Source: an uncultured Actinomycetota bacterium | GTDB taxonomy: Bacteria; Actinomycetota; Actinomycetes; CAVWCF01 | Direction of reading: 5' to 3' | Length of the DNA stretch: 64,000 nucleotides | NCBI GenBank assembly: GCA_963753435.1 | Contig: CAVWCF010000001.1 | Coordinates: 320,001-384,000, forward strand | Shown: positions 1 to 64,000 of the stretch, in pieces | Position numbering within the stretch: position 1 is the stretch's first letter | Layout: every line of letters starts with the position of its first letter | The notes under the pieces: model-generated | Told to the model about the DNA's origin: nothing | What the model saw: the letters and a program-made list of their open reading frames with translations, nothing else | Databases searched by the model: none | Program-made: the position numbers and the translations under genes

Positions 1-188
1 GAGGTGACCGTGTACTTGGGGTGCCCGGCGATCGTGTAGGCCAGAGTTGACTTGCCGGAACCGTTCGGTCCCATGACCGCATGGGTCTGACCTGCCGCCA
101 CTGTCAGGTCAACCCCACGCAGGATCTCCCGGGCGCCGGCGTCGGTTTCCACGGAGACGTGGAGGTCGCGAATCTCGAGCGTGCTCAC
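1..188 (-). CDS. sufC: Fe-S cluster assembly ATPase SufC (N-terminal part; runs off the window)
   Basis: Manual translation from GTG 188: [28 protein letters not shown]...[24 protein letters not shown] (Walker A); position in suf operon. Confidence 0.92.
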
Positions 189-511
189 GGTGTCTTCTCC
201 TTCAGTGCGACGAGCACCCGCTCGCCGTCGATTTCGATGTCGTGGACGGCTACCGGGACTGTGGCCGGTAGGCCCGTTGGTTGGCCGGTCCCCAGATTGA
301 ACCGGGAGCCGTGCAGCCAGCATTCGATCGTGTCCCCCTCCACGTCACCCTCGGCTAGGGACACATCGGCGTGGGTGCAGGTGTCATCGATCGCGTGCAG
401 TTGGCCGTCTCCGGTGCGCACCACGCACAGCGGGTGGCCGTCCACGATGACCTGGCGTGCCGCACCAACGACGAAGTCGCTGGCCACACCTATCTCGTGC
501 TGCTGGCTCAT
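185..511 (-). CDS. Rieske-type [2Fe-2S] ferredoxin of the suf operon
   Basis: CTH...CWLH Rieske motifs; between sufD and sufC with 4-nt overlaps. Confidence 0.92.
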
Positions 512-1611
512 TCGCCCACCTCGCTCAGCTCCGCGTCGATGGCGGAGTTGAGGCGCTCCCGCAGCTCCGGAACCGGGATGCGGGCGATCAGGTCGGCGAA
601 GAAGCCCCGGACCACCATGCGCCGCGCCTCATCGGCCGGGATGCCCCGCGACTGCAGGTAGAACAACTGCTCATCGTCGAAACGACCGGTGGTGCTGGCA
701 TGACCGGCGCCGGCGACTTCGCCGGTTTCGATCTCCAGGTTGGGGACTGAATCGGCCCGAGCGCCGTCGCTGAGCACCAGATTGCGGTTGATCTCGTAGG
801 TGTCGGTCCCGACGGCGTCGGCTCGAATCAGCACGTCCCCGACCCAAACGGCGTGCGCCTCGGCGCCGCGGACGGCGCCCTTGAACTCGACCTTGCTGCG
901 GCAGTGCGGTTGGGAGTGGTCGACGAATAGGCGGTGCTCAAGGTGCTGTCCGGCGTCGGCGAAGTACAGACCCCAGAGTTCGACGTCTGATCCCGGCGCG
1001 GCGTAGTCAACCGTGTGCAGGAGGCGCACCACACGCCCGCCCAGGGTGACCGTGTAGGTACGGGCGGTTGCGTCGCGCCCCACCCGAACGCCCAACTGCC
1101 CCGCATGGACCGTCTCCGCCGCCCACGACTGCAGCAGCACCAGGTTCAGGTGGGCACCGTCTGCGACGTCAACCCACAGGTGCTCGCCCACCTGCGCAGA
1201 GCCGTTGTGCTCGACAACCACAGTCGCTTCGACACCCTTGGCCACGTCGATGCCCAAATGGGACCAAGCCAGGTCCGGTCCGGAACCGGTAAGGGTCAAG
1301 AACACCGGCTCGGCCGGGCTACTGGTGATGGTCAGCAGCGCCGGCTGCTCCGCGTGCGCAACGGCCAGGGCGGCGATCCGGTCGGCCGGCACGACCGCGC
1401 GGCCGCGTGCCGTCGCTGCGTCCAAGACCTGTAGCTCGGCACCGTCGGGCAGCGCCGCCTCAGTGTGGAGGCGGCCGGCAGCCGGCGCGTCCTCCAGCAG
1501 CGGTTTGAGCGCGTTCAGAGGCGAAAAGCGCCAGGCCTCCTCGCGGCCCTGCGGCATCGCGAAGTCTTCGACATCCAGTGAGCGGTGGTGTACCGCATGG
1601 CTCTCGGTCAT
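508..1611 (-). CDS. sufD: Fe-S cluster assembly protein SufD
   Basis: EEAWRFSP, ADSVPNLEIETGEVAGAGHAS, FYLQSRGI motifs. Confidence 0.95.
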   Translation of the reverse strand: MTESHAVHHRSLDVEDFAMPQGREEAWRFSPLNALKPLLEDAPAAGRLHTEAALPDGAELQVLDAATARGRAVVPADRIAALAVAHAEQPALLTITSSPAEPVFLTLTGSGPDLAWSHLGIDVAKGVEATVVVEHNGSAQVGEHLWVDVADGAHLNLVLLQSWAAETVHAGQLGVRVGRDATARTYTVTLGGRVVRLLHTVDYAAPGSDVELWGLYFADAGQHLEHRLFVDHSQPHCRSKVEFKGAVRGAEAHAVWVGDVLIRADAVGTDTYEINRNLVLSDGARADSVPNLEIETGEVAGAGHASTTGRFDDEQLFYLQSRGIPADEARRMVVRGFFADLIARIPVPELRERLNSAIDAELSEVGE

Positions 1612-1614
1612 GGG

Positions 1615-3024
1615 TTAGCCCACGGCCCCTTCCATCTGCAGCTCGATGAGGCGGTTCAACTCCAGGGCGTACTCCATTGGCAGCTCCCGAGCGATCGGTT
1701 CGATGAAACCGCGCACGATCATTGCCATGGCCTCGTCCTCGGCGATGCCTCGACTCATCAGGTAGAAGAGCTGGTCTTCGCTGACCTTCGAAACAGTCGC
1801 CTCGTGCCCCATGGACACGTCGTCCTCGCGGATGTCCACGTACGGGTACGTGTCCGACCGGCTGATGTCGTCGACAAGCAAGGCGTCGCAGCGGACCGTC
1901 GCCTTGCTCCCGTGGGCACCTTCCTGCACCTGGACCAGACCGCGATACGAGGTGCGGCCGCCGCCGCGCGCAACCGACTTGCTGACCACCGAGGAAGACG
2001 TGTTCGGTGCAGCGTGGACCATCTTGGAGCCAGCATCCTGGTGCTGGCCCTCTCCGGCGAAAGCGATTGACAGGGTTTCGCCCTTGGCGTGCTCCCCCAT
2101 CAGCCACACAGCCGGGTACTTCATCGTGATCTTTGACCCGATGTTGCCGTCGATCCACTCCATCGTGGCCCCGGTCTGGGCCACCGCACGCTTGGTCACC
2201 AGGTTGTAGACGTTGTTGGACCAGTTCTGGATGGTCGTGTACCGCACTCGGGCATTGCGCTTGACGATGATCTCGACGACGGCACTGTGCAGGGAGTCGC
2301 TGGAGTAGATCGGTGCTGTGCAGCCTTCGACGTAGTGAACGTATGAGCCTTCGTCGGCGATGATCAGCGTGCGCTCGAACTGACCCATGTTCTCGGTGTT
2401 GATCCGGAAGTACGCCTGCAGCGGGATCTCCACGTGAACGCCCTTTGGCACGTAGATGAACGAACCGCCCGACCACACGGCGGTGTTCAACGCGGAGAAC
2501 TTGTTGTCACCAACCGGAATCACCGAAGTGAAGTACTCCCGGAACAGGTCCTCGTGCTCGCGCAGACCGGTATCGGTGTCCAGGAAGATGACACCTTGCG
2601 CTTCGAGGTCGTCGCGGATCTTGTGGTAGACGACCTCCGACTCGTACTGCGCGGCAACCCCGGCCACGAGCCGCTGCTTCTCAGCTTCCGGGATGCCGAG
2701 ACGGTCGTAGGTGTTCTTGATGTCCTCGGGCAGGTCTTCCCAGGAGGCCGCCTGCTTCTCAGTTGAGCGGACGAAGTACTTGATGTTGTCGAAGTCGATG
2801 GTGCCCAAGTCCCCACCCCAGTTGGGCATCGGCTTCTTCTCGAACAAGCGCAGACCCTTGAGCCTCAGGTCGAGCATCCACTCCGGCTCGTTCTTCTTGG
2901 CGGAGATGTCCCGCACGACGGCTTCGGACAAGCCCCTCGTCGCCACCGCCCCGGCGGAGTCGGGGTCGTGCCAGCCGTACTCATAGGTGCCCAGGCCGGC
3001 AAGGGTTTCGGACTGACTGGTCAT
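1615..3024 (-). CDS. sufB: Fe-S cluster assembly protein SufB (no intein)
   Basis: [34 protein letters not shown]; start ATG 3024 overlaps sufR stop (ATGA). Confidence 0.97.
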
Positions 3025-3683
3025 GAGGCGGTCCTCCGATTGACGGTTGCAGCAGGTACGTGAGTGGTGCACAGATGGTCGCCGTGCGCGATGGTGGCCA
3101 AGCGCTGCACGTGCGTTCCGAGCAAATCGGCGAAGGCGTCGGTCTCCGCTTCACACAATTGCGGGAACTCCGCCGCAACATGGGCGACCGGGCAGTGGTG
3201 CTGACAAAGCTGAACCCCGTGACCCCCGGTGTCGGCGCTGGCCGCGTAACCGTCTTCGGACAGGGCCTTGGCCAACTCTTGGGCCCGCTGCGGCAAATCC
3301 GCCGCCGTCACGCTGGCGGCGTACCGCTCAGCCAGGTCGGCGGCTCGATCGCGTGCGAACTCGGCTACTCCCTCTTGCCCCGCAACCCGGTGCAAGGCCC
3401 TTAGCGCGGCGGCGGCCAAGTCGTCATAAGCGTCGGGGAATAGGCCACGGCCGGCGTCGGTGAGCGCGAAGTAGCGGGCCGGGCGACCGCGCCCGCGTTT
3501 GCCTATCGGTCCGTACGGCGGTCGCTCCCGGTCCTCAACCAGACCGTCGGCGGCCAGCCCGTCCAGGTGTCGACGCACGGCGGGGGCGGTCAGCCCCAGT
3601 CGGTCCGCGAGCGTTGCCGCGGTTGCCGGTCCCTCACGCAGGAGCGAGTCGAGGACGCGCTCACGGGTGCCGGGCAATTCCAT
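3021..3683 (-). CDS. sufR: SufR, HTH transcriptional regulator of the suf operon
   Basis: N-terminal wHTH (AVRRHLD, RGRGRP); C-terminal HCP...LCEAE...CTTHVP cysteines; first gene of operon. Confidence 0.92.
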
Positions 3684-3703
3684 AACGCCGATGTTACCTA
3701 ATT
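3676..3703. promoter_or_regulatory. Putative SufR operator overlapping a leaderless sufR promoter
   Basis: Perfect spaced palindrome AATT-N3-TAAC-N6-GTTA-N3-AATT covering the -10 (TAACAT on minus) and the ATG. Confidence 0.7.
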
Positions 3704-3778
3704 CCCGAGGTCGTGCGCACCCGCGGCTGCCACCGGCGCGATCCCGGCCGTTCCCGATTGCCTACCTAGACTCCGGCC

Positions 3779-4687
3779 ATGTCTGAGGCCGTACGTGTCG
3801 AGGCGGTCCGCCACGCGTACGGACCCGTACAAGCCCTCGACGGGCTGACCTTCGCCGCGGTTGGCGGGCGCATCACCGGGCTGCTGGGCCGAAACGGCGC
3901 GGGCAAGACCACGACCCTGGAACTGTGCGAGGGCCTGCGCCCCCTCCAGTCCGGGGTGGTCGAGGTCCTTGGGCGTTCGCCCTGGCGGGCCGGGGCCGAC
4001 CACCGGTCCCGGGTGGGGGTTCTGCTGCAAGAAGGCGGCATCCCGCCGGACGCCCGAGTTGGCTCGATGCTGCGCCATGCCGGGCGCCTGTTCGCCCGGG
4101 CAGCGGACCCGGCGGAACTGGCCGAGGAACTTGGCATCGCCAATCTCCTCGGTCGAAGCTTCCGCTCGCTTTCGGGCGGACAGCGCCGCAGCGCGGCCAT
4201 CGCCTGTGCCCTGGTTGGACGGCCCGAGGTGCTGCTCCTGGACGAACCTACGACCGGGTTGGACCCCGCCAGCCGCCGGCTCGTTTGGGATGCCATCCGT
4301 CGGCGAGCTGCCGAAGGAGCAGCCGTCATCTGGTCGACACACGCCATGGACGAGGCGCAGCAGGTAGCGGACCTGGTTGTCATCATCGACCGCGGCCGGG
4401 TTCTGGCGCAGGGGGAACCGAGTGACCTGATGGCGGATGCGCCGGTGCGCGAATTCAACGGACCGGCGAATCTGGATCTGCAGGCGCTACGGCGCGACAC
4501 GTCCGTCGCATTGGACATCACTGAGGTGAGCCCCGGCCGGTACGTCCTCAGCGGCGACATCGGGCCGCGTGCAGTCGCAGCGGTGACCTCCTGGTGCGCA
4601 GATCAGGGCTTCGTCCCCGAGGGGCTGACCACCACCAGCCGCACGCTTGAGGACGTCTTCCTTGACCTGACGGGCGGTGCCCAATGA
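3779..4687 (+). CDS. ABC-2 type exporter ATP-binding protein
   Basis: GRNGAGKTT, LSGGQ, LLLDEPT; TAGACT-N6-ATG leaderless start. Confidence 0.93.
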   Translation: MSEAVRVEAVRHAYGPVQALDGLTFAAVGGRITGLLGRNGAGKTTTLELCEGLRPLQSGVVEVLGRSPWRAGADHRSRVGVLLQEGGIPPDARVGSMLRHAGRLFARAADPAELAEELGIANLLGRSFRSLSGGQRRSAAIACALVGRPEVLLLDEPTTGLDPASRRLVWDAIRRRAAEGAAVIWSTHAMDEAQQVADLVVIIDRGRVLAQGEPSDLMADAPVREFNGPANLDLQALRRDTSVALDITEVSPGRYVLSGDIGPRAVAAVTSWCADQGFVPEGLTTTSRTLEDVFLDLTGGAQ

Positions 4688-5412
4688 CCCGGCCCGCGGC
4701 TGCGCCGGTGCGAATCGCCTCGCACACGGCTTTTGAGGTACGGACCATCCTGAGCAACGGTGAGCAACTGCTCCTGACGGTGCTCCTGCCCGTCGGCGCC
4801 CTCGTCGGTTTGCGCTGGTTGCCCCTGCGCGAGGACGCCAGCGACGCGGACCTGATCGCAGCCGTGCTGGCCCTGGCGGTCATGTCCAGCGCCTTCACGA
4901 GCCTCGCCATTGCCACTGGATTCGAGCGGCGCTACGACGTGCTGCGCTGGTTCGCCGCCTCCCCCCTGGGCCGCACTGGCCTGCTGGCGGCGAAGGCGAC
5001 CGCGGCTGGCGTTGTGATCCTGGGTCAGGTCGTCCTGATCCTGCTGACCGCGGCCGCGCTGGGAATGCGGGTAGACGGGCAGTGGGTGGCCGTTGCCGTG
5101 CTGCTGCTCATGGGAGCCGCAGCGTTTGGCGGCCTCGGATTGCTGCTGGGCGGCACTGCCCGGGCGGCCGCAACCTTGGCGCTGGCGAATCTCCTGTGGC
5201 TGGTTCTGGCCCTGTTGGGTGGGGTGCTGATCCCCCTTGAGTCCTTGCCGGCGGGGCTGGCGGACTTCGTGCGCTGGTTGCCCTCGGCTGCGCTGGCCGA
5301 AGGGCTCAGGTCCGCCTTAGCCGGCGGCTGGGCCCTGGTGCAGTTGGCGGTGCTGGCCGGGTGGACGCTGGTCGGTGCCGCGGGCGCGGGCCGCTGGTTC
5401 CGGTGGACGTAG
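4684..5412 (+). CDS. ABC-2 type exporter permease
   Basis: About 6 TM helices, NGEQLLL and AIATGFERRY motifs, ends WFRW; ATGA overlap with the ATPase. Confidence 0.92.
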   Translation: MTRPAAAPVRIASHTAFEVRTILSNGEQLLLTVLLPVGALVGLRWLPLREDASDADLIAAVLALAVMSSAFTSLAIATGFERRYDVLRWFAASPLGRTGLLAAKATAAGVVILGQVVLILLTAAALGMRVDGQWVAVAVLLLMGAAAFGGLGLLLGGTARAAATLALANLLWLVLALLGGVLIPLESLPAGLADFVRWLPSAALAEGLRSALAGGWALVQLAVLAGWTLVGAAGAGRWFRWT

Positions 5413-5486
5413 GCGAGCGGGAACCGGCCTGAGCCCCGTCTCGTCAGCATTCCTGAAGCAACCAACCAAGATTGTTCAGAAGTTGT

Positions 5487-5514
5487 GCATCCAACCCTGG
5501 GGCGGGGCCGGAAT
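5487..5514 (+). promoter_or_regulatory. Possible SigK/ECF19-like promoter
   Basis: GCATCC-N16-CGGAAT upstream of the DUF4397 gene, resembling the mycobacterial SigK CCATCC...CCGAA pattern; imperfect -10. Confidence 0.4.
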
Positions 5515-5549
5515 AGGTGTCTGTAAGCCATTCCACCTGAGGAGGAACC

Positions 5550-6389
5550 ATGCGCAAGTCGATCGCCGTTGGTTCGGCGGCTCTATTGGCCGCGGGGGGC
5601 CTGCTGGCGGCGACGCCTGCGAACGCCGCCGACGCCACAGTTTCGGTCCTGCACGGCATTCCGGCGGACGCTCTCGGCGGGGCCGCGGCCACCGTCGACG
5701 TGTACGCGAACGGGAACAAGGTCATTGACGACTTCACCCCGGGCAAGCTGGAGACCCTGACAGTTCCTGGCGGCTCCTACGACCTCGTTGTCGCCGCGGG
5801 CGACTCGACCGACGCTTCCACCCCGATCCTGGAGGCCACCGGCGTCGAGGTTCCTGCCGGCGCCAACGCCACCGTCACGGCGAACCTGAACGCCGCCGGA
5901 GATGCGGGTGCGCTGAGCGTGTTCGTGAACGACACCGCCACAATCGCCGCTGGTGAAGGCCGCGTCACGGTCCGTCACATCGCCGCAGCGCCGGAGGTCA
6001 CCATCTCCGCCGACGGCAACGCTCTCGGCAACATCACCAACGCCTCGGGCAGCCAGGAACTCAAGGCTGACGTTCCGGCGAAGACCTACGCGGTCGCCGT
6101 GGCGCCCGCCTCCGGTGGCGACGCCGTCTTCTCGACTGACCTGCCGGTGACCGAGGGCACGAACACCATCGTCTACGCCTGGGGCAGCCTCGCGGACGGC
6201 ACGTTCGCCGTAGCCACCCAGGCGATCGACGGCCTGGGCTCGGCACCGACCGGCGTCCCGGCCGGCGAACTGGGCCTGGCAGCTGACGGCTCCGCCTTCG
6301 CGCCGAACTGGGTGCTGGTGGTCATGCTTACGGCTGGCATCGGTCTGCTCCTGTCGACGCAGCGGCTGTTGGCCCGCGACGAGAGCTGA
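5550..6389 (+). CDS. Secreted DUF4397-family protein with C-terminal sortase-type sorting signal
   Basis: GAGGAGG RBS; signal peptide ending ANA; two repeats (VSVLHGIP..VDVYANG; RVTVRHIAAAP); C-terminal PTGVPAG + hydrophobic helix + charged tail. Confidence 0.8.
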   Translation: MRKSIAVGSAALLAAGGLLAATPANAADATVSVLHGIPADALGGAAATVDVYANGNKVIDDFTPGKLETLTVPGGSYDLVVAAGDSTDASTPILEATGVEVPAGANATVTANLNAAGDAGALSVFVNDTATIAAGEGRVTVRHIAAAPEVTISADGNALGNITNASGSQELKADVPAKTYAVAVAPASGGDAVFSTDLPVTEGTNTIVYAWGSLADGTFAVATQAIDGLGSAPTGVPAGELGLAADGSAFAPNWVLVVMLTAGIGLLLSTQRLLARDES

Positions 6390-6436
6390 ACCGGGCAGAG
6401 TTGAACTACAACTAGACCGTAACTCCGATCGAGGAC

Positions 6437-7144
6437 ATGAGGACGAGAGCCGTGATGACACTCAAGCGATGGTTGCCCGTGGCGGGCATCGCGGGGAGTG
6501 CCGCGGCTCTCGTCCTCGTCCCGATCGTCTCCGGCACGACGAGCGCCCAGCCGGTCGACCAGATCCAGCAGCCCGCGTCCGCACCCAGCAGCACCGCCCC
6601 GGACCCGGACCTCACCGGTCCGGGTGCAGTCACCCCCAGTGCGCCCGCCCAGCCCGCGCCGATCCCAACGGTGGCCGCTGATGCCGCCGCCGAACGGTTC
6701 CTGCCCGTCCAGCTGGAGGTTCCGCGGCTGGCCGTTTCGGCGCCGATCGACCCGACCGGGGTGGCTGCGGACGGGCAGGCTGAAGTTCCGGAAAACGCCG
6801 CCCGAGTCGGTTGGTATCGATTCGGACCGGCTCCCGGTGAGGACGGGGCCACAGTCATCGTGGGGCACGTCGATTCCCGCAAGTACGGCAAGGGCGCGTT
6901 GTTCCCGTTGCGTGAGGCCCAGGTTGGCGATGAGGTACGGATGGCCGTCGCGAGCGGTTCGGAAATGACCTATGAGGTGGTGGACGTGACCCGCTACGAC
7001 AAGGTCACGCTTCCGGCCGAGGAGTTGTTCAAACGGACCGGGGACTCCGTCCTGCACATCATTACGTGCGGTGGCCCCTACGTGCCCAGCCTTGGCGGGT
7101 ACCAGCAGAACCTCGTGGTCACCGCCGTGCCGGTGGTGGCGTGA
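6437..7144 (+). CDS. Class F sortase
   Basis: N-terminal TM, Pro-rich linker, [33 protein letters not shown]. Confidence 0.9.
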
Positions 7145-7758
7145 TGAATCAGACCGTTCTGGGCGCGCGGACAGCTGCCTCGGGCGTTACCGTTTCCAGG
7201 GTGCGAACCGAGATTGACCGGGACCTCGAGGCGCGATTCGTCGAAGGCGACGAGCGTGCCCTGGAAGAGGCGTACAAGCGTTGGGCCGGGCTCGTCTACA
7301 CGGTCGCGCTGCGCTCCCTCGGGGACCGCCTCGACGCCGAGGACGTGACCCAGCAGGTCTTCGTCGGCGCCTGGCAGGGCCGGCACCGGTTCAACGCGAC
7401 CTCGGGCACGTTGGGTTCGTGGCTGGTCGGCATCACCCGCAACAAGGTCGCCGATCGGTGGTCGGTTCGAGAGCGGGAACGCAAGGCCACCGACGCCGCC
7501 GCCGGAATGGTGGAGGACCCGCTCCGCCGGCCGGAGCCAGGCCCGGAGGCAGTGGCCGACCGCGTCCTGCTGGCCGATGAACTCGCACAGCTTGGTGACC
7601 CACAGCGACGCATCATGGAACTGGCCTTCTTCCATGACTTGACCCATACGCAGATAGCGAGCCTGCTCGGCATGCCCTTGGGCACGGTGAAGAGCCACAT
7701 CCGCCGCAGCCTCGACCGACTACGACGCAGACTGGAGGTGGATGGTGTCCCCGCATGA
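7144..7758 (+). CDS. ECF sigma factor, SigK-like
   Basis: [10 protein letters not shown] region 2, [23 protein letters not shown] region 4; TGATG coupling to the sortase. Confidence 0.9.
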
Positions 7759-8506
7759 CCAGCATCCTGATGCCGGCGACCTTGCGCTGCGGGCTCTGGG
7801 CGAGTCGCTGACCGCTCAGGACACTCAGCACCTCGCCCATTGCGTCAGCTGTCAGTCCGAACTGGACGAGATCACCGCCATCGTCATGGCCGCTCGCGCC
7901 GTGACCCCGGCCGACCTGCCCGCCGCTCCCCCGGGCCGGGTTTGGGAGGCCATCGCTTCGGAGGCACTGGGTCGACCGGCACCCACCCCGGCAACAACTG
8001 CCCCGGCAGGTGCAGCCGGGCCGGCAAGGCCGTCCCGGCGTGCCCAAAGCCGCCAGGGGCGCTGGTGGAACCGCGTTGAGTGGCCAGGAATGCTGGTCGG
8101 CGCCACCGCCGCGGTGGCCGTATTCGCCGTCGGTGGCGTGGTTGCCACCAACACCATCGGTGGTGATTCCACCGAAGTCATCTCCGCTACCGAACTCGCG
8201 CCCCTGCCGGCCCAGAGCGCGTCCGGTACCGCTTCAGTGGTGTACGTGGACGGCAATCGCGAGCTTGCGCTGGATGTCGCGGACATGCCGCAGACCGATA
8301 GCGCCTACTTCGAGGTGTGGTTGCTGGCCGAGGATGTCTCGAGGATGGTTTCGCTGGGGACGATGGACAGCCCGAGCACCACGCTGCCGATCCCAGCCGG
8401 AGTCGACCTTGCTGACTACCCGGTCGTGGATGTGTCCATCGAGCCCTTCGACGGTGACCCAACCCACTCCAGTGACAGCCTGGTCCGCGGAACGCTGAGT
8501 GTCTGA
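7742..8506 (+). CDS. Anti-sigma factor, RskA-like (ZAS zinc motif, TM, extracytoplasmic domain)
   Basis: HLAHCVSC (HxxxCxxC), central TM, C-terminal YFEVWLL...VDVSIEP..GDPTHS..SLVRGTL. Confidence 0.88.
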
Positions 8507-8526
8507 CAGCGCCTAACATTCGCCCC

Positions 8527-9465
8527 GTGAGGCCCGTCGGAACTGCGACTCGACGAATCTTCCTCGCCGTAATCGTCGCCCAGATCACCATCACCGTCAC
8601 CGGTGGCATCGTGCGGCTCACTGGCTCCGGTCTCGGCTGCCCGACCTGGCCAGAATGCACTGACGGCGCTCTGGCACCCGTCCGCGAACAAGTGGAGGGC
8701 TTGCACAGCTACATCGAGTTCGGCAACCGACTGCTCACCTTCGTTGTCGGTCTGGTGGTGATCGCTTCGATCATCGCGGCCTGGCGGCACCGCCCTCGCC
8801 GCACGCCCCTGGTCCTACTTGCGGCCGCGGGTCTCCTCGGAGTCGTTGGCCAAGCAATCCTCGGCGGCATCACGGTGCTCACCGGGCTTCATCCGGCCAC
8901 GGTCGCGGCGCATTTCCTGCTCTCAATGGTGCTGGTGGCCCTGGCCACAGTGCTGCACTACCGGGGCAATGAATCCGGGGATGGTCCGGCCACTGCGACC
9001 GTACGACCGGAGTTGTACTGGCTGGCCCGTGGGCTGCTGGTGGTTGGCGCGGCGGTGCTGACGGTGGGCACGATCGTGACCGGCTCCGGCCCGCACAGCG
9101 GGGACGCCGATACCCCGGCACGATTCGGATTCGACCCGCGCGTGGTGGCTTGGCTGCACGCGGATCTCGTGATCCTTTTCATCGGCCTGCTGGCTGCATT
9201 CCTGCTGGCTTGTCACTTGGTTCAGGTGCCCACCGCGGTTCGAACCGCTGCCTGGTGGGTGATGGGCGTCGCCCTGGCCCAAGGGCTCATTGGCTACGTC
9301 CAATTCTTCACGGGCCTGCCCGAGGTGCTGGTTGCTATGCACCTGGCCGGGGCGGGCATCTTGTGGGCGCTGGTAGTCCGGATGGCGCTGACCACACGGA
9401 CCCGCTCGGCCGCGTCGCTGTCCGGCGCCGCCTCAGCGCAGCCGGCGCAGCAGCCCGTCGGCTAG
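8527..9465 (+). CDS. ctaA: Heme A synthase (COX15/CtaA)
   Basis: GGIVRLTGSGLGCPTWPEC, IEFGNR, TGSGPH, multiple TMs. Confidence 0.93.
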   Translation: MRPVGTATRRIFLAVIVAQITITVTGGIVRLTGSGLGCPTWPECTDGALAPVREQVEGLHSYIEFGNRLLTFVVGLVVIASIIAAWRHRPRRTPLVLLAAAGLLGVVGQAILGGITVLTGLHPATVAAHFLLSMVLVALATVLHYRGNESGDGPATATVRPELYWLARGLLVVGAAVLTVGTIVTGSGPHSGDADTPARFGFDPRVVAWLHADLVILFIGLLAAFLLACHLVQVPTAVRTAAWWVMGVALAQGLIGYVQFFTGLPEVLVAMHLAGAGILWALVVRMALTTRTRSAASLSGAASAQPAQQPVG

Positions 9466-10266
9466 CGCGTCGGCGGCCGGCGGGTGCTGCTCCAGAAACA
9501 ACGTCGGCTCGGTCAACTCAAGTTCCAGAAGCAGCCACTCTTCAGCCACCGGGACCAGATCCACCCGGGCGAACAGCAAGTCCGCAGCGCCAGCGGCCGA
9601 AATCACCCGCCGCGCGGCCTGGCCCAACTTCTCGGCAACAGGCACGAGTGCATCCGGATCCCCGTGGCCACCCACGGTCAGCGCCGGGACCTTTCGCACC
9701 GCGTGGCTGATCTCCCCGTCGATGAAGACCACGGCCACTTCGCCGGGGTTCTCGACCTCAGCGAAGTACGGCTGCACCAGCACGTCGCGACCGGCGGCGA
9801 GCAACCAATCCGCGTGTTCGCGGGCGGCGGCCCCAGTGGCCAACACTGTGTCGGCCGCGCCGGCGGACACGGCCGGCTTGATAACGACGGGTTGGTCGAT
9901 TGGCGACCAGTGGGGCTGGGCCGGGGTAAGCAGCGTGGTCGGGATCACCGGTACGCCAGTTGCGGCTAGGTCCAACAAGTAGCTCTTGTGGGTATTGGCG
10001 CGCATCACCTCGGGCGGGTTGTGCACTGCCGTCAATCTTGCTGCGCTATCGGCCCAGGCGAGAAACTCGGCCCGACGTCGGTGGTAATCCCACGGCGACC
10101 GGATCAGCGCCGCGTCGAAGCCGGCCCAATCCACGTCGGCGTCCCAGCGATGCACCTCGCAAACCGCAGACCGGCGCGCGAAGGCCGGCAACGCCCACTC
10201 CACGTCCAGATCGGGATCGTCCGGGAGCAACTCCCCGGTGACATACGCAATGCGTACCGGGGTCAC
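9433..10266 (-). CDS. ATP-grasp ligase, RimK/glutathione synthetase-like
   Basis: IRSPWDY, NTHKSYL, VIKPAVSAGA, VQPY, ARVD, LELELTEP; 4-nt overlap region directly after ctaB. Confidence 0.85.
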   Translation of the reverse strand: MTPVRIAYVTGELLPDDPDLDVEWALPAFARRSAVCEVHRWDADVDWAGFDAALIRSPWDYHRRRAEFLAWADSAARLTAVHNPPEVMRANTHKSYLLDLAATGVPVIPTTLLTPAQPHWSPIDQPVVIKPAVSAGAADTVLATGAAAREHADWLLAAGRDVLVQPYFAEVENPGEVAVVFIDGEISHAVRKVPALTVGGHGDPDALVPVAEKLGQAARRVISAAGAADLLFARVDLVPVAEEWLLLELELTEPTLFLEQHPPAADALADGLLRRLR

Positions 10267-10279
10267 GAAGTCACAGCAA

Positions 10280-11212
10280 CTACCCGATCACCGCGTCGAC
10301 AGCGACGGCGGTGAAGAGCAGCGCCAAGTAGGTGATCGAACCGTGGAAGAGGCGCATCGGCTGGGCTGGCTGTCCATCTCGAACGCGCCGCCACAACGCC
10401 ACTGCTTCCCAAAGGAACCATGCGCCGGTAGCGACGGCCACCACGCTGTAGACCACGCCCATCCCGGCGACCGGAACCAAGAGCAGCGAGAACGCGACCA
10501 TGACCACGCTGTAGGCGACGATCTCGACTGCCACGCGACGCTCGGACGCCACCACCGGCAGCATCGGCACTCCGGCGGCGGCGTAGTCGTCTCGGAACCG
10601 CAACGACAGTGGCCAGTAATGCGGTGGGGTCCAGAAGAAGACGACGGCGAACAGCACGACCGGCGTCCAGCTCAATGAGCCCGTTACCGCCGACCAGCCG
10701 ATCAAGACCGGCATGCAACCGGCGGCACCACCCCAGACGATGTTCTGGGCGGTGCGTCGCTTCAGGCCGAGGGTGTAGACGAGAACATAGAAGGCCACCG
10801 CTACCGCGGTCAGCACAGCCGATAGGCCGTTTACCAGCGTGGCCATCCAGACCACGGCGGAGATGCTCAGCACCAGGCCCAGGAGCAGCGCTTCGCGTGG
10901 GGAAACCTGCCCAGTTGCCAAAGGGCGATGGGCGGTGCGCTCCATCAGTCCGTCGATGTCCCGGTCCACGTAGCAGTTCAGGACGTTTGCCCCGGCGGCG
11001 GACAGCGTCCCGCCGATCAGTGTTGCGACGACAAGCCACAGCGGGGGGATGCCGCCCTCGGCGAGGAACATTGCCGGGACGGTCGTGACGAGGAGCAACT
11101 CGATGATCCGTGGCTTGCTCAGGGTTATCCACGCACGCAGACGGCTGGTGCGTCGCGCCGGCGACTGGGGCGTTGCGTCGCTGGCCGCGGGTCGCGGATC
11201 TACTGCGGTCAC
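10280..11212 (-). CDS. ctaB: Protoheme IX farnesyltransferase (heme O synthase)
   Basis: [43 protein letters not shown]. Confidence 0.96.
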
Positions 11213-11352
11213 GGCACCTCGTCACGCGCCTGTCGGCGCACCCGAACCCAGAGCCGACGTGCGGCCCACCTCCCGGCGCTTTGTCGCCGATCAGCCCGCT
11301 CAGCCTAGCCGGTAGGGTTCTTGAGCCCTTGTCCCGAGAGGAGATCCGGTCA

Positions 11353-13390
11353 GTGAGCGTGCGGACCGACAACCCGGTTCTGCCGGACTGGACCGAAACC
11401 GACGATCGAGCCCTAAACGTCATCCGCGGCCTCGCCATGGATGCAGTAGAGGCCGCGGGCAACGGGCACCCGGGCACCGCCATGGCCCTGGCCCCGGCGG
11501 CCTATCTGCTCTTCCAACGACACCTGCGCCACGACCCCGCGGATCCGGGCTGGCTGGGCCGGGACCGGTTCGTGCTTTCCTGCGGTCACAGCAGCCTGAC
11601 GCTGTACATCCAGCTCTTCTTGTCTGGGTATCCCCTGACTCTCGATGACCTCAAAGCGTTCCGCTCCTGGGGCAGCCAGACTCCCGGACACCCTGAGTAC
11701 GGGCACACCCCGGGCGTTGAGACCACGACGGGGCCGTTGGGTCAGGGGTTGGCCACTGCGGTCGGCATGGCGATGGGGGTCCGCCGCAGTCGGGCCCTGC
11801 TGGACCCGGACGCCGTCGCCGGCACGAGCCCTTTCGATCACACCATCTGGGTGTTCGCATCCGACGGTGACATCGAGGAGGGGGTCACTGCAGAGGCCTC
11901 CTCCCTGGCCGGCCACCTGAAGTTGGACAACCTGATCGTCTTGTACGACGCCAACCGGATCACGATCGAGGGCGACACGGGGTTGGCGCTGTCCGAGGAT
12001 GTGCTGGCCCGATACGCCGCGTACGGCTGGCACACCCAACGCGTAGCCGACATCCGCGATGTCGCCGCGCTGGATGCGGCCTTTCGAGCCGCACGTGCCG
12101 CAGATCGACCCGCCTTCATCGAGGTGAACTCGGTCATCGCCTGGCCGGCGCCAAACGCCAGCAACACAGCCGCCTCGCATGGTTCGGCGCTTGGGGCGGA
12201 TGAAGTTGCGGCGACTAAGCGACTTCTGGGCCTGGACCCCGATTCGACGTTCGAAGTGCCCACAGCGGTGCTGGAGCGCAGCCGGCAGGTCGCAGCCAGA
12301 GGGGCGGAATTGCGCGCAACCTGGGACGGCGACCTAGCCCGGTGGCGCAGCAGCCATCCGGACCGCGCAGAGTTGCTGGACCGCCTGAGCCGCCGTGAGT
12401 TGCCCGCAGGCTGGACCGACGTGTTGCCGGAATTCGAGGTCGGCGCCTCCGTGGCGACGCGGTCGGCGAGCGGGAAAACACTGCAAGCGCTCGGTGCCGT
12501 ACTGCCTGAGCTATGGGGTGGCTCCGCGGACCTGGCCGGCTCGAACAACACGACCATCGACGGCAACGACAGCTTTCGGGCCGGAACACCCCGGACGCAC
12601 CATCCACTTCGGCATCCGCGAGCACGCCATGGGTGCAGCTCTAAACGGCATTGCGCTGCACGGCCTTACTCGGGCCTACGGCGGCACCTTCCTGGTCTTC
12701 AGTGACTACATGCGACCGGCGGTGCGGCTGGCGGCCTTGATGAACCTGCCAACGGTCTACGTGTGGACCCACGACTCCATCGGACTGGGTGAGGACGGGC
12801 CGACACACCAGCCGGTGGAACACCTGGCCGCACTGCGAGCCATCCCGGGGCTGGCGGTCGTCCGACCCGCCGATGCCACCGAGACCGCGGGCGCCTGGGC
12901 TGCCACGCTCGAGTCCGACGGTCCGGTGGCGCTGTGTCTGACCAGGCAAGGGCTACCCGTGCTGACTGGTTCCGACCCGGCCGCTGTGTCGCGTGGCGCC
13001 TACGTGGTCAGTGAAGCCGAGGGTGGCTCACCCCAGGTTCTCTTGCTTGCATCGGGGTCGGAAGTACAGATCGCCCTCGAAGCCCAAGACGTCCTCCAGC
13101 GCACCGGCGTCCCGGCGCGCGTGGTGTCCGTCCCGTGCATGGAGTGGTTTGCGCAACAGCCGGAGGACTATCGCGACGAGATCCTCCCGCCAGCGGTACG
13201 GGCACGAGTCTCAGTCGAGGCCGCGACCGCGCTGCCGTGGCATCGACTGGTTGGCGACATCGGAAAGACGGTGAGCCTGGAGCATTTCGGCGCATCGGCA
13301 CCGTACGAACGCCTGTACGCCGAATTCGGGTTGACCGCCGATGCTGTCGTGGCCGCGGCGCGGGAGTCTCTCGCGGAGGTAACCGGGTGA
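11353..13390 (+). CDS. tkt: Transketolase with an apparent single-base frameshift near 12575
   Basis: GHPG, DRFVLSCGH, TTGPLGQG in one frame; IHFGIREHAM, THDSIGLGEDGPTHQ in the next; removing one T in AGCTTTCGGG joins them; GAGAGGAG RBS before GTG 11353. Confidence 0.92.
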
Positions 13391-14490
13391 ATGGATCGCT
13401 GCGTGCCCTGACGCAGGCGGGAGTCTCGGTGTGGCTCGATGACATGAGTCGGGCCCGATTGCGGGACGGCAGCCTCCAGCAACTGATCTCGGACCTCGGG
13501 GTCAGCGGAGTCACGACCAACCCGACCATCTTCGCCGGTGCCGTATCCGACTCGGCTACCTACGCCGACGGTCTGGCCGACCTGAGTCGCCAGGGCGAAG
13601 ACGCCGAGGCGGCGACCGAAACCCTCATGGTCCAGGACGTCGCCGGCGCATGTGACGTCCTGCTCGGCACCTGGGAGTCGACCGAAGGTGTGGACGGCCG
13701 GGTCTCGATCGAAGTGGACCCCACGCTGGCGCATGAGGAGGACGCCACGGTCGAAGTGGCCCAACGACTTCATGACCGCGTGGGGCGGCCCAATGTCCTG
13801 GTGAAGATTCCGGCAACAAAGGCTGGGCTTCCTGCCATCCAGCGCACGCTGGCGGCGGGGGTTTCGGTCAACGTGACCCTTATCTTCTCGCCGGTTCGGT
13901 ACCGGGAGGTCCTGGACGCTTGGGCTGCCGGCTGCGAGCAGGCACTGGAATCCGGAGTTCCGGCCGAACGCCTGGTGAGCGTCGCATCATTCTTCGTCAG
14001 TCGCGTGGACACCGCAGTGGACCCGCTGCTCGATGAATCCGGCGATCCGCTCGCCGCCCAACTGCGCGGCGGCACCGGACTGGCGAACGCCCGACTTGCT
14101 CACGGAGTCTTCCGCGACTTCTGTGCCACCGAGCGGGTTCAGGCGCTCGCTGCATCCGGGGTTCGGCTGCAACGACCGCTATGGGCGTCCACTGGCGTGA
14201 AGGATCCGGCCTACTCCCCCACGATGTACGTGGACGGCCTGGTCACCGAGGGAACCGTGAACACGCTCCCGGAGGCCACCTTGCACGCTGCTGCGGCCGC
14301 CGACCCCGTTTCGGCGGAGACCGTGATCAGCCGGTACGACGAAGCCGTTGAGCATTTCAACCGCCTGGCCGAGGTAGGCGTGGACATGGAATCCGTCTAT
14401 CTGAATCTGGAGCGAGAGGGCGTCGACAAGTTCGTGGGTTCCTGGCGTGACCTCCTGCGCAGCGTGGACTCGGGGTTGGCGCAGGCATGA
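13387..14490 (+). CDS. tal: Transaldolase
   Basis: SVWLDD, GVTTNPTIF, VSIEVDP, VKIPAT, SFFVSRVD, LWASTGVK; GTGA overlap with tkt. Confidence 0.95.
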   Translation: MNGSLRALTQAGVSVWLDDMSRARLRDGSLQQLISDLGVSGVTTNPTIFAGAVSDSATYADGLADLSRQGEDAEAATETLMVQDVAGACDVLLGTWESTEGVDGRVSIEVDPTLAHEEDATVEVAQRLHDRVGRPNVLVKIPATKAGLPAIQRTLAAGVSVNVTLIFSPVRYREVLDAWAAGCEQALESGVPAERLVSVASFFVSRVDTAVDPLLDESGDPLAAQLRGGTGLANARLAHGVFRDFCATERVQALAASGVRLQRPLWASTGVKDPAYSPTMYVDGLVTEGTVNTLPEATLHAAAAADPVSAETVISRYDEAVEHFNRLAEVGVDMESVYLNLEREGVDKFVGSWRDLLRSVDSGLAQA

Positions 14491-15947
14491 TCGACGTCAT
14501 TGCCGCCGACCCGGACATCGACGACCTGCTCGCCGATTGGCAAAGTCGTTCGCTGGTGTCGCGGCTTGCCGCCGGCGAAACCGACTTGTGGGGCCCCGAC
14601 GCGCAAGCGGAGGCCACCCAGCGGCTCGGCTGGCTGGACCTGCCCGCCGACAGCTTGCGCCGGCTGCCGCAGTGGCAGGAACTGACGGTTGAGCGAGCCG
14701 ATCTGCGACGCGTGGCGTTGGCCGGCATGGGTGGTTCCTCCCTGGGTGCGGAGGTTGTCGCAAACGCAACCGGAGTCGACCTGGTGACGGTGGACACCAC
14801 CGATCCGGTCGCGGTTCAGCGTCGACTTCTGGACCGCGCCACAGAGACGCTGCTCGTCGTCGCCAGCAAGTCCGGCAGCACCGTCGAAACCAACGCCCAT
14901 CGGCAGGCCTTTGAGCAAACCCTCGCCGAAGCCGGGCTGGACCCGGGTCAACGCGCGCGGCACATCATCGTGGTAACCGACCCTGGCTCCCCGTTGGAGC
15001 AGCTCGCTGGCGAGGCCGGTTGGGCGGTAGTGCACGGCCGTGCCGATGTCGGTGGTCGGTTCAGCGTGCTCTCGGCGTTCGGCCTGCTAGCCCCACTGCT
15101 GGCCGGGGCCGCGATCGGCCCGCTGCTCGCGGACGCAGCGCAGTTTCAGCCCCTGTTGGCCGACCCGCAGGGACCGGCGGCGCGCCTGGGTGCGGCCATG
15201 GCGTTGGCAGCCAAGCGGACCGGCCAGATGGCGCCCCGGGGTGCCTTCGGATTCGCCGACTGGGCGGAGCAACTGATTGCCGAATCCAGCGGCAAGTCCG
15301 GTACCGGGCTGCTTCCCGTGGTGGGCGAATCCCCGGTGGCCGTCGTCTTCGGCGACGAAGCCGGGGCCGAGGTTCGGGTGGATGGGCCGCTCGGAGCGCA
15401 GTTCTTGGCGTGGGAGTTCGCAACGTCGCTGTTGTGCGCTGAACTTGGGGTGAACGCCTTCGACCAGCCGGACGTTCAGCGGGCCAAGTCGGCTACGTCC
15501 GCGTTGCTCGCCGAGGGCAGTTCGTGGGGGACGCCCGACCGGGACCCGGCGGAAGTGGGACCGGACCTGGCTGCCCTGGCCGACGGGGTCCCCAGTGGCG
15601 GGTATCTGGCCATCCTGGCGTTCCTCGATCCGGATGCGGACCGCGACCTGCAGAAACTGCGCGACCGCCTGCAGGCGCGCCGCAGCGACATCTCCGTCAC
15701 ATTCGGATGGGGTCCCCGGTACCTGCACTCCACCGGTCAGTACCACAAGGGCGGCCCTGCGGTCGGTTCCTACCTGTTCATCACCGGCTCCGCGGGCCAA
15801 CAGGTCTCCGGTGGATACGCCTTCGCAGATCTCCAGCGAGCGCAGGCGCTAGGTGACCTCAAGGTGCTTCAGGACCTCGGCCGACCGACTCTGCACGTGC
15901 ATCTGACGGACCGACGCACAGGTATCGCCGCATTGCTAGCGACCTGA
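14487..15947 (+). CDS. pgi: Glucose-6-phosphate isomerase (actinobacterial SIS type)
   Basis: GMGGSSL, SKSGSTVET, VGGRFS, EQLIAESSGK, FDQPDV, HSTGQYHKGG. Confidence 0.85.
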   Translation: MIDVIAADPDIDDLLADWQSRSLVSRLAAGETDLWGPDAQAEATQRLGWLDLPADSLRRLPQWQELTVERADLRRVALAGMGGSSLGAEVVANATGVDLVTVDTTDPVAVQRRLLDRATETLLVVASKSGSTVETNAHRQAFEQTLAEAGLDPGQRARHIIVVTDPGSPLEQLAGEAGWAVVHGRADVGGRFSVLSAFGLLAPLLAGAAIGPLLADAAQFQPLLADPQGPAARLGAAMALAAKRTGQMAPRGAFGFADWAEQLIAESSGKSGTGLLPVVGESPVAVVFGDEAGAEVRVDGPLGAQFLAWEFATSLLCAELGVNAFDQPDVQRAKSATSALLAEGSSWGTPDRDPAEVGPDLAALADGVPSGGYLAILAFLDPDADRDLQKLRDRLQARRSDISVTFGWGPRYLHSTGQYHKGGPAVGSYLFITGSAGQQVSGGYAFADLQRAQALGDLKVLQDLGRPTLHVHLTDRRTGIAALLAT

Positions 15948-16004
15948 TGCGGGCGTACCCAATCGTCAAGCTGTGATCGATCCGGCGTCGCTTGAACTGG
16001 GCCC

Positions 16005-16346
16005 CTAGCGCTTACGGTTCTTGCGCAGTTCCTCGATCGCCTCGTCCAGGATCGCGGCGCCGTCCTTGTCGCTGCGCCGTTCCTTCACGTACGCAAGGTG
16101 AGTCTTGTATGGCTCGTTCTTGGGCGGCGACGGCGGATTGGCCTTGTCCTGTCCGGCCGGCCATCCGCAGCGCGGGCAGTCCCACTGCTCGGGGATGTCC
16201 GCCTCTTCGGCGAACGAGGGACGGGATTCGTGGCCCTGGCCGCACCAGAACGAGATGATGAACCGAGGAGCGGCCTCGCCGCGTTCCTGCTCTCCCATCG
16301 GTCCGGCCCCTACTCGGGACCCCCGAATTGCGCTACCGCCGGCCAC
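16005..16346 (-). CDS. rbpA: RNA polymerase-binding protein RbpA
   Basis: AIRGSRVG, C..GH, WDCPRCG, KTHLAYVKERRS. Confidence 0.93.
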   Translation of the reverse strand: MAGGSAIRGSRVGAGPMGEQERGEAAPRFIISFWCGQGHESRPSFAEEADIPEQWDCPRCGWPAGQDKANPPSPPKNEPYKTHLAYVKERRSDKDGAAILDEAIEELRKNRKR

Positions 16347-16373
16347 TGGCCCTCCCCTTCGTTCGTTGCATGA

Positions 16374-16619
16374 TCACGCTAGGGACTTAACGACCAGGCC
16401 CAGGGCCACAACGCAGGCGATCCACACGATGCCGATGCCGATCGTGAGTCGATCCAGGTTGCGCTCAACCACCGATGAGCCACCGTAGGAGGTCGAGATA
16501 CCCCCGCCGAACATGTCGGACAGCCCACCGCCCTTGCCCTTGTGTAGAAGCACAAGGCTGATGAGCGCCAAACTTGTGAGCGCCAACAAGATCGCGAAGA
16601 TATACGCGATGATCGTCAC
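16374..16619 (-). CDS. secG: Preprotein translocase subunit SecG
   Basis: LLHKGKGGGLSDMFGGG, ERNLDRLT, two TMs. Confidence 0.96.
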   Translation of the reverse strand: MTIIAYIFAILLALTSLALISLVLLHKGKGGGLSDMFGGGISTSYGGSSVVERNLDRLTIGIGIVWIACVVALGLVVKSLA

Positions 16620-16667
16620 GAGCGGTCCTTCCAGTGGTCCTCGGCGAGCAGGATAACCCGCAAGTGG

Positions 16668-17453
16668 CTACGAGCCGATCTCGCGGTACCGAGCAAGGTC
16701 GGCGAACGACTCCGGCTTCAGGGACGCACCCCCGACCAGCGCGCCGTCCACGTCCGGCTGGGCCATGATCGAAACCACGTTGTCCGGCTTCACCGACCCG
16801 CCGTAGAGGATGCGGACCCCGCTACCGGCGTCGGCGCCGTGCAGTTCGGTGATGACCGACCGGATCGCGGCGGCCATCTCCTGCGCGTCCTCGCCCGTCG
16901 CGACCTCACCGGTGCCAATCGCCCACACCGGTTCGTAGGCGACAACTCCCTCGTTGACCTTGGCGGAGTCGGCCCCGGCCAAGGATCCACGCAGCTGTTC
17001 CAGCGTGTACTCGACCTGCGTTCCGGATTGCCGGACATCCAATGGCTCGCCCACGCACACGATCGGGGTGAGCCCATGTCGCCAAGCCGCCTGCGCCTTG
17101 GCGGCCACCATCTCGTTGGACTCGGCGTGATACTGCCGCCGTTCGCTGTGCCCGACCGTCACGAACGAGCAGCCCAACTTGGCCAGCATGGCACCGGAGA
17201 TCTCCCCGGTGAACGCCCCATCCTCGTTTGCGGACAGGTCTTGTGCCCCGTACCGGATTCGGAGTCGGTCACCGTCCACCAGGGTCTGCACGGACCGAAT
17301 GGCTGTGAACGGCGGAAGCACGACCACGTCCACTGCTTCGTAATCGGCATCGGTCAGCGTGAATGCAAGCTTCTGCACGTGGGCGATGGCGTCCAGATGA
17401 TTCAGGTTCATCTTCCAGTTGCCGGCCATGAGCGGCTTTCGGGCCGCGGTCAT
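16668..17453 (-). CDS. tpiA: Triosephosphate isomerase
   Basis: [37 protein letters not shown]. Confidence 0.97.
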
Positions 17454-18643
17454 GAGTCGGTCTCCAGGGCCTGCAGCCCAGGAAGGGGCCGCCCTTCCAG
17501 GTACTCCAGACTGGCGCCGCCACCGGTGGAAATGTGGTCGTAGGCATCTTCCGACAGGCCGAGCAGTCGAACCGCAGCAGCCGAATCGCCGCCGCCGACA
17601 ACCGAGAACGCGTCGGATCTGGCCAACGCCTCGGCGACCTCACGGGTGCCGTGCGCGAAAGGTGGCATCTCAAAGACCCCCATCGGGCCGTTCCAGAAGA
17701 CGGTCCCGGAGTCCTGCAGTTCCGCCCCGAACAGCTGCCGCGTCTCCGGCCCGATGTCGAGGCCCATCATCGATTCGGGAATCGCGTCGGCATCCACGAC
17801 GTGGTGTTCGGCGTCCACTGCAAAATGCGTGGCAGCCACGACATCGACCGGCAGCAAGACCTCAACTCCGCGTTCCTCAGCAGCCGCCAATACTTCGGTC
17901 ACGGTCGGGATCAGTTCAGTCTCCAGCAGGGAGGATCCGACGCTGAACCCGCGGGCGGCGAGGAAGGTGAACGCCATGCCCCCACCGATGAGCAGTCGAT
18001 CCACGCTCTGGACCAGTGACGTTAGGACTGCCAGTTTGTCCGAGACCTTCGAACCACCCAACAGCACCGTGAACGGCCGCTTTGGATCGTCGGTGAGTTG
18101 GCGCAGCACCTCCACTTCCGCCGACACCAGCCGCCCGGCTGCGTGGGGCAACAGCAGCGGTAGGTCATAGACGCTGGCGTGCTTGCGGTGCAGCGCACCG
18201 AATCCGTCGCCGACGTACACGTCCGCAAGCCTCGCCAGTCTGGCCGCGAAGTCAGCCCGCTGCCTGTCGTCCTTGGCCGTCTCAGCGGCCTCAAAGCGCA
18301 GGTTCTCCAACATGGCCACCTGGCCGGGCTGAAGCGCGCTGGCCACGGCCGCAGCGGAGCCCCCGGCCACGTCGTCGGCCACTTTGACGTCGGTGGCCAG
18401 CAGCGCGGAAAGTCGGTCCGCAACCGGTTGCACCGACAGCTCGGGAACCACCTCGCCCTTAGGCCGCCCCAAGTGGCTGGCAACCAGGACTGCGGCACCA
18501 CGTCCGAGGAGGTCCTGAAGTGTCGGGAGGCAAGCGCGGATCCGCCCGTCGTCGGTTATCTCCTGGCCGTCCAGCGGGACATTCAGGTCAGCTCGGACGA
18601 ACACTGTCCGCTGTGCGACGTCCAGGTCGTCGAGAGTGCGCAT
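17450..18643 (-). CDS. pgk: Phosphoglycerate kinase
   Basis: [49 protein letters not shown]. Confidence 0.97.
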
Positions 18644-18648
18644 CCCGT

Positions 18649-19755
<1,107 letters not shown>

Positions 19756-19765
19756 CTATGGCCGC

Positions 19766-20746
19766 TCAGCCGTCGAGCATCTCCGGGGTCAGTGCCTGCT
19801 CGGTGTCCGGGATGCCCAACTCCTCCGCGCGCTTGTCGGCCATCGCCAGCAACCGGCGGATCCGGCCCGCGACTGCGTCCTTCGTAAGCGGCGGATTCGC
19901 CAGGGCGCCGAGTTCCTCCAACGATGCCTGCTTGTGCTGTAGACGCAGGTTGCCCGCTTCGGCGAGATGATCCGGAACCTCGTCACCGAGGATCTCCATG
20001 GCGCGTTCCACCCGGGCTCCGGCGGCCACCGCCGCGCGGACCGACCGCCGCAGGTTGGCGTCGTCGAAGTTGGCCAGGCGGTGTGCGGTCGCCCGAACCT
20101 CCCGGCGCATCCGCCGTTCCTCCCAAGCCAGGACGCTGTCGTGCGCGCCCAGTCGGGTCAGGAGCGAACCGATCGCGTCCCCGTCCTTGAGGACGACCCG
20201 GTCCACGCCCCGCACCTCACGGGCCTTTGCCGTAACGCCCAATCGGCGGGCCGCACCCACCAGGGCCATCGCCGCCTCCGGGCCGGGTGAGGTCACCTCC
20301 AGCGCGCTGCTGCGGCCAGGCTCGGTCAGGGAGCCGCGAGCCAGGAAGGCGCCCCGCCAAGCCGACTCGGCATCGCACAGGGAGCCGTTGACGACCTGTG
20401 ACGGCAACCCCCGTACCGGGCGGCCGCGGCTGTCGATCAGCCCCGTCTGCAGGGCCAGCGCCTCACCGTCCTTGACGACGCGGACGACGTATCTGTTGCC
20501 CTTGCGAAGTCCTCCCGGCGCCAGCACATGGACCTCGCTGGGGTGACCGAAGACCTCGGCGATGTCGCGGCGCAAGCGACGGGCCGCTGCACCCGTATCA
20601 AGCTCGGCCTCGACCACGATGCGACCGGCCACGATGTGCAGCCCACCTGCGAAACGCAGCGTCGTAGCCACCTCCGCTTTGCGGCAACAGGGCTTCGTGA
20701 TGGCGATCCGAGACAACTCGTCCTTGACCGCCGCTGTCATCGCCAC
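19766..20746 (-). CDS. whiA: DNA-binding protein WhiA
   Basis: [50 protein letters not shown]. Confidence 0.97.
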
Positions 20747-21744
20747 GCCCCGATATTGCCACGGACGCCCATGTTGGCGAGCGCGCCTGCCAACCGGACC
20801 GGATCGTGATGACCTGTTTGGCGTGGGTCGCTGACGTCCTCGAAGCGCACGTCGGCCCCCAGCGCCGCTGCCGAGTTCCGCAATCCGGTCTCCCAGGGCT
20901 TGGCGCTGCTGTCGGCCAGAACATGATCAACTCGCAGCCCGGGGACGTGCTCGGCCAACACGTCCAGATGGCGCGGCGGATCGAAGCCGGCGGTTTCCCC
21001 GGGCTGGCCGACCAGGTTCAACACCACGATGCGCCGCTGGGGGCCGCTGACCACGGCAGCGGCGAGATCGGGCACGAGCAGATGTGGCAGCAGGCTCGTA
21101 TACCAGGAGCCGGGCCCGAGCACGGCGATGTCCGCCTGGCGTAGAGCCGCGACCGCGGCCGGGCAGGCCTGCGGCGGATCCGGATGTAGCCGTACGTCGA
21201 GGATCTCGTCGGCACAGGTGGCAACCGCCTCCTGCCCGGCGACTTCCCGGACCCCGTCCGGACCGCGAACGCTCGCGACGATCTCCAAGGGTTGTTCGCT
21301 CATGGGCAGGACGCGGCCGTGTGTTTGCAGCAGCCGACCCATCCAGTCCAGACCGGCGACCGGATCCCCGGTTATTTCCCACAACGCGGCGAGCAGGACG
21401 TTGCCAACCGCGTGACCGGCCAGGTCCCCCTCGCCGCCGAACCGGTGTTGTGACACCGAACTCCAGGTCGCGCCCCAGTCGTCGTCGCCGCATAGCGCCG
21501 CCAACGCCATGCGTAGGTCCCCTGGCGGCAACCCGCCGAACTGCCGCCGAATGCGACCGCTGGAACCCCCGTTGTCGGCCACGGTCACGACTGCCGTGAG
21601 ATTTGGCGTCAGCCGACGTAGCGCCCGCAGGGAGACGGCGAGTCCGTGACCGCCCCCCAGCGCCACCACGGCCGGCGGTCCACCCTGGCCTTCGCGAGCC
21701 GACGATGGGGCGACCTCGGTCCGGGGCAGGTCGATCTCCGTCAT
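20737..21744 (-). CDS. yvcK: YvcK/CofD family UDP-GlcNAc-binding protein (CuvA)
   Basis: [32 protein letters not shown]; between rapZ and whiA. Confidence 0.93.
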
Positions 21745-22619
21745 TCGCGGCCCACGTCCCGATGAACGACCTGCAGGTCAACGCCGTCCGCGCGGAGTCG
21801 CCGAGCCAGGTCCTCGGTGACGGCAACGCTGCGGTGCTTGCCCCCGGTGCAGCCGATCGCAACCGTCAGGAAGCGCTTTCCCTCGCTGCGGAATCCCGGC
21901 AGCGCCTCCCGCAGTAGGCCCTCGATGTTCGTCAGGGCCGGCTCGGCGCTGGGTTGGGAGAGCACGTACTGGCGCACGTCTTCGGTTTGGCCCGTCAACG
22001 GCCGCAACTCGGGGATCCAGTGGGGGTTGGGCAGGAACCGCATGTCCAGAACCAGGTCGGCGTCCAGCGGGATCCCGTACTTGAAGCCAAACGACAGCAA
22101 GGTGACGCGCGTGTCTGCGGCCCCACGGCCTAAGGCCTCGACCTTGTCCCGTAGTTGATGCACCGTCAGGTCGGTCGTGTCGATCACCAAGTCCGCTTGG
22201 GCCCGCAGTGCCGACAGCACGTCCCGTTCGGCCTGAATGCCGTCGACGATGCGACCGGAACCCTGCAGCGGGTGCGGTCGGCGCACCGCCTCGAAGCGAC
22301 GCACGAGCGCTTGGTCGGACGCCTCGAGGAAGACAATCCGCGGGTTCAGTCCCGCCCCCCGGACCTGCTCAAGGGAGTCGGTGAGGTCGGCGAAGAACGC
22401 CCGCCCCCGGACGTCGACCACGACCGCAAGGCGGTCGACCCGCCCCTCGGTTCTAGCGCCGAGGGTCGCCAATGTCGGCAACAAGCCCGGTGGGAGATTG
22501 TCGACGACAAACCAGCCCAGGTCCTCGAGGACGTGCGCGACGGTGCTGCGACCGGCTCCGGACATGCCGCTGATCAGCAACAACTCCGTGCTCGCGGGTC
22601 CCACGGGGGCAGTCGTCAC
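21741..22619 (-). CDS. rapZ: RNase adapter RapZ (YvcJ) P-loop protein
   Basis: [36 protein letters not shown]. Confidence 0.95.
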
Positions 22620-24493
22620 GAGTGCACCTCTCCAGTCACTTTGTCAACGACTGTGGGTGTCTCAGTGGCGGCGAGCGCCTCGACCACAACGGTCGCGGTG
22701 GCCGGTCCTATCCCTGGCACTTCGGCCACCTCCTCAGCTGTCGCGGCCCGCAGCCGCTTCAATGATCCGAAGTGTCGCAGCAGGGCGGCTTTGCGGGTCG
22801 GACCTAGCCCGGGGATGTCGGACAGGACGGTGTCCACCATCGACCGGGACCGCTTCTTCCGGTGGAAGGAAATTGCGAACCGATGTGCCTCGTCGCGTAC
22901 GCGTTGGAGCAGATACAGGGCGTCGCTGCCACGGGGCAGGATGAGCGGATCCGGGTCGCCAGGCATCCAGACTTCCTCCAGGCGCTTGGCCAGACCAATG
23001 ACGGGGACGTCGCTGCCGGCGGAAACGACTTCGGCGGCCGCTGCCTCCACCTGCGGAGCCCCACCGTCGATCAGGAGCAGTTGCGGTGGGTAGGCGAACC
23101 GACTCGGTCGTTCCGAAGGCTCCGACTCCAGGCGCGCAAACCGTCGCCGAACCACCTCCCGAACGGCGCTCACGTCGTCAACCCCTTCAGGCAGGGCGAA
23201 CCGGCGGTAATCGGACTTGCGTGGCATGCCGTCTTCGAAGACGACCAGGGAACCGACGGTCTGCGTCCCCTGCAGCGTGGAGATGTCTACGGCCTCGATG
23301 CGCAGGGGCGCCCGCTCCAGCCCCAGCTGCTCCTGCAGATCGGCCAGCGCCTGCCCTCTGGCGGTTAGGTCCCCGGCGCGGCGCAACTTGTGCAGGGCCA
23401 ACGACTGATCGGCGTTCCGGGTGGCCGTGGCCAAGAGTGAACGCCGGTCCCCGCGCTTGGGGACGGCGATGGTGACCGGTCGCCCGCGGAACTGCTGCAG
23501 CCATCGCTCCACGCCGACGGGCAGTTCCACCGGCAAGAGGACCAGTCGCGGCGGCGGCTGGGATTCGTCGTAGATCTGGGCCAGCAGGTGTTCGAGCAGG
23601 CCGGCGGTGTCCACGTCTTCCACCCGCTCGACCACCAGACCGCGCTCGGCACGTACACGGCCGCCGCGAACGTGAAACAGGTGCACGGCGGCCTCGAGGT
23701 CGTCCTCGGCCAGACCGACCACATCCGCGTCGACACCGTCCGGCAAGACGACCGCGTTGCGTTCCAGGACGCGGCCCAGCGCCGCCAGGTCGTCTCGCAG
23801 CCGGGCAGCCCGCTCGTAGTCCTGGGCTGCGGCGGCAGTGCGCATCTCCGCCTCCAAGCGGCGAACAAACGGTTCGGTACGGCCGGTGAGGAAGTCGCAG
23901 AAGTCCTCGACCAACTGCCGATGTTCGGCCGCGTCAACACGTTCGACGCAGGGCGCGCTGCACTTGTCGATATAGCCCAACAAGCACGGGCGTCCGGAGG
24001 CCTTGGCCCGCCGAAAGACCCCGGCTGAACAGGTGCGCACCGGGAAGGCGCGCAACATGAGGTCGACGGTTTCCCGAATGGCCCAGGCATGGGCGAACGG
24101 ACCGAAGTAGCGAACGCCACGCTTGCGGGCGCCCCGATACACATGCACCCGCGGAAACTGCTCATTGACTGTCACCGCGAGTAGCGGGTAGCTCTTGTCG
24201 TCGCGGTACTTGATGTTGAAGCGCGGTTGGTACTCCTGGATCCAGGCGTACTCCAGTTGCAGCGCCTCGACCTCGTTACTGACCACCGTCCAATCGACCG
24301 AAGCCGCGGTGGTGACCATGGCTTGCGTCCGGGGATGCATCTCCACGAAGCCGGTGAAGTAGTTCGCCAACCTGGACCGGAGGCTGTTCGCCTTGCCGAC
24401 ATAGATGACGCGGCCGTCGTTATCCCGGAACCGGTAGACCCCCGGTTCGGCCGGGATGGTTCCCGGCTCGGGCCGGTACTGCGGGTAGACCAC
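22616..24493 (-). CDS. uvrC: Excinuclease ABC subunit C
   Basis: PGVYRF, YVGKA (GIY-YIG), [19 protein letters not shown], HhH C-terminus. Confidence 0.97.
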
Positions 24494-24513
24494 GTGGTGA
24501 GCGTAGGAGTCGC

Positions 24514-24963
24514 TCAGGCGACCGTCACCACGACCTCGTCACCATCAACCGAAGCGGTTGCGACCGCCAAACCGCGTGTTGCCGGCCCCTGGATGACCCC
24601 TCCGTCAGCCGTGGAGAACTGGCTGCCGTGGCACGGGCACGAGATGGCGCCATCGGCGACGGAGTCGACGGTGCAGCCCTGATGCGGGCAGACCGCCGAG
24701 AAGGCGCGCACGTCGGCGCCGTCCTTAACGACGACCACATCCCCGACCACGGTGCCCCCGCCGTCGGGGATATCAGCGGCTTTGATCCGGATCTCGCCCG
24801 CGGTGTCCGCTGAATCGCCAGCGGCTCCGGTCGAGTCAGTCGCAGAGCCCGAGTCGGCTGTGTCCTCGCCGCCGCAGGCGGCCAACGCCGGGGCCAAAAC
24901 ACCGGCCGCACCAACGGCTGCGGCACCACCAAGCACCCGTCTACGGGTCAGTTCCTCGTTCAT
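24514..24963 (-). CDS. Tat-exported Rieske [2Fe-2S] lipoprotein
   Basis: TRRRVL twin-Arg, LAAC lipobox, CPHQGC and CPCHGS motifs. Confidence 0.9.
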
Positions 24964-24972
24964 GAGCCGAGG

Positions 24973-27885
24973 CTAACTCTGTTTCGTCGACTTGGCGCGA
25001 CGCCGCCCGCTCCCCTTGCCTCCGGTCCCGGGTGCGCCAGTGACCGGCTGGCTCAGCATGTGCGCGAGGAACCGGCCCGTGTGACTGTCTGAATAGGCAG
25101 CCACCTCCTCCGGCGTGCCAGTGGTCACCACTTTGCCGCCACCGTGGCCACCTTCGGGCCCCATGTCCACGATCCAGTCGGCTGTCTTGATCACGTCCAG
25201 GTTGTGTTCGATGACGATGACCGTGTTGCCCCCGTCCACCAGCCGGCCAAGGACGCCCAGCAACTTGCGCACGTCTTCGAAGTGCAGCCCGGTCGTCGGT
25301 TCGTCCAAGACGTAGACGGTGCGCCCGGTGGACCGCCGCTGCAGTTCGGACGCCAGTTTGACCCGCTGTGCTTCGCCTCCGGAGAGGGTGGGTGCGGGCT
25401 GCCCCAGGCGCACGTACCCCAACCCGACGTCCACCAACGTGGCCAAGTGCCGGCGGATCGCGGGCACCGCCTCGAAGAAGTCCAAAGCTTCCTCAATCGG
25501 CATGTCCAGGACTTCCGCGATCGTGCGCCCCTTGAAGTGCACCTCAAGCGTTTCCCGGTTGTACCGGGCGCCCCGGCAGACCTCGCAAGGCACGTAGACA
25601 TCCGGCAGGAAGTTCATCTCGATCTTGATGGTGCCGTCCCCGGCGCAGGACTCGCACCGGCCACCCTTGACGTTGAAGGAGAATCGGCCCGGCTGGTAGC
25701 CGCGCACCTTTGCCTCGGTGGTCGCTGCGAAGAGTTTGCGGACGTGATCGAAAACGCCGGTGTAGGTGGCTGGGTTTGAGCGTGGGGTCCTCCCGATCGG
25801 GCTCTGGTCTACGTGCACCACCTTGTCCACGAGATCGGTTCCGGTGAGCCGAAGATGCCGTCCGGGCACAGTCCGCGCCGCGTGCAGATCCCGAGCCAAC
25901 GCGCGGTACAGGACGTCGTTCACCAGGGTCGACTTGCCCGAACCGGAGACGCCGGTAACTGCGATGAAGGTGCCCAAGGGGAACGGCACGGTCAGGTTCT
26001 GCAGATTGTGCTCGCGGGCGCCGTGCACCACCAGTTCCCGTTCTGGGGTTCGGGGTCGACGCACTTCGGGCACGGCGATCTGCTCGCGACCGGAAAGGTA
26101 CGCGCCGGTCAGCGAATCGGGATGTTCCAGCAGCTCCTTCACGTCGCCGGAAACGACCACCTGACCGCCGTGCTCCCCCGCCCCCGGACCGATGTCGACA
26201 ACCCAGTCCGCGGTCCGGATCGTGTCCTCGTCGTGCTCAACGACGATGAGGGTGTTGCCCAGGTCCCGCAGCCGGACCAGCGTGTCGATCAGGCGGTGGT
26301 TGTCTCGCTGATGCAGTCCGATGCTGGGCTCGTCGAGCACATACAGGACGCCGACCAAGCCGGACCCGATCTGCGTGGCCAAGCGGATCCGCTGCGCCTC
26401 ACCGCCGGCCAGCGTCCCCGCGGCCCGGTCCAGAGTGAGGTAATCCAGGCCCACATCGAGCAGGAATCGCAGCCGCTCGCCGACCTCCTTCAGCACCCGG
26501 GAGGCGATCTGCTGGTCCCGGTCCGACAGGGTCAGATCAGCAAGGAAGCGGGAACACTCGTCGACAGGCATGGCCGCCACGTCGGCGATGGATCTGCCAC
26601 CGATCGTGACCGCCAGACTGATCGGCTTCAGCCGCGAGCCGGCGCACGTGGGGCATGGGATCTGCCGCATGAAGCCTTCGAATCGCTCCCGGCTGGAGTC
26701 ACTCTCGGATTCGGAGTGCCGCCGCTGGATGTAGGGAATGACACCCTCGAAATGGGTGGTGTAGACGCGCTCCCTGCCGAAACGGTTTCGGTAACGCACG
26801 TCCAGCGGCTCATCCCAGCCGAACAGGACCGCCTCCTTGGCCTTTGCGGGCAAGGCCCGGAAGGCGGTTTCGGCGGAGAACCCAGCTGCCTCGCTGAGGG
26901 CATCCAGCAACCGGGCGAAGTAGTCCGACGTACTGCCGGACCCCGACCATGGCGCGACCGCGCCGTCGGCCAGTGAGCGGTCCGGGTCGGGGATCACCAA
27001 CTCGGGGTCGACTTCCATTCGCGTGCCCAGACCGCTGCACTCACCGCAGGCGCCATAGGGGCTGTTGAAGGAGAAGGACCGCGGCTCCAACTCCTCAAAG
27101 GAGAGCCCGTCGTCCAAGCAGGCCAAGTGTTCAGAGAACGTTCGCTCGCGTTCGGGGTCGTCATCCGGCAGATCCACGAAGTCCAGAAGGACGGTCCCGC
27201 CGGTCATGGTCAGCGCTGTCTCGATGGAGTCCGTGAGCCGCCGCCGGGCAGTCCCCTTGACCGCCAGCCGGTCCACCACTGCCTCGATCGTGTGCTTGCG
27301 CTGCTTGTGCAGTTTGGGGGGATCGGTGAGGGCCACGACCTCTCCGTTGACGCGCGCCCGCGCAAAACCCTTGGTCTGGAGTTCGTTGAACAAGTCGACG
27401 TACTCGCCCTTGCGACTGCGGACCACCGGTGCCAGGACCTGGAAGCGGGTGCCCTCCGGCAACTCCAGAATCTGGTCCACGATCTGCTGGGGCGTCTGCC
27501 TGGCGATGGGCCGACCGCACTCGGGGCAATGCGGCTTGCCAATCCGCGCGTAGAGCAGGCGCAGGTAGTCGTAGACCTCGGTGATGGTTCCGACCGTGGA
27601 CCGCGGGTTGCGCGATGTGGACTTCTGGTCGATCGAGACAGCTGGCGAAAGGCCCTCGATGAAATCCACGTCCGGCTTGTCCATCTGGCCCAGGAATTGC
27701 CGGGCGTAGGCGGACAGGCTCTCGACGTACCGCCGTTGCCCCTCCGCGAAGATCGTGTCGAACGCGAGGCTGGACTTGCCCGAACCCGACAGGCCCGTGA
27801 ACACGATCAATGCCTCGCGGGGCAGGTCCAGCGAAACGTCCTTGAGGTTGTGCTCCCGCGCGCCGCGGACGACCAACCGATCCAC
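24973..27885 (-). CDS. uvrA: Excinuclease ABC subunit A
   Basis: GAREHNLK, two Walker A motifs ([18 protein letters not shown]), zinc fingers, LSGGEAQR. Confidence 0.98.
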
Positions 27886-28050
27886 TCGCGCACCCCTTCT
27901 CGCGCCCTCGCCACCTGGCCAGGCCTAACGTTCGGCGCACCCGGCGCCCGGTGCGGTCAGGCTAACCGCCGGGACCGACCATCGCGCTACGGTGCCGGGC
28001 AGCAGGTGCGGAGCCGAAGGGGCACGAATGCGGCAGACGGCAGGCAGGTC

Positions 28051-28707
28051 ATGACCGGATACAGCGGACGGGTGCGCGTCGGTGGGCCCCCGGACGTGCG
28101 CGAACTGCCAAACCTGGTGATCACCAAGGTCGCCGTCGGCGGGATGGACAACAACTGCTACCTGCTGCGCTGCCGGCGGACCGGCGCCCAATTGCTGGTA
28201 GACGCGGCCGCAGATGCGCCGCTACTGCTGGAGTTGGCCGGCGCCGGCTCCCTGCAGGCGGTGGTGACAACTCACGCCCATGCCGATCACTACGGGGCGT
28301 TGTCGGAGGTGGTTGCCGCCACCGGCGCCCGTACTTTCGCCCACCCCGCGGATGCCGCTGCGCTGCCGGTCGAGACGGATGTCCTCGTCCAGGACGATGA
28401 TCGGATCCACTTCGGTGATGTGCAGTTGCTCGTCACCCATCTGCAGGGCCACACGGACGGCTCGATCGTGCTGGGCTATGACGACCCGGACGGGCACCCA
28501 CACCTGTTCACGGGCGACTGCCTGTTTCCTGGCGGCGTCGGCCGGACCGACGATGCGAGGGCCTTCGATTCCCTGTACTCCGGTGTGGTGAGCAAGTTGT
28601 TCGACCGCTTCCCAGACGAGACCTGGGTCTACCCGGGACACGGCGCGGACACCACTCTGGGGGCGGAACGACCGGAGCTGCCTGCCTGGCGCGAGCGGGG
28701 CTGGTAG
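28051..28707 (+). CDS. MBL-fold metallo-hydrolase (glyoxalase II-like)
   Basis: THAHADH, GHTDGS, FTGD, YPGHG; usual neighbour of uvrA in actinobacteria. Confidence 0.92.
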   Translation: MTGYSGRVRVGGPPDVRELPNLVITKVAVGGMDNNCYLLRCRRTGAQLLVDAAADAPLLLELAGAGSLQAVVTTHAHADHYGALSEVVAATGARTFAHPADAAALPVETDVLVQDDDRIHFGDVQLLVTHLQGHTDGSIVLGYDDPDGHPHLFTGDCLFPGGVGRTDDARAFDSLYSGVVSKLFDRFPDETWVYPGHGADTTLGAERPELPAWRERGW

Positions 28708-28710
28708 GCG

Positions 28711-28881
28711 GTGCCAACCAGCAAGCGCTCAGCCGCCTTATGGCTTCTCCTCGCAACCCTCGCAGTCATCGCGGTAGCAGCCTTCTTCGTCGCTTCGCGC
28801 TCGGACAGCGACGGTGAAATGGGCAACGACCCAGGAGTGGGCGATCAGGACCGAATCCAGGATCGGACAAACCGCCCCTAG
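28711..28881 (+). CDS. Small single-pass membrane protein (56 aa, not in ORF track)
   Basis: GTG 3 nt after the MBL stop; MPTSKRSAALWLLLATLAVIAVAAFFVASRSDSDGEMGNDPGVGDQDRIQDRTNRP*. Confidence 0.5.
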   Translation: MPTSKRSAALWLLLATLAVIAVAAFFVASRSDSDGEMGNDPGVGDQDRIQDRTNRP

Positions 28882-28900
28882 TTGCGGGCGGCGATTGCGT

Positions 28901-29083
28901 TCAGGACTTGCCGATCGTGGGGTCGGCCCCGGGGCAGGGCCATGAATCCACACCGCGCCCCACCCGGTGGGCCCGAATCCGGCCATCCGAGGCACGGGTT
29001 GACACTTCGCGGCCACACACGGGGCAATCCTGCTTGGCGTCGGCCGCCTGGGCGTTGCCTTGTGCCTGGGGTGCCATCCTCAT
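28901..29083 (-). CDS. Small CPxCG zinc-ribbon protein
   Basis: CPVCGREV...GRIRAH...CPG gives a C-C-H-C ligand set; directly downstream of terC. Confidence 0.6.
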   Translation of the reverse strand: MRMAPQAQGNAQAADAKQDCPVCGREVSTRASDGRIRAHRVGRGVDSWPCPGADPTIGKS

Positions 29084-29112
29084 GTGCGGGCCCTACCCGC
29101 AACCAAACGGCG

Positions 29113-30069
29113 TCAAACATCCCGTTCTTCGCTGATCCGACCGCCGGAGGCGCGCAGGCTCACGATCACCGTGACCGCGAGGATCGACAGGATGACCACT
29201 AGCGACGCCACGATGCCGATTTCGGGAACGTTCCAGCCGCTTTCGTGCAACGCGTGCAGGATCAGCTTCACGCCGATGAAGGCCAGGATCACCGCCAACC
29301 CCTTGTCCAGGTACACCAGGCGATCCAGCAGGTTGTCCAGCAGGAAGTACAGCTGCCGCAGCCCCATAAGGGCGAAGGCGTTGGCCGTGAACACGATGTA
29401 GGGCTCAGTAGTCAGCCCGAAGATCGCGGGGATGGAGTCGAGGGCAAAGACCAGGTCGATGACGAAGAGAGCAATGACCACCATCAGCAGCGGGGTGGCC
29501 ATCAGTCGTCCGGAATACCGAGTGAGGAAGCGACCCTCGTCGTAATCCGGGGATACGGGCAACACCCGCCGAATTCGTCGCAGGATCACGTTCTGGGCGG
29601 GATCCTCTTCGGTCCCATGGCCGGTCAGCAGCTTCGCTGCGGTGTAGAGCAAGAACCCGCCGAAGACCAGGAACAGCCAGTCGAACCGGTCCAGCGCCGC
29701 CGCGCCGACGAGGATGAAGATGAATCGAAGCACGAGCGCGAAGGTGATCCCGATCAGCAGCACCTTCTGCTGGTACAGGCGTGGCACCGCGAAGCTGCTC
29801 AGGATCAGTGCGAAAACGAACAGGTTGTCGACCGAAAGGCTGTACTCGGTCAACCAGCCGGCGTAGTACTGCAGGGCGTAGTCGCCACCCCACACTGCGG
29901 CGACCAATCCGCCGAAGGCGATGGCCGCGGTGACGTAGACCGCAACCCAGATCCCGGCCTCGCGGGGCCGCACCACGTGTGGCCGGCGGGCTGCGACGAT
30001 GAACTCAACGATGTAGACGCCGAATATGGCCACCAAGGTGACAGCCCAAACGGTGGCGCTGACGTTCAA
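29113..30069 (-). CDS. terC: TerC/Alx family membrane protein
   Basis: EYSLSVDNLFVF, DLVFALDSIPAIFG, ALMGLRQLYF; TTG start with GAGAGGGG RBS. Confidence 0.92.
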   Translation of the reverse strand: MNVSATVWAVTLVAIFGVYIVEFIVAARRPHVVRPREAGIWVAVYVTAAIAFGGLVAAVWGGDYALQYYAGWLTEYSLSVDNLFVFALILSSFAVPRLYQQKVLLIGITFALVLRFIFILVGAAALDRFDWLFLVFGGFLLYTAAKLLTGHGTEEDPAQNVILRRIRRVLPVSPDYDEGRFLTRYSGRLMATPLLMVVIALFVIDLVFALDSIPAIFGLTTEPYIVFTANAFALMGLRQLYFLLDNLLDRLVYLDKGLAVILAFIGVKLILHALHESGWNVPEIGIVASLVVILSILAVTVIVSLRASGGRISEERDV

Positions 30070-30101
30070 GCGGCCCCTCTCGTCCCGGCCACCCTAGGCG
30101 C

Positions 30102-32207
30102 CTATCTGCCCGGGCCGACCCCTGCAGCGTCCATGCCGCGCAGTTCCCGCTTCAAATCAGCCACCTCGTCACGCAGCCGGGCGGCCAACTCGAACTGCAG
30201 GCTCTCGGCGGCACTGTGCATCTGCGCCGTTAACTCCGAGATCAACCCGGCCAGTTCGGCCCGCGGCAGGTCGCGGGGGGCCCGCTCCCGCCCGGATGAC
30301 GACATCCCCGGCATCGGCACCTTGCCACGAGACCTGCCCCGGCCCCCGCCGCCCACAAGCTGCTCGGTGTCCGCTTCCTCGCGCGCCAAGACGTCGGTTA
30401 TGTCAGCGATCCGCTTGCGCAGTGGGGTCGGGTCAATCCCCATCTCAGCGTTGTATGCGATCTGCTTTGCCCGCCGTCGCGACGTTTCGTCGATCGCGCG
30501 CCGCATGGAGTCGGTGACCTCATCGGCGTACATGATCACCTGACCAGAGACGTTCCGGGCGGCACGGCCGATGGTCTGAATCAGCGAGGTGGCGGATCGC
30601 AGGAAACCTTCCTTGTCGGCGTCCAGGATCGCGACCAGGGAGACCTCCGGCAGGTCGAGACCCTCGCGCAACAGGTTGATACCAACTAGGACGTCGTACT
30701 CCCCCAGCCGCAGTTCGCGAAGCAGTTCCACTCGTCGCAGCGTGTCCACTTCGGAGTGCATGTAGCGCACCCGTAGCCCGACTTCCAGCAGGTAGTCGGT
30801 CAGGTCTTCAGCCATGCGCTTGGTCAAGGTTGTGACGAGCACCCGCTCGTTCCGCTCGGCCCGAAGCCGGATCTCCTCGATGAGGTCGTCGATCTGCCCC
30901 CGGGTGGGGCGCACCAAGACTTCCGGGTCCACCAAACCGGTGGGCCGGATGATCTGCTCGACGGCCCCATCAGAACGCGACAGCTCATACGCAGCCGGAG
31001 TGGCCGACATGTACACCGTTTGGCCAGTGCGCTCCAGGAACTCCTCCCACTTCAGTGGCCGGTTGTCCATGGCACTGGGCAGCCGGAAGCCGTGCTCCAC
31101 GAGCGTGCGCTTGCGCGACATGTCTCCCTCGTACATGCCCCCGATCTGTGGGACGGTCACATGGCTCTCGTCGATTACCAGCAGGAAGTCCTCCGGGAAG
31201 TAGTCCAGGAGAGTGTTCGGCGGGGTACCCACCGCCCGTTGGTCGACGTGGCGGGAGTAGTTCTCAATGCCTGAACAAGTCCCTACCTGCCGCATCATCT
31301 CGATGTCGTAGGCGGTCCGCATTCGCAGCCGTTGCGCCTCCAGCAACTTGTTCTCCCGCTCCAACTCCGCAAGTCGCTGCTCGAGCTCGGCCTCAATGGA
31401 GCTGATGGCGGTCTCCATGCGCTCGGGACCGGCCACGTAGTGGCTCGCCGGGAAGATGTACAGCTCGGTGTCCTCGGAGACGACTTCCCCGGTGATCGGG
31501 TGCAAGGTGGACAGGCGCTCGATCTCGTCACCGAAGAACTCGATGCGGACAGCGTGCTCCTCATACACCGGGATCACCTCAACGGTGTCCCCACGTGCGC
31601 GGAAGGTTCCGCGGGTGAACGCAAGATCGTTGCGGCTGTACTGGACGCCGACCAGCGCCCGCAACAATTCGTCCCGATCGACGGTGTCCCCCACCCGGAG
31701 CCGGATCATTCGATCCACGTACTCCTGCGGGGTGCCGAGACCGTAGATGGCAGACACCGTCGCAACGACGACTACGTCTCGCCGCGTGAGGAGGCTGTTC
31801 GTAGCCGAGTGGCGCAGCCGCTCAACCTCTTCATTGATCGCCGTGTCCTTCTCGATGTAGGTGTCCGTCTGCGGGATGTACGCCTCGGGTTGGTAGTAGT
31901 CGTAGTAGGAGACGAAGTATTCGACCGCGTTGCGGGGCAACAACTCCCGGAACTCGTTTGCCAACTGCGCCGCCAACGTCTTGTTGTGGGCCATCACCAG
32001 GGTCGGCCGCTGCACCTGCTCCATGAGCCAGGCGGCGGTTGCCGATTTGCCCGTGCCGGTGGCGCCGAGCAGGACGACGTGCTCCTCACCTGCCCGTATC
32101 CGCCTGGTCAGGTCGGCAATTGCCGCCGGCTGGTCCCCGCTGGGTTGGAAGTCCGCCTCGACCCGGAACGGGGCGACGGTCCGCTGCAGATCACTGACGG
32201 GGCGCAC
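30102..32207 (-). CDS. uvrB: Excinuclease ABC subunit B
   Basis: [40 protein letters not shown]-terminal UVR domain. Confidence 0.98.
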
Positions 32208-32213
32208 CGGGTC

Positions 32214-32235
32214 AACCTACGACGGCCCTCCGACA
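32214..32235 (-). promoter_or_regulatory. RecA-NDp / PafBC-type DNA-damage promoter of uvrB (leaderless)
   Basis: Minus strand TGTCGG-N10-TAGGTT, then 6 nt to GTG; matches TGTCGG-N10-TANNNT. Confidence 0.8.
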
Positions 32236-32289
32236 ATCCCCATTCCGGGACAGCTCTTCCTTGGGCACAATCCGCACCCACGCGCGGAG

Positions 32290-32886
32290 TCAGTCCAGCC
32301 GGTCCCGCAACTCCCACCAGAGTTCCTGCACCTGACCGTCCAGATCCGACAGCGAACCGCCGTTGTCGATCACGACATCGGCGGCGGCATTGCGCTGCTC
32401 GCGGGTGGCCTGAGCGGCCATCCGGGCCCGGGCGTCGGCCGGATCCATGCCACGGCCCGCCACGAGTCGGGCCAGGCGTACGTCATCAGGTGCGTCCACC
32501 ACAACAACGATGTCGTACCGGTCCCCCAGGCCCTTCTCCACCAGGAGCGGGACGTCGTGGACCACTACCGAACCTGGGTCGGCAGTCGCTGCGGCCGCTC
32601 GGCTGCGCTGCGCCACTTCTGGATGGACTATCCCCTCCAGCCGGGCCAATGCCGCGGCATCACGGAACACCAACGCAGACAACGCTGCCCGGTCAACGTG
32701 GCCGTCCCGGTCGGTCACCTCCGGGCCGAACGCGGCGATCACGGCCGCCTCGCCCCGGGTGCCCGGCGCCAACGCCTCACGTGCGAATACATCGGCGTCG
32801 ATCACGTGGGCGCCCAGCAGCGCCAGTCGGCGGGCGACTTCGGTCTTGCCGGATCCGATCCCCCCGGTCAGGCCCACGTGGATCAC
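32290..32886 (-). CDS. coaE: Dephospho-CoA kinase
   Basis: VGLTGGIGSGKT, IDAD, IVHP, DVPLLVE; rpsA-coaE-uvrB order. Confidence 0.95.
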   Translation of the reverse strand: MIHVGLTGGIGSGKTEVARRLALLGAHVIDADVFAREALAPGTRGEAAVIAAFGPEVTDRDGHVDRAALSALVFRDAAALARLEGIVHPEVAQRSRAAAATADPGSVVVHDVPLLVEKGLGDRYDIVVVVDAPDDVRLARLVAGRGMDPADARARMAAQATREQRNAAADVVIDNGGSLSDLDGQVQELWWELRDRLD

Positions 32887-32921
32887 GACCGCATCCTGAC
32901 ACGGCCAGGGCGGCAAACATG

Positions 32922-32955
32922 CGAGAAGGCCCCGGCTATAGCCGGGGCCTTCTCG
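32922..32955 (-). terminator. Intrinsic terminator of rpsA
   Basis: Perfect 15-bp stem CGAGAAGGCCCCGGC-TATA-GCCGGGGCCTTCTCG just after the rpsA stop. Confidence 0.85.
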
Positions 32956-32963
32956 GTTCTGAG

Positions 32964-34433
32964 CTATTCGCCCTCTGCGCTCGTCAACTTGTCTCGCAGA
33001 GCCTGCAGGGCCTCGTCGCTGGCGAGGGTGCCCTCGTCATCGGCCGCCGGCTCACTGGCGTACTCGGCTGCGGCGCCCTCGGTGGCTGCGTCGGCCTCCT
33101 CGGTCGCGGCCGCAGCGATCTGCTCCTTGTGCGCCTCCCAGCGGGCGTGAGCCTCGGCATACTGCCGCTCCCACTCCTCCTTCTGGTCCTCGTAACCGGG
33201 CAGCCACTCGCCGGTGCCGGGGTCGAAGCCGTCCGGGTAGACGTAATTGCCGGAATCGTCGTAACTGGCAGACATCCCGTAGACAGTCGGGTCGAAGTGG
33301 TCCGAAACCGCCTCGCCGATGGTCCCCTCGTTGGCCTGCTTCAGCGACAGGCTGATCCGGCGCCGCTCCAGGTCGATGTCGATGACCTTCACGAACAGCT
33401 CGTGGCCCACCTGAACCACCTGCTCGGGGATCTCCACATGCCGTTCCGCCAACTCGGAGATGTGCACCAGGCCCTCGATGCCGTCCTGCACGCGGACGAA
33501 GGCGCCGAACGGCACCAACTTCGTGACGCGCCCCGGGACGACCTGACCGATCTCGTGAAGCCGGGCGAAGTGCTGCCACGGGTCTTCCTGGGTGGACTTC
33601 AGTGACAGCGAGACACGCTCGCGGTCCATGTCCACGTCCAGCACCTCGACGGTGACCTCTTGGCCGACTTCGACAACCTCCGACGGGTGGTCGATGTGCT
33701 TCCAGGACAGTTCCGAGACGTGGACCAGACCGTCAACGCCGCCGAGGTCGACGAACGCGCCGAAGTTCACGATGGAGGAGACGACGCCCTTGCGGACCTG
33801 GCCCTTCTGCAACGTGACGAGGAAGTCCTGACGCACCGCGGACTGAGTCTGCTCCAGCCAGGCGCGGCGGGACAGAACGACGTTGTTGCGGTTCTTGTCC
33901 AGCTCGATGATCTTGGCTTCGAGTTCCTGGCCGACGTAGGGCTGCAGGTCGCGCACGCGACGCATCTCCACCAGCGAGGCCGGCAGGAAGCCGCGCAGAC
34001 CGATGTCCAGGATGAGGCCGCCCTTGACGACCTCGATGACCGTGCCGGTGACGACACCGTCCTCCTCTTTGACCTTCTCGATGCTGCCCCAGGCACGCTC
34101 GTACTGGGCGCGCTTCTTGGACAGGATCAGGCGACCGTCCTTGTCCTCCTTCTGCAGGACCAGCGCCTCAACGTGGTCACCGAGCGAGACGACCTCGCTG
34201 GGGTCCACGTCGTTCTTGATGCTGAGCTCGCGGGAGGGGATGACGCCTTCGGTCTTGTAGCCGATGTCGAGGAGGACCTCATCGCGGTCCACTTTCACGA
34301 CGATTCCGGCGACCACGTCGCCGTCGTCGAAGTACTTGATGGTGTCGTCAACCGCCGCCGCGAAGGCATCGGCGTCGCCGATGTCGTTGATCGCGATCTG
34401 GGCGGTGGGGGCTTCGGTAATGGTCGAGGTCAA
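32964..34433 (-). CDS. rpsA: 30S ribosomal protein S1
   Basis: Four S1 domains, DIGYKTEG, GFLPASL, FDPTVYGM, LASDEALQALRDKL; probable TTG start at 34433. Confidence 0.97.
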   Translation of the reverse strand: MTSTITEAPTAQIAINDIGDADAFAAAVDDTIKYFDDGDVVAGIVVKVDRDEVLLDIGYKTEGVIPSRELSIKNDVDPSEVVSLGDHVEALVLQKEDKDGRLILSKKRAQYERAWGSIEKVKEEDGVVTGTVIEVVKGGLILDIGLRGFLPASLVEMRRVRDLQPYVGQELEAKIIELDKNRNNVVLSRRAWLEQTQSAVRQDFLVTLQKGQVRKGVVSSIVNFGAFVDLGGVDGLVHVSELSWKHIDHPSEVVEVGQEVTVEVLDVDMDRERVSLSLKSTQEDPWQHFARLHEIGQVVPGRVTKLVPFGAFVRVQDGIEGLVHISELAERHVEIPEQVVQVGHELFVKVIDIDLERRRISLSLKQANEGTIGEAVSDHFDPTVYGMSASYDDSGNYVYPDGFDPGTGEWLPGYEDQKEEWERQYAEAHARWEAHKEQIAAAATEEADAATEGAAAEYASEPAADDEGTLASDEALQALRDKLTSAEGE

Positions 34434-34629
34434 GGGGTTACTTCCGTCGCGGACAATGAGTCGTCGTTGCGTGATGAGCCCTTGGATCGACACGCCGGGA
34501 CCCGGATGAATGGGGCGACAGATCGAGCACGAGCCTGCTCCGTCTGAGGTCGCACAGGCCCACTACGCGAGGCAGGAGTCTACGGTGCCCCGCATGAACG
34601 GGGCAAACCAACCATTTGGAGCAGACAAG

Positions 34630-35715
34630 ATGACCGTGTTGCTCCTGCTCGGCGGGCTGATCTTCCTGGCCGCCGGGGGCGAATTGCTGGTCCGCGGAGC
34701 CTCGGCTTTCGCGCTGAGCGTGGGCCTGACGCCCCTCTTGGTCGGCCTGACCGTTGTGGCCGTCGGCACATCCGCCCCGGAAGCGGCAGTTTCGATAGAC
34801 GCGGCGATCGGCGGGAGCCCCGAACTCGCCCTTGGAAACGTGATCGGCAGCAATATCGCCAACATCCTCTTGGTCCTTGGCGTTTCGGCACTAATCGCCC
34901 CCTTGACCGTTGAGAGGCGCTTGGTCCGCATCGACCTGCCGGTCATGGTCGCCCTGTCCCTCCTCACCTGGCTCCTGGCGGCCAACGGTGGGCTTAGCCG
35001 GGCCGAGGGCGGGCTCCTGCTGGGACTCGTGCTGGCCTATGGCGCCGTCACCGTGATTGCGGCCCGGCGCCGGCCGACTGCCATGGGCCTCTCCACAGCC
35101 GACGCCAAACCGCTGCCGGTATCCACCGGCTGGCGGTTTCGGCTCGGCAATCTCTTGCTGGTCGGAGTTGGGATCGTGCTCCTGATTATCGGAGCCGGCT
35201 GGCTGGTGGAAGCCGCCACCGATATCGCACTCACCCTCGGCATCAGCGAGATCGTCGTCGGCCTGACCGTGGTTGCGCTCGGTACTTCGCTACCGGAACT
35301 GGCCACGTCGCTGATCGCCACAGCGCGGGGTGAGCGCGACCTCGCCGTCGGCAACGTCGTCGGGTCGAACATCGCCAACCTCGGCCTGGTCCTCGGCCTG
35401 TCCGCACTTGTTGCGGCCGGTGGGATCCCCGTGCCGGACTCGGTCTTGCTATTCGACCTTCCGTTCATGGTGGCGGTGGCACTTGCGGCGCTGCCGATCG
35501 CCCTGACCGGGTTCGTGATCGCCAGATGGGAAGGCGCCTTCTTCGTCGGGTACTTGATCGCCTACGTGCTCTACCTGTGGTTGGACTCCACCGGTTACGA
35601 GCGCATCGACGCCTTCAGCTCCGTCGTATTCGGGTTCGTCCTGCCGCTGATCGTCGGGACCATCGTTCTCGTAGCCGCGTTCGAATGGCGGTCTCGCCGG
35701 CAGCGGTTGGTCTGA
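34630..35715 (+). CDS. Calcium/sodium antiporter (YrbG, CaCA family)
   Basis: GTSAPE and GTSLPE alpha repeats, GNVIGSNIAN twice. Confidence 0.93.
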   Translation: MTVLLLLGGLIFLAAGGELLVRGASAFALSVGLTPLLVGLTVVAVGTSAPEAAVSIDAAIGGSPELALGNVIGSNIANILLVLGVSALIAPLTVERRLVRIDLPVMVALSLLTWLLAANGGLSRAEGGLLLGLVLAYGAVTVIAARRRPTAMGLSTADAKPLPVSTGWRFRLGNLLLVGVGIVLLIIGAGWLVEAATDIALTLGISEIVVGLTVVALGTSLPELATSLIATARGERDLAVGNVVGSNIANLGLVLGLSALVAAGGIPVPDSVLLFDLPFMVAVALAALPIALTGFVIARWEGAFFVGYLIAYVLYLWLDSTGYERIDAFSSVVFGFVLPLIVGTIVLVAAFEWRSRRQRLV

Positions 35716-35740
35716 CCCGGGCATGGACCCGGGTCAGACC
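35709..35740. terminator. Bidirectional hairpin terminator between convergent genes
   Basis: GGTCTGACCCGGG-CATGGA-CCCGGGTCAGACC, 13-bp perfect stem. Confidence 0.75.
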
Positions 35741-35748
35741 GCGAACCG

Positions 35749-38010
35749 CTAGGAACGCTGAGCCAGCAGGTACGCCCCGGCAGCGGCGCCACCCAACAGC
35801 ACCAAAGCGGCGATGAGGCGAGCCAGGTTGCTGTCGCTGGCACCGCCCGCGCCGGCGATGTCGTAGGAGTAGGCGGCCGACGCCTGTGCGGAGTCCTCCG
35901 GAGCCCCGTACGGCAGGCCACCGTCGGCAGTGCGTTCCGCACTGGCCTCGATCACGGCTACTCGGGTGCCGAAGTCCAGCGCTGTCGCGTTGCCGGCCGC
36001 GAGCAACTGCTGGCTGCCCTCTTCGGACAACTGACCAGCGCCGGACTCGATCTGCTCCACGCCCGGGACAGCCTGCGTCAAACCGTCGGCGATCTGGCCG
36101 CCGCCATCGGCGGCATCGGCAAGACCGTCCTCGAGTTGCTGAGTACCGTCGGCGAGCTGCGAGCTGCCGTCAGCAGCGTCCTCAAGCCCGCTTGCCAACG
36201 TGGAGTTGCCATCAGCTACCTGATCGGCACCATCGGCGGCCCCGCCGAGCCCACTGGCCAACGTCGCTGCGCCATCAGCCACCTGGTCGGCGCCAGCGGA
36301 AAGCTGTTGCGCACCTGCGACCGCGGACTGGAGGCCAGCAATCAGCTGGTCCATTCCGGGCAGTAGTCGAGCGTCGATCCCGCCTACAACCTGCAGTAGC
36401 GCGTCCGCTGCAGCCTTGGTCTGGGCTTTCAGCCCGCCTGGATCCGCCGGCGCCAAGATCCCTGCAGGCAGGCCCAGCCCGTATACGAGGTTCGACAAGA
36501 GCACGCAGTTGTTGGTGGCTGGATAGGGCGGGCTCAGGCTTGAAGGTGGAACAACCGGTGGAATCGGTACCCCGGCGTTCTGGGGGCAAGGACTCCCAGG
36601 AGCGGGGAATGACGTGATCTCCTGCGTATAGGCCAATTTTGCAGCCCCGATGAGCTGGTCAATGTCACCACCAGCGGATGCGGCGTCACCGAGCAGCGTC
36701 CCCACCAGGTTGACAACTTCCCTAACGCCGCATGGGTTTGATGGGTTTGCCGGGTCGGCCGGGTTGCACGCGGGATTACTGAGGCCGACCTTCAGCTGAC
36801 GCGCACCCGCCTCAAGCTTGGGTAGCCCTTCAACGCCGGCGAGCGTGGCTAGGCCGTCGGCAACCTGTTGCGCGCCCGCCGCCAACGCAACCGCTCCGGG
36901 AACTGCGGTTCCGTTGAGTCCAGCGGCCAGCTCGGAGCTACCAGCGGCAAGTTGTTGAGCGCCTGGCACGGCCGTGCCATTCAAACCGGCGCTTAGTTCC
37001 TGAGCGCCATCGTTCAACTGCTCGGCGCCTGGGAGAGCGGTGTCGTTCAACCCGGCCGACAACTGGCTTGCGCCGTCCTCAAGTTGCAGCAGGCCAGCCA
37101 GCAATTGCCCCGCGCCATCCTGCAACTTCAGCAGGTTCTCGTCGATCTGCTGGGCACCGCTGGTCAGGTCCTGACCCGTCTTGGCACCATCCTCGAAGGA
37201 CTTCTTGGCGCTGGAAACCGTTGGATTCTCCAAGGGGCGAATAACGGCGATTGTCAGGTTAGCCGGCGGGATGACCGCGTCCGTCACGTCGGCCTTGTAC
37301 GAGACCTCGGCGACGGGATTACTAAGGGGCGGAATCAGCGTGATGCTGTACTTCAACTTCGTGCCACCCCGGCCGTCACCGGCAACCGCACCCGCCGGAG
37401 CTTCGACCGCGGTCATGGAGTTCGGCAGGATGATGTCCATCGTCGCAGCGAGCGGGATGTAGACCATCTCTCTGCTGGATGCCTTGCCGCCGGTTCCGTC
37501 CTCATAGGTGACCTGAGTCGGCTCGCCCGTGACGTTTTCGACGCGGTAGTTCACTTCCAATTCGCCGGACTTGCCGACGACATCCTCCGCGTCCAGTTCC
37601 TGACCATCGAGGCGATAGGTGATTCGAACCTCCACCGGCAGGTCCTTGGTGAAGTCGGCTACGTAGCGCTGGGTCGCTTGGCCGTCGGCGTCTACTGACG
37701 AAACGATCTCTTCGCCGGACAACTCCGGACTCCCGAACCCATCGAGGTTGCGCAGCCCCTTGGTCGAGATCGGGTTGGTGAACTCGACCTCACCAGATCC
37801 GGTCACGGTCACCTGGTCGTACACCCGGGCCAGGTCGACCTCACCGGAAGGCTTCAGCTTGGCGTTGACGGTTTCCCGGTTGCTGATGTCAACCGGCCCG
37901 TCACCGTTAGCCGCGGTTGCGACAACCGGTGTCAGGACAGCACCAAGGACCAAGGCGCCATATACCGCGGTGCTCGCCGCCACCGCACGCTTGAGCCGCT
38001 GCGACCTCAT
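35749..38010 (-). CDS. Exported, membrane-anchored heptad-repeat (X-X-X-Leu-X-X-Gly) protein, YhgE/Pip-like
   Basis: Signal peptide; N-terminal domain LPVEVRITYRLDG...GKSG...YRVEN; long QLxxG heptads; C-terminal TM. Confidence 0.75.
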   Translation of the reverse strand: MRSQRLKRAVAASTAVYGALVLGAVLTPVVATAANGDGPVDISNRETVNAKLKPSGEVDLARVYDQVTVTGSGEVEFTNPISTKGLRNLDGFGSPELSGEEIVSSVDADGQATQRYVADFTKDLPVEVRITYRLDGQELDAEDVVGKSGELEVNYRVENVTGEPTQVTYEDGTGGKASSREMVYIPLAATMDIILPNSMTAVEAPAGAVAGDGRGGTKLKYSITLIPPLSNPVAEVSYKADVTDAVIPPANLTIAVIRPLENPTVSSAKKSFEDGAKTGQDLTSGAQQIDENLLKLQDGAGQLLAGLLQLEDGASQLSAGLNDTALPGAEQLNDGAQELSAGLNGTAVPGAQQLAAGSSELAAGLNGTAVPGAVALAAGAQQVADGLATLAGVEGLPKLEAGARQLKVGLSNPACNPADPANPSNPCGVREVVNLVGTLLGDAASAGGDIDQLIGAAKLAYTQEITSFPAPGSPCPQNAGVPIPPVVPPSSLSPPYPATNNCVLLSNLVYGLGLPAGILAPADPGGLKAQTKAAADALLQVVGGIDARLLPGMDQLIAGLQSAVAGAQQLSAGADQVADGAATLASGLGGAADGADQVADGNSTLASGLEDAADGSSQLADGTQQLEDGLADAADGGGQIADGLTQAVPGVEQIESGAGQLSEEGSQQLLAAGNATALDFGTRVAVIEASAERTADGGLPYGAPEDSAQASAAYSYDIAGAGGASDSNLARLIAALVLLGGAAAGAYLLAQRS

Positions 38011-38555
38011 TCCCCCGCCTCCGAACTGCTCTGCAGGGCGTATCCCTGCTCCAGATCTTCCTCTTCATCGCTGGGCGCGAACCAAACGCCAGCCGCAAAC
38101 CCAAGCGCCGCACTCAGCAGGATCGAGGTAGCCCAAGTCGGACTCGTGCTCAGCACATCCGGTGGCGAAGCGGTGAACGCCGCCTCGTAGGCGCCGACCA
38201 TCGCCGCCACTCCCAGCAGACCCGACCAAAGGGGCGTTCGACCGAATGTGAGCGCGATGAGCCCGGTGACGAGCAAGACCACGACAACGGCAGCGACGGC
38301 TCGCCCGGATGAACTGTCGGGCAGGACACCAGCGCGGATCGGATAGGCGGCCCAGGCAACGACGAAGCCGATGCCGAAACCAAGAAGGCGCCAGAAGACT
38401 CCCCCGGCCCCAGCAAGCGCCAGGACACCACCGATGCCAATCCCGAGGAGGATCGTCGAGTCGACATCCCAGCCCAACGCGTCGCCGAGGACGACGCCCA
38501 GGAGTGCTGCCAGCGCGAGTGCGCCACCGGCCATAAGTGTTCGTGAAGTGCTCAT
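38007..38555 (-). CDS. Hypothetical integral membrane protein (about 6 TM)
   Basis: Hydrophobic Gly-rich helices; GGGGAAGG RBS; ATGA overlap with the heptad protein. Confidence 0.8.
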   Translation of the reverse strand: MSTSRTLMAGGALALAALLGVVLGDALGWDVDSTILLGIGIGGVLALAGAGGVFWRLLGFGIGFVVAWAAYPIRAGVLPDSSSGRAVAAVVVVLLVTGLIALTFGRTPLWSGLLGVAAMVGAYEAAFTASPPDVLSTSPTWATSILLSAALGFAAGVWFAPSDEEEDLEQGYALQSSSEAGE

Positions 38556-38580
38556 CTACCTTCCCCTGTCGATTGGCTTG

Positions 38581-39967
38581 TCACGGCGTGACATCACCTG
38601 GCCACGGAGGTGGCGTGTACTGGAGGTTCAAACCAGTGGTCGTGCCAAATGCCGTTCGGATCGCTTCGTCTTCCGGCGCTGCGCCTGAGTCCAACCACTG
38701 ATCAATCAGGGTCGGGCCGGCCACCCATTCCGACGTGGTGAAGACGCAGTGTCCCGCGCCGTACTCGGCCGGCGCGGTGAACGAGCGCGGCGCGACAGTG
38801 AACAACTGCTTCAGCGAGTCGGTGGCCCCGTTGTCGGCAACTCGTTCGCCGAACAGGGTCTGGTTCTGCACGATGACCAGCGGATCGGCTGCGGTGTGAA
38901 CGGCCAACGTGGGCATGTTGAGGTCGCCGGTCGGTTGGCCCAGTTCTGCTGCGCGGGCGCGTGCTACGGGATCCGCGGCCACCTTGGGTGCGGCCTCCAC
39001 CAGGTCGATCAACTCCTGCGCTCGACCGCCCGACAGCGCATTGATCTGCGAGAACTCGTCCGCATCAACGCGCAAGGAATAGTCGGCATCGATGTTCTGG
39101 CTCGGATTCCCGCCGGCACGCTGTTCCAACTCGTAACGCACGAACGTGGAGTAGCCCAGAGCCGTGGCCAACGCCTCGCCGTAGGCGGCCAACTCCGACG
39201 AAAGGCTGGCGCCGTCTTGGTTCTGGGTCTGCGCGGGAGCGTCCACCATGGCCGCAATGGCGCGGAGCCGGGCCGGGCCCTCAGTCAGGTCGCCGACAGC
39301 CGCTTCCAAGGCTTGCACCGCCCTGGTCCATTCGGCCACGGCTTCCTCGAACGAAGCGAAGCTGGTTACTTTCAGCTGCGGATCGATCAGCGCCTTGAAC
39401 GCCACGGCAGCGTCCAGCGCCACGTCAAAGTTGTCGACGGTTCCCCCGAGCACGCCGCAGTAGGGCACTGCGGCGTCGGCCCAGTCGACCTGCTCTGCCA
39501 GCGTCTGCGTGATCAGACCACCCAGGGACGCTCCCCAAACGACCACCCGCTGCGGCGCACCGGCGTTCGCAACGAAGAAGTCGTACACCGCGGTCTGGTC
39601 CTCGACCGCGTCTTCGACAGCCCAGCCGTTGCTCCGGTACGCAGAACCGGCAAGGGCATACCCCTGACCGAGCAGCGCCTCGGCCACCTCGTCGGTCGGC
39701 GCCGATTCGGCGTCGGTGCTGACCGGGTCGAAGTCCGGAGGAGCCGGACGAGCCTGTCGATAGCCGTGGGACCACAGCAACAGGGTCCCGTTCCATTCGT
39801 CCGGTATCTGGATCTCGTAGGCGGCGCCGTCGAGATCGCCGGTGCACGCGAACCTGTCACAGCCGTTCACGGGAACGCGACTCGGCGACGGCTTCATCGC
39901 TCGTGGAGCACGAGGCAGGTGAACCAGGGCAACCGTCGATCAGCCCAACGACAGGCCAACTTCGCAT
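38581..39967 (-). CDS. Secreted alpha/beta hydrolase, probable lipoprotein (5' end disrupted by indels)
   Basis: WNGTLLLWSHG, GASLGG nucleophile elbow, HTAADP, GAGHC; upstream ATG 39967 (CACACT-N6-ATG) encodes MRSWPVVGLI...ASCSTS out of frame. Confidence 0.75.
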
Positions 39968-40018
39968 GAACGGAGTGTGGGGCACGCAAGGTCGATTGTG
40001 CGCGGCAAATCGCTGATT

Positions 40019-40034
40019 GTTACCGCGCAGTAAC
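40019..40034. promoter_or_regulatory. Palindromic operator-like site upstream of the hydrolase operon
   Basis: GTTAC-N6-GTAAC in the polA/hydrolase intergenic region. Confidence 0.35.
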
Positions 40035-40048
40035 CTGTCGGCAGCCGA

Positions 40049-42713
40049 CTAGTGCGCGGCCGCCTCCCAGTTGGCGCCGACGCCAACCGAGACCTCTAGG
40101 GGTACTAGCAACTCTGCCGCTGCGCCCATTTCGGAACGCACCAAGTCCGACAACTGCTGCTGCTCGCCCGGCGCCAATTCCAGGACGAGTTCGTCGTGCA
40201 CCTGCAACAGCATCCGCGAGCGCAATCCCTGCTCATCCAGCGCCCGCTGCACGCGCAGCATCGCCACCTTGACGATGTCGGCGGCCGAGCCCTGAATCGG
40301 GGCGTTGAGTGCCATCCGTTCGGCCATCTCCCGCCGCTGCCGGTTGTCACTGTTGAGATCCGGCAAGTAGCGCCGGCGTCCCAGCAACGTCTGCGTGTAC
40401 CCATCCAGCCGCGCCTGCTCCACAACGCTGTGCAGATAGTCGCGGATGCCGCCAAAGCGCTTGAAGTACTCCTCCATCGAGGGCTGCCGCCTCGCTTGTT
40501 TCCACGCCCAGCTGCTGGGATAGGCCGTAGCTGGACAGCCCGTACGCCAACCCATAGGACATGGCCTTGATCTTGGAGCGCATCTCGGCATCCACGTCGG
40601 CGGCTTCCACGCCGAACACCATTCGGGCGACGGAGGTGTGGAGGTCCTCACCGGAGGAGAAGGCTTCGATCAGGCGCTCGTCGCGGCTGGCGTGCGCCAT
40701 GATCCGCAACTCGATCTGGCTGTAATCGGCAGTGAGTAGGGCTTCATAACCCGCGCCCGGTACGAAGGCCGCGCGAATGCGCCGACCCGCCTCGGTGCGA
40801 ACCGGGATGTTCTGCAGGTTCGGGTCGGTGGAGGACAGCCGTCCCGTGGCGGCCACCGCTTGCCGGAAGGTGGTGTGGATGCGGCCGTCCTTCGCCACGC
40901 TTCGCTGTAGGCCCTCGACCGTACTCAGCAACCTGGTGGCGTCCCGGTGGGCGAGCAGGTGCATCAGCACGGGGTGCTCGGTCTTGGCGTACAGACCGGT
41001 AAGCGCATCCGCATCGGTGGTGTACCCGGTCTTGATCTTCTTGGTCTTGGGTAGCCCGAGTTCGTCGAAGAGGATCTGTTGGAGTTGCTTGGGCGAACCC
41101 AGGTTGAACGGATGTCCCACCGACTCGTGAGCGGCCGCCACCGAATCGGCCACGGCCGCACGGAAGTCAGCGGCCAAGGCAGCCAGGTGTTGGGCATCCA
41201 CGGCTATCCCGTCCGCCTCCATTCCGACAAGTACGTCGGCGACCGGAAGTTCGAGATCGGTGAGCAACGACGTCGATTCCCGATCGGCCAGCAGGGCGAG
41301 AAGTTCGGGAGCAAGGCGTCGGATGGTCTCTGCTTCGCGCGCAAGTCGCTGCCCAAGCGATGAAACGTCCGCGTCGAGTGCCAACTGACCGTCAGCAGCC
41401 GAGTCCGATCCCAGCGCTGGGATCTCCCCCAGTACCTGAGTGGCGACGTCTTCCAGGCCGAAAGTGCGGCGACCCGGCTGCGCCAGGTAGGCGGCCAACT
41501 CGGTATCGCATGTAATGCCGGCAACCGGCCATCCCCGGGCGTGGGCGGCGTGCAGCAACGGCTTTGCGTCATGCACGAACTTCGCGCGTTCGGGATCCGC
41601 CAACCAGTCGGAGATCGCGGTGGTCGCATCTGGGCCGACCTGGTCCAGTTCCACCCAGTACGCGCCATCCCCCGCCAGCCCGAGCACGCTCAACCGGGCT
41701 GTTCCGGACGCAAGCGTGGCGTCGGACGCAAGGGCCACGGCCTCCTGTTTCGACAACCAGTTCGCTACTTCGCGGGCGTCCAGCGCACCTACCTCGAACT
41801 CAGCTCGCGCAACCGTTTGAGTGGGCTCCGAACCCGGCCAGGCATCTGGCAGACGTTCCCGCAGGACCCGGAACTGCAGCGTGTCGAAGATCTGGTCGAT
41901 CCGGGCCGGCTCGTACGGGGGCAAGCGCAAATCGGCGAGTTCCACCTCCAGCGGCACGGAGCGCACGAGTTCCGTAAGGCGGCGATTCGTCAGAACCTGC
42001 GCCAGATGGTCACGCAGAGCCGTGCCGACCTTGCCGCCGACCTCATCGACGTGCTCTACCAAACCGTCCAGTGAGCCGTACTGCTGCAGCCACTTGGTGG
42101 CGGTCTTCTCGCCGACCCCGGGGATGTTCGGGAGGTTGTCGCTGGGATCGCCACGAAGAGCGGCGAAGTCGGGGTACTGAGACGGTGACAGCCCATATCG
42201 GTCCTGCACCGCCTGCGGGGTCATCCGTTCGAGTTCGGACACCCCGCGTTTCGGGTAGAGCACCGTGGTGTCGGCGCCCACCAGCTGGAAGCAGTCGCGA
42301 TCCCCGGTGAGGATGCGGGTCTCCCAACGCTCTTGTCCGGCTTGCGTCGCCAACGTGGCGATGACGTCGTCAGCCTCGAACCCGTCTACTGCCACAACCG
42401 CCACCCCGAGCGCCTCCAGCACCTCCCGGATCAGGTCAACCTGTCCGGCGAACTCCTTCGGCGAAGCAGAGCGGTTCGCCTTGTACTCGGCGAACTGCTC
42501 ACTTCGGAACGTCTTGCGCGATACGTCGAAGGCCACGGCGAGATGGGAGGGCTGTTCGTCACGTACAGCGTTAATGAGCATTGAGATGAACCCGTACACA
42601 GCGTTGGTTGGTTGCCCGGTGGTCGTAGCGAAATTCTCGACTGGCAAGGCGTAGAAGGCCCGATACGCAAGCGAGTGGCCGTCGAGCAGTAGTAGCACCG
42701 GGCGGTCAGGCAT
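40049..42713 (-). CDS. polA: DNA polymerase I with an apparent single-base frameshift near 40478
   Basis: DGHSLAYRAF, EADD, GDPSDN, TGRLSS.DPNLQNIP, DYSQIELR, KAMSYGLAYG; NAPIQG and QVHDEL in the next frame. Confidence 0.95.
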
Positions 42714-42736
42714 CTGTTGATCCTAGGGTCGGCTCC
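42714..42736. promoter_or_regulatory. Bidirectional leaderless promoter shared by polA and the DUF554 gene
   Basis: TAGGAT-N6-ATG (minus) and TAGGGT-N7-GTG (plus) overlapping at TA 42724-42725. Confidence 0.65.
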
Positions 42737-43492
42737 GTGGATGACGCCTTCATCGGCCTGGGCACCGTCATTAACGTCGTCGCCGTCCTTGCCGGTTCGG
42801 CGATCGGTGTGCTGGCCGGTACCCGATTGCCGGTTCGAGTTCGCGATCTGATCACTGACGCCCTCGGCCTGGTGACGCTCGCGGTGGCTGGTCTGAACAT
42901 AGCCGCCGTCCTTGACTCCGACCTCCTGGACGCCGTCGGCTCGGGCGTACCGATCCTCATCATCCTGGGAGCGGTGGTCATCGGTGGCGTAACCGGCGCA
43001 CTGCTGCGCGTGGAGTACCGCCTGGAAGGCATCGGGGACTGGCTGCGGCGCCGGTTCCGCGTAAGTGGCGACGGGGAACAGCGCACCCGATTCGTGGACG
43101 GCTACGTGACCGCCAGCCTGGTCTTCTGTGTCGGCCCGCTCACCGTCCTGGGCAGCCTGCAAGACGGACTGGGCGAAGGGATTGACCTGCTGGTGCTGAA
43201 GTCTTCACTGGACTTCTTCGCCTCGATCGCCTTCGCCGCCTCGCTCGGCTGGGGCGTTGCAGCCAGCGCTGTAACCGTCGGGGTCGTCCAAGGAACGCTG
43301 ACGGTTCTTGGGGCGGTTCTCGGCGAGGTTCTCACCGACGCCCAGGTCGCGGCACTGACGGCCACCGGGGGGTTGTTGCTAATCGGGGTCTCGCTGCGGC
43401 TGTTGCGGCTGAAGCAGTTGCCCGTCGGCGACTTGCTGCCAGCGCTCATCGTCGCGCCCCTGTTGGTGAGCCTTGTCGCCGCTATCCGCTAG
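42737..43492 (+). CDS. DUF554 family membrane protein
   Basis: GTVIN, ASLVFCVGPLTVLGSL.DGL, LKSSLD, QG.LT motifs. Confidence 0.88.
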   Translation: MDDAFIGLGTVINVVAVLAGSAIGVLAGTRLPVRVRDLITDALGLVTLAVAGLNIAAVLDSDLLDAVGSGVPILIILGAVVIGGVTGALLRVEYRLEGIGDWLRRRFRVSGDGEQRTRFVDGYVTASLVFCVGPLTVLGSLQDGLGEGIDLLVLKSSLDFFASIAFAASLGWGVAASAVTVGVVQGTLTVLGAVLGEVLTDAQVAALTATGGLLLIGVSLRLLRLKQLPVGDLLPALIVAPLLVSLVAAIR

Positions 43493-43604
43493 CAACCAGC
43501 ACGCGGTTCGCAACCAGGATTGCAAAATCCCAACGCGTAGGTGAACGCGTGGTTATGCTCCCCAGCGCGGGTGGACCCGATCGGTCGGTGAAGCGAGGTG
43601 GCGC

Positions 43605-44883
43605 GTGCGGCGAGTTGCTTTGGTGCTGCTCACCACAATCGTCGGAGCCCTGTCTCGCGGTCCTCATCCCCTCGGTCGCGCACGCCGAAGGTGAGCAGCT
43701 CACCCTGGTAGTGCAGGACCAGGCGGAGCGAACCCCTATCCCGGGCGTCAAGTTCACGGTTACCGGCGAGGGCTTCGAAGAGGAGGCTGAAACCGGAGAC
43801 GATGGTCGCGCCGTCGTGCCCCTCCCCGGCGACGGCACCTTCACAGCTGAGATCGACACCGGTTCGCTGCCTGAAGGTGTCGGCCTGACCGACCCGGAGG
43901 CGACCAGCCGCGAAAAGGTCGTTCTGGTCGGGCAATCAACCACACTGCTCTTTCCTGTGGGTGAAGGGCTTTCCAGCGGCGGGGCCATCTGGGAACGCGG
44001 CCAACAGCTTTTTGCCGACGGCATCGTGTTCGGTCTGATCATCGCGCTTGCAGCGGTCGGGCTCTCGCTGATCTTCGGTACCACCGGTCTGACCAACTTC
44101 GCCCACGGCGAGTTGGTCACTTTCGGCGCCGTGATCGCGCTGTTCTTCAACATCGTCTTCACTGCCGGGCCATTTCCGGTGACCCTGCTCTTGGCCGCCC
44201 CGCTCGCGGTTCTCGCCGGGGGGCTGTTCGGCAGCGCCCAGGACAAGTTCTTCTGGCGGCCCTTGCGGCGGCGCGGCACCGGGCTTATCGCTTTGCTCGT
44301 CGTCTCGATCGGCCTCAGCATCTTCCTGCGCTACCTCTTCCTGTTCCTCACGGGCGGGCAACGTCGCGCCTACGCGCAATTCCAGGGTCAATCGGGCATC
44401 GAGATCGGCGCGATCGACATCACCCCGCGCGCGATGGTGAGCGCGGCAATCGCCTTGACCGCGTGTGTGCTGGTTGGGCTGTGGTTGCTGCGCACGCGCA
44501 TGGGCAAGGCCACGCGCGCGGTCTCGGACAACCCGGCGCTGGCATCCGCCTCCGGCATCGACGTCGATCGCGTGATCAACGTGGTTTGGTTCCTCGGTGC
44601 CGGGCTGGCCGCTCTTGCCGGCGTGATCCTGGCGCTGATCGAGCAGTACAGCTTCGACATGGGCTTCAAGATCCTGTTGCTCATATTCGCAGCCGTGGTT
44701 GTTGGCGGCCTGGGTACGGCCTTCGGCGCCATGGTCGGTGGCCTGCTGGTGGGCCTGACCATCCAGCTCAGCACGCTCATCATCCCAAGCGAGCTGAAGA
44801 ACGTTGGCGCTCTCGGGATCATGATCGTCGTGCTGCTCATCAGACCGCAGGGGCTCCTCGGCCGACGCGAGCGGGTGGGGTGA
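43605..44883 (+). CDS. livH: Branched-chain amino acid ABC permease (LivH-like) with extracytoplasmic N-terminal domain; apparent frameshift near 43653
   Basis: GLSLIFGTTGLTNFAHGE, GKATRAVSDN, RPQGLLG; GAGGTGG RBS + GTG 43605 signal peptide joins the long ORF if one T is removed. Confidence 0.88.
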
Positions 44884-44890
44884 CGCGCTG

Positions 44891-45877
44891 ATGGATTATT
44901 CGCTTGCGTTCAGCAACGGCCTCGCTGCGGCTATCGGTGTTCAAGCAGTCATCTACTGCCTCGCCGCCATCGGTCTGAACGTCCACTTCGGCTACACCGG
45001 GCTGCTGAACTTCGGCCAGGCGGCCTTCCTGGCGGTTGCCGCATACGGGGTGGCGGTCACCGTTGCCACGATCGGCTGGTCGTTCTGGATCGGCATCGTG
45101 ATCGGGCTCGTTGCCGCGGTTGTCCTCGCGCTGCTGCTCGGCATACCAACGCTGCGGCTACGCGCTGATTATCTGGCCATCGTGACGATCTCGGCTGCCG
45201 AGATCATTCGCTTGCTCGTGCGTTCAGTGACCTACCGGGAGTACTTCGGCGGTTCCGATGGCATTACCCAGTTCGCCGACGACTTCTACGCGGTGAACCC
45301 ATTCAACGCTTCCAGCTACGACCTCGGACCGATCACCTTCAGCGATCGACAGATGTGGGTCATAACCGTTGGCTGGGTCCTGGTGGCGGCCTCCAGCATC
45401 CTTGTGCTGCTCCTGATGCGCAGCCCCTGGGGGCGGGTGATCAAGGGCATCCGAGAAGATGAAGACGCGGTGCGGTCCCTCGGCAAGAACGTCTACTTCT
45501 ACAAGATGCAGAGTCTGGTGCTTGGCGGTGTGCTCGGCGCGCTCGGCGGCTTCATCTTCGCGATCGCCAACCAGTCCGTGCAGGCCGACAACTACTCGCC
45601 CGAGTTCACGTTCTTCGCCTACACGATCCTCATCCTCGGCGGCGCGGCCCGCGTTATGGGCCCGATCATCGGTGCCATGATCTTCTGGTTCCTGTTGGCG
45701 ATCACTGACAACCTGCTCTTCCAGGCAGTCAACTCCGACACGATCACTTTCATCACGACCACGCAGGTCGGCGCAATTCGGTTCATGATGGTGGGGTTGG
45801 CGCTGACAGTTCTGATGATCTATCGCCCACAGGGTTTGATCGGCGATCGTAGGGAGGTGCTGCTCGATGCCCGCTGA
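44891..45877 (+). CDS. livM: Branched-chain amino acid ABC permease (LivM-like)
   Basis: GYTGLLNFGQ, LRLRADYLAIVT, SPWGR..IREDE. Confidence 0.92.
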   Translation: MDYSLAFSNGLAAAIGVQAVIYCLAAIGLNVHFGYTGLLNFGQAAFLAVAAYGVAVTVATIGWSFWIGIVIGLVAAVVLALLLGIPTLRLRADYLAIVTISAAEIIRLLVRSVTYREYFGGSDGITQFADDFYAVNPFNASSYDLGPITFSDRQMWVITVGWVLVAASSILVLLLMRSPWGRVIKGIREDEDAVRSLGKNVYFYKMQSLVLGGVLGALGGFIFAIANQSVQADNYSPEFTFFAYTILILGGAARVMGPIIGAMIFWFLLAITDNLLFQAVNSDTITFITTTQVGAIRFMMVGLALTVLMIYRPQGLIGDRREVLLDAR

Positions 45878-46805
45878 CGCCACTGCAGTCGGCCGCGAGG
45901 CCGCCGTGGCCGCCCTCGCGTCGGTGCCGCACGAGCCCGGGATCGCCAAGCCTGATCCGATCCTCGTGGCGGACAAAGTGATTCGGCAGTTCGGTGGACT
46001 GACCGCTGTGGACGTCGAGCACCTGGAAGTCCAACGGGGCGCCATCACTGCATTGATCGGCCCCAACGGTGCGGGCAAGTCGACCTTCTTCAACGTGGTG
46101 TCCGGCTTCGACAGCAACGACGGCGGCAAGTGGACGTACAACGGCACCGAGATTCAGGGTCGGCCCGCCTACCGCGTGGCCCGCGCCGGCATGGTCCGGA
46201 CCTTTCAGCTGACCAAGGCGCTCACCCGCTTGACGGTGATCGAGAACATGCGCCTGGGCGCCACCGGTCAGGGCGGAGAGACTTTCTGGAGGGCGGTCTT
46301 CCCCTTCCTCTGGCGCGGCCAAGAGGACGCGATCACCGTTCGGGCCGACGAACTGTTGCAGCGGTTCAACCTCGCCGAGAAGCGCGAGGACTTCGCCGGC
46401 AGCCTTTCCGGGGGCCAGCGCAAACTCCTGGAGATGGCCCGGGCGCTGATGGTCCAGCCCGAATTGGTCATGCTCGACGAGCCGATGGCTGGGGTGAACC
46501 CGGCATTGACCCAGTCGTTGCTTCAGCACGTCAAGGACCTCCGCGAAGAGGGAATGACAGTTCTGTTCGTGGAGCACGACATGGACATGGTGCGAGACAT
46601 CAGCGACTGGGTGGTGGTGATGGCTGAGGGACGCATCATCGCCGAAGGACCACCCGAGGTGATCATGCGCAATCAGGCCGTCATCGATGCCTACCTTGGT
46701 TCCCATCACGACCAGCCCATAACCCCGGAACAGGAGCAGGAGTACCTCGCCGAGGACGAGCGCGCCGAAGGTCGGGGCCTACTGGGGGGCGAGGAGAACC
46801 AGTGA
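45867..46805 (+). CDS. livG: Branched-chain amino acid ABC ATP-binding protein (LivG-like)
   Basis: FGGLTAV, GPNGAGKST, RTFQ, LDEPMAG, VIDAYLG. Confidence 0.92.
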   Translation: MPADATAVGREAAVAALASVPHEPGIAKPDPILVADKVIRQFGGLTAVDVEHLEVQRGAITALIGPNGAGKSTFFNVVSGFDSNDGGKWTYNGTEIQGRPAYRVARAGMVRTFQLTKALTRLTVIENMRLGATGQGGETFWRAVFPFLWRGQEDAITVRADELLQRFNLAEKREDFAGSLSGGQRKLLEMARALMVQPELVMLDEPMAGVNPALTQSLLQHVKDLREEGMTVLFVEHDMDMVRDISDWVVVMAEGRIIAEGPPEVIMRNQAVIDAYLGSHHDQPITPEQEQEYLAEDERAEGRGLLGGEENQ

Positions 46806-47587
46806 GTAACGAGTCCGGCGGCGCCCGCGAGATCATCGGCCGTGACGACCATCTCGCGGATTCCTCGGCCGGCCTGGTTCGCGCTGACGAACTCGTTGCG
46901 GGCTACCTCCCGGGCGTGAACATCCTCAATGGGTGCGATTTCTACGCCGACGACGGGGAACTGGTCGGCATCATCGGCCCCAACGGTGCCGGCAAGTCCA
47001 CCCTGCTCAAGGCGATGTTCGGCCTCGTCAAGATCTCATCGGGCACTGTGACCCTGCGCGGCGAAGAGATCACGAATCTCAAGGCGGACAAGTTGGTGCG
47101 CAAAGGCATCGGCTTCGTTCCCCAGACGAACAACGTATTCCCGTCGCTGACCATCGAAGAGAACCTGCAGATGGGCCTCTACCAGGCCCCGGACAAGTTC
47201 TCCGAGCGATTCGAGTTCGTCTGCAGCCTCTTCCCGGCCCTGGCGGACCGCCGCAAGCAGCGGGCCGGATCACTTTCGGGTGGCGAACGACAGATGGTGG
47301 CCATGAGCCGCGCCCTGATGATGGACCCGGCGGTGCTTCTGCTCGACGAACCATCGGCCGGCCTCTCCCCCGCGCTACAAGATGAAGTCTTCATCCGCAC
47401 CAAGCAGATCAACCGCGCCGGCGTCACGGTGATCATGGTCGAGCAGAACGCGCGGCGTTGCCTTCAGATCTGTGACCGGGGCTACGTGCTGGACCAGGGT
47501 CGTAACGCCTACAGCGGCAGCGGCCAAGAACTCATGCACGACCCGAAGGTGATCGAGTTGTACCTCGGGACCCTTGCCCAGGCCTGA
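46802..47587 (+). CDS. livF: Branched-chain amino acid ABC ATP-binding protein (LivF-like)
   Basis: GPNGAGKST, LSGGERQM, LDEPSAGL, VEQNA, YLG. Confidence 0.92.
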   Translation: MSNESGGAREIIGRDDHLADSSAGLVRADELVAGYLPGVNILNGCDFYADDGELVGIIGPNGAGKSTLLKAMFGLVKISSGTVTLRGEEITNLKADKLVRKGIGFVPQTNNVFPSLTIEENLQMGLYQAPDKFSERFEFVCSLFPALADRRKQRAGSLSGGERQMVAMSRALMMDPAVLLLDEPSAGLSPALQDEVFIRTKQINRAGVTVIMVEQNARRCLQICDRGYVLDQGRNAYSGSGQELMHDPKVIELYLGTLAQA

Positions 47588-47619
47588 GCGGGTCTCCGCG
47601 CCTCACTTTTGAACTGCCC

Positions 47620-47638
47620 CCCGAGCCCACCGCTCGGG
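47620..47638 (+). terminator. Possible terminator after livF
   Basis: CCCGAGC-CCACC-GCTCGGG followed by TGTT. Confidence 0.45.
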
Positions 47639-47692
47639 TGTTGAGCCGATGTCATCTGCCCCGGTCCTGCTTATCTTTCGGGGCGCCAAACA

Positions 47693-47726
47693 CACGTGGG
47701 GCCCGGCTTGCGCCGGGCCCCACGTG
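47693..47726 (-). terminator. Intrinsic terminator of the livK-like gene
   Basis: Minus strand CACGTGGGGCCCGGC-GCAA-GCCGGGCCCCACGTG followed by TGTTT. Confidence 0.85.
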
Positions 47727-47742
47727 AACAGCTGGTGCTAGG

Positions 47743-49014
47743 TCAGCCTTCGACCGGAGGCACCGGGCCGCTGATGTACTGAACGGCAGTGGACGGATAC
47801 GTGTTGTCCGGTCCGAACTCGTAGATGCCCATGGTGGCAAACGTCGGGTCACCGTTCTCGCCGAACTCGATCGGGCCGGAGACACCTTCGTAGTCGATGT
47901 CCTTGCCCTCGTCGAGCAGCGCCTTGCAGTCGGCGAAGTTGTCGCACTGTTCGCCCTCGGTGCTGACGGCCTGCAGTTGCGAGGCAATGGCTTCCCCGTT
48001 GTCGCTACCAGCCGCGATTGCGGCCAGCGCCGTCAGGATGACCGCGTCGTAGGACTCCGCCGCGTAGGAGAAGTCGGTCAGAGCGGGGTCGATCGCAAGC
48101 AGACGGTCGCGGAACTCCTGCGGGGCCTCGGCACCGGGCAGAGTTCCCTTCGTGCCCTCCATGATCCCGGCGGGCAGGCCGTCGGCGATCGTGTTGGACA
48201 GGTTGCCGTCAACCAAGTACAGCTTCTTGTTGTCCGGCCCGATGCCCTGCTTGATGAGCTCCTGCAGGATGGTCTTGGACTCCTCGAAGCCAATCAGCAC
48301 GATTGCGTCGGGGTTCTCCGAAGCAGCCTGGCTGACCTCAGCGGAGAAGTTCGCCGCCTTGGGGTCGTAGATCTGCTTGCTGGTGATCGTGCCGCCACCC
48401 TCGGTGAAGTTCGTTTCGAACGAGTTGGCCAGGCCTTCGCCGTAGGCGTCCTGCAGAGCCAGGATCGCGGCCGAGCCGTTGCCCTCGTCCAGCGCCAACG
48501 TGGCGAGAACGGAACCCTGCAACGTGTCCGGCGGGGCGGTACGCCAGTACAGGCCACCGTCGTCGTAGGTGGACAGCGCGATCGACGTGTTCGCCGGCGA
48601 GAACTGGACCACGCCAGCGCCGGTGATCTTGTCGATGACGGTTAGGGAGACCGACGAGGAAGCCGCACCGATGATGGTGTCAGCGTTCTCGCTGAGAAGC
48701 CGGTCGACGGTCTGGTTGGCGATGTCGGTCGAGGTGTCACCGGAGTCGCCCTGCGAGATCACGACGTCCTTGCCGTCGTAACCGCCGCCCTCATTGATCT
48801 CCTGGATGGCCAATTCGGTGCCGGCGATCTCGGGTGGGCCGAGGAATGCGAGCGAGCCGGTGACCGGCAGAATCGTGCCGATGGTCAGCGTGCCATCACC
48901 AGCCGGAACATCAGCGGCGTCGTCCGAGCCGCCGTCGTCCGACGAGCACGCAGACAGCACCAGGGCCGCTGCGCCGGCGACCGCGAGCGACCGCCACATG
49001 GTGGTTCGGGTCAT
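47743..49014 (-). CDS. livK: Branched-chain amino acid ABC substrate-binding lipoprotein (LivK-like)
   Basis: LSAC lipobox, LPVTGSLAFLG, GAASS, RTAPPD, YDA; AAGGAGAG RBS. Confidence 0.9.
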   Translation of the reverse strand: MTRTTMWRSLAVAGAAALVLSACSSDDGGSDDAADVPAGDGTLTIGTILPVTGSLAFLGPPEIAGTELAIQEINEGGGYDGKDVVISQGDSGDTSTDIANQTVDRLLSENADTIIGAASSSVSLTVIDKITGAGVVQFSPANTSIALSTYDDGGLYWRTAPPDTLQGSVLATLALDEGNGSAAILALQDAYGEGLANSFETNFTEGGGTITSKQIYDPKAANFSAEVSQAASENPDAIVLIGFEESKTILQELIKQGIGPDNKKLYLVDGNLSNTIADGLPAGIMEGTKGTLPGAEAPQEFRDRLLAIDPALTDFSYAAESYDAVILTALAAIAAGSDNGEAIASQLQAVSTEGEQCDNFADCKALLDEGKDIDYEGVSGPIEFGENGDPTFATMGIYEFGPDNTYPSTAVQYISGPVPPVEG

Positions 49015-49120
49015 GAACCCTCTCCTTACATGACAAACCGGACCGGAACTCCCGGTCCTAAGGTGAACCTAACGCCACCGCCGCCGGAACGCTGCGTGAA
49101 CCCCATGGCGCAACCAGGTC

Positions 49121-49136
49121 GTTGCCGCATTGTTAC
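49121..49136 (-). promoter_or_regulatory. Possible GlnR box upstream of livK
   Basis: Minus strand GTAAC-N6-GCAAC resembles the GlnR a-b site gTnAc-N6-GaAAc. Confidence 0.4.
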
Positions 49137-49165
49137 CTTGGCCGCCGGTCATCAGGCGTCTAGGC

Positions 49166-49744
49166 CTAGTCGGACTGCGAGCTGATCAGTTGTTCAGCGA
49201 TCTCCCGCATTGAGGTGCGCCGATCCATGGCCTGCTTCTGGATCCACCGGAAGGCCTCCGGTTCGCTGAGCCCGTCTCGTTCTTGCAGGAGCGACTTGGC
49301 CCGATCCAGCGACTTGCGGGTAGCCAGCCTCTCGCTGAGGTCCGCGGCCTCAGCCGCCAGCGCAGCCGCTTCGCTGTGTCGGGCCACGGCAACCTCGATG
49401 GCGGGAACCAGGTCGGCCTTGGTGAACGGCTTCACGAGGTAGGCGGCCGCACCGGCCGCCACCGCGCGATCGACCAGGTCGCGCTGGGAGAAGGCCGTCA
49501 GGATCAGAACTGGGGCCCACCCTTCGGTCGTGATGCGTTCAGCCGCGGAGATGCCGTCCAGCACGGGCATCTTCACGTCGAGGATGACCAGGTCGGGTCG
49601 ATGGCGTTGGGCCAGATCGACGGCAGCTGCCCCGTCGCCGGCCTGCGCCACGACGGTGTAGCCCTCCTCCGCGAGCATCTCGACCAGATCCAGGCGGATG
49701 AGGGCTTCGTCCTCAGCGACGACGACTCGTCGGGTGTCGGCCAC
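49166..49744 (-). CDS. pdtaR: ANTAR-domain response regulator (PdtaR-like)
   Basis: Receiver (AEDE, LDVKMP, YLVKP) plus ANTAR (RKSLDRAK..EPEAFRWIQKQAMDRR); TAGCCT-N6-GTG start. Confidence 0.9.
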   Translation of the reverse strand: MADTRRVVVAEDEALIRLDLVEMLAEEGYTVVAQAGDGAAAVDLAQRHRPDLVILDVKMPVLDGISAAERITTEGWAPVLILTAFSQRDLVDRAVAAGAAAYLVKPFTKADLVPAIEVAVARHSEAAALAAEAADLSERLATRKSLDRAKSLLQERDGLSEPEAFRWIQKQAMDRRTSMREIAEQLISSQSD

Positions 49745-49781
49745 GGCAGGAGGCTAACCGCGCCGGGTACGCTGCTCCCGC

Positions 49782-49855
49782 GCCCCGGTACTCCAACTGG
49801 TAGAGAGGGCGGTCTCAAACACCGCACAGTGTGGGTTCGAATCCCACCCGGGGTA
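49782..49855 (+). tRNA. tRNA-Leu(CAA), short variable loop, CCA not encoded
   Basis: Acceptor GCCCCGG/CCGGGGT, anticodon arm GCGGT-CTCAAAC-ACCGC, T arm GTGGG-TTCGAAT-CCCAC, discriminator A. Confidence 0.93.
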
Positions 49856-49856
49856 C

Positions 49857-50258
49857 TCAACCGTCAGCGTTGCCGTGCTGACGCTGTACTGCGCCCAGCA
49901 CCCCGTTGACGAAGCCCGGGGACTCATCGGTGGACAGCTCCGAAGCCAGCCGCACCGCCTCGGCGACGACCACCGCGTCCGGCACGTTGTCTTCGTACCG
50001 CATTTCGTAGACCGCCAGCCGCAGGATGCAGCGATCCACCGCCGGCATCCGATGCAGCGACCAATCGCGTGCGTGCTCGACGATCGCGGCGTCGAGTTCG
50101 CCTTGGCGTTCAGCGACCCCGCGAGCGAGTTGCACGCCGTAGTCGCTGGCGTCTACCTCGGGCCGCGAATCAAGAACGTCCGAGATCGAGACGCCGCGTT
50201 GGTCGGATTCAAAGAGGAGATCCAGCGCTCGTTTGCGGGCTTTGCCCCGAGCGGTCAT
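49857..50258 (-). CDS. nusB: Transcription antitermination factor NusB
   Basis: ARGKARKRAL, WSLHRMPAVDR, EAV, FVNGVL. Confidence 0.95.
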   Translation of the reverse strand: MTARGKARKRALDLLFESDQRGVSISDVLDSRPEVDASDYGVQLARGVAERQGELDAAIVEHARDWSLHRMPAVDRCILRLAVYEMRYEDNVPDAVVVAEAVRLASELSTDESPGFVNGVLGAVQRQHGNADG

Positions 50259-50819
50259 TCAGTTCACGCGGCCCAGGTAATCGCCGCTGCGGGTGTCCAC
50301 CTTGACCTTCTCGCCGGTCGTGATGAAAAGCGGGACCTGGATGTCGAAGCCGGTCTCCAGGGTCGCGGGCTTGGTACCGCCGGAAGAACGGTCACCCTGC
50401 AAGCCCGGCTCCGTGTACTGGATGACCAGTTCGACGGCGGCCGGTAGTTCGACATACAGCGGCTGGCCTTCGTGCATGGCCACAACCGCCTCCTGGTTCT
50501 CCAGCAGGAAGTGCGAGGCATCCCCGACGGTCTCCTCGGGCACGTGGAACTGGTCGAAGGTGGAGGAATCCATGAACACGAAGTCGGAGCCCTCCCGGTA
50601 CAGGTACTGCATGGCACGGCGGTCGACCGTCGCGGTCTCCACCTTCACGCCGGCGTTGAAGGTCTTCTCCACGACCTTGCCCGAGAGCACGTTCTTCAGT
50701 TTGGTGCGTACGAAAGCCGGTCCCTTGCCGGGCTTCACGTGCTGGAACTCCACTACGGACCACAGCTGGCCGTCCAGGTTGAGCACCAGGCCGTTCTTCA
50801 GATCGTTCGTCGTCGCCAC
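50259..50819 (-). CDS. efp: Elongation factor P
   Basis: [30 protein letters not shown]. Confidence 0.97.
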
Positions 50820-50837
50820 GGTTCCTCCACGCGCCCG

Positions 50838-51902
50838 TCAGACGACGAGCAACTCTTTGCTGGTTCGGGTGAGTAGTTCCGGTCCGTCCCGATGCACGAT
50901 CAGCGTGTCCTCGATACGGACACCTCCCACACCTGGAAGGTAGGCACCCGGTTCGACGGTGACGGCGGAACGCTCAACGAGGGTACCCGTGCCGGTTGCC
51001 CCCAGCAGCGGCGGTTCGTGGATCTCCAGCCCGACCCCGTGACCGGTGGAGTGGGGAAAGGCATCCCCCATGCCGGCCCCGACTAGGACTGCTCGGGTGG
51101 CGGCGTCCACTTGGCGGGCCGCAACGCCGGGCGCCAGCGCCTGTCGGCCGACTCGTTGGGCTGCCCGAACCATCTGGTAGACGTCGTCCTGCCAGTCCGC
51201 CCCGTGTCGGCCGAGCAGGAACGTGCGTGTCATGTCGGCGTGATACCCGTTCACGCGCGCCCCCAGGTCACAGGTCACGAACTCTCCGGCCGCTATTGGC
51301 CGATCCGTTGGGGCGTGATGCGGCCGGGAACCGTTCGGGCCGGCCGCAACTATGGAGTCGAAGGCACGATCCTCCGCACCGCAGTCCCGCATGAGTGTTT
51401 CCAGCCGCAGGGCTATCTGCTTCTCGGTCCACCCCAACCGCACTTCGTCGAGCATTTGCGCGAAGGCGTCATCGGTGATCTCGCACGCGGCTCGTAGTTG
51501 CTGCAGCTCGTACTCGTCTTTGGGGATGCGGAGTTCTTGCAGCACCGACCCGACCCCGACAAGCTCGGCCGCTGGAACGCCCCAGGTTTGGTGTTCGGCC
51601 ACGGAAACCGCTTCGTCCTCGAACGCAACCTTGCCCTTGACCCGGTCAAGAAGCGCGAGCGCAGGTTTGCGGCTGTCGACCAGTTCGAACTCCGGCGCCT
51701 GGGTTGCCGCCTGCTCCAGATAGCGACCGTCCGTGGCCAGAGCGATGCCGCCCTCGGCCAGCAACAGCGCCCCGGCCGAGCCGACGAAGCCGGACAGGTA
51801 GCGGACGTTCACCGGAGAGGTGACCAACAGCCACTCCGCCGCGTGCGTGCGCGCAACGGCCGCAAGCGCCCGCTGTCGGCGGGAGGCGTAGTCCGGCTGC
51901 AC
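50838..51902 (-). CDS. pepQ: Xaa-Pro aminopeptidase (M24 family)
   Basis: TDGRY, DLGA..YHADMTRT, HSTGHGVGLEIHE, TVEPG, GVRIED. Confidence 0.9.
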   Translation of the reverse strand: MQPDYASRRQRALAAVARTHAAEWLLVTSPVNVRYLSGFVGSAGALLLAEGGIALATDGRYLEQAATQAPEFELVDSRKPALALLDRVKGKVAFEDEAVSVAEHQTWGVPAAELVGVGSVLQELRIPKDEYELQQLRAACEITDDAFAQMLDEVRLGWTEKQIALRLETLMRDCGAEDRAFDSIVAAGPNGSRPHHAPTDRPIAAGEFVTCDLGARVNGYHADMTRTFLLGRHGADWQDDVYQMVRAAQRVGRQALAPGVAARQVDAATRAVLVGAGMGDAFPHSTGHGVGLEIHEPPLLGATGTGTLVERSAVTVEPGAYLPGVGGVRIEDTLIVHRDGPELLTRTSKELLVV

Positions 51903-51926
51903 GCTTGCAGCCTAGGGCCGGTGCGC

Positions 51927-52373
51927 CTACTTCGGGTTGGTCTGCAGCAGCCCGGCGATCGCCTGCAGGGCGAGCAGGTAGGACAAGGTCCCAAAACCGG
52001 CGATAGTGCCGGTGGCGACTCCGGAGACAACTGAGGTGTGCCGGAACTCCTCGCGGGCAGCGGGGTTGGACAGGTGCACTTCGATCATGGGTGCGGTCAG
52101 TTGCGCGGCAGCATCCCGAAGGGCGTAGGAGTAATGCGTGAAGGCAGCCGGGTTCAGGATCACCGGGGTGGCCGCGTCCGCAGCCTCGTGCAGCCAGCGG
52201 ATCAACTCGGCCTCATCGTCTGTCTGGCGTACCTGCGCGGTCAAACCCAGTGACCGCGCTGCGGCGACCACCTCGGCCTGCAGATCCTCGTGTGTCTGGG
52301 AGCCGTAGACGTCCGGCTCGCGCGATCCGAGCCGGCCCAGATTCGGTCCGTTGAGCACCAATACCTCGGTCAC
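51927..52373 (-). CDS. aroQ: Type II 3-dehydroquinate dehydratase
   Basis: [33 protein letters not shown]. Confidence 0.96.
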
Positions 52374-53452
52374 CTGGCCACCTCCGCGTATGCCTGTCGA
52401 AGCATCCCCTCGTCTGTGACCGCAACAACGTCCGGCGCGCCGAGCTCTGGCAAGACGACGAAGCGCAGAGTTCGACCGCGAGCCTTCTTGTCGATGCGCA
52501 TGGCGTCCAGCAAGTCGTCCCAGCGGTCCATCGGATAGCCGACAGGCAAGTCCAAGGATCGCAGGATGTCGCGATGCCGTTTCTCGACGGCCGGGTCAAG
52601 TCCGTACCCGATGCGGCTCAGGGCGGCAGCGAACACCAGCCCGACGCTGACGGCGTCGCCGTGCCGCCACCGGTACGCCTCGACTCGTTCGATCGCGTGC
52701 CCCAACGTGTGCCCGTAGTTGAGGAACTCCCGGCGCACACCTTGAGTCGCCCGTTCGGTGAGGTCGGCGGCGACGACGGACGCCTTCACGGCGATGGCCC
52801 GCTCGATGAGTTGCTGGAGCAACGCGCGGGAGGTGGGCAGCTCCGTTGCCGGCACCCCCTCGATCAAGTCCAGGATCACCGGGTCCGCGATGAAGCCGGC
52901 CTTGACCACCTCGGCCATGCCGGCGGCCAAATCGGCGGTCGGCAGGCTGTCGAGGAAGTCGGGATCGACCACCACCGCGACCGGAGGATGAAAGGCGCCG
53001 ACCAGATTCTTGCCAGCCGCCGTATTGATCCCGGTCTTCCCGCCAATGGCCGCATCAACCATGCCCGCCAGCGTGGTCGGAACCTGGACGATGCCGATGC
53101 CGCGCAACCACGTTGCGGCCACGAACCCGGCCAAGTCGGTTGTCGCACCCCCGCCCAGACCGACGACGACATCACTCCTCGTGAAGCCGGCTTCGCCTAG
53201 GGCGGCCCAGCAGCGCTCGGCCACCTCGGCCGTCTTGGCGTGCTCCGCGTCCGGCAGATCGACGCGGAGGACCCGCCGACCGGCGCTCTGGAGTCGATCC
53301 GTGATGCGGGCGGCCGCAGCAGAGACCGCCGGGGCTGCCAGGACCGCCACCCGTGCTGCGGACTCCGGTACCGCGGCCAACACCGCAGCAGCCGCATCAA
53401 CACCGATCTGCACTTCGTAGGGCGCCGGCCCACCGACCTCGATTGTGGTCAC
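52370..53452 (-). CDS. aroB: 3-dehydroquinate synthase
   Basis: [41 protein letters not shown]. Confidence 0.96.
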
Positions 53453-53958
53453 TTCAGGCCTCCGAGGGCAGTCAGCACCTCGTCGACCACTTGGTCCGGG
53501 GTCAACCCGTCCGTGGCCACCCGGACCGAAGCGATCCCGGCGTACAAGGGCTCGCGTTGGTCGGCCAGTTCCTTCCACTGTGCCCGCGGGTTGCCCAGCA
53601 ACAGCGGACGGTTTCGGTTGAACCCGACCCGATCGGCCGCGTCGGGCAGTTCCACCGACAGGAAGATCACCGTGTGGTCACGGAGCGCTGCCCGAGTGTC
53701 GTCATCCAAGACAGCACCACCGCCGAGTGCCAGCACCCCGTCATGGTCGCGTAAGGCGGCGGCAACGGCGTCGCGCTCGGCTTGCCGGAACACCGCTTCG
53801 CCATCGGCAACGAATATGTCCGCCACCGAACGTCCCATGGCCGTCTCAACGTCGGCATCGGTGTCCCGGAACTCTTCCCCCAGCCGCTGAGCCAGTAACC
53901 GCCCCACCGTCGTCTTGCCCGCACCCGGAGGACCCACGATCACCGCCACCGGCGGCAT
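53449..53958 (-). CDS. aroK: Shikimate kinase
   Basis: [24 protein letters not shown]. Confidence 0.95.
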
Positions 53959-55137
53959 TCAGCGCACCACCAGCGAATTCAGGTACCCGTTCAGATTGCG
54001 GGTCACCTCGGCGACGGAGTCGCCACCGAACTTCTCCAGCACCGCGTCGGCAAGCACGAGGGCCACCATCGCTTCGGCAACCACACCGGCGGCGGGAACA
54101 GCGCAGACATCGGAGCGTTGGTTGATGGCCTTGGCCGGTTCGCCGGTGGCGACGTCGACCGTGTCCAAAGCACGGGGCACGGTGGAGATGGGCTTCATCG
54201 CGGCTCGAACGCGCAGCGTCTCGCCGGTGCTCATGCCGCCCTCGGTGCCCCCGGAGCGTCCTGTGCGCCGTCGGATGCCGTCCGGCCCCGGTTCCATCTC
54301 GTCATGGGCCTGCGAGCCGAGCATGCGGGCAATCGCGAAACCGTCGCCGACCTCAACGCCCTTGATCGCCTGAATCCCCATCAGAGCCGCAGCAAGTCGC
54401 GCGTCGAGTCGACGGTCGGAGTGAACGTGGCTGCCCAGTCCCGGCGGCAACCCCGTCACCACCACCTCGACGATCCCGCCCAGGGTGTCCCCCGCCAACT
54501 TTGCGGCCTCGACCTCCGCCTGCATGGCGGTTGAGGTCTCCGGGTCCAGGCAGCGCGCCGGGTCAGCGTCGATTCGCGCGCCGTCCTCGGCCCCCGGGAC
54601 GGTGCCGTCCGGCACCTGCACTGAGCCAAGGGCGACAACGTGGGAGAGAACTTCGGCCCCGAGCGCCTGTCGCAGGAAAGCACGGGCAACGGCACCAAGC
54701 GCGACCCGGGTCGCGGTCTCGCGGGCGCTGGCCCGCTCAAGGATCGGTCGGGCATCGGTGAGCGAGTACTTCTGCATGCCGGCCAGGTCGGCGTGACCGG
54801 GCCGGGGCCGGGTCAACGGTGCGTTCCGGGCCTGGGCGGCCAGCAGGTCGGCGTCCACCGGGTCCGCGGACATGACCGTCTCCCACTTGGGCCATTCAGT
54901 GTTGTTGACCCTGATGGCGATGGGCGAACCCATCGTCACCCCGTGTCGAACGCCCCCAAGGACGTCGATCTCGTCCTGCTCGAACTTCATCCGAGCCCCT
55001 CGGCCCACCCCGAGGCGGCGCCGGGCCAAGTCGTCAGCGATGTCCCCGGACTGAACCGAGACGCCGGCGGGCATCCCTTCCAGGATGCCGACCAGGGCCG
55101 GGCCGTGCGACTCCCCCGCAGTAAGCCAACGCAGCAT
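53959..55137 (-). CDS. aroC: Chorismate synthase
   Basis: [34 protein letters not shown]. Confidence 0.97.
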
Positions 55138-55159
55138 GGGTGCGATCTTCCCATGACGC

Positions 55160-55194
55160 GAGGAAGCCGCCGCCCATAGGGCGACGGCTTCCTC
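55160..55194 (-). terminator. Terminator of the pilMNO(P) unit
   Basis: GAGGAAGCCGCCGCCC-ATA-GGGCGACGGCTTCCTC near-perfect 16-bp stem. Confidence 0.8.
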
Positions 55195-55206
55195 AGCGGA
55201 TCTGGT

Positions 55207-55809
55207 TCAGCGGCTGACGGTGATGGTGTCCCCCTCGCAACCGCCCACGGCCTGATCCCCGTAGAGGAACCCGGCGCAGGCCGGCGCGAAGATGCCGTAG
55301 ACCTTGTAGAACTCGCCGAAGGGCGAGCCCACGGTCAACCCGTTGAACGTCTGCCCGTCCACGCTCACGCTGACCGACGTGCCGTCGTCGGCCACCTGAA
55401 GCACAGTCAGCGAGGCGGTCGCGGTCGCGGCCTCGCCCGTCGCCGTGGTTCCAGGCGCTGCCGCATCACCAGTCGTGGACTCGGCTGCCGCCGGCTCCTG
55501 CTCCTGGATGAGTGGCTTGAACGGATCGGTACCAACGGCCCCGTTGAAGACCGGGGGTTCCACGGCCTCGGGGGCAGGCGCCGCCTCGGCCGGGGCTTCT
55601 TCCACCGGGGCCGCGGGGGCCTGAGCCTGCGGCTCCGGCTCCGACGACCCGCTGAAGAAGAGGAAGTAGGCAGCCGCGGCGATCAAGACCACTCCCAGCA
55701 ACGCCACCAGCAGGATCGCTGGCCGACGCGAACTGGTCTCTTCGTTGTCTTCGAACACCGGCGGCTCGGCGACGGCGACATCGCCACTGCCCGGGAACTC
55801 GTTCGACAT
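55207..55809 (-). CDS. Single-pass membrane protein in the pilP position (PilP-like)
   Basis: GGAGGAG RBS; TM helix, Pro/Ala linker, DPFKPL motif, C-terminal beta domain with two Cys. Confidence 0.7.
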   Translation of the reverse strand: MSNEFPGSGDVAVAEPPVFEDNEETSSRRPAILLVALLGVVLIAAAAYFLFFSGSSEPEPQAQAPAAPVEEAPAEAAPAPEAVEPPVFNGAVGTDPFKPLIQEQEPAAAESTTGDAAAPGTTATGEAATATASLTVLQVADDGTSVSVSVDGQTFNGLTVGSPFGEFYKVYGIFAPACAGFLYGDQAVGGCEGDTITVSR

Positions 55810-55823
55810 GTCCTCTCCTCCGC

Positions 55824-56510
55824 TCAGCTGGCCGCGAGCGCGGCGTCGGCTTGGGCCTGGGTCATGTAGACCTGGGCGGTGATGGTCGCCTCGAGTTCTC
55901 CGGTGACGGAGTCCTCTTCGCTGGCCGGGACGATTGAGATCCCGGTGATGAGCATGGCGCGGGTCAGGTCCTCGGCCTTGTTTACGAACTGCTCAACGTC
56001 GAAGTAGGAGCCCGACACCAGCATCGTGAGCGGGATCGCCACCAACGCTTCGCCCGGTTCGGCGGTTGCCTCGGTACCGGTTGCGGTGGCCTCGGACGTC
56101 GAACTCTCAGTGGCCGCCCCCTCTTCGCCTTCGGTGGTGGTGGGTTCAGTTGCCACCGCCGCCTCCACGACTGCCGTTGGCTCCTCCCGGGTCAACGAGA
56201 CCAGCGTTACGCCGGACTTGCCGGCAACGTCGGTCAGGGACCGGATCAGCGCCGGCAATTGCGGGGCCTCCGGCACCTGGGTGCGGATCTCAGCCAGACG
56301 AGCCTGCTGAGTGGGCAGGTCGGCCGCCTGTGCCTCCAGCTGCTTGATCTTGACCTGCAGGGTGGCGTTCTGCTCCTGGGCGACTGTCGTCTGGTCCTTC
56401 AGGTCGGCGGCTTCGGTGCGCTTGGGGTTCACCAGTCCGAACCAGCCGGCGGCGAAGACCGCTGCGACCAGCAGGACGGCGATCAGCGTGTACTTGCGAG
56501 TGATGGTCAT
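55824..56510 (-). CDS. pilO: Type IV pilus assembly protein PilO
   Basis: N-terminal TM, coiled coil, VP..PQLPALI, GSYFDVEQF, RAMLI; follows pilN. Confidence 0.88.
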   Translation of the reverse strand: MTITRKYTLIAVLLVAAVFAAGWFGLVNPKRTEAADLKDQTTVAQEQNATLQVKIKQLEAQAADLPTQQARLAEIRTQVPEAPQLPALIRSLTDVAGKSGVTLVSLTREEPTAVVEAAVATEPTTTEGEEGAATESSTSEATATGTEATAEPGEALVAIPLTMLVSGSYFDVEQFVNKAEDLTRAMLITGISIVPASEEDSVTGELEATITAQVYMTQAQADAALAAS

Positions 56511-56511
56511 G

Positions 56512-57246
56512 TCAGTTCCCACCCTGCTCGGTGTAGCGGCCGGAGTAGGCCTGGTCGGTGACCGTCACCGACGAAGTCGAACGGACGGCGGTCACACCGG
56601 TGCCTTCCACTTCTTCAGCGACCGAGGTGCTGAATTCAGGGTCGGCGTAGGCCGGCTGCTTGGTGAGGCTGTCCAGCCAGGTGGCCACGTCGTTGTGCTC
56701 CAGGGCGAAGCCCTCGAAGGTGACGGTGGCGATACCGGGGGCACCGAACGTGCCCGTGACCGGCGCCGTAGCCGGGTCCAGCGGAACGGTGCCCGGCTCG
56801 GGTGCTCCAGCCACCACCGGGGCGAACGGCTGGGCAATCACCAGGCTGTCCAACCAGACCCGATTCGGGATGGTCAGGCTCAGGTCGTTCAGCAGGAACG
56901 AGAACCGCACTTCCTGGCTCATGGCCTGGGTCAACTGCGTCTCGGCTGCAGCCACCTGGGCGTAAACCTTGGGTACCTCGGAGAACTCGGCGACGCGCGC
57001 CTGCAACGTGGCGGTCACCGCCTGCGCGGCGGCCAGGTCATCAGCTGCCTGGTTCGCCTGAGCCGCGGCACCGGTGTACAGCAAACCGACGCCTACGGCC
57101 GCGGCAATCCCGGCGCCGACCACGACCAGTCGAAGTTGGCGCTTGCGCGCCGCCTCGGCGATCTCGGGCGGTAGCAGGTTCACTCGCGGCATCGCCGCCA
57201 CCTGCGTGACCAGCGATGTGCTGGTCGCTTCCGTCATGACGCTCAT
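56512..57246 (-). CDS. pilN: Type IV pilus assembly protein PilN
   Basis: RVNLLPPE motif, TM, coiled coil, IPNRVWL, FEG.A. Confidence 0.9.
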   Translation of the reverse strand: MSVMTEATSTSLVTQVAAMPRVNLLPPEIAEAARKRQLRLVVVGAGIAAAVGVGLLYTGAAAQANQAADDLAAAQAVTATLQARVAEFSEVPKVYAQVAAAETQLTQAMSQEVRFSFLLNDLSLTIPNRVWLDSLVIAQPFAPVVAGAPEPGTVPLDPATAPVTGTFGAPGIATVTFEGFALEHNDVATWLDSLTKQPAYADPEFSTSVAEEVEGTGVTAVRSTSSVTVTDQAYSGRYTEQGGN

Positions 57247-58304
57247 GCGGCGGCTCCCAAGGCCAGACCGACCGGCACGACGGCCAGCCGCTCGACGAAC
57301 TGGATCTGCTCCGGGGTGAGCCCGGTGTCGCCGACGCGAATCGCGGCGAACGGCGAACCCGTGTCGACCGGCAGGCGGCAGCTTTCGCTGAGTCGCTCAG
57401 CCAGGCCGGAGAGCCGGCTGCCGCCACCGGTGAAGGTGATGCGGGAGATCGGCGCACTCGGCCAGGAAGCGCTGAAGTAGTCCAGCGAACCGCGCACCTC
57501 GTCGACGAATGTGTTTGCGGCGGACTCCAGGACTCGGGCTGCCGCTTGCCGGTCCATGCCGGCCTCGGCGCCACCGGTGAGTCCGATCTGCTGCTTGATG
57601 GCTTCGGCCTGCTCGCGCGGAACACCCATGCGCTCCGCCACTGCTTCGGTGAGGTCGGAACCGCCCAGTAGCAGGATGCGAATGAACCGCGGCACGCCGT
57701 TCTCGTGAACCACGATGTTGGTTACGCGGGCACCGACGTCGACGAGAGCCTCGACCCGGCCGGACCCGGCTTCCATGCCGGCAAGGGACCGAAGGACCGC
57801 GAACGAGGACAGGTCCACCACGGTCGGCGTCAAGTCCGCGGCCTGCACGGCCTCGATCGAACGCGCAACCATGTCGCGGGAGGCGGCCACCAGCAGGCCC
57901 CGAACCAGTCGGGTCCCTTCGTTGGAGACCACGTCCTCAAGGGGCGTGAAGTCGAGCACTGCCTGATCGATGGGCATGGGCACGTAGTCGGCGACCTGGA
58001 ATCCCAGCGACGACTTCAGCTCATCCAGCGGCATCCACGGCAGATCGACCTGCCGAACGATCACCTTCTGGTTTGCCACCCCAAGGATCACCTTGCGGCT
58101 GGAGAACTTGGTTCCCTCCCACAGCTGCTTCAGTGCGGCGGCGACGGCGTTGGGGTCCATCACCTCGCCGTCGCGCACGGCTCCGTCGGGCAGGGCCACC
58201 TGGCCAAACTTCTCCAGGCTTACCTGTCCCTTGTTGAGCGCCAACTCGGCAGCTCGGACGCCGGAGGTGCCGATGTCCAGCCCGATGGCGGTTCGTCCTG
58301 CCAC
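57243..58304 (-). CDS. pilM: Type IV pilus assembly protein PilM
   Basis: IGLDIGTS actin-like motif, VDVGA..T, TGGGS.L.GL, VGLALG. Confidence 0.94.
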   Translation of the reverse strand: MAGRTAIGLDIGTSGVRAAELALNKGQVSLEKFGQVALPDGAVRDGEVMDPNAVAAALKQLWEGTKFSSRKVILGVANQKVIVRQVDLPWMPLDELKSSLGFQVADYVPMPIDQAVLDFTPLEDVVSNEGTRLVRGLLVAASRDMVARSIEAVQAADLTPTVVDLSSFAVLRSLAGMEAGSGRVEALVDVGARVTNIVVHENGVPRFIRILLLGGSDLTEAVAERMGVPREQAEAIKQQIGLTGGAEAGMDRQAAARVLESAANTFVDEVRGSLDYFSASWPSAPISRITFTGGGSRLSGLAERLSESCRLPVDTGSPFAAIRVGDTGLTPEQIQFVERLAVVPVGLALGAAA

Positions 58305-58366
58305 GGCTCTTCCCCTCGTTCACGGCTCGCGCCGGTCCATCTCGCCCGAAGGCGATGTCAAGGGGT

Positions 58367-58395
58367 GTGTCGGCGTCACGAGGCCGTTCCTTGAG
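58367..58395 (-). promoter_or_regulatory. FliA/WhiG (sigma-28)-type promoter of pilM
   Basis: Minus strand CTCAAG-N15-GCCGACAC. Confidence 0.65.
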
Positions 58396-58404
58396 CGCCG
58401 AACG

Positions 58405-59184
58405 TCAGCTGAGGAGGCCGCCGTACCAGTCCGCGATGGCCTGGCCGAAGAAGATGGCCAGAAATGCCCCGATGATCATGCTCGGGCCGAACGGGAGCAT
58501 GGTCTTGCGGCCGGCACCACGGAACAGGATCAGCGCGATGCCGAGCAGGCCACCCACGAGGAACCCGAGGAACCCGCCGATGATGAGGATTCCCCAACCG
58601 AGGTAGCCCAGGTACATGCCGAGAACGCCCGCCAGCTTCACGTCCCCGAAGCCCATTCCGGCCGGGTAGATGAGGGCCAGCAGGAAGTAGAACGCGAACA
58701 GGGCCAGGCCGCCGCCGGCGACGCGCAGGATTGTCTCCGCCTCCCCGTTGAGCAGCGCAGCCCCGGCCAGCAGGACGAAAGCCACGGGGTAGGACGGCAA
58801 CACGATGGCATTCGGTAGGCGGCGCGTGTCCAGATCGATGGCGGACAGCGCCACGCCGATGGCCGCCAGGTACAGGTAGGCCGGCAGCGCCCAGTCCCAG
58901 CCGAACCGCAGAGCCACAAGGCCGAACAGAACGGCCGTGCCCGCCTCGACCAGGGGGTAGCGAATGCTGATGGGCCGCGCACAATTTCGGCATTGCCCAC
59001 GCAACACCAGCCAGGAGATGACCGGGATGTTGTCGCGAGGAGCGATCTCCGTCCCGCAGCCCGGACACCGGGACCTCGGCCGAACAACCGACTCCCCCGC
59101 CGGTACTCGGTGGATGACAACGTTCAGGAACGAGCCGATCAGCAGCCCGATCACGACGCAGAACGTCACCAACACAGCGGTCAT
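58405..59184 (-). CDS. pilD: Prepilin peptidase (A24)
   Basis: GSFLNVVIHR, CPGC and CRNC zinc motifs, YPLVE, ID..RLP, MGFGDVKL, PFGP. Confidence 0.96.
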   Translation of the reverse strand: MTAVLVTFCVVIGLLIGSFLNVVIHRVPAGESVVRPRSRCPGCGTEIAPRDNIPVISWLVLRGQCRNCARPISIRYPLVEAGTAVLFGLVALRFGWDWALPAYLYLAAIGVALSAIDLDTRRLPNAIVLPSYPVAFVLLAGAALLNGEAETILRVAGGGLALFAFYFLLALIYPAGMGFGDVKLAGVLGMYLGYLGWGILIIGGFLGFLVGGLLGIALILFRGAGRKTMLPFGPSMIIGAFLAIFFGQAIADWYGGLLS

Positions 59185-59243
59185 CGCGGATGGACCCTAG
59201 GCGCGCTCCAGGTGACGGTGAACGACCGACACTCGGGGCACCG

Positions 59244-60640
59244 TCAGTTCGGGTTCAACTCCAACCACTGGGTTGTCCGAATGATCGACAGGAGGGGGAC
59301 TTCGACGTCCTCGTCGTAGTTGACGACTGCGTTCTTCACCTCGTTGCGGTCAGAGTCCGCCGGGCAACCCGAACTGGGAGCGTGGTTGCGGTCATTGGCG
59401 ATGACCGTGCCCGTGATGCCGTTCGAAGAGGTTTCCAGTTTGATCTGGTTGCCCGCGCCGAACAGCCCGATCCCACCTTCGAAGTTCGAAGTCACCTCGA
59501 GGTCGTCGTCGGCTACGAACACAACGCCCGGAAGGGCAGCGGCTTGGATACCGACCAGTTTGGCCGTGACCTTGCCGCCCTTCATGTAGCAACGGTCGGG
59601 GGGGCCGCCAGACGGTGCGCCTTCGGCGATCACCGTTGCCGCGGCCACGTTGGTGTTGCGGTCCAACTCCGCGTCGCCCTGGTACACGTAGTAGATGCCG
59701 CTACCCCAAGAGGTGGATCGCATCTCCCACAACGGTGCGGTCGTTCCGCTTCCAGGGGTGTACCCCCAGCCGCGGAACGTTCCACCGCCACTGACACGTT
59801 CCCGTTCAGGGCTGTGGCGCCGGTACATGGCGTGGCGGCGGGTTTCGCGCGATCCCGTCAGGACACAGGTCGTACCAACTGCCGTTGTAGCTGGTGGCGA
59901 AAGTCTCGTACATGAAACGCGGGTTGATCTCGGGCACGTACTCAAGTTGGTTGACTTGCCGCCGGAACCAGCGTCACCGACGGATCCGCAGACGCTGTAG
60001 GAGCCGACCGACGTCACGGTGCCGTTGACTGTCTGCGAGCAACCAGTACCGGCGGCTGAGCCGTTCGTGTGGACGTTGGCCTTGCCGCCAATCACTCCAG
60101 CGTCACATCCACGGTCACCGAGGACGAGAAGGCCAGGTCACCCGACGTCAGGATCGCGCTGCCCGGCTTGTACGGAGCGAAGAGGTACTCGGCCTTGAGC
60201 ATGCGGACATCGGAGTTGGCGGCCGCTCGGCTGGGGAACCACCCCATCGAGTACACACGTTGCGGTTGCGCCGGCCGGATCGATACGTAGTCACCGGACC
60301 AGTGCTCACCAGGTCGCCACCGTCGGCGGCCGCGAGCAGACTGTCACGAGCCCACGTGCGCTCATCCTCCTCGGACTGGCGGAGTGACTCCACGGCGCAT
60401 TCGGTCCGCACTGAAGGAGTTATCGGCCTGCAGTTCGGCCAGTGCGTCATCAATCCCTGCTTCGGCCGTCTGCAGCGATCTCCGACTTGAAGCGCGACAT
60501 GGCTGGCGCTGCTTCGGAGCGCACCGGTCGCGATCGCAACCATCACCGACATCAGACCGGTGGCTGCCACAGTGATCCAGAGCACGGTCAGCATGGCGAT
60601 ACCGCGATCTTCGACGGAGGCGGCGCTGCATCCGGGTCAT
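59244..60640 (-). CDS. PilX-like minor pilin, multiple frameshifts
   Basis: GGGAGAG RBS, ATG 60640; EDRG-IAMLTVLWI... and AEAGIDDAL in different frames; C-terminal ORF ends TQWLELNPN. Confidence 0.7.
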
Positions 60641-60654
60641 GTGCTCTCCCAGGC

Positions 60655-61211
60655 TCAGGCGACGTCGTCGACGTTGCGAAGACGTTCGGCGAAATAGAGA
60701 TGCGAGTCGTGGTTGCCAGTGCCCGACGAACGCGTCGTAGTTCGAGTGCCGTCTCGACCAGACGGGTGTCCGGCGCCGGACGTCGTATGAGAACGCGATC
60801 TCGTTGACCAGGCTGCGCGCCTCAACGACTGTCGAAGTGCTTGAACCTTGCATACGCACCACGTCGAAGTGGTCCGGGATCCCCAGCGATCGCGCGTAGG
60901 CGCCCACTCCACCGACTCGTCGGCTTCGCGGCGATAGTTGGAGTTGTAGTCGATCCACAAGCACGAGCATGCTGGGGTGGCGCCGGCGTCGACGCCGCGG
61001 GCGTTGCGAATGTCCCGACCCAGCCGCTCCGACACCTTGCGGACGTCGGCCAGGCCGGTGGCCTCGTCATCGACCTGCGTCTTGGACCGCGCCATGACCG
61101 TGAAGGAAGTGACGGTTATGGCGCTGTGAAGGACAGCAGCAGCATCGTTACCATCAATTCGACGAGCGTGACACCTTCATCAGCACGCATTCGAGACAGC
61201 CGGGCAATCAT
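60655..61211 (-). CDS. PilW-like minor pilin, multiple frameshifts
   Basis: MIARLSRMRADEG|VTLVELMVTM class III signal; LGRDIRNA; ATGA overlap with the upstream gene. Confidence 0.72.
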
Positions 61212-62838
61212 TGCGGGATCACCAGCGAACTCGGCGCGGAAGCCCAGTCGTAGGCCACACGCACGGCGGTCGGCGCTCGCCCGGGAGGGTGGCGCGCATG
61301 ACCAAGTACTTGTTCTTGGTGACCGAGAAGTTGCTTGCGATCGTAACGGGACAATAAGGGCGCGAATGTGGAGTTGCAGTCATACAGCGTGGCGGTGCCA
61401 GTGCCTTCGCTGCCGAAGTGAGCCCAACGAGCGGAGTTCGCCGTGCCCGACGCCACATCGACAGTCAGTGCCCCCGCAGTCGGCATCAGGCAACCGATGT
61501 AGAGCGTCACGACCGCCGTACCCGCTGTGAAGTTCTCCTTGACAGGTGCCTGATAGCGCCAGTCGGCGACGCGGTCTCCGGTTGGTCTCCGTGGTCACGG
61601 CACCACCCTTGTTCAGGTAGCGCCCGTACGCGCCGGGCTTCCCCACCGAGTAGTCGTGGGCGGCGGCTTGGAGCGAACCGTTTGGTCCACGGTGGAGTGT
61701 TGCCCCGTTGTTCGCGTGGGAGCCCCCGGGCTGTTCGTGCAAGTAGTAGGTCGGGAAGGAGCAGGCCGGAACCACACTGCGCGGTGGGTAGCGGCCACGG
61801 ATCCTGCGTCTTGCCCGGTGCTACGGTCGAAGTCGGCGACGGCGACGGAGTTGGACTGACCGTACCGGTGGGTGTCGGCGACGGCAGCGGGCCCGATGCC
61901 GTAGACATGGTCAGCGACAGCGGCAGCGGCCGCGGCGCTTGCTGCGGCGGGCTGACGGCTGGACAACCTCCAGTCACCGTTCCACGTCCCGGTCGAGCTC
62001 GGTGCGGTCGCGACGCCAAGGAAGAAGTCGTCCGCATTGACTTCGACTGGGCCCGTGTCCACGCGTCCGTCGCCGTCGGTGTCGGTGAGCGCGATCATGT
62101 CCAGAGGCATCCTTAGCGCCGTCACCGTTGAGGTCCTGGTAGTAGGTAAAGGTCATCCCAAAGCCGGCCCATCGATGTTCCAGGCGTCGCGCGCTCCGTA
62201 GTTGTGGACTTTGAAGCCGTACACGACCTCGGTGCCCGGCCCCGCGTAATCGACGCGGACGATGTCGGCTCGAGAACGAGAACCGCGGCAACGGCAGGCC
62301 GCGACGAGTTTCGGTCACCAGCGTGGAGATCTGCTGGGTCTGTCGTCTGTCCGCCGCACGGACCACTCGACGACGATGGTGAGCTCGCCGGGTGTCAGTG
62401 GCGTAGCCAGCCGGTGATGTGACGTAGGTGGACATCGTGTACTCGGTGGCGTCGTGGTCTCCTGCGTGATGTGCGGGTTCAGCGGCTCGTCATACCGGTG
62501 GGCAGGATAGATCAGGGTTCCGGCCATCCCGGTGCCTGGATCGAAGGTGTTGCTGACGTTCGGCGATCTGAGGATCGTGCCGTCCGCGTCGGAGTGCGCC
62601 ATGTTGATGAAGACCAGCGCCCGCATCGTCTCGGTCGATTGAACGTCATGTCGACGGCCATCTGGTTCTGGCGGGCAGTCAGACCGCCCTTCAGCGCCAT
62701 CATCGTGGCGGCGGCCAGCGACATGAAGACGAACGCCGCGATCGAGAGTGCGATGACGGTCTCGATCAGCGTGAAGCCGGCAGTCGCGCGGCCGGAGATG
62801 CGGGACCGCAGACGATTGACGATTCGGGTCGCAGTCAC
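61208..62838 (-). CDS. Large PilV-like minor pilin/adhesin (about 540 aa), many frameshifts
   Basis: GTG 62838; RATAG|FTLIETVIAL class III signal; fragments with DLNGDG, DTDGDG, a PT/PS linker and Cys-containing C-terminal domain ending SLVIPQ. Confidence 0.65.
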
Positions 62839-63231
62839 GGGCACACTCCTTGTAGTGGACGGCCGGACAGCGAATCGAAGTACCAGGACTCGGCCTAGCA
62901 GCGCATGGTCGGCTTCGACGCAGTAGCCGGTGATGTCGGCGCGGCTGACGATCAACGTCACGTTCTCGGACCCGTTGCCGATCTCGCCTTGGATGTCCGC
63001 AAGCGTCATCCCGGTGAAGTCCCCTCGCTGCGCGACAGACCAGCTCTCTGCGCCGGTGGCGGCAGCCTTCAAGTCGTTCTGGAGTGCCGCGCGCCAGCCG
63101 TTCTCCCGCTGGTTCAGGAAGGCGGGGATCGCGATGGCCGCCAGGATCCCGATGATGATCATGACGACGAGGAGCTCGATGAGGGTGAACCCGCCATCGT
63201 CCCCGCCGGCGGGTGGCTGCAGCCGTCGCAT
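62835..63231 (-). CDS. Second PilA-like pilin; frameshift near 62893
   Basis: DDGG|FTLIELLVVMIIIGILAAIAIP; true C-terminus ESWYFDSLSGRPLQGVCP* lies in another frame and parallels pilA1 ENWNYQSNVGTPQDGACP*. Confidence 0.85.
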
Positions 63232-63238
63232 GCCGCGT

Positions 63239-63267
63239 TCATCGGCACTAATACGCCCCGCACTTGA
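63239..63267 (-). promoter_or_regulatory. FliA/WhiG-type promoter of pilA2 (probably leaderless)
   Basis: Minus strand TCAAG-N16-GCCGATGA, 7 nt before ATG 63231. Confidence 0.65.
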
Positions 63268-63279
63268 CTGCGACAAATG

Positions 63280-63313
63280 AGTGAGGGGCGACCCTTTCGG
63301 GCCGCCCCTCACT
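63280..63313 (-). terminator. Intrinsic terminator of the major pilin gene
   Basis: Minus strand AGTGAGGGGCGGCCC-GAAA-GGGTCGCCCCTCACT followed by CATTTGT. Confidence 0.85.
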
Positions 63314-63331
63314 TCAGGGTGTATCAGGCGA

Positions 63332-63736
63332 TCACGGGCAAGCGCCGTCCTGCGGCGTACCCACGTTGCTCTGGTAGTTCCAGTTCTCGCCAGTCAACTG
63401 GGCGTGCGTGCCGCCGAGGCAGTACGAGTTGCCGTCAGCAGCCACCGTCACCGCGACGGTCACGTCAGCGGACTGGTTGAAGCCCTCGGCGGTCAGGTCG
63501 GCCGCCACCATGCCGGTGTAGGAACCGTCGTTCTGGGTCGCGAAGGACTCCGCGGCGACCGCGGCGTTCTTCAGGTCGGACTCGACCGTCGCACGCCAGC
63601 CGTTCTCCCGCTGACGCAGGAAGGTCGGGATGGCGATGGCGGCCAGAATGCCGATGATGATCATGACAACGAGCAGCTCGATCAGCGTGAAACCGCCGTC
63701 GCGCTCCTCCATGGACTTGCGAATCCGAGCGAGCAT
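63332..63736 (-). CDS. pilA: Major type IVa pilin
   Basis: MLARIRKSMEERDGG|FTLIELLVVMIIIGILAAIAIP with E5; C-terminal Cys pair; strong AGGGAGG RBS; own terminator. Confidence 0.93.
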   Translation of the reverse strand: MLARIRKSMEERDGGFTLIELLVVMIIIGILAAIAIPTFLRQRENGWRATVESDLKNAAVAAESFATQNDGSYTGMVAADLTAEGFNQSADVTVAVTVAADGNSYCLGGTHAQLTGENWNYQSNVGTPQDGACP

Positions 63737-63797
63737 TGAAGCCCCTCCCTAGGGATGTGGTCTGAGCTCGCGGCAGGTCGGTCGGTGGCCTTGCGGC

Positions 63798-63877
63798 CGG
63801 CCGAGGTAGCTGGGCTGGCTCGGGGAGCCCCCTGGCTTTGCGCCCCCGCCTCGCGACGGGTTCGCCCGTTCTGGCCG
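63798..63877 (-). ncRNA. c-di-GMP-I (GEMM) riboswitch in the pilA leader
   Basis: Minus strand CGGCCAGA-AC-GGGCGAA-CCCGTC-GCGA-GGCGGG-GGCGC-AAAGCCAGGG-GGCT-CCCCG-AGCC-AG-CCCAGCT-ACC-TCGGCCG: P1, P2 with GNRA loop, GCAAAGC junction, P3, and equivalents of G20, A47, C92 and the C44-G83 pair. Confidence 0.85.
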
Positions 63878-63897
63878 TTCACTCACTGTCGGGATCA

Positions 63898-63925
63898 ACA
63901 TCGGGCCGGATACGGCCCGCCTTAA
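63898..63925 (-). promoter_or_regulatory. FliA/WhiG-type promoter of pilA1
   Basis: Minus strand TTAAG-N15-CCCGATGT, about 20 nt upstream of the riboswitch. Confidence 0.55.
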
Positions 63926-63977
63926 GGGATCTTGATCACACTTAGATAACGAATGATTGGTTGCCGGAACAGCAGAC

Positions 63978-64000
63978 GGGGCCGCCCCTGGGGCGGCCCC
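63978..64000 (-). terminator. Hairpin at window edge, probably terminator of the upstream gene
   Basis: GGGGCCGCCC-CTG-GGGCGGCCCC. Confidence 0.55.

Follow-up and report, generated by a model that had tools for sequence, protein, structure and literature searches.

The pilA1 locus

We have studied the leader of the type IV pilin gene pilA1, which lies on the minus strand at the end of the window (the whole stretch of 64,000 nucleotides that was analyzed). Outside the window lie pilB, whose product carries an MshEN domain, pilT and pilC; these are followed by a hairpin, which likely separates pilB-pilT-pilC from pilA1, and then by the leader and pilA1 itself (Table 1). Its position, its own promoter and the hairpin downstream indicate that pilA1 likely encodes the major pilin. 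Beyond that hairpin lie a second pilin gene, minor pilin genes, pilD and genes that we take from their general sequence features to be pilM/N/O/P-like.

Between 59250 and 62900 of the window the second pilin and minor pilin genes are heavily frameshifted, in contrast to pilB/T/C/D/M/N/O/P and the aro genes, which are intact. The counterpart of this region is also broken in two genomes of the same family. Errors of the consensus sequence, in a region that varies among strains, are the likely cause, with decay as the alternative. Directly upstream of pilB, as in the two same-family genomes, are two genes (G000:C1:388843-390509; L002:8840-10510) that we presume to be small GTPase-like and DUF4388-like, possibly forming a pilus polarity module. 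The window also contains a tRNA gene at 49782-49855 (plus strand, 54.5 bits).

Table 1. Features of the pilA1 leader and its surroundings (window coordinates)
Feature	Position	Strand	Basis or remark
Strong hairpin after pilC (pilC stop just beyond the window)	63978..64000	-	z -3.2
WhiG (sigma-28)-type promoter, CTTAAG ... CCCGATGT (TTAA-N16-CCCGA)	63898..63926	-	motif; +1 predicted at 63890
P0 5' strand, UGAGU	63881..63885	-	folding; family covariation
c-di-GMP-I aptamer	63798..63877	-	RF01051 match; GCGA tetraloop
Aptamer positions (Vc2 numbering)	G20 63866, C44 63842, A47 63839, C59 63827, G79 63819, G83 63815, C92 63806	-	bases read
Unusual aptamer bases	G23 63863, G43 63843	-	bases read
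Short hairpin GGCC-GCAA-GGCC directly 3' of P1	63787..63798	-	weak in the pilA1 copy, z +0.64
Switch strand	63771..63785	-	ligand-free fold: predicted pairing with U94-G97, C18-G20 and the P1 5' strand
P0 3' strand, GCUCA	63763..63767	-	folding
Anti-SD TCCCT and ribosome-binding site AGGGAGGGG	63742..63755	-	sequence, folding
pilA1, 134-aa type IV pilin (PF07963)	63332..63736	-	profile match
Strong hairpin after pilA1	63282..63311	-	z -4.4
Second WhiG-type promoter, before the second pilin gene (ATG 63231, without riboswitch)	63241..63268	-	motif

A c-di-GMP-I aptamer in the leader

The initial annotation had placed a c-di-GMP-I riboswitch in the pilA1 leader, and all of its elements are found at the place given on the minus strand. 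The covariance search that it suggested, performed with Rfam cmscan on the 64-kb window, matched RF01051 at 63802-63876 (minus strand) with 45 bits against a gathering cut-off of 35 (E = 1.5e-5). This is the only copy in the whole genome (2.17 Mb, 98% complete). Folding stability of the aptamer or leader was no better than chance in two computations (z = -0.88 and -1.34); the evidence for the aptamer comes from the covariance model. The c-di-GMP-I-GGC variant (RF03167) was rejected; at 48.8 bits the match falls short of the cut-off of 59, and the model has G where the pilA1 RNA has A47.

The bases G20, A47 and C92, whose roles in ligand contact have been described (PMC6140456, PMC3764141), are all canonical. 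The bases of C44-G83 and of the receptor pairs C59-G79 and U60-A78 are all there, as are the conserved P2 bases C22, A25, G32, A35, G42 and G45, but A23 is replaced by G. By every sequence test except A23, the pilA1 aptamer is a member of RF01051. The identity of position 20, G or A, distinguishes c-di-GMP from cGAMP switches (PMC6140456), and the GEMM-Ib cGAMP class was set aside as position 20 is G, not A. With G20 intact, together with A47, C92 and C44-G83, c-di-GMP is the predicted ligand, as had been deduced earlier from this same base. We consider it very likely that the pilA1 leader RNA binds c-di-GMP and regulates.

In Vc2 the pairs C59-G79 and U60-A78 receive the GNRA loop (PMC3764141). 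The C44-G83 and GNRA loop/C59-G79 contacts would be expected to form in the pilA1 aptamer too. P3 had been described as short and without a tetraloop receptor; the 11-nt GAAA receptor is indeed absent, but nothing else is missing and the two receptor pairs are kept. P1 lies where it had been drawn, but probably in another register. In place of GA/UC pairing with a bulged 5' A, homology with Vc2 suggests G14-C93 and A13-U94 at the top, a bulged C95, and then five further pairs.

G23 and G43 are each found in one of 79 pilin leaders. A23 is listed as highly conserved (PMC3764141). Folding indicates that G23 is able to pair with C44 in competition with C44-G83, disruption of which abolishes binding in Vc2 (PMC11705072). 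The pilA1 aptamer also has the second-lowest score among the best RF01051 matches of 27 genomes. However, a pattern scan found G23 aptamers in 40 metagenome stretches, 31 of them distinct, and as 26 of the 31 share G43 the combination is a recurring natural form. Two other pilin leaders (L069 and L091) have A at position 20 with changes in nearby P2 bases, and are possible ligand variants.

The genome contains further candidate c-di-GMP RNAs. A c-di-GMP-II-GAG riboswitch (G000:C2:12785-12884, plus strand; L191:286-385; 61.9 bits, cut-off 40) lies directly 5' of a gene for a 533-aa protein with a signal-peptide-like start. A sub-threshold c-di-GMP-II match (G000:C1:44475-44556, plus strand; L190:276-357; 43.2 against 53.5 bits, E = 2e-7) adjoins the ribosome-binding site of a gene for a 248-aa secreted protein, the tail motif of which we take to be sortase-like. 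These matches suggest a small RNA regulon for surface proteins.

The predicted promoter and the c-di-GMP proteins

A WhiG-type promoter, an RsiG layer and a stem (P0) enclosing the aptamer had all been overlooked in the initial annotation. The genome encodes WhiG (282 bits by profile search) and a twin-motif RsiG with two E-x3-S-x2-R-x3-Q-x3-D motifs. RsiG is reported as confined to Actinomycetota, in agreement with the actinobacterial host proposed earlier. The pilA1 promoter TTAA-N16-CCCGA has two mismatches to the published WhiG2-RsiG consensus T(A/C)AA-N16-GCCGA, and fails the strict -35 rule given in the same source (PMC12871210). Of 78 homologous leaders, 77 have the promoter motif upstream, although the same motif was also used to set the leader start; the homologs mostly have CTCAAG-N15-xxCGA, with CTCAAG in 61 of the 78. 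Five of the 54 genome-wide WhiG-type matches fall within the 14-kb pilus cluster, where 0.17 would be expected, using a search pattern of our own that was shaped after these leaders had been seen. It is highly probable that pilA1 is transcribed from the predicted WhiG-type promoter. The predicted transcription start lies upstream of the aptamer, as the riboswitch assignment demands. A scan of 63000-64000 gave no sigma-70 promoter and no U-tailed terminator (0 sites), in line with the earlier statement that none lies between the aptamer and the ATG.

Control of type IV pili by WhiG has been published for Rubrobacter and Actinoplanes and predicted in other families (PMC8325347, PMC12871210); the word riboswitch occurs 0 times in the main texts of these two papers. 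Among cyclic-dinucleotide domains the genome gave four GGDEF, two EAL and two HD_5 matches, and no match to flagellin was found in it. Rough intervals around the GGDEF, HD-domain and rsiG genes were scanned and contained no WhiG-type motif. A GGDEF-EAL gene (G000:C1:543272-544508, minus strand) is split between its two domains by a frameshift.

Conservation of the link between aptamer and pilin

We examined 61 genomes, comprising the source genome, two of the same family and 58 of the same class. RF01051 was found in 27 and a pilin match in 41. An aptamer lies 37-93 nt before the pilin match in 23 of the 41 pilin-bearing genomes (24 of 41 aptamer copies), and a linked aptamer was not found in the other 18. 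Five genomes are flagged as unpublished (three linked, two unlinked), and without them the count is 20/36. RsiG is encoded in all 23 linked genomes and in 16 of the 18 unlinked ones, which led us to discard the riboswitch as a replacement for RsiG. WhiG is found in 21 of the 23 linked genomes, the two misses being 88% and 58% complete. The riboswitch thus appears to be added on top of the protein switch, rather than substituting for it.

A pattern of aptamer letters only matched 87 stretches in a species-level genome collection, a set that overlaps the 61 genomes and includes kin that are not independent. Eighty-six are labeled Actinomycetota and one, a short contig, Gemmatimonadota; the only cultured strain is Aquipuribacter hungaricus (L100). 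At the 80 loci examined, 78 of 82 matches precede a pilin motif, and the other four had just 7-86 nt of downstream sequence. Of the seven loci left over, six were included as pilin leaders in the set used later. The pilin-linked aptamers mostly end in CCTC, not CCGA. G20 is present in 77 of 79 leaders, and A47 and C92 in all 79, these two being fixed by the scan pattern. Judged by sequence, similar aptamer leaders are found repeatedly before the pilins of numerous Actinomycetes, most of them uncultured.

In five cases (L042/L043, L046/L047, L048/L049, L086/L087 and L114/L115) pilin genes lie in tandem and each has a separate riboswitch, the two copies being spaced by 700-840 nt. The titles under which L059, L061 and L117 are recorded (Bifidobacterium breve; Gemmatimonadota) seem to be wrong assignments; leaders of other actinobacterial MAGs match those of L059 and L061 almost exactly.

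The predicted expression platform: P0 and strand exchange

Of 80 leaders, 79 could be parsed. On folding these with P2 and P3 held fixed, P1 is outcompeted in 78 of the 79, by a median of 4.9 kcal/mol. In the pilA1 copy, folded at stepwise lengths, P1 dominates until about 63780 and is lost by 63771. Past about 63780 the switch strand is predicted to capture both P1 strands together with G20, favored by 7-10 kcal/mol. It had been proposed that the GGCC-GCAA-GGCC hairpin provides the alternative to P1. This hairpin does exist, but its overlap with P1 is a single base, and the predicted competitor is instead the switch strand. The TCCCT reported next to the ribosome-binding site is present (63755-63751, adjoining 63750-63742).

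The aptamer is enclosed by a further stem, P0, in which the 5' end pairs with a stretch immediately preceding the ribosome-binding region. A rule-based search detected this stem in 38 of 47 non-redundant leaders; the UGAGU/GCUCA P0 of pilA1 was missed by the rule but is visible in the fold. Cognate P0 strands pair better than swapped ones (p = 0.0002, with relatedness kept in by the swap), and compensatory changes from G-C to A-U occur in 4 of the 38. Pairs were counted without the MAFFT alignment, which misaligned the platform. Covariation was absent from corresponding swap tests of anti-SD/SD, P1-5'/switch, switch/SD, switch/coding start or P0-3'/SD. C92-G97 pairing beats shuffled sequences, but is invariant by design of the pattern. 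At codon 2, CTC is found in 35 of 47 aptamer leaders but also in 8 of 17 aptamer-less ones, and a role for this codon in the switch was dropped.

P0 is also clear in four of seven aptamer-less pilin leaders that were folded, chosen from 20 regions fetched. The loop of an older leader hairpin therefore appears either to have gained the aptamer and switch or to have lost them. These four leaders (L132, L134, L140 and L142) retain the GTCA start and a GAGCC/GGCTC-type hairpin, and the conservation of the hairpin sequence may point to a protein-binding or stability element.

Proposed mechanism and the sign of the switch

Our leading proposal, which we hold with rather less than full conviction and as one plausible account among several, is that the pilA1 leader comprises a class I aptamer behind a predicted WhiG promoter, acting as a co-transcriptional strand-exchange switch that raises pilin translation upon binding c-di-GMP. 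P1 would form first, and would dominate only until the transcript reaches the switch strand. As this strand is favored over P1, the ligand would have to bind within a short time. With ligand bound, P1 would be locked and the switch strand would stay unpaired within P0. The G-rich strand of most members would then pair with the anti-SD, opening the ribosome-binding site and so turning translation ON. Control is probably mainly translational.

The evidence for an ON switch comes chiefly from the family. Most members have a G-rich switch strand, which pairs better with its own anti-SD than with swapped ones (p = 0.005, n = 38; p = 0.02, n = 37; relatedness kept in), although no such covariation was seen with a cruder segmentation (p = 0.29). 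The switch/anti-SD duplex is more stable than the anti-SD/SD duplex by over 1 kcal/mol in 22 of 38 leaders. The ON pairing is a pseudoknot when P0 is closed, and is therefore invisible to ViennaRNA. In equilibrium nested folding there was no consistent change in access to the SD among 79 leaders (7 more open, 8 less), nor among 38 (1 up, 2 down). Both characterized pilus riboswitches that we compared, those of Geobacter pilM and the C. difficile class II element, are described as ON switches (PMC9262584, PMC11477304). Given this precedent and the family covariation, we modestly favor ON over OFF.

The same aptamer and strand exchange could instead turn translation OFF, if the locked P1 destabilizes P0 and the freed strands cover the SD and start codon. 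We judge this possible but the less probable reading; it is nevertheless a close rival of ON, especially for the pilA1 copy. There the switch strand is C-rich; its duplex with the anti-SD is worth about 0 kcal/mol and that with the SD -9.0, and the P0 3' strand pairs with the first codons at -8.9. Opening from SD to AUG costs 12 kcal/mol in the aptamer state compared with 10, the ribosome-binding site is 2-2.6 kcal/mol harder to open, and in two of the four lengths folded P0 falls from 0.94 to 0.01-0.32. Across the family the -20..+13 interval in the aptamer state opens less readily in 20 of 47 leaders and more readily in 6, and P0 is formed in 26 of 38 free but 14 of 38 bound. Yet these differences lie within folding error and vary with length; the -35..+13 interval of pilA1 moves in the opposite direction, and pairing in the TCCCT/RBS hairpin of pilA1 hardly differs between the two states. 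Moreover the family exhibits no covariation for switch/SD, switch/coding or P0-3'/coding pairing (p = 0.48-0.97). Family covariation leans ON, and folding of the pilA1 copy leans OFF.

Other explanations would take the decision away from translation, from the RNA altogether or from c-di-GMP. A switch acting on transcription or RNA lifetime, through a U-less hairpin, a Rho-dependent stop or nuclease access inside P0, would accord with a decision that looks co-transcriptional, with the strong pilC-end and pilA1-end hairpins that likewise lack clear U tails, with SD access that hardly alters in nested models, and with P0 in aptamer-less leaders, as expected of a stability element. We think it improbable. 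There is no U tract in 78 of 79 platforms (at most four T per 8 nt), and the hairpin after P1 is weak, with z below -1 in only 20 of 47 leaders and positive in the pilA1 copy. Also against this explanation, P0 cannot close until the transcript has passed the putative terminator, and so needs read-through. The G-rich character of the freed strand in most members is, moreover, unlike a Rho site. It is very unlikely that the pilA1 copy is weakened or vestigial, leaving WhiG-RsiG alone in control of the pilin. Such a loss might be read from G23 and G43, from the low score and from the 18 pilin-bearing genomes without a linked aptamer, but the ligand contacts and tertiary pairs are all kept, G23 recurs in the metagenome aptamers, and the alternative fold is retained despite sequence change. 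Finally, the fold and the pilus target are shared with the Geobacter pilM switch, the ligand of which is 3',3'-cGAMP. For pilA1 that ligand is extremely improbable on account of G20, and also of the cyclases: all four GGDEF domains have Asp at the site diagnostic for Hypr cyclases, where promiscuous Hypr enzymes have Ser or Thr, and no SMODS domain was found in the 98% complete genome.

Returning to the ON switch, at high c-di-GMP RsiG would hold WhiG and the promoter would be off; with the riboswitch on, the result would be an incoherent feed-forward loop. Pilin would be made at intermediate or rising c-di-GMP, and the MshEN-bearing PilB would perhaps be switched on then too. More tentatively, we suggest a pilin-dedicated c-di-GMP-I riboswitch subtype, inserted across Actinomycetes into an ancestral leader hairpin, in which an RBS-opening pseudoknot triggered by the ligand, a promoter turned off through RsiG-WhiG and an MshEN motor might form a three-layer band-pass or pulse circuit. 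If so, one messenger would set the transcription, translation and assembly of one fiber with opposite signs. An OFF switch would reinforce the RsiG shut-off of WhiG, giving a coherent loop with fast shut-off.

Relation to known systems

Accounts of c-di-GMP signaling in Actinomycetota have centered on proteins, RsiG-WhiG among them. With a riboswitch before the pilin in more than half of the pilin-bearing genomes sampled, an RNA layer would be added to this circuit, raising the question of whether RNA opposes or reinforces the anti-sigma switch. The terminator-less, P0-enclosed platform might also be usable as a c-di-GMP sensor for high-GC hosts. The aptamer class is known, as is riboswitch control of pili in other phyla; what appears to be new is the predicted platform and its wiring, with the pilin-specific subtype, the P0 nesting, the strand exchange and the co-occurrence counts given here. 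Our literature searches turned up no description of c-di-GMP riboswitches upstream of pilins in Actinomycetota, although Rfam hit lists or survey supplements may list such loci, and passages of a review consulted on their distribution (PMC7288161) contain nothing on them.

The pilA1 aptamer resembles the RF01051 family, with Vc2 of Vibrio cholerae and Cd1 of C. difficile, in its three-way junction, G20/A47/C92, C44-G83, the GNRA loop with its C59-G79 receptor and a P1 bulge at position 95, which is A in Vc2 and C in pilA1. It differs from them in its short P3 without the 11-nt receptor, in G23/G43 and in a longer P1, and further in its nesting within P0, its predicted strand-exchange platform, the lack of a U-tailed terminator, and a pilin target in Actinomycetota. 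The GEMM-Ib riboswitch of Geobacter metallireducens pilM, as described in PMC9262584, has the same fold before a pilus gene, with mutually exclusive aptamer and competing folds and a co-transcriptional window, but it senses cGAMP and uses an intrinsic terminator, where pilA1 has G20 and no U tract.

The C. difficile pilin precedent cited in the initial annotation is indeed a c-di-GMP riboswitch, but of class II rather than class I. Like that of pilA1 it is a c-di-GMP RNA before a type IV pilin operon (CD3513-03) in a monoderm; unlike it, the account in PMC11477304 gives a class II fold and a transcriptional ON switch, and describes no WhiG-RsiG layer. With the RsiG-(c-di-GMP)-WhiG control of pili reported for Rubrobacter and other Actinomycetota (PMC8325347, PMC12871210), the pilA1 locus shares WhiG-type promoters in the pilus cluster, WhiG and RsiG encoded in the genome, and the lack of a flagellin match. 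It differs from the Rubrobacter-type system of those papers in its twin-motif RsiG and in the RNA sensor that is predicted to be stacked behind the promoter.
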